Assembly (NCBI GenBank): GCA_002779075.1
Contig: PEXK01000013.1
Location: forward strand, 1-11,638
Direction: 5' to 3'
DNA length: 11,638 nt
DNA from: Candidatus Diapherotrites archaeon CG08_land_8_20_14_0_20_30_16
Lineage (GTDB): Archaea; Iainarchaeota; Iainarchaeia; Iainarchaeales; 0-14-0-20-30-16
Part shown: in pieces, positions 1 through 11,638 of the stretch
Layout of the letters: each line of letters begins with the position of its first letter
Position numbering within the stretch: position 1 is the stretch's first letter
The notes under the pieces: model-generated
What the model saw: the letters and a program-made list of their open reading frames with translations, nothing else
Databases searched by the model: none
What the model was told of the DNA's origin: nothing
Program-made: the position numbers and the translations under genes

Positions 1-41
1 AGAAATTATACAGCAGTTCCATAAATATAAAAGGGATATTT

Positions 42-3000
42 ATGACCTTTAAGGATTTGTATTATGCACAAGAGGAACATTTTAATAAAGTAATTGATTC
101 AATAGATTCTCGAATTTCTGTAAGATGGTTTTTCAATGCAATAGACAAAGTAATTCCTTCTTTTATTTTTGTTAATCTTCTTCTTTTAGTAGTTATTCTT
201 GTGCTGGTCTGGTTTTTTGTTATTCCACATATGCAAGAGGTTACTTTTATTTTCAAATCAGACAACATCCAATTAGTGGAGACCTTTAACTTCACGATAA
301 GTGTTGATGGTAAAGAATATGCTGGATTAGCAGAGCAAGGACAATCTCTTTTGGAAATTAAAAAAGGAGACAAAATAAGCATAGACTCTGTTGATTTGAA
401 GGACTACAACATTTCACAAAAAATATATGACTTTAAAGATCAAATTATAATAAATCTGGTTAAAGAAAAGTCTTTATTACCTGTTTCTTTTTACCTTTTT
501 AATTATGATGGAACAAATTTTGACAAACCTACAAATATCAGCTTTGCGTGTAGTTCTGGGTTCTCAGGGCAAAAAACAACATCTTCAAATACTTTTTATA
601 TTGATGTGCCTGATGATTGTGGCAATTTAAGTATAAATGCTCAATCTGATGGCTACAATTTGACAAAGGGCAATGAATGTGATAGTTCAGCATGTTCTTT
701 AGAATTTAGTCCAATTACAAATGTAAATAATGGAAAAATAAGTATTCCTAATGGTGGTATTAAAGTATCTGTTTTTAATGATCTAGGAGATCCTTTGTCA
801 GGTGTTAAAGTAAAAATTTATGAATCAAATAATTTACAAGACGAAATAGATGTTTCTATTACAAATCAATTGGGTTTAACAAAAATATTTTCTGGTCTTT
901 CTGTTGGCAAGTATTCAGTTTATGTCTCTTATTCTGATAATAATTATTTGGATAATTGCCAGGATACTTTTGTTAATGAAAATAGTGTCTCAGAAGTTAC
1001 AGTGAAGTTAAGCAAAATGTCTTTAGGCAAAATAAAATTAGTTTTTTTGGATGAAAATAACCTTCCATTAAAAGGTAGTTTGATATTAAAAAACAATTTA
1101 GGGGCTGTTTTATTTAGAACTCCACAATTTGATGGGGAATACAATCTGCCAGTTTATTCCTATGGGTTGTTTTATTTGGATTTCAAACCAGATGACCCAA
1201 TATTATTTCCTCTAGGAAATTACAAATTAGACATTGATTCTTCTTTAACAACAAAAACAATTGTTGTAAAAAAAGCAAGTGTTTTTAATAGTGCAAAACT
1301 AGTAATAAAAGTAATTGATGAAGATAATAATCCAGTAACTAATGGGCGGGTCTTTGTTCAAGATGCTGTAACAGAATTTGATTTATTGTCTTATGTTGTG
1401 CCAGAAACAGATTCTAATGGCAATGCTTGGGTTTTGCTACCTGAAGGTGCATATAGATTGAGAGTTTTCAATGGTTTCAGTGAGGCATTTAGTGGTACTG
1501 TTACTGTCTTTCCAAGTACCTCTGGTGAAACACCACAAATAAATTTAACAATAAACATGATGTTTGGTTATTCTCTGCTTAAATTGCAAATAAGAGACGA
1601 GTTTGGAATTCCATCTCCTAATACACAGGTCTTTTTCTTCAAAAAACCTAAAACAGATGCAGGAACAAAACTAACAAATGCCTTAGGACTAGTTAATCAT
1701 TCTTTCAAAGCCGGCACCCCCTTATACTATGTTGTTAAAGCAGATAATTATCTGCCTTATTTTAGTGAAGCGAAACTATTAATGACAAATATGCTGTGGG
1801 ATGTTAATTTGGAGTTAACACCAATAAAACTTGGCACTCCTAAAGTTGAGTTTTTAGGAATGTATGATTCTTTAGGTGGTAATGAAGAAAAGGCTATGTC
1901 TATAGGTGGTACATATTATTTAGGATTCAGAATATATATTTATGAAAAACCAGATGATACATTTGATTTTACAATAACAGCAGGAAAAAATAATACATTA
2001 GAGCAGGAAAAAGTTTATTTTAATGATGTTTTTTCATCAGCAAATACAGACACGAAACTTTTTAGCACAGACCCTGATTCTTTGTCATTAGGAGATGCAA
2101 AAACAATAATTTCTAATTGGAAAACCCCAACACAAGGTATATACGATGTTTATTATAGAGTGCAAGTGAGAAATGATTCATCAGTTCATTTGTATGATCC
2201 TTTGTCCTTTAATTGGGAGTTAAAAATTGATGATGATTTGAAAATAAGTGAAACAAAAGATTTTTTGGCAGGAACAAAAAGTGTTTGTGCCCAGGACGAA
2301 ATTTGCGGAAGATACACTTTGCTAGATAAAACAAATGAGCTCTATGTTGATGCTGTTGCAGAAGACAATTTTGAGGTAGTTCCTGGTCATACATATGAAT
2401 TGGAGTTTGATTTGATAAATGGAATTGATGGTTCAGAAGGAGAAATAAAAAATGGCTCTTTACAGATTTATAATGCATTAGCCCCAAATGAATCTGTAGA
2501 TGTAGTAAAGAACAATATTTCTACAAGATCATTTTTGCAGGTCTTTAATTATAATTTGTCAGGACCATCAAATGAAATGCATAAAGAAAATAGTGGAAAT
2601 TTCTTTGGTGTATTTGAAGAAGCATATAATTTTACTGAACTTACAAAAAACAAATATGTTTCCGGCAAGCTCACACTAAAACCAATAAGTGGCCGGTCTT
2701 ATTTGAATTTTGTTGTAATAGATTCTGACAAAAAAGTTATTGTCCAAAAAAAACCAGCATTATCTTTGCTTTTTGATGTTGTTTCTTCAAAAAAATTGAA
2801 AGTAACATTATTCCCAGACAGAGTTTTGGCACCTGAAACAACACAGAACTTGAAAATAGCAGTTAGTGATGATTCAAATTCTTTTGTAAAAGACGCATTT
2901 GTTTCTGTGCGATTAAAAAAGCCGACAGATAATAAGTATAGAATTTTAGATGATTGTGGCGGTGTAAATGAATTAAAAACAGATCCTTTGGGAATTACTG

Positions 3001-6000
3001 AATGCGAATTGAAAGCACAGGATCTGCCTGCAGGAACATATGTGCAGGTTTTGGTTGAGAAAGAAGGTTATGAAGGCTACTCCCAGAAAGATTTTACACC
3101 TGATTTACAGGTGAGCAATAAAATATTTGAATTTGATAAAGAATTTTTAAGTACCAATTTAATTTATCCTATTCAGCCAGAAGGATATGATGATTTAACA
3201 ATAACAAATAACACTGCAAAAGATATTACAATTGACCACCTGGAATTAATTGTTAACAACTATTCACAAGATGCTTTGGGATATTTAAATTTGTTAGAAA
3301 TGCAGAATTATATTTCTCAAATATATAATGGAAAAATAATTTTGGGAAGACAAATGAATTATGATGAGCAAAGTGTTTTGTCAGGTGAAGCTAAATCATA
3401 TTTAAAGAATTTCTTTAAAGCAGCATTAAATGAGCAGACTGCAAAAGAAATTGAGAAAGACACAAAAGCAGGGGGCTTTGTAAAAATATTTTTCAAAACA
3501 GAAGCAAAGCCTTTAGAAAGAATAATTCCTTTTAGTGTTAACATTGTGAGCGATGGTTATCCAACAAATAGTAGTGATTGCTTAATAATTGGTTTTCCAA
3601 GCGATATAACAAGTTTTGCATCTGACGGTTCAAAACCAATTAATATCCCTGTTATTGTACAAAATAGTTGCATAATACAGACTCAAAACAACTCCACAGT
3701 AACAGTCCTACCTGTAACTTTAGATTCTGCATTTATTGTTATTAATCATGAAAAAGGAGCACTTGGTCTGGGCTCATATTCTTTCAGTTTGAACACGGGG
3801 GAATATACAGATTTGAAATTTTCAGTGCCAAAAGCATTTGCAACTAATTGGCAATCTCAAGAATCAGAGCAACTTGCAAATATATCTTTTATGCCTAGAG
3901 GCGTAATGGGGAAAGAAACCTTGAATATAAAATTAATAGGCACTATTCAAACATCACAGGGAATGAAAAAAGTGGAGTCAAAAGAATTGAAATTTGATGT
4001 GTCTGTTTTGAATATTGAGGATTGTATAAAAGTTTTAAATGATAAAGGAAATGAATTTGATTATTTAAATTTAGAGCCAAAAGAATTTTCTATTGATACT
4101 ACATCAATAAACCCTTTGCAACAAGCACAGAAATTTGATATAACAATAAAAAATATTTGTGAAGGCATTCCTTTGGATATAAGGATTTGCAGAGATAATA
4201 CAAATAACATCCCAAAAAGTTGTGGTGAAGATCTTCTACAAAAAGGTTTTGTTGGTTTTAGTTTTGTAGGATTGGGCGAGAAACAACAATACTTTGAAAA
4301 GAAAGCAATAACTGGAGACAATACAAAAGTAGAGATATCAAGGCCAGAAATTTCTGGTGCTTATGCATTGGAAATTTATTCAAAGCAGCCAAAAGACATG
4401 TCATACAAAAGGATTAAATTCCTGCCTGTTAATGTTCAGACAAGTTTTTCAAATTCTCTTTTTATGTTAAATCCTTTTTTGGAAACCCACACAACATCGG
4501 CTAATCATGGGATTTTGGAAAGCGATGTAATGCGTGTATATAATTTGAATGTTCCTGGGCCATTGAAAATAACAGACAGAAACACATTTATCAGGATTTT
4601 GAAATTAGAATCTTCATCGGATATTAAAATAGGCAGCGCTGCAGATGCTGCTAGTGAATTAGATATGGCTAGTGGCCGATTAACTGAGACTATAATTGGT
4701 AGCGCTTCAGGTGCAGTATCTACTGTTTTGATTAGTGTTCTTATTGCAGTTACATTATCAGCTACAGCTACTGGTTGGGTCATAGGTGGCGCGGTTGTTG
4801 CTGCTGTTCTTGCTGTTGTTATGCTGGTTTTGTCTTCAATATCAAACATATCTGATTATCAAACTAGGGAATATGTTTTAATCAAAGATAAAGATGAACC
4901 TTATTTTGATCATAACAATTCTAATCCAAATATTGACCTGGAGGATCTCACCTATGCTTCGCTTTTTAAAGTCACAGGTCAAGATCATTATGAGTTTAAT
5001 ATAGTTCGAGAGGATGCTGATGGATCTGTTGGAATGACATCAACAACTTGGACTGATAGATTAAACTTTGAAGTTGGTTGTTCATCTAGTGATTATGAAT
5101 TAGACAAAGAAAATATTTTGTATTTAAGCAAAGGCGATCCAAAAACAAATTTTGATGATTGTTGGTGGGCTTCAGAACCAACAATAAGTGGAAATAAAGT
5201 TACTTTCCATCCTGCTTGTGGCGGTTCATCTTATGTTGATGTTGAATTGGAAACATATGTTGTTGTTCCTTGCAAGCTGAAGTCTGAACTTTGGGGAAGA
5301 GCAAATCAAGGGGGAATTATTGGGGGGTATCCAAACACAGGAATCTTTAATCTGCAATTCACAGACATCAACTTTGCAAAATTTTATGACGATAAGACAA
5401 AATGTGATTCTGAATGGTGTTTCAAAACCTTTCCTTTAAATATAAGCAATGTAATATTAGGAAGCACACAAAGTAATTTGAGAGTTGCTTATCATAATTT
5501 AAAACCGCAGGAAATAACAATAAATCAAAGTGGTTTTGAATGCACAGATGTTCTAGGAAATGTAATTGGTTTTACTGGTGAAAAAGCAAAACCTAAAATT
5601 AGTTTTGATTGGAGCTATGATGATATTAATAATGAGTTTTGTGAATCCGATGTTAATGGAGATGTGAAACAATATTGTGATTCAACCCAGTTTAGTATTT
5701 CACTTTTGAAACACCTGCAAAGTGCACAGGAAAAATTAAACACTTTAGGGTCACCTACTTGCCCATATATGAATCCATTTTTTAATATAAAACCAGAAGT
5801 ATCTACACAGAAAGAGTTTTTCAATGATGTTTTAATAACAAAAAATGCAGATCAAACAAAATTGTATTTGCAGGCTACAAAAATTTATGATACTGAATTA
5901 AATGCACAGGCACCTAATAACAAAACATATCTGGTTGTTGGTAACGCTAGTCCAAAAGAAATGAAAGCAGAGATTATAAGCACAGAAATAATGTTGAATG

Positions 6001-7403
6001 GTATACTTAAAAAGAGATGGAAACAGCTCTTTACATACGAGCTCTTGACTTTGCCAAATCCTGCAGATTTAGATCCTGGCAAGCAAACAATATACAATCA
6101 ATCTGTGAACCTTTTGTTTTACGGTTGCGATTCAAATGCACAGAACTGCAAGAATACAGAAATAGTGCCAACAAGTATTGTTGTTACTGCAACAAACTGG
6201 AAAGGTGGCTGTGTTGTTGAAAACCCATCAACAAAAATTTTGACAGATGGCAGAATGCTTTTATTTAAATTCTTTAAAGGTGTTGATGAAAACAAATTAT
6301 TTGAAATACAGGATATTTTGCATTACAAAGCATATTTGACTGATGATGGTTTTTCACAAGACTTTCTGAATGATCTTTACAATTATTCTCAGAAAAATAC
6401 TTTCCTGAATGAATTATCAAACTTAATTGATGATTTTAATATTAGTGAAAAATCTCCCATAGGCCAGTTTAAAATAATCAATGATTTACAGGAACCTAAA
6501 ACAATGGGTCCTGGATTATATGAAGTGCATGTAAATCTGGTTTTCCCAAAAGACAGTGTTGAGATAAAAGATGCGAATATTGAAATTGTTTTGAACAAAA
6601 TCAAACACGCAACAAATGATAATGTTTTTTATTACCTGCCTATTGATGGAAGAGTGGGTATTGATAACTCGAATATAGAAAGACAAGGTTATGGTGTTGA
6701 TTTTAGTGGGGATAACATAACAATAGACACAGATATTCTAGGGGAGCAGTTAATTACAAATCTGGGCAGTAACTCGACACCTAAGTCACACCTAGAAATT
6801 AATAAATCTGTGGGATTCTCTAAAATGAATGGGCTAAACAGAGGAACAATATTTGAAGCAAAAAGAACAGAATCTGGGCCTGTAAATAATATATCTTTGT
6901 CTTTTGTACCTAAGTTGCAATATTGGACATTGAACTATAATATGAAAAATATAAACAAAGACCAAGAATCCGGTATATACTATTCATTAATCTACAATAA
7001 CAATTTCCAGTTGCAAGAAAATTCAATACTTCCATGGTTCGCAAAAGATCAAAATAAAACAGATTTTACTGGCCAGAAACTCTTTGATACCTACCAAAAA
7101 GTATCAATAAGGGATGATGTTGATAATACTGTTTCTAAAATTGTTTATGATGCTACAAGTGTAACTGATATTGCAGATTATAATATTTATGCAAGAGTAT
7201 TTGGTATTGAAGGTGCAAGCTTGTATGTGAAAATAACAAAACTCCAAAACCTCATGAAAAAAAAAATAATTGTGGGGGTGCCAGAAAAATTGAATATTGA
7301 AACTATTGCACAAGTGATTGAAGCTATATCTTCAGGGAAGCTGTGCATTTCAAAATCAGCAAATAGTTTGTATACCAGAGTGTTTGTAAAAGAAAACAAG
7401 TAG
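42..7403 (+). CDS. Giant (2453 aa) membrane-anchored multi-beta-sandwich surface protein; putative adhesin/envelope protein, no catalytic domain recognised
   Basis: A 7362-nt ORF with no stop in an AT-rich, stop-prone background; ATG at 42, TAG at 7401-7403. Every ORF overlapping it is under 115 aa. The same frame is also open from window position 3 to 42, so a start upstream of the window cannot be excluded. Hallmark motifs read in the translation: ETDSNGNAWVLLPEGAYRLRVF (T-D-x-x-G...LP-x-G-x-Y, typical of CarboxypepD_reg-like domains) and VQVLVEKEGYEGYSQKDF (PEGA-like). Confidence 0.9.
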   Translation: MTFKDLYYAQEEHFNKVIDSIDSRISVRWFFNAIDKVIPSFIFVNLLLLVVILVLVWFFVIPHMQEVTFIFKSDNIQLVETFNFTISVDGKEYAGLAEQGQSLLEIKKGDKISIDSVDLKDYNISQKIYDFKDQIIINLVKEKSLLPVSFYLFNYDGTNFDKPTNISFACSSGFSGQKTTSSNTFYIDVPDDCGNLSINAQSDGYNLTKGNECDSSACSLEFSPITNVNNGKISIPNGGIKVSVFNDLGDPLSGVKVKIYESNNLQDEIDVSITNQLGLTKIFSGLSVGKYSVYVSYSDNNYLDNCQDTFVNENSVSEVTVKLSKMSLGKIKLVFLDENNLPLKGSLILKNNLGAVLFRTPQFDGEYNLPVYSYGLFYLDFKPDDPILFPLGNYKLDIDSSLTTKTIVVKKASVFNSAKLVIKVIDEDNNPVTNGRVFVQDAVTEFDLLSYVVPETDSNGNAWVLLPEGAYRLRVFNGFSEAFSGTVTVFPSTSGETPQINLTINMMFGYSLLKLQIRDEFGIPSPNTQVFFFKKPKTDAGTKLTNALGLVNHSFKAGTPLYYVVKADNYLPYFSEAKLLMTNMLWDVNLELTPIKLGTPKVEFLGMYDSLGGNEEKAMSIGGTYYLGFRIYIYEKPDDTFDFTITAGKNNTLEQEKVYFNDVFSSANTDTKLFSTDPDSLSLGDAKTIISNWKTPTQGIYDVYYRVQVRNDSSVHLYDPLSFNWELKIDDDLKISETKDFLAGTKSVCAQDEICGRYTLLDKTNELYVDAVAEDNFEVVPGHTYELEFDLINGIDGSEGEIKNGSLQIYNALAPNESVDVVKNNISTRSFLQVFNYNLSGPSNEMHKENSGNFFGVFEEAYNFTELTKNKYVSGKLTLKPISGRSYLNFVVIDSDKKVIVQKKPALSLLFDVVSSKKLKVTLFPDRVLAPETTQNLKIAVSDDSNSFVKDAFVSVRLKKPTDNKYRILDDCGGVNELKTDPLGITECELKAQDLPAGTYVQVLVEKEGYEGYSQKDFTPDLQVSNKIFEFDKEFLSTNLIYPIQPEGYDDLTITNNTAKDITIDHLELIVNNYSQDALGYLNLLEMQNYISQIYNGKIILGRQMNYDEQSVLSGEAKSYLKNFFKAALNEQTAKEIEKDTKAGGFVKIFFKTEAKPLERIIPFSVNIVSDGYPTNSSDCLIIGFPSDITSFASDGSKPINIPVIVQNSCIIQTQNNSTVTVLPVTLDSAFIVINHEKGALGLGSYSFSLNTGEYTDLKFSVPKAFATNWQSQESEQLANISFMPRGVMGKETLNIKLIGTIQTSQGMKKVESKELKFDVSVLNIEDCIKVLNDKGNEFDYLNLEPKEFSIDTTSINPLQQAQKFDITIKNICEGIPLDIRICRDNTNNIPKSCGEDLLQKGFVGFSFVGLGEKQQYFEKKAITGDNTKVEISRPEISGAYALEIYSKQPKDMSYKRIKFLPVNVQTSFSNSLFMLNPFLETHTTSANHGILESDVMRVYNLNVPGPLKITDRNTFIRILKLESSSDIKIGSAADAASELDMASGRLTETIIGSASGAVSTVLISVLIAVTLSATATGWVIGGAVVAAVLAVVMLVLSSISNISDYQTREYVLIKDKDEPYFDHNNSNPNIDLEDLTYASLFKVTGQDHYEFNIVREDADGSVGMTSTTWTDRLNFEVGCSSSDYELDKENILYLSKGDPKTNFDDCWWASEPTISGNKVTFHPACGGSSYVDVELETYVVVPCKLKSELWGRANQGGIIGGYPNTGIFNLQFTDINFAKFYDDKTKCDSEWCFKTFPLNISNVILGSTQSNLRVAYHNLKPQEITINQSGFECTDVLGNVIGFTGEKAKPKISFDWSYDDINNEFCESDVNGDVKQYCDSTQFSISLLKHLQSAQEKLNTLGSPTCPYMNPFFNIKPEVSTQKEFFNDVLITKNADQTKLYLQATKIYDTELNAQAPNNKTYLVVGNASPKEMKAEIISTEIMLNGILKKRWKQLFTYELLTLPNPADLDPGKQTIYNQSVNLLFYGCDSNAQNCKNTEIVPTSIVVTATNWKGGCVVENPSTKILTDGRMLLFKFFKGVDENKLFEIQDILHYKAYLTDDGFSQDFLNDLYNYSQKNTFLNELSNLIDDFNISEKSPIGQFKIINDLQEPKTMGPGLYEVHVNLVFPKDSVEIKDANIEIVLNKIKHATNDNVFYYLPIDGRVGIDNSNIERQGYGVDFSGDNITIDTDILGEQLITNLGSNSTPKSHLEINKSVGFSKMNGLNRGTIFEAKRTESGPVNNISLSFVPKLQYWTLNYNMKNINKDQESGIYYSLIYNNNFQLQENSILPWFAKDQNKTDFTGQKLFDTYQKVSIRDDVDNTVSKIVYDATSVTDIADYNIYARVFGIEGASLYVKITKLQNLMKKKIIVGVPEKLNIETIAQVIEAISSGKLCISKSANSLYTRVFVKENK
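153..227 (+). other. N-terminal transmembrane signal-anchor of gene 1 (aa 38-62)
   Basis: An uninterrupted hydrophobic run, IPSFIFVNLLLLVVILVLVWFFVIP, preceded by a 37-aa polar/charged tail. No obvious signal-peptidase A-x-A site follows it. Confidence 0.8.
756..1826 (+). repeat. Four tandem ~85-aa CarboxypepD_reg-like beta-sandwich modules (protein-level repeat, aa 239-595)
   Basis: Each unit opens with an alternating hydrophobic strand followed by an acidic/Pro turn: IKVSVFNDLGDPLSGVKVKIY, IKLVFLDENNLPLKGSLILK, LVIKVIDEDNNPVTNGRVFVQD, LKLQIRDEFGIPSPNTQVFFF. Unit 3 carries TDSNG...LPEGAYRLRV. Unit boundaries are approximate, and I saw no long DNA-level identity between units. Confidence 0.7.
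2790..3113 (+). other. PEGA / CarboxypepD_reg-like beta-sandwich module (aa 917-1024)
   Basis: KKLKVTLFPD...FVSVRLKKPTDNKYRILDDCGGVNELKTDPLGITECELKAQDLPAGTYVQVLVEKEGYEGYSQKDF. It shows the T-D-x-x-G...LP-x-G-x-Y...K-x-G-Y pattern. Confidence 0.55.
4692..4841 (+). other. Internal hydrophobic hairpin: two predicted TM spans (aa 1551-1574 and 1579-1600) in the middle of gene 1
   Basis: IIGSASGAVSTVLISVLIAVTLSA-TATG-WVIGGAVVAAVLAVVMLVLSSI. This is 50 residues with no charged side chain, rich in Ala/Gly/Ser/Thr/Val, split by a short TATG turn. The local DNA is visibly more GC-rich (GCT/GTT/GGT codons) than its flanks. Confidence 0.8.
4842..7403 (+). other. Cys-rich distal region of gene 1 (aa 1601-2453), no family recognised
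   Basis: It contains 14 Cys, 13 of them between aa 1680 and 2057 (nt 5079-6212). Several lie in close pairs: CDSEWC, CDSNAQNC, CESDVNGDVKQYC. I could not recognise any catalytic or known domain signature. Confidence 0.5.
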
Positions 7404-7446
7404 CAAAAAAGCTGAAAAGGTAAAAAAACATAAAAAGGAAGATATA

Positions 7447-7454
7447 TTTATATT
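7447..7454 (+). promoter_or_regulatory. TATA-box-like octamer TTTATATT upstream of the ORF6N gene
   Basis: It matches the archaeal TATA consensus (about TTTAWATA). Its 3' end lies 26 nt before the ATG at 7481, which would put a TSS within a few nt of the start codon (a leaderless-type mRNA). This rests on sequence pattern only. Confidence 0.4.
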
Positions 7455-7480
7455 GACGAGAAATTTTTTAGTGTGATAGT

Positions 7481-8143
7481 ATGAATAAAAATGCATTATT
7501 GTTAAGCACAGATAAAATCAAAAACCGGATTTATACTCTTCGAAATCTGCAAGTAATGTTAGATTCTGATTTGGCAATATTATACAATGTTCTTACTAAA
7601 AATTTAAATAAGGCCGTAAAAAGAAATATTGATAGATTCCCAGAACAGTTTATGTTCCAATTAAATAACCAAGAATTTGAAGACTTGAAGTTCCAATTTG
7701 GAACATCAAGTTGGGGGGGCACAAGAAAATTACCCTTTGCTTTTACAGAGCAAGGCGTAGCTATGCTTTCAGGGGTATTAAAAAGTGAAACTGCTGTAAA
7801 AGTTAGCATACAGATAATGGATGCATTTGTTTCTATGAGAAAATTTATTAACTCAAATGCGTTGATTTTCCAAAGATTAGATAAAGTAGAAATTAAACAA
7901 TTAGAACATGATAGAAAGTTTAATGAAATATTTGATGCAATACAAAGCAAGGATATTAAGCCAGAAAAAGGAATATTTTTTGATGGCCAAATTTTTGATG
8001 CCTATAAGTTTGTTTCTGATTTAATTAAAACTTCAAAAAAATCTATAATTTTAATAGATAATTATATTGATGATTCTGTTTTAACACTATTTAGTAAAAG
8101 AAATAAAAATGTGAAAGTAACAATATACACAAAAACCATTTAA
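7481..8143 (+). CDS. ORF6N domain protein (KilA-N-related putative DNA-binding protein), apparently C-terminally truncated
   Basis: The translation carries the ORF6N signature: IYTLRNLQVMLDSDLAILYNV...LNKAVKRNIDRFPEQFMFQL...TSSWGGTRKLPFAFTEQGVAMLSGVLKSETAVKVSIQIMDAFV. A coiled-coil-like LDKVEIKQLEHDRKFNEIFDAI follows, then the start of a second conserved module, GIFFDGQIFDAYKFVSDLIKTSKKSIILIDNYIDDSVLTLFSKR. The ORF ends at TAA 8141-8143, with a second in-frame TAA four codons later. Confidence 0.9.
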   Translation: MNKNALLLSTDKIKNRIYTLRNLQVMLDSDLAILYNVLTKNLNKAVKRNIDRFPEQFMFQLNNQEFEDLKFQFGTSSWGGTRKLPFAFTEQGVAMLSGVLKSETAVKVSIQIMDAFVSMRKFINSNALIFQRLDKVEIKQLEHDRKFNEIFDAIQSKDIKPEKGIFFDGQIFDAYKFVSDLIKTSKKSIILIDNYIDDSVLTLFSKRNKNVKVTIYTKTI

Positions 8144-8245
8144 GTTATTAAATAAGTTGGGATTGAAATGATAAATAAAGTAAAATTTAAGGAATTTGAA
8201 AAAATTTAGTCTAAAAAAAGTAGTTATGAGATACAAATCAATAAA

Positions 8246-8253
8246 TTTATATT
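8246..8253 (+). promoter_or_regulatory. Second copy of the TTTATATT TATA-like octamer, upstream of gene 3
   Basis: This is the same octamer as at 7447-7454 (the 9-mer ATTTATATT is shared). Its 3' end lies 32 nt before the ATG at 8286. The TSS it predicts would fall in or just after the SD-like element, so the two calls are partly in conflict. Confidence 0.3.
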
Positions 8254-8273
8254 AAGAAAAGGGTATATAGATT

Positions 8274-8280
8274 AGGAGTG
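8274..8280 (+). promoter_or_regulatory. Shine-Dalgarno-like AGGAGTG upstream of gene 3
   Basis: AGGAGTGA is complementary to the conserved 16S 3' tail (SD consensus GGAGGTGA, one G missing). GGAG ends 7 nt before the ATG at 8286. Confidence 0.5.
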
Positions 8281-8285
8281 AAATT

Positions 8286-11200
8286 ATGGAAGATAACATA
8301 AATTTAGATCAACAAAATATAGATATCCGAGAACCCACCAAAAATAAAGAACTAACTCTTAAAGATGGTTGGTATAAAAAATTGTCAGAGAAATATTATG
8401 CATTAGTTGATAAATTGCATTTGAGGGCAATAACAAATCCCCTTGACAAATTGTTTCCATCTATGTTTTTCTTTTTGATTTTGTTTTTAGTAATAATATT
8501 TGTTATAGTTTATTTTTCTGCATTTCACACTTCATTAAGCACTTATACTTTGCAGTTAACTGTTAATGGGGTGGCTTTGGACAAAACCTATTCAATTGTA
8601 TTGACTAGTACAGATAATGAAATAAATATTTTGGGCAAGACAAAAGATATTTCAGGAGTTGTGACGTTTGAATCCAAACAAAATATTAGTGTTAACGCCA
8701 AGATAAATATAGCTGGGTTTGAACCAATACAAAAACAATTCAAAACAGACAAAGAAAAGATAATTTTGGATTTAACACTTAAAGAAATTGAAGAACAAAA
8801 GTTAGAATCAAAGAAAAACATTTTTTCTTTTGCATTTTTCAATAAATTAGGTGCGTTAAATAAGAATGGGAACATCAAATTGAACTGTGACACTTATTCA
8901 CAGGAATTTCCTGTTGAAAACGGAATATTAGACAATATCGAAATCCCATGTACTGTTGTAAATGTTAATGCAACTGTTGATGGCTTACCAAATGTAAATC
9001 AAAACTGTAGCCCTATGTTATGTAAATTGATGTTTAGTGACACAATTTCCAACACTGAAATTAAAACAGAACAGATCCTGCCTAAAAATATATTGCTGGT
9101 TTATGTTACTTTCAAAGATGGAAATATTGCTAAAGGCATGACTGTTGAAGTTAGAAGAGATTCAGAAGGGCAGGAATTAATAGATTCTGATAAAACTAAA
9201 GATTTCGGATCTTATAAGATAGGTCTTATTTCAGGGATGTATTTAGTTATTATTTCAGATCCTTCTGGGAAATATGCATCGCAACAGCAAAAAGTAGAAA
9301 TACATGCTGGAAACCAAGAACCCCTATACTTTGTTTTAGATACTCCAGCAATAGGCGCGATAAATGTTAATTTCAATGTTGAAGACACAGCTATTTTAAT
9401 GGGCGTTTTGTATTTCAAAGACGTAAACAATAATATTTTAGAAACAAAACCTTTTGATACGAATCAACCTGTACAATTCCTAATAAAGGTTAAGGGGCAG
9501 TATAATTTGTCAGCATCTTTGAATACAGATTATGTTAATGATTATGTTTCAGAAGATGTTTCTACAGAGTATAACCAAGAGAGTGGCAATTTTGATGTTA
9601 ATTATCTAATAAGAAAAATAAATATTTTCACTGACCAGAATGTTGTTGTTCAGGTTATAGATTCAACAAATCAAAAACCAATTCCTTTTGCAAAAATCTT
9701 TTTCAGAGATTCACTGAACAATAATGCTTTTTTAACTTCTGTAGGGTTTGTAAATACAGATTCTAATGGTGTTTATTATAGAATACTGCCAAAAGGAAAT
9801 TATAGTGTAAATTTGAAACATGCACGTTTATCTGGCACACAGCTGTTTTCTGTTGATGAAACAAAATCACTCACATTAACTTCTAAGAATGTTTTGTTGA
9901 AAGTGGAATGGGGAAATACGCAAATCAATTTGTGTCTGTTTGATAATAAAAAGAAAGAACTTTATGATGCTTTTGTTGAAGTGTATAGCCAAGAGAGAGG
10001 CGGAGAAAACACTTTCTATATTACTAAAGAAAATAATTGTGCAATCACAACTGTAAAGAATTTAGAGAATATTTATTTGCATATTACAAAACCAGAATAT
10101 TACGAGCAGTATACCCAGACAATATTTTTGGATGGTGAAACAAAAATAATACCTGTATCAATTTATTTAACACCAACAATTGCAAATGGCCAGCAGAATT
10201 TTGAAAGCTCTTTTGCAGGAATTTTTGATGATGCTTTGTTGAAACAAGCCACAAAGAAACTAGATATCGATAAAGATTATTATTATGCTTTTAAAGTCAA
10301 AATTCCCAAATTCAAGGCATTAACTGAGAAACTTGTGAAATTTTATGGTGTTGCAGGAGATTTAAAAGATGAAAACTTTGATAAATCTAAGATGTTAACA
10401 TTTTGGGTATCTTCTTTAGGCAATGCTAAGTTATATAATGAATTTGATACAAAAAACATTTTGGCAAAGGATGTTCCTGTTTTAGAAATGGGCGAGGATT
10501 TTAAATTCGGGGCAAAGAGTTTTATTTTAGATTATCCTTTTCCAAAAGACAGTGAATCAGATGTTGAGATTTTGTTTGTTGTTTTAAATCATATTACAAA
10601 GTATGTTGATGTTAGTAAATCAGAAGGGGATCCAATAATTTTTAATTATTGGTTTGGCTTAGAATCAAACCCTGCACAGCAAAAAGATTTCAAAAAGGTA
10701 ATAAGGTATCCGGGCACACAAATGTGTGAAGAACCAATTTGTTTAGATGCTTATTTGAATGGTTCTCCTGTTAATGGTCCACAGGTTTCATCTCAAGGCT
10801 ATTTGTTTGCAAAGCTTTTCTTTGACAATGATGACAAGAATATTTCAATATACAACACATCAGAACAGGAGAAAGTGAAATCTTTAAATGATTTGAAAGA
10901 TTTGTATCTCTCATTTGATATTCCTGAGATTAACAAATTTAATCTTCACACAGTTGAGGGGGACATAACAACTGATGCTTTAGAATTAGGTCCTGTTTAT
11001 CTACCTAATGTAGAGATATCAAAAGTAAATTACCTGGATTTTAATGTTCATTATTCTTTATTGAACCCAAAAAACAGTAATATAATATTTAGAGCATTCA
11101 AAGATAATTTTTCAGATTCAAATTTTGAATTAGCATTGCAATTGATTGCTTATGAAAAAGGATATTTAACTGTAGACATATTGCCTGAAGAATATATTGT

Positions 11201-11638
11201 TCCTTTTGTTACAAATCCTGTTACTGTGAAAATATATGATGACAAGGGGATTCCTTGTATAAATGCAGAAGTAAGATATTATTCATATGAATCTGGAAAT
11301 TGGGTTTTGCAAGACAGTTATTTAACAAATCCCAATGGCGAAACTAATTTTGAAACTAGTCCAATAAGTATTGGTGACAAAATAAAAATTGTTGTGCTTA
11401 AAGAGGGTTTTGCACCATTTGAGAAAGAATTTAATGCAGATTTTGGTTTTTTTAAAGTCCCACCAAAACTAACTGCAAAGGTTACTTATCCTAAAGATGC
11501 AAACCCAGTTAATAAGGAAGTGGAGATAGAGAATAAATCTGGTTTGGGAATAAAGATTTTTAATTTAAAATACAGTTTAGCAAATACAAGCAAAGTATCT
11601 CCAGATGTGTTTAATCAATTAATTATTACAGAGAAGAT
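8286..11638 (+). CDS. 5' part (at least 1117 codons) of a second giant membrane-anchored beta-sandwich surface protein, paralog of gene 1; runs off the 3' end of the window
   Basis: It is not in the supplied ORF track because it has no stop codon. I read every codon in the frame where nt mod 3 = 0, from 8286 to 11636, and found no TAA, TAG or TGA. The nearest upstream in-frame stop is TAG 8268-8270, and 8286 is the first ATG after it. The translation begins MEDNINLDQQNIDIREPTKNKELTLKDGWYKKLSEKYYALVDKLHLRAITNPLDKLFPSMFFFLILFLVIIFVIVYFSAF. Its module order matches gene 1. Confidence 0.85.
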   Translation, partial: MEDNINLDQQNIDIREPTKNKELTLKDGWYKKLSEKYYALVDKLHLRAITNPLDKLFPSMFFFLILFLVIIFVIVYFSAFHTSLSTYTLQLTVNGVALDKTYSIVLTSTDNEINILGKTKDISGVVTFESKQNISVNAKINIAGFEPIQKQFKTDKEKIILDLTLKEIEEQKLESKKNIFSFAFFNKLGALNKNGNIKLNCDTYSQEFPVENGILDNIEIPCTVVNVNATVDGLPNVNQNCSPMLCKLMFSDTISNTEIKTEQILPKNILLVYVTFKDGNIAKGMTVEVRRDSEGQELIDSDKTKDFGSYKIGLISGMYLVIISDPSGKYASQQQKVEIHAGNQEPLYFVLDTPAIGAINVNFNVEDTAILMGVLYFKDVNNNILETKPFDTNQPVQFLIKVKGQYNLSASLNTDYVNDYVSEDVSTEYNQESGNFDVNYLIRKINIFTDQNVVVQVIDSTNQKPIPFAKIFFRDSLNNNAFLTSVGFVNTDSNGVYYRILPKGNYSVNLKHARLSGTQLFSVDETKSLTLTSKNVLLKVEWGNTQINLCLFDNKKKELYDAFVEVYSQERGGENTFYITKENNCAITTVKNLENIYLHITKPEYYEQYTQTIFLDGETKIIPVSIYLTPTIANGQQNFESSFAGIFDDALLKQATKKLDIDKDYYYAFKVKIPKFKALTEKLVKFYGVAGDLKDENFDKSKMLTFWVSSLGNAKLYNEFDTKNILAKDVPVLEMGEDFKFGAKSFILDYPFPKDSESDVEILFVVLNHITKYVDVSKSEGDPIIFNYWFGLESNPAQQKDFKKVIRYPGTQMCEEPICLDAYLNGSPVNGPQVSSQGYLFAKLFFDNDDKNISIYNTSEQEKVKSLNDLKDLYLSFDIPEINKFNLHTVEGDITTDALELGPVYLPNVEISKVNYLDFNVHYSLLNPKNSNIIFRAFKDNFSDSNFELALQLIAYEKGYLTVDILPEEYIVPFVTNPVTVKIYDDKGIPCINAEVRYYSYESGNWVLQDSYLTNPNGETNFETSPISIGDKIKIVVLKEGFAPFEKEFNADFGFFKVPPKLTAKVTYPKDANPVNKEVEIENKSGLGIKIFNLKYSLANTSKVSPDVFNQLIITEK
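8454..8525 (+). other. N-terminal transmembrane signal-anchor of gene 3 (aa 57-80)
   Basis: FPSMFFFLILFLVIIFVIVYFSAF is an uninterrupted hydrophobic run after a 56-aa polar tail. It sits in the same position, relative to the D-K-[VL]-[IF]-P-S motif, as the anchor of gene 1. Confidence 0.8.
9090..10175 (+). repeat. Four tandem CarboxypepD_reg-like beta-sandwich modules in gene 3 (protein-level repeat, aa 269-630)
   Basis: Units open with ILLVYVTFKDGNIAKGMTVEVRR, INVNFNVEDTAILMGVLYFKD, VVVQVIDSTNQKPIPFAKIFFRD and VLLKVEWGNTQINLCLFDNKKKELYDAFVEVYS. Unit 3 carries NTDSNGVYYRILPKGNYSVNLK. The array ends in ...VSIYLTP, as the gene 1 array ends in ...VNLELTP. Confidence 0.65.
11208..11444 (+). other. 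PEGA / CarboxypepD_reg-like module in gene 3
   Basis: VTNPVTVKIYDDKGIPCINAEVRYYSYESGNWVLQDSYLTNPNGETNFETSPISIGDKIKIVVLKEGFAPFEKEF. It is collinear with gene 1 at 2790-3113 (VQVLVEKEGYEGYSQKDF). Confidence 0.55.

Follow-up and report, generated by a model that had tools for sequence, protein, structure and literature searches.

Tandem giant membrane-anchored proteins of Iainarchaeota as putative subunits of a heteromeric, S-layer-like envelope assembly

Introduction

What might two giant, membrane-anchored proteins encoded almost side by side build on the surface of an archaeon? The question is raised by a stretch of 11,638 nucleotides (the window) from a DPANN archaeon with a small genome, a member of Candidatus Diapherotrites (Iainarchaeota). 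An initial annotation of the window had described its two giant genes as an old, collinear duplication kept for two distinct functions, for example a heteromeric surface structure or two ligand specificities. Here we compare the two genes with each other, with their relatives in other Iainarchaeota and with known giant surface proteins.

Results

Organization of the locus

The window carries three genes on the forward strand (Table 1), and its reverse strand has only short nested ORFs (at most 139 aa). The window also lacks tRNA genes, matches to Rfam and tandem repeats at the DNA level. The product of gene 1 is identical (100%) to the hypothetical protein P0001 from Ca. Diapherotrites archaeon CG08. 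Gene 3 starts at an ATG with AGGAGTG just upstream, a start codon backed by the orthologue P0012, and has 1117 codons within the window. The parent contig (L001) includes the window with one mismatch and carries gene 3 at 10806-17453, only ~10 residues short compared with complete orthologues (2098-2430 aa). Gene 3 thus does not stop soon past the window, as its reading frame on the parent contig spans at least 2216 aa.

Table 1. Positions of genes and protein features in the window
Feature	Residues	Position	Strand	Remarks
Gene 1		42..7403	+	ORF, 2453 aa; giant type II membrane protein, hairpin-bearing paralog (family A)
Gene 1, cytoplasmic motif	1-40	42..161	+	KDLYY..EEHF..IDKVIPSF; aligns to gene 3
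Gene 1, TM helix (signal-anchor)	41-59	162..218	+	Kyte-Doolittle 3.2; Hessa-scale dGapp -5.0
Gene 1, four-Cys module	170-218	549..695	+	Aligned with four Cys of gene 3
Gene 1, four transthyretin/CarboxypepD_reg-like beta-sandwich repeats	236-596	747..1829	+	Pfam, self-alignment
Gene 1, close Cys pair	749-755	2286..2306	+	CAQDEIC; aligns to CEEPIC of gene 3
Gene 1, PEGA-like beta-sandwich module	991-1016	3012..3089	+	Pfam PEGA E 0.014, weak
Gene 1, Gly/Ala/Ser/Thr-rich hydrophobic hairpin	1550-1604	4689..4853	+	GxxxG motifs; Kyte-Doolittle up to 2.78
Gene 1, Cys-rich variable cassette	~1605-1827	4854..5522	+	hhalign confidence vs family B ~0
Gene 1, family-defining C-terminal domain	~1828-2453	5523..7400	+	HMMER profile match at extreme C-terminus
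Gene 2		7481..8143	+	ORF, 220 aa; ORF6N-domain protein
Gene 3		8286..11638	+	Giant type II membrane protein, hairpin-less paralog (family B); open at window end
Gene 3, cytoplasmic region	1-58	8286..8459	+	KDGWY..SEKYY..LDKLFPSM; aligns to gene 1 motif
Gene 3, N-terminal TM helix	59-77	8460..8516	+	dGapp -5.5

Homology and age of the giant genes

BLASTP aligned residues 1-741 of gene 1 with residues 23-802 of gene 3 (85.5 bits, E 3e-20, 23% identity over 813 columns). The Smith-Waterman score of the pair (334) lies far above those of full shuffles (63 ± 7, z 37) and of 30-residue block shuffles (65 ± 8, z 32), and z is 26 when the tail and the TM helix are left out. The distal in-window part (gene 1 741-1250 vs gene 3 801-1117) is marginal as a single pair (z 3.0, a score matched by 1.4% of shuffles), and profile-profile comparison supports homology there. 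An hhalign comparison of gene 1 and four orthologues with gene 3 and six orthologues gave a probability of 100% and an E value of 1.2e-48 over 1972 aligned columns (gene 1 3-2442 vs gene 3 26-2216). These sequence comparisons confirm genes 1 and 3 as collinear homologues, that is, anciently diverged paralogs of a membrane-anchored surface protein of ~2,300 residues. Every motif pair listed in the initial annotation (the tail, the TM helix, the four-Cys module, the repeats with their LTP ends, the Cys pair, the PEGA-like module and the I-x-N-x-S strand) sits in aligned columns. The per-column confidence of hhalign is good at gene 1 residues 1-1500, ~2100-2200 and the last 50. The shared module order proposed earlier is confirmed, but collinearity fails in the variable cassette region (gene 1 ~1500-2050).

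At the DNA level, blastn found nothing significant between the two genes, whose longest shared exact word is 14 nt. Because of this lack of DNA similarity, the duplication must be old. The protein identity is 19-24%, although the two remain collinear from one end to the other, and each gene has its own orthologues (42-49% identity over the full length for gene 1, 31-40% for gene 3), in agreement with the earlier view that both copies were maintained.

The N-terminal motif and membrane anchor

The proteins had been called tail-anchored. However, the anchor is an N-terminal signal-anchor and both are type II membrane proteins. No obvious small-residue cleavage site could be read from the sequence after the TM helix of gene 1, and the TM helix of gene 3 is the only membrane-insertable window found by a dGapp scan of its whole 2216 aa. 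The cytoplasmic motifs of the two genes align with a mean column confidence of 7 (hhalign, 0-9 scale). The N-terminus of gene 1 fits the family-wide motif YYxLEDKYYxxLDKIDxKIPVYKIIDPIDKVVPSF, in which the D, P, S and F residues of 'IDKVVPSF' do not vary among 12 mainstream members.

Conserved N-terminal extensions of cleaved signal peptides, namely the ESPR of autotransporters and the YSIRK-G/S motif, occur in very large bacterial surface proteins. The Iainarchaeota motif resembles them in lying right upstream of a hydrophobic export/anchor segment and in being specific to very large surface proteins. However, it is unrelated to them in sequence, and the hydrophobic segment here is TM-length (~23 aa, dGapp ~-5) with no evident cleavage site.

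The beta-sandwich stalk

Beyond the TM helix lies a beta-sandwich stalk of ~1500 aa, a part shared by nearly all full-length members of the family. Its four-Cys module and close Cys pair contain cysteines that are invariant in 13 homologues (C170 and C193 in the former, C749 in the latter). Self-alignment showed four transthyretin-like repeats of ~90 aa per array, and the array ends in LTP in both genes. The Pfam matches of gene 1 to SpaA (249-320) and CarboxypepD_reg (423-491) each score slightly under the gathering threshold; CarboxypepD_reg is matched by 11 of the 13 family members (best E 1.7e-33) and PEGA by two (best E 3.4e-9). Against the PDB, the weak matches of the stalk profile include SlaB, an S-layer anchor (8qox_B, E 2e-4), and NOMO2, a rod-shaped spacer (E 9e-7). 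Both are in line with an envelope role, but they reflect generic beta-sandwich similarity.

The hairpin, variable cassette and C-terminal domain

The hairpin of gene 1 consists of two hydrophobic helices (dGapp +0.43 for helix a and -2.3 for helix b) joined by a 2-residue turn. Its composition is kept within family A, although in some gene 1 orthologues (P0002, L009_A) the hairpin is only marginally hydrophobic. It lies 873 aa from the C-terminus, compared with 850-880 aa in hairpin-bearing paralogs elsewhere. Gene 3 had been singled out as a place to look for the same hairpin; it is absent from gene 3 and its orthologues. In mainstream members, just one of the two hairpin segments is clearly membrane-spanning by dGapp. 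The C-terminal domain of gene 1 is nearest to those of hairpin-less 'second' paralogs, so that the hairpins found across the phylum may not be strict orthologues.

Rather than serving as an anchor in the cell's own membrane, the segment could work like an internal fusion loop or a pore-forming hairpin. At the tip of a heteromeric stalk, it would then enter a partner cell's membrane and open a site of fusion or transfer. In composition the segment (G/A-rich, 50-70 aa, marginally membrane-spanning) is like viral fusion peptides, and in mainstream members its conserved flanking Cys (C.W ... DPC) recall disulfide-clamped internal fusion loops. The junction of stalk and head, where it lies, would be distal if all C-terminal domains were at the tip. 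However, neither a fusogen-like fold nor a heptad-repeat or class II fusion architecture was detected, Foldseek searches of the PDB and BFVD being negative, and the gene 1 segment looks like an ordinary TM hairpin with two GxxxG helices. The flanking Cys are absent from gene 1's clade, and nothing points to a host. We consider a membrane-active device improbable.

The variable cassette has a low AlphaFold pLDDT, and its content differs at the same place in other members. The C-terminal domain (~630 aa) carries the motifs GxTGxxAxP, YCDATQF-like, DxYSxDFxxDF and FYYLPxDG..RxGYG and a C-terminal Cys, and was modelled by AlphaFold with a pLDDT of 82.7 and a pTM of 0.73. PDB profile searches gave no sequence match to it, and Foldseek searches of the PDB and BFVD with the model gave no convincing match. 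As noted at the outset from the sequence, no domain that explains the function was found, now after Pfam, NCBIfam and PDB profile searches, two AlphaFold models and Foldseek.

Paralog arrays across Iainarchaeota

An exhaustive HMMER search with the C-terminal domain profile detected 722 representatives of 50%-identity clusters (E <= 1e-3), 465 of them at E <= 1e-30. Nearly all full-length members have 2100-3250 aa and comprise the N-terminal motif with one TM helix, the stalk and the C-terminal domain; 88 of the 98 members listed with 1500 aa or more measure 2000-2800 aa. Relatives are encoded in 280 stretches of species-representative genomes. Among the matches listed, nearly every contig with a relative is labelled Ca. 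Iainarchaeum, Diapherotrites or 'archaeon'; two complete genomes are among them, as is Ca. Iainarchaeum andersonii. Judged by these searches, the gene pair is one instance of a large, uncharacterised, Iainarchaeota-specific family that is a hallmark of the phylum.

In species-representative genomes the family occurs in same-strand arrays of two to four paralogs, with solitary genes at second loci. At 23 loci there are at least two long same-strand family genes, and 16 of these loci have exactly one hairpin-bearing paralog. The recurrent division is thus one hairpin-bearing paralog with one or two hairpin-less ones. Neighbouring orthologues of both genes, which the initial annotation had suggested looking for, were found in L005/L006, L008, L009 and the P0012 contig. 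Gene B follows gene A after 6-24 nt in L005/L006, L008 and the P0012 contig, whereas a single gene is inserted at the junction here and in L009. In our locus this is gene 2 (Pfam ORF6N E 5e-33, PADLOC PDC-S05 E 3.4e-95), a candidate defence gene that is inserted between the giant genes and is missing at the junctions of L005/L006 and L008.

The recurrent hairpin/hairpin-less pattern and the short intergenic spacing in relatives point to co-expression. This bears on the view that the paralogs are interchangeable copies, expressed alternatively for antigenic or phage-receptor variation and never used together. Surface-protein genes in tandem, further copies at second loci and defence-type genes at the junction, which suggest phage pressure on the locus, would suit such a view. 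However, the copies are ~20% identical, each with conserved orthologues; the absence of DNA similarity leaves recombination or gene conversion without support, and the array pattern points to joint expression. Redundancy therefore has a low probability.

Family A members share ~50% pairwise identity, evenly spread with almost no indels, and across the family the module order is strict and the Cys positions are conserved. Together with the near-constant length and the lack of tandem DNA repeats, these features argue for a structural protein rather than an adhesin. In one sublineage, the anchor-plus-stalk and the C-terminal part are separate adjacent genes with an unrelated gene between them, and the C-terminal part and the unrelated gene each have a signal peptide. 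The parts can therefore, by their gene structure, presumably function as separate, associating polypeptides.

Each paralog could also be an independent long fibre for adhesion or host interaction, its cassette and C-terminal domain binding different ligands on a host cell or substrate. A small-genome DPANN source fits this, and giant surface proteins such as SPEARE have been implicated in DPANN host contact (PMC6642349). The cassette between stalk and C-terminal domain is variable and has a weak vWA-like DxSGS segment in one member (E 0.018), and the sequence and fold matches of the stalk include the adhesin-type modules SpaA, SdrD_B and Big_1. With the C-terminal model, Foldseek ranked the pilus tip protein PitA first, but this match is poor (TM-scores 0.12-0.15), and no lectin, laminin-G, protease or other recognised binding domain was found. 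Constant length, even conservation, no hypervariable tip and an unvaried repeat number are also at odds with an adhesin, as are paralog classes kept phylum-wide rather than turning over. Moreover, we know of no host for Iainarchaeota. Adhesin spikes are thus a rather unlikely alternative, though a more probable one than a fusion device or redundant copies.

Discussion

A possible heteromeric envelope assembly

The family most likely builds the cell envelope, to judge from its sequence features. As the best, still tentative explanation, at a little under an even chance, genes 1 and 3 would encode subunits of a heteromeric, membrane-anchored, S-layer-like envelope assembly specific to Iainarchaeota. 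Of the two options for maintained functions in the initial annotation, the heteromeric surface structure fits the arrays and the division by hairpin better, and two ligand specificities fit less. In the heteromeric assembly, the region past the TM helix would be extracellular, with ~1450 aa of transthyretin/Ig-like beta-sandwich modules as a stalk or pillar. The variable cassette and the Cys-containing C-terminal domain would form the distal interacting part, a canopy or head. The paralogs would be co-expressed from one array and assemble jointly. The gene 1 subunit would insert its Gly/Ala-rich helical hairpin into the cell's own membrane as a second anchor point for the complex, and the conserved cytoplasmic motif may dock the assembly to a conserved factor, one for insertion or one of the cytoplasm.

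Some features are unusual for an S-layer. Three or four paralogs, each anchored on its own, would be uncommon. The archaeal S-layer proteins considered are anchored C-terminally or via a separate protein, and among them an N-terminal signal-anchor with a conserved cytoplasmic motif is unprecedented. N-glycosylation sequons are not enriched (34 in gene 1 vs 27.6 ± 4.8 expected, 23 in gene 3 vs 23.7). The marginal hydrophobicity and doubtful orthology of the hairpin and the generic nature of the SlaB/NOMO matches also speak against an S-layer.

Comparison with known systems

SPEARE proteins of Nanohaloarchaeota are likewise giant surface proteins of DPANN archaea; they occupy a few percent of a small genome and combine one TM helix anchor with a conserved intracellular part (PMC6642349). 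However, they have 3,300-8,500 aa, vary in length and carry serine-protease, laminin-G, toxin-like and cytoplasmic restriction-endonuclease domains (PMC6642349), none of which was found in the Iainarchaeota giant proteins. NOMO, a subunit of the BOS complex (PDB 9c7v_B), gave the best sequence match to the stalk in the PDB and is also a rod of prealbumin-like beta-sandwich domains on one TM tether; some family members match Pfam NOMO1-like and CarboxypepD_reg. In contrast, NOMO is a eukaryotic protein of ~1,250 aa that lies in the ER lumen and has its TM helix at the C-terminus. Nothing in it corresponds to the N-terminal motif, hairpin or C-terminal domain of the archaeal proteins.

The two-component S-layer SlaA/SlaB of Sulfolobales (eLife 2024, PMC10903991; PDB 8QOX) is a heteromeric envelope structure from two adjacent genes, as proposed here, and the weak match to SlaB beta-sandwich domains comes from the mainstream-family stalk profile. 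However, SlaA and SlaB are mutually unrelated in sequence, whereas the Iainarchaeota partners are paralogs. Only SlaB has a TM helix, placed C-terminally after a coiled coil, whereas the Iainarchaeota partners are both anchored N-terminally and are about five times its size.

The proposed assembly would mirror PySLP, a 292-kDa 'colossal' S-layer protein of Pyrobaculum arsenaticum with homologues in Thermoproteota (bioRxiv 10.64898/2026.08.21.746120), which was compared through its published description; no sequence relationship was detected. PySLP is similar in size (~2,700 aa) and has a long membrane-based pillar of tandem Ig-like beta-sandwich domains, one TM helix beside a short conserved cytoplasmic tail and, distally, a Cys-containing region whose non-canonical domains have no fold matches. 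The two are oriented in opposite ways: PySLP carries a cleaved signal peptide and, at the N-terminus, its lattice region, while its TM helix is C-terminal and has a basic tail; the Iainarchaeota proteins have an acidic/aromatic cytoplasmic motif and TM helix at the N-terminus and the novel domain at the C-terminus. PySLP is a single homo-hexameric protein, whereas an Iainarchaeota array holds two to four divergent paralogs, of which one has the internal hydrophobic hairpin. Overall, the Iainarchaeota proteins would form an S-layer-like 'pillar and canopy' resembling that of Pyrobaculum, with opposite polarity and several paralogous subunits.

Gene content of the window

The window (G+C 26-36%) carries two giant genes with a small gene between them, and ORFs on the reverse strand are short (139 aa at the longest) and nested inside the giant genes. 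Scans of the window for tRNA genes, Rfam matches and tandem DNA repeats found none. With one mismatch, the window matches part of its parent contig L001, which in turn spans positions 7570-25023 of an ENA metagenome contig 25 kb long; the product annotated on L001 at the site of gene 1 has the same length as gene 1. A hypothetical protein recorded for 'Candidatus Diapherotrites archaeon CG08_land_8_20_14_0_20' has the same sequence as the product of gene 1 (100% identity), so the host is a DPANN archaeon of the phylum now named Iainarchaeota. AT-rich TATA-like elements precede both giant genes, and the ribosome-binding site of gene 3 appears strong. As read from the sequence, these elements suggest that gene 3, now separated from gene 1 by the inserted gene 2, may rely on signals of its own for expression.

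Coordinates of the genes in the window and of features at related loci
Feature	Location	Strand	Length	Description
TATA-like element	within window 1-41			ATAAATATAAAA, 5' of gene 1
Gene 1	window 42..7403	+	2453 aa	ORF and translation
Gene 2	window 7481..8143	+	220 aa	ORF6N-domain protein
TATA-like element	within window 8144-8285			TTTATATT, 5' of gene 3
Gene 3	window, ATG at 8286, open at window end	+	1117 codons in window	AGGAGTG Shine-Dalgarno-like site ahead of start
Window on parent contig	L001 2521-14158			
Upstream gene set	L001 87-2264			VTT/DedA, hicB-hicA, MBL-fold gene
Junction gene	L009 8542-9939			Schlafen/AlbA_2 type
Short paralog	L005 17348-20476			3' of giant pair
Short paralog	L008 19762-23040			3' of giant pair
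Short paralog	L052 24715-29421			3' of giant pair
Three-ORF sublineage, ORF 1	L020 741-4487		~1250 aa	N-terminal part: motif, TM helix, stalk
Three-ORF sublineage, ORF 2	L020 4474-6213		~580 aa	Unrelated to family; own signal peptide, C-terminal TM helix
Three-ORF sublineage, ORF 3	L020 6216-9464		1083-1150 aa	Own signal peptide, family C-terminal domain
Peptidase_A24 and radical SAM/SPASM gene	L037 8301-11339			Directly 3' of solitary hairpin-less paralog
Small array ORF	L010 9386-9859			Four hydrophobic segments
Small array ORF	L081 9491-9982			
Small array ORF	L038 19058-19438			
Small array ORF	L080 24568-24903			

Gene 1 and gene 3 are collinear paralogs

The initial annotation described the two giant genes as deeply diverged copies with one module order. 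BLASTP aligned gene 1 with the window part of gene 3 from the first residues onward (E 3e-20, 23% identity over 813 columns). The Smith-Waterman score of the pair is 334, compared with 63 +/- 7 for full shuffles (z 37) and 65 +/- 8 for shuffles of 30-residue blocks (z 32), and the signal persists after removal of the tail and the TM helix (z 26). The distal stretch within the window gave a marginal single-pair score (z 3.0, p about 0.014). Profiles were therefore built from gene 1 with four orthologues (family A) and from gene 3 with six (family B). Comparison of the two profiles with hhalign (probability 100%, E 1.2e-48) produced a single collinear alignment of 1972 columns relating residues 3-2442 of gene 1 to residues 26-2216 of gene 3, in which the column confidence is good at gene 1 residues 1-1500, about 2100-2200 and the last 50 residues, and near zero at 1500-2050.

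All the module pairs named initially fall within the aligned columns. Cys170, Cys193 and Cys749 of the gene 1 modules are invariant among 13 homologues, and the four ~90-aa repeats in each protein are mutually alignable with a transthyretin/CarboxypepD_reg pattern. Nucleotide similarity between the two genes was not detected, the longest common word being 14 nt, in line with the earlier observation that long identical runs are missing. On the parent contig, gene 3 continues to at least 2216 aa and ends ~10 residues before the terminus of its complete orthologues (2098-2430 aa), which excludes an early end beyond the window. The significant alignment, the shared module order and the length of gene 3 thus uphold the proposed relationship: gene 1 and gene 3 are ancient collinear paralogs.

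The gene pair has a conserved neighborhood

The gene pair recurs in other assemblies, where an orthologue of gene 1 (42-49% identity) lies next to one of gene 3 (31-40%), with a gap of 6-24 nt at the related loci L005/L006 and L008 and on the contig encoding homologue P0012. Gene 2 has a strong match to Pfam ORF6N (E 5e-33, 113.7 bits vs. a cutoff of 27.8) and to the PADLOC defence candidate PDC-S05 (E 3.4e-95). It is not present at the giant-gene junction of the closest relatives and is thus an insertion into an otherwise tight gene pair. At locus L009, the giant genes are separated by another defence-type gene, with Schlafen/AlbA_2, HATPase_c_4 and HTH domains. Only the narrow gap is present in the closest relatives, and the junction resembles a hotspot where small genes of the defence type insert.

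The region upstream of the pair is conserved. At L001, L005 and L008 it comprises a VTT/DedA membrane protein, a hicB-hicA toxin-antitoxin pair and a divergently transcribed gene for an MBL-fold/RMMBL-like protein of ~330 aa, whose Pfam matches are all weak. Downstream, a shorter third paralog (1092-1539 aa) follows the giant pair in L005 and L008. With L052 included, the short third or fourth paralogs measure from 1092 to at least 1569 aa; they have the N-terminal TM helix and the first stalk modules (in L008 the N-terminal motif too) and lack the C-terminal domain. The contig of the window stops before the position of the short third paralog. Distant relatives are also arrayed, with three giant genes in L010 and two in L011.

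The giant proteins form a phylum-wide family

A profile of gene 1 residues 1440-2453 and homologues was searched exhaustively with HMMER against cluster representatives (50% identity), of which 722 matched at E <= 1e-3 and 465 remained at E <= 1e-30. The full-length matches are nearly all 2100-3250 aa long, with the profile match at the extreme C-terminus. Gene 1 is the seed of the profile, and the gene 3 orthologues P0009 and P0013 match at E 1e-134 to 1e-136. The window part of gene 3 stops short of the C-terminal domain, and its continuation on L001 matches the C-domain HMM. Word-indexed protein searches had earlier returned only 8, 5 and 30 hits, the last set being mostly unrelated CarboxypepD_reg repeat proteins; the tiny family they suggested was overturned by the exhaustive search.

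Most members start with YYxLEDKYYxxLDKIDxKIPVYKIIDPIDKVVPSF followed by a TM helix. Genes 1 and 3 encode divergent yet alignable versions of this motif directly before the single TM helix. With each GTDB species represented by one genome, a scan for the motifs PID[KR][VIY][VF]PSF and [VIH]YCD[AP]TQF found 280 stretches encoding a relative. Almost all the contigs among the matches listed are titled Ca. Iainarchaeum, Diapherotrites or 'archaeon', and the family occurs in two complete genomes, AR10 (at two loci) and CP064981, and in Ca. Iainarchaeum andersonii. Four contigs with typical family genes (L029, L032, L041 and L046) are labelled Thaumarchaeota or Chloroflexi/Chloroflexota, and protein P0152 carries the label Micrarchaeota; wrong binning or labelling of Iainarchaeota sequences probably accounts for all of these. 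The family is restricted to the phylum and constant in size and module order, its Cys positions are conserved, and conservation is even along the protein length with almost no indels. Members are named only 'hypothetical protein' or 'carboxypeptidase regulatory-like domain-containing protein' in databases, and a literature search for an earlier account of the family in Diapherotrites/Iainarchaeota found none. The gene 1/gene 3 pair is one instance of this phylum-wide, not previously described family of colossal, predicted archaeal surface proteins.

In one sublineage (L018-L025), three adjacent ORFs take the place of the giant protein. Middle-type ORFs occur in 16 loci, which rules out a sequencing error as the source of this layout. 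Had the protein split precisely at the hydrophobic hairpin described below, the hairpin topology would have been proved; such a fission was rejected on finding that the middle ORF has no family similarity and that the nearest relatives of the C-terminal ORF are solitary hairpin-less paralogs. Comparable splits into two parts are seen in L026, L027, L029, L041, L045, L060, L063, L067 and L082. Directly 3' of a solitary hairpin-less paralog, L037 and about 10 other loci have a Peptidase_A24 (type IV prepilin-peptidase-like) gene and a radical SAM/SPASM gene. Also conserved are small ORFs (113-166 aa) that lie inside or just after arrays in 10-12 loci each; they have no match in Pfam and possibly encode accessory membrane subunits.

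One paralog carries a hydrophobic hairpin

The internal hydrophobicity of the family genes is bimodal. In a subset, a hydrophobic segment 50-70 aa long lies at a constant distance of 850-880 aa from the C-terminus (873 in gene 1). The gene 1 segment (residues about 1550-1604) is rich in Gly, Ala, Ser and Thr and forms a hairpin in which a 2-residue turn joins two GxxxG-containing helices, followed by a Cys-rich stretch. Its Kyte-Doolittle hydrophobicity reaches 2.8, and the Hessa-scale dGapp values of the two helices are +0.4 and -2.3. The composition is kept in the gene 1 orthologues, with lower hydrophobicity in some. The hydrophobic segment of the mainstream members, the bulk of the family outside the clade of the window, combines a weakly hydrophobic G/A-rich part with one strongly hydrophobic helix and has conserved Cys on both flanks. 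A counterpart in the extended gene 3, raised as a possibility in the initial annotation, was not found: the hydrophobicity scan detected no second hydrophobic segment in gene 3 or any of its orthologues. Thus, the initial interpretation holds for the paralogy and the shared module order and is corrected at the junction between the stalk and the C-terminal domain, which is a variable cassette. At the cassette position, the distant member P0007 has a DxSGS segment (residues about 1590-1800) whose likeness to vWA (Pfam E 0.018) is no more than a hint, and a vWA domain was not assigned.

Among the 23 retrieved loci with at least two long family genes on the same strand, 16 have exactly one hairpin-bearing paralog, as in the window. 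The hairpin-bearing gene is usually the last in the array and is the first in the clade of the window. Alongside this recurrent combination of hairpin-bearing and hairpin-less paralogs, we consider it very unlikely that the collinear genes are merely interchangeable variant copies. BLAST is ambiguous on the placement of gene 1 in the mainstream hairpin-bearing class, since the hairpin-less 'second' paralogs are nearest to its C-terminal domain whereas the N-terminal 1500 aa are slightly closer to the hairpin-bearing ones; no orthology is claimed.

The stalk is generic and the C-terminal domain lacks a convincing fold match

The cytoplasmic part of both proteins is short (about 40-58 aa). The single TM helix that follows, and the beta-sandwich modules after it, give a multi-Ig-like architecture with a membrane anchor, as in archaeal S-layer proteins, and the modules are predicted to be extracellular. 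The stalk matches only the generic beta-sandwich families CarboxypepD_reg, SpaA, Big_1, SdrD_B, bMG3/MG4 and PEGA. Gene 1 scores 30.1 bits against Pfam CarboxypepD_reg (PF13620), below the gathering cutoff of 32.3, and the window part of gene 3 matches CarbopepD_reg_2 only (16.8 bits). Among 13 homologues, 11 do match CarboxypepD_reg (best E 1.7e-33), which makes the assignment of this fold safe; it is uninformative on function. Sequence matches of the stalk in the PDB include NOMO2 (E 9e-7) and the Sulfolobales S-layer anchor SlaB (8qox_B, E 2e-4), the latter being a weak match to the beta-sandwich domains of SlaB obtained with the mainstream profile only. Pfam/NCBIfam scans of genes 1 and 3 and 25 homologues found none of the laminin-G/adhesion, serine protease or cytoplasmic restriction-endonuclease domains of the SPEARE type, named after giant Nanohaloarchaeota proteins (PMC6642349). 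Independent adhesin spikes are an unlikely alternative that nevertheless ranks second among the readings considered.

The C-terminal domain has no match among PDB sequences, in agreement with the initial view that no domain explains the function. A first AlphaFold model of gene 1 residues 1440-2453 from 12 sequences reached a pLDDT of 55 (below 50 in the hairpin and cassette), and its Foldseek hits are meaningless at that pLDDT. AlphaFold2 with a 34-sequence alignment modelled residues 1794-2453 at a pLDDT of 82.7 and a pTM of 0.73, showing beta-sandwiches and a helical bundle. Foldseek comparison of this model with the PDB and BFVD gave nothing convincing, with whole-model TM-scores of ~0.15 at best (none above 0.16) and otherwise small beta-sandwich sub-matches. 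The same search of the C-terminal model found no fusogen ectodomain fold (viral class I-III or fusexin); the hairpin region is modelled poorly. A device that inserts its hairpin into a foreign membrane is given little weight.

A putative heteromeric surface assembly

The giant proteins would be extracellular and co-expressed and would assemble into a heteromeric envelope structure. The collinear paralogy, the conserved neighborhood, the constant architecture and the analogy with PySLP, the colossal S-layer protein of Pyrobaculum arsenaticum, lead us to favor, tentatively and somewhat short of probable, an S-layer-like assembly of pillars and a canopy. Four observations count against this S-layer-like assembly. 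No C-terminal TM helix of the S-layer type, with a basic tail, was found among the hydrophobic windows of genes 1 and 3, the most C-terminal one being the gene 1 hairpin at 1558-1597, and none of the S-layer proteins considered offers a precedent for the N-terminal anchor. A second point is the number of anchored paralogs. N-glycosylation sequons are not enriched in genes 1 and 3, and part of the hairpin is only marginally hydrophobic.

A bolder reading, to which we assign a slim chance, is that the arrays encode a hitherto unrecognised archaeal surface machine: a heteromeric stalk tens of nm long, built of 2-4 colossal paralogs, with conserved cytoplasmic motifs at the N-terminus coupling it to the cell interior and one subunit whose disulfide-clamped, fusion-peptide-like loop enters the membrane of another cell. 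If true, Iainarchaeota would have an apparatus dedicated to cell-cell membrane contact or transfer, implying an episymbiotic lifestyle; we know of no host for the phylum. Action of the hairpin on foreign membranes would also bear on the connection between DPANN archaea and their hosts.

The S-layer-like assembly, if heteromeric, would be a multi-paralog archaeal envelope of colossal subunits. To our knowledge, Iainarchaeota have no experimentally determined envelope or S-layer protein. The family takes up 15-25 kb of a genome of about 1 Mb, provides a sequence marker for the phylum (PIDK[VI]VPSF / YCDATQF) and supplies defined targets for antibodies as well as for proteomics and cryo-ET of enriched Iainarchaeota. 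For DPANN archaea as a whole, envelope or S-layer proteins have only been proposed as candidates, none being experimentally determined (bioRxiv 10.1101/2023.10.27.564410).

Comparison with known systems

The conserved cytoplasmic N-terminal motif, an anchor at the end opposite to that of the known colossal S-layer protein, the split into hairpin-bearing and hairpin-less paralogs and a confidently modelled C-terminal domain without a convincing fold match are unusual traits of the family. In the recently described PySLP (292 kDa), tandem Ig-like domains form a pillar, a conserved cytoplasmic tail adjoins the TM helix, the lattice region is rich in Cys and the crown lacks a fold match (bioRxiv 10.64898/2026.08.21.746120). 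PySLP is the closest architectural analogue, sharing the Ig-like pillar, the TM helix and the conserved cytoplasmic tail with the Iainarchaeota family as known here from sequences and models. However, the polarity of PySLP is the mirror image of that of the Iainarchaeota proteins, and PySLP is a single protein, whereas the Iainarchaeota genes form arrays of paralogs.

Follow-up and report, generated by a model that had tools for sequence, protein, structure and literature searches.

Charge-free hydrophobic segments of roughly 50 residues occur in several described classes of protein. In two-helix hairpin anchors, such as the bilobed hydrophobic domain of chlamydial Inc proteins and the Pfam families DUF6223, DUF6232 and DUF4231, a run of about 40-60 uncharged residues folds into two arms of TM length with a very short turn between them, so that both flanks lie on the same side of the membrane. 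Uncharged hydrophobic stretches rich in Gly, Ala and Ser also make up the glycine-zipper elements (PF13488 Gly-zipper_Omp, PF13441 Gly-zipper_YMGG and PF05433 Rick_17kDa_Anti, 'Glycine zipper 2TM'), found mainly in bacterial outer-membrane lipoproteins. Pore-forming colicins, the diphtheria toxin T domain and the Bcl-2 family carry charge-free, Ala/Gly/Val/Ile-rich helical hairpins of about 40-50 residues, wrapped in amphipathic helices, which can insert into a membrane tip first. The VacA toxin has an N-terminal GxxxG region, and class I viral fusion peptides (HA2, gp41, paramyxovirus F) are Ala/Gly/Val/Thr-rich, charge-free stretches of 20-30 residues within a large ectodomain precursor; in VacA p33 and in the class I fusion peptides alike, the insertion segment lies at the mature N-terminus.

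In DPANN archaea, membrane fusion or cytoplasmic bridges have been proposed for contacts with host cells, the molecular basis of these contacts being unknown (PMC11329633). The giant SPEARE proteins of Nanohaloarchaeota combine serine protease, laminin-G/adhesion and cytoplasmic restriction-endonuclease domains with one TM segment near an end (PMC6642349). The protein described here is like them a very large, mostly extracytoplasmic DPANN surface protein with adhesion-type domains, of a kind that takes up a sizeable share of a small genome and has been proposed to act at cell-cell contacts; no SPEARE-type domain was identified in it by Pfam, and no sequence relationship to SPEARE proteins was detected.

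A family of giant stalk-plus-module proteins in Iainarchaeota

The window analyzed here is a stretch of 11,638 nucleotides from a Ca. Diapherotrites/Iainarchaeota metagenome-assembled genome (Ca. Diapherotrites archaeon CG08_land, a tiny archaeon from groundwater). Its first gene (gene 1) has every element by which we define a stalk-plus-module family: an IDKxxPS motif with an adjoining anchor, a beta-sandwich stalk, an uncharged Gly/Ala-rich junction, and a C-terminal module bearing the motifs G-x-T-G...YCD[AS]TQF and RQGYG (Table 1). The IDKxxPS motif and anchor were found in all stalk-bearing relatives and paralogs. The family is unnamed, and almost all of the 302 module representatives (cluster representatives) retrieved at E<=1e-3 belong to Iainarchaeota; likewise, a search of GTDB species genomes with the signature motif yielded 130 confirmed loci, nearly all of them in Iainarchaeum/Diapherotrites. 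Iainarchaeota (Diapherotrites) devote to this family tandem clusters of 3-5 giant genes of 2000-2600 codons each, about 20 kb of a genome of ~1.2 Mb, and these genes have no annotation, no Pfam or NCBIfam model and no structural relative. No description of the family was found in the literature on DPANN giant or surface proteins.

Table 1. Features of the giant-protein locus in the 11,638-nt window (nucleotide positions counted from its first letter; aa, residues of the gene 1 protein).
Feature	Position	Strand	Basis
Gene 1, 2453-aa giant surface protein (hypothetical protein COT14_00730)	42..7403	+	Open reading frame; 100% identical to P0001
IDKVIPS juxtamembrane motif (aa 34-40) into N-terminal signal-anchor (aa 37-62)	141..227	+	KD 3.21, summed dG -4.98
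Stalk, ~1470 aa, repeated beta-sandwich domains (CarboxypepD_reg / SpaA / CnaB / prealbumin-like)	228..4634	+	Sub-threshold Pfam and PDB profile matches
Ala/Ser-rich acidic stretch SAADAASELDMASGRL (aa 1532-1547), directly ahead of hairpin	4635..4682	+	Translation
Entire hydrophobic element free of charge, 55 residues (aa 1550-1604)	4689..4853	+	Longest uncharged run in the gene 1 protein
Arm 1 IIGSASGAVSTVLISVLIAVTLSA (aa 1551-1574), marginally hydrophobic, evolutionarily variable	4692..4763	+	KD 2.10, summed dG +0.43
Turn TATG (aa 1575-1578), last residue the invariant Gly of the GW motif	4764..4775	+	8-sequence alignment
Arm 2 WVIGGAVVAAVLAVVMLVLSSI (aa 1579-1600), strongly hydrophobic, conserved	4776..4841	+	KD 2.78, summed dG -2.30
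Exit motif SNISDYQTRE (aa 1601-1610), matching [DN]-[DYW]-[QE]	4842..4871	+	Kept in orthologs
C-terminal module (aa 1605-2453), beta-rich, family-conserved	4854..7400	+	AF2 mean pLDDT 80.5, pTM 0.68
Family signature G-x-T-G..A-x-P-K...W...C...YCD[AS]TQF (aa 1843-1886)	5568..5699	+	Invariant alignment columns
Gene 3, stalk paralog truncated where the window ends (1117 aa visible)	8286..11638	+	Same N-terminal motif and anchor

The stalk gave only weak CarboxypepD_reg, SpaA and PEGA-type matches in Pfam, all below threshold, and matched collagen adhesin, NOMO and CnaB/SpyCatcher domains in a sequence-profile search of the PDB; its domain at aa 1361-1465 was modeled by AF2 with pLDDT 70-84. The C-terminal module, for its part, had no match in the family libraries Pfam and NCBIfam, its AF2 model returned no significant Foldseek match in PDB or BFVD, and in the PDB profile search all matches were confined to the stalk domains, with none in the module. 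The distal region had been described as Cys-rich in the first-pass annotation, and the enrichment is a modest one, with 14 Cys in 849 residues versus 15 in the 1487 residues of the stalk. N-glycosylation sequons, considered as a marker of an outside location, were not enriched (20 versus 16.2±3.7 expected, and 13 versus 10.5±2.8).

A charge-free double hydrophobic segment between stalk and module

The starting observation was a charge-free, two-span hydrophobic hairpin in the middle of this protein. Translation of 42-7403 gives IIGSASGAVSTVLISVLIAVTLSA-TATG-WVIGGAVVAAVLAVVMLVLSSI exactly, with aa 1551-1600 corresponding to nt 4692-4841. Hydropathy was assessed in Kyte-Doolittle (KD) 19-mer windows, taking KD >=1.6 as TM-like, and insertion energy as the summed Hessa dG in kcal/mol. 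The only regions of the gene 1 protein reaching KD >=1.6 are the two arms and the N-terminal anchor (Table 1). By KD and dG both arms attain TM length and TM-grade hydrophobicity, arm 1 marginally so, and the dG of arm 2 (-2.3 kcal/mol) falls within the range of integration by the Sec translocon. A single window with KD >=1.6 is common by chance, being present in 97% of shuffled sequences. Hence, what makes the hairpin significant is that two segments together are free of charge over such a length, and that the feature is conserved. The uncharged run of 55 residues, next to which the second longest in the protein measures 29, was not equaled in any of 1,000 shuffles of the protein, where the longest run was 46, and the analytic expectation for a run of at least 55 is ~4e-4.

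V, A, S, I, L and G account for 44 of the 50 hairpin residues, with V/I/L making up 46%. The earlier characterization of the arms as zipper-like holds for their composition (51% G/A/S/T, versus 4% in the anchor) and not for their register, since the i+4 spacing of small residues is within chance (p=0.11). The gene 1 hairpin has two strict glycine-zipper motifs (p=0.045), and orthologs P0002, P0013 and P0014 have none; it thus departs from the glycine-zipper families in that its GxxxG-type register is within chance and not conserved. A G/A/S/T share of 51-61% was found in the hairpins of seven two- or three-arm orthologs and of 37% in the one-arm P0010, a high share being typical of tightly packed hairpins.

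In Pfam, the only matches of the gene 1 segment were to the two-TM families DUF6223, DUF6232 and DUF4231, and these were weak (E 0.001-0.5) and far below the gathering thresholds. The segment had no match at E<=10 to the glycine-zipper families PF13488, PF13441, PF13436 and PF05433, to which two relatives showed sub-threshold matches (P0105, 20.9 bits versus a cut-off of 25, and P0083). All sub-threshold Pfam matches of junction segments were to two-TM hairpin or glycine-zipper families. The gene 1 element shares with the two-helix anchors the features listed above. It differs from them in that those proteins are small and have the hairpin as their main anchor, whereas here it lies 1490 residues into a 2453-residue protein that is already anchored at its N-terminus, and its arm number is not conserved.

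AlphaFold2 (AF2) modeling of aa 1361-1760 from an 8-sequence alignment produced no confident hairpin (pLDDT 25-32) and made only arm 2 helical, the confident regions of this model being the flanking beta domains only. AF2 also placed a short, low-confidence helix at aa 1533-1542, within SAADAASELDMASGRL. Downstream, the exit motif leads directly to the first beta-strand of the module, with AF2 strands at aa 1602-1614 and 1607-1612.

Conservation of the junction and variation in arm number

The position of the hairpin is conserved in full-length orthologs sharing 28-49% identity with gene 1. A fixed two-span topology, as first envisaged, is not: most close homologs have two arms, P0010 has one, and P0014 and P0011 have about three. 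Arm 2 is present in all close homologs with the pattern G-W-[VIL]-[VIL]-[GA], and the difference lies in arm 1, which is missing from P0010 and duplicated in P0014 and P0011. The P0010 cluster includes COT14_02970, a one-arm paralog encoded in the same genome as gene 1. From aa 1502 to 1663, the 8-sequence alignment has just two invariant positions, G1578 and W1579, and four-way identity across aa 1551-1600 is 10%. In orthologs P0002, P0003 and P0013, both arms have a summed dG of +0.9 to +2.5. The element is charge-free over its whole length, tip included, in all orthologs, and no Lys or Arg occurs in the turn of any of them (TATG, STVPGLG, VAGPAG, STTGIG, TIPVAG, SIPVWG).

Across the wider family, the number of TM-like windows in 91 long members was none in 44, one in 24, two in 22 and three in one. 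The windows present internally in 47 of these 91 relatives lie nearly all around aa 1430-1620 (outliers at 1274, 1716 and 1775), and four other long members have a single window elsewhere. At the level of species loci, 57 of 80 had no KD >=1.6 window at the junction, and in some relatives the junction consists of GGYG/GGFG-type low complexity of up to 128 residues. What is common to the whole family is an uncharged Gly/Ala-rich stretch between stalk and module, its hydrophobicity and arm number being variable. The uncharged character has been kept phylum-wide while the sequence turned over, which argues for selection. Because arm number varies from 0 to 3, a strict double crossing of the membrane cannot be the family-wide state. 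Six Cys of the module are invariant or nearly so in a 35-sequence sample containing 0-, 1-, 2- and 3-arm members.

Split genes and the location of the flanking regions

That the hairpin might mark the seam of a fusion between two genes was among the options originally put forward, and it is borne out by at least four species in which a stalk gene and a module gene are split exactly at the hydrophobic element. At four such loci (L008, L042, L082 and L084) the module gene starts 27-41 nt after the stalk gene, and the upstream gene is colinear with the stalk of the giants to ~aa 1450-1550. In L008 the split pair encodes products of 1616 aa and 963 aa; a further pair there, of 1448/974 aa, is unreliable as a split, having a run of N (scaffold gap) ~40 nt before the stop. 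P0011 (970 aa), considered as a gene split before the hairpin, was rejected: in tblastn its reading frame ran on uninterrupted but for one in-frame stop, pointing to a gene-calling artefact or a pseudogene.

Standalone modules open with an n/h/c-type signal peptide with an AxA-like end, followed by a Gly-rich stretch, so that after predicted cleavage of the signal peptide the mature N-terminus of the split forms would be the uncharged Gly/Ala-rich stretch. In the split form of L082, a GW-containing stretch is spaced from the YCD motif just as arm 2 is in gene 1. In gene 1 the corresponding segment is internal, and no protease cleavage site could be recognized ahead of it. A rough tree of the module core groups the standalone forms on one side. 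The split-gene forms, whose modules include P0023, P0048 and the L082 gene, provide natural smaller constructs (770-1000 aa) for experiments.

These forms also bear on the proposal that both flanks of the hairpin lie on the same, outer side of the membrane, which they support indirectly. The stalk has adhesin-type CnaB/prealbumin-like folds, and because the module exists alone with a cleavable-type signal peptide, and in split-gene form, it should be exported, leaving both flanks outside. On sequence grounds, stalk and module are most likely both extracytoplasmic. The junction element separates the anchored stalk of the giants from the exported head, a module also encoded alone, and would mark the one site at which the chain has to come into contact with a lipid bilayer.

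Interpretation of the junction element

We favor a reading, to which we give about an even chance, in which the segment is a membrane-embedding helical hairpin that holds the stalk/head junction in the membrane of the cell that makes it. Module A (aa 1 to ~1530) would be an N-terminally anchored beta-sandwich stalk and module B (aa 1550-2453) an exported head, whose own N-terminus is the uncharged, hydrophobic Gly/Ala/Ser-rich stretch. In gene 1 this stretch would be long and hydrophobic enough to insert as an antiparallel pair of helices into the membrane of the producing cell, with arm 1 acting as a stop-transfer segment and arm 2, with the conserved Gly-Trp at the turn, restarting export. 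Stalk and head would both remain extracellular, the head resting right on the membrane and the stalk of 1490 residues being fixed at both ends; since arm 2 ends a few residues from the first beta-strand of the module, the module would sit on the membrane surface. For the hairpin we infer membrane insertion, the choice of membrane, and a full bilayer crossing rather than a half-inserted (monotopic) wedge, and the one-arm paralogs suggest that a wedge may be the more general state in the family. The lack of charge speaks against an own-membrane hairpin in one respect, as a turn exposed to the cytoplasm would be expected to have some positive charge and here it has none. The varying arm number, the marginal dG values of P0002, P0003 and P0013 and the low AF2 confidence at the hairpin count against this reading as well. 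If this reading is correct, the giants would be doubly tethered envelope proteins and candidates for the cell-surface scaffold of the phylum.

A charge-free tip is what tip-first passage through a bilayer requires, and the same observation is hence consistent with a different fate for the segment. It may be a latent element that is exported, shielded, and later inserts from outside into the membrane of a partner or prey cell, where it would serve to anchor, to form a pore or to act like a fusion peptide while the stalk spans the distance from cell to cell; we consider this unlikely, though more probable than the alternatives discussed below. Family-wide, the stretch is only moderately hydrophobic (e.g. 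GGGLLGGLGGAFMGLG and GGFGGMGGSGGGLGGFLGGFGGM), too weak for stop-transfer and typical of membrane-active peptides. It would form the mature N-terminus in split forms once the signal peptide is removed, and a variable number of arms would be tolerated. The membrane fusion and cytoplasmic bridges proposed between DPANN and host cells offer a context (PMC11329633).

Several observations weigh against such a latent element. In gene 1, arm 2 is anchor-grade (dG -2.3) and should be captured by the translocon of the producing cell, and no shielding domain is apparent, since AF2 places no amphipathic helical bundle or coiled coil around the hairpin. Structure searches found the module to be unlike known toxins or fusogens. 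As in VacA, the split forms would be exported beta-rich proteins with a hydrophobic stretch at the mature N-terminus. Neither a VacA-type beta-helix passenger nor a class I heptad-repeat coiled coil follows the segment in the AF2 model of aa 1605-2453, however, and Foldseek gave no such match. Class I fusion peptides are exposed at a new N-terminus after cleavage, for which the predicted counterpart in this gene family is the split forms; compared with them, arm 2 of gene 1 is far more hydrophobic, it is followed by a beta-rich module, and the viral structure library held no match. Unlike the hairpins of colicins, diphtheria toxin and the Bcl-2 family, that of gene 1 neighbors beta-sandwich domains, with no amphipathic bundle predicted. 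Finally, the premise of an episymbiotic lifestyle is uncertain and no host has been established for Iainarchaeota, since it has been argued that Ca. Iainarchaeum/Iainarchaeota can grow autonomously (PMC6642349).

Taken further, the junction element could be the working tip of a phylum-wide cell-cell contact machine, in which the hairpin of the head enters the membrane of a neighbor to anchor, perforate or fuse it, and the split forms present the same peptide with a free N-terminus; this too we regard as unlikely. Should it hold, it would offer a first candidate for the molecular basis of DPANN membrane contacts or cytoplasmic bridges, from a family without detectable relatives of known structure, and any insertion into another cell would make the connection between DPANN archaea and their partners directly testable.

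It is decidedly improbable that the segment is not membrane-embedded at all, serving instead as a low-complexity Gly/Ala-rich linker or as a helix-helix association element through which copies or tandem paralogs would be bundled into an oligomer of the cell envelope. TM-like hydrophobicity is not reached in about half of the relatives, some have the GGYG/GGFG-type low complexity described above, and the poor sequence conservation (10% four-way identity over aa 1551-1600), the very low AF2 confidence at the hairpin and the tandem clusters of 3-5 giants, which suggest a multi-subunit assembly, are all compatible with it. Nevertheless, a charge-free stretch of 55 residues, with V/I/L at 46% of its 50 hairpin residues, could not stay soluble in water without being buried, the close clade keeps both TM-grade hydrophobicity and the GW interface motif, and the ordinary linkers of this protein are not hydrophobic.

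The gap of only 27-41 nt in the split forms would make read-through fusion or fission easy, and the grouping of standalone forms on one side of the module-core tree fits with a fusion event; the hairpin might then be an evolutionary scar, a signal peptide or anchor trapped at the stalk-module gene fusion and merely tolerated, with no present function. This is very unlikely, given that the arms are rich in small residues while the signal peptides of split forms are rich in Leu/Ile/Phe, that the counterpart of the hairpin in split forms, as placed by its spacing from the YCD motif and by the shared GW motif (L082), is the Gly-rich stretch after the signal peptide and not the signal peptide itself, and that the uncharged character has been maintained across the phylum despite sequence turnover, which indicates selection.

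One long span or another odd number of crossings, which would leave the C-terminal 850 residues in the cytoplasm and for which one can cite the single TM-length window of P0010 and several distant members and the AF2 helix at arm 2 only, is scarcely credible: in many species the module comes with a signal peptide of its own, members with 0, 1, 2 and 3 arms have the conserved Cys pattern in common, and 50-55 residues with a conserved Gly/Pro-containing central break are too long for one span.

The tandem paralog and base composition of the segment

The adjacent stalk paralog, gene 3, was also considered for an equivalent of the hairpin. No such equivalent was found in gene 3, of which 1117 aa lie within the window, or in its full-length orthologs, a 2251-aa gene in L001 (44% identity) and a 2150-aa gene in L004 (34%). 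These orthologs lack both an internal hydrophobic segment and a module of the gene 1 type.

The first-pass annotation had also remarked that the DNA of the hairpin is conspicuously GC-rich, and the segment is indeed richer than the gene as a whole (0.42 versus 0.319), ranking within the top 30 of 2403 windows. Foreign DNA as the origin of this patch is ruled out, since its GC3 is not raised (0.18 versus 0.22 for the gene). The excess sits instead in codon positions 1 and 2 (0.56 and 0.52, versus 0.41 and 0.32 for the gene) and is explained by the amino-acid composition of the segment, through its Ala, Gly and Val codons.

Identity and composition of the gene 1 hairpin

The hairpin of gene 1, which encodes a giant surface protein with an N-terminal anchor, a beta-sandwich stalk and a C-terminal (head) module, is a real and non-random feature. 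The peptide quoted in the first-pass annotation was recovered exactly on translation (arm 1, aa 1551-1574; TATG turn, aa 1575-1578; arm 2, aa 1579-1600). It occupies the longest charge-free run of the protein (55 residues, aa 1550-1604; runner-up, 29 residues), and no uncharged run of at least 55 residues occurred in 1000 shuffles of the gene 1 protein (longest 46; analytic expectation ~4e-4). Kyte-Doolittle (KD) 19-mer peaks reach 2.10 in arm 1 and 2.78 in arm 2, the only further peak being the anchor at aa 37-62 (3.21), and summed Hessa dG values are +0.43, -2.30 and -4.98 kcal/mol for arm 1, arm 2 and the N-terminal anchor, respectively. Lone windows with KD >=1.6 are frequent by chance in shuffles of a protein of this size.

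The DNA encoding the hairpin is indeed GC-rich, as had been pointed out (0.42 versus 0.319 for the gene), because of its Ala, Gly and Val codons. The excess lies wholly in codon positions 1 and 2, and GC3 (0.18 versus 0.22) rules out foreign DNA as its source. The antisense ORF overlapping the hairpin in all likelihood arises from the same GC-rich sense-strand codons. The description of the arms as zipper-like holds for composition (51% G/A/S/T) and fails for spacing, since the i+4 register falls within shuffles (p=0.11) and the strict glycine-zipper motifs are not retained by orthologs. G/A/S/T content is 51-61% in seven two- or three-arm orthologs, 37% in the one-arm relative P0010 and 4% in the N-terminal anchor.

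Features of gene 1 and its neighborhood in the window
Feature	Position (nt)	Strand	Size or residues	Remarks
Gene 1	42-7403	+	2453-codon ORF	
N-terminal segment, gene 1	42-161		aa 1-40	Y..LE.K[FY] ... IDKxxPS
Antisense ORF	4505-4849	-	114 codons	Overlaps hairpin
Hairpin	4692-4841		aa 1551-1600	
C-terminal module	4854-7400		849 aa	Invariant motifs G-x-T-G, YCD[AS]TQF, RQGYG
ORF6N-domain gene	7481-8143	+	220 codons	Pfam E 5e-33; between gene 1 and gene 3
Gene 3	8286->11638	+		Third large ORF, runs past window end
N-terminal segment, gene 3	8286-8450			Y..LE.K[FY] ... IDKxxPS

Conservation and predicted structure

The position and physicochemical character of the hairpin are conserved among close homologs. 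In full-length orthologs (P0002-P0004, P0009, P0013 and P0014; 28-49% identity) the corresponding position is occupied by an uncharged hydrophobic stretch 55-75 residues long, and four-way identity over aa 1551-1600 is 10%, the lowest of the N-terminal 1900 residues. In an eight-sequence alignment, invariance between aa 1502 and 1663 is limited to two residues, G1578 in the turn and W1579 as the first residue of arm 2; a conserved [DN]-[DYW]-[QE] follows arm 2 in orthologs, and no ortholog compared has a basic residue in the turn. Arm 2 is present in all close homologs and arm 1 is missing from some: P0010 has one 27-residue span, P0014 and P0011 have about three hydrophobic segments, and both arms are marginally hydrophobic in P0002, P0003 and P0013 (summed dG +0.9 to +2.5). 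The 90% cluster of P0010 includes COT14_02970, which shares the locus-tag prefix of gene 1 and therefore belongs to the same genome. This protein (P0010/P0158; PIU22096.1), encoded outside the window, is a second gene-1-type giant, with 37-44% identity to gene 1 depending on region and a junction element with one hydrophobic arm only, LVGWLIGAGVLLVGITIFIAAFTTYL; it is the natural comparator to gene 1 for topology experiments.

In an AF2 model of aa 1361-1760, the beta-sandwich flanks are confident and the hairpin has a pLDDT of 25-32, with helix in arm 2 only. Pfam and PDB profile searches relate the stalk to CnaB, collagen-adhesin, NOMO and prealbumin-like domains. The module (aa 1605-2453), modeled from a 35-sequence alignment as a beta-rich, multidomain structure (pLDDT 80.5, pTM 0.68) with a strand beginning a few residues after arm 2, had no significant structural neighbor in PDB or BFVD by Foldseek and no match in Pfam, NCBIfam or PDB profile searches; as modeled, it may constitute a new multidomain fold. 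In its mode of action, the gene 1 element may resemble two-helix membrane hairpins or membrane elements of the glycine-zipper type. Its Pfam matches are weak and confined to two-TM hairpin families; in membership tests it fell outside the Pfam glycine-zipper families, to which segments of two relatives show sub-threshold matches. Class I fusion proteins have a coiled coil and colicin-type hairpins a surrounding helical bundle, neither of which is seen in gene 1, whose architecture is unrelated to that of SPEARE proteins.

The junction element across the family

A full phmmer scan with gene 1 aa 1361-2453 as query returned 302 cluster representatives (182 at E<=1e-10), mostly of 2200-2700 aa, with conserved cores corresponding to gene 1 aa 1810-1960 and 2085-2350. 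Among the 91 members of at least 2000 aa, mid-protein windows with KD >=1.6 number none in 44, one in 24, two in 22 and three in 1. Nearly all fall at about aa 1430-1620 (outliers at aa 1274, 1716 and 1775), and in a joint alignment most lie directly upstream of the module start. A single such window elsewhere occurs in 4 of the 91 members, three of them among the 44. Sub-threshold members carry an uncharged Gly-rich stretch at the same site, e.g. GGGFGGMGGSGGGLGGFLGGFGGM and AISGGAASGAASGLAGGLL.

In an independent survey, screening GTDB species genomes for the motif YCD[AS]TQF[SML][IG] yielded 130 confirmed loci, often with several copies per contig. Nearly all, the complete AR10 genome among them, carry the label Candidatus Iainarchaeum, Diapherotrites or unclassified archaeon; a few carry a Micrarchaeota label and a few are probably mis-binned. 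Of the 80 loci kept, most have an uncharged Gly-rich or hydrophobic stretch ~200-390 aa before the YCD motif; windows with KD >=1.6 occur there in only 23 of the 80. The family is uncharacterised and present across a whole phylum. Since this stretch recurs at the same site family-wide, the junction element is an old family feature, of which the TM-grade two-arm form of gene 1 is a minority, more hydrophobic variant.

Family loci also occur in bins labeled Falkowbacteria, Thaumarchaeota and Chloroflexi (L027, L030, L039 and L060, three from one study), which are probably binning errors involving Iainarchaeota contigs and not true cross-phylum occurrences. Many distant members (e.g. P0043, P0105, P0128, P0145) have a C-x-W-[ED] motif usually ~35-80 residues upstream of the hydrophobic stretch and D-P-C-D just downstream, followed by DYVINLSG. 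Their cysteines, which are absent in gene 1, may form a disulfide clamping the hairpin base.

Separately encoded stalk and module

Some species have separate genes for the two modules that meet at the hairpin, in agreement with the option, raised in the first-pass annotation, that it is a seam between two ancestral genes. At least 22 matches of 670-1180 aa are complete proteins in which a typical N-terminal signal peptide (basic n-region, hydrophobic h-region, c-region ending in AxA, VxA or similar) is followed immediately by a 60-120-residue uncharged Gly/Ala-rich stretch and then the conserved module; the distal module is hence an exported unit. At locus L008, a 1616-aa gene with the IDKxxPS motif and anchor, colinear with the giants over aa 3-1486 and devoid of a C-terminal hydrophobic segment, precedes the module gene P0048 (963 aa) by 41 nt. 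At L042, L082 and L084, a module gene with a signal peptide starts 27-33 nt after the end of a long ORF that is colinear with residues ~900-1550 of the giants. The L082 MAG also holds L010, the closest GTDB relative. In L082, GTGWGAIAGIIGSAVG occurs in the stretch behind the signal peptide, and its distance to the YCD motif equals that of TGWVIGGAVVAAV in gene 1; the hairpin therefore corresponds to the module's own N-terminal Gly-rich stretch and not to a trapped signal peptide. In a rough NJ tree built from the module core, standalone forms group mainly on one side, which implies that fusion or fission happened rarely and long ago.

Two further candidate splits were discarded: a scaffold gap breaks up the 1448/974-aa pair in L008, and P0011 belongs to a continuous frame with one in-frame stop. 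This stop (L007, ~nt 1183) lies inside the giant ORF of a P0004 ortholog (79% identity), from which the gene caller produced a 970-aa 'protein'; sequencing error, pseudogenization or recoding could each explain it.

Membrane topology

We infer that both flanks of the hairpin lie outside the cell, so that the number of membrane crossings would be even, or the element would dip into one leaflet. Because arm 2 is hydrophobic enough that integration by the producer's Sec machinery is to be expected, a hairpin embedded in the producer's own membrane is the most economical model: arm 1 would act as stop-transfer and arm 2 would re-initiate export, the GW motif would sit at the membrane interface, and the stalk-head junction would be pinned to the cell's own membrane. 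We give this arrangement about an even chance, and rate it no higher because arm number varies among relatives, hydrophobicity is marginal in many of them, the element carries no charge at all, tip included, and the stretch would form the mature N-terminus in split forms. All of these would be expected of a peptide entering a membrane from outside after export. That the hairpin is a latent element targeting the membrane of another cell we consider unlikely, and the expected integration of arm 2 by the producer's own Sec machinery speaks against it. The episymbiont premise is insecure for the Iainarchaeota phylum (PMC6642349); for other DPANN archaea, membrane contacts of unknown molecular basis are under discussion (PMC11329633). 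A non-membrane role in linkage or association appears rather less probable still, a functionless scar very improbable, and a cytoplasmic module can scarcely be credited.

Gene neighborhood

Gene 1 is identical (100%) to hypothetical protein COT14_00730 of a Candidatus Diapherotrites (DPANN archaeon) MAG and lies in an AT-rich window (GC ~31%). One or two more giants follow the gene-1 type in L001, L004, L005, L006 and L008; these loci and several contigs of the GTDB survey have tandem arrays of 3-5 family giants, in which some paralogs possess the junction element and module and others lack them. Spanning ~15-25 kb, a large part of a ~1.2 Mb genome, the arrays suggest a multi-subunit surface structure. 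The second giants of L001 (2251 aa, 44% identity) and L004 (2150 aa, 34%) are orthologs of gene 3 and have only the N-terminal ~750 aa in common with gene 1. Both lack an internal hydrophobic segment and a gene-1-type module, so the question whether full-length gene 3 has an equivalent hairpin is answered in the negative by these orthologs.

In the syntenic L001 and L004 the giants are directly adjacent (gap 7-25 nt), with no gene between, indicating that the ORF6N gene is an insertion in the CG08_land genome. GC falls to 20-24% around it, with AT-rich flanks at ~7800-8400; the gene has the look of a small insert and may have a mobile or phage-related origin. Directly before the signal-anchor, gene 1 and gene 3 carry a cytoplasmic N-terminal segment, Y..LE.K[FY] ... 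IDKxxPS, common to all stalk-bearing paralogs and distant relatives. It bears no resemblance to a class III (pilin-type) signal peptide and may be a targeting or assembly signal.
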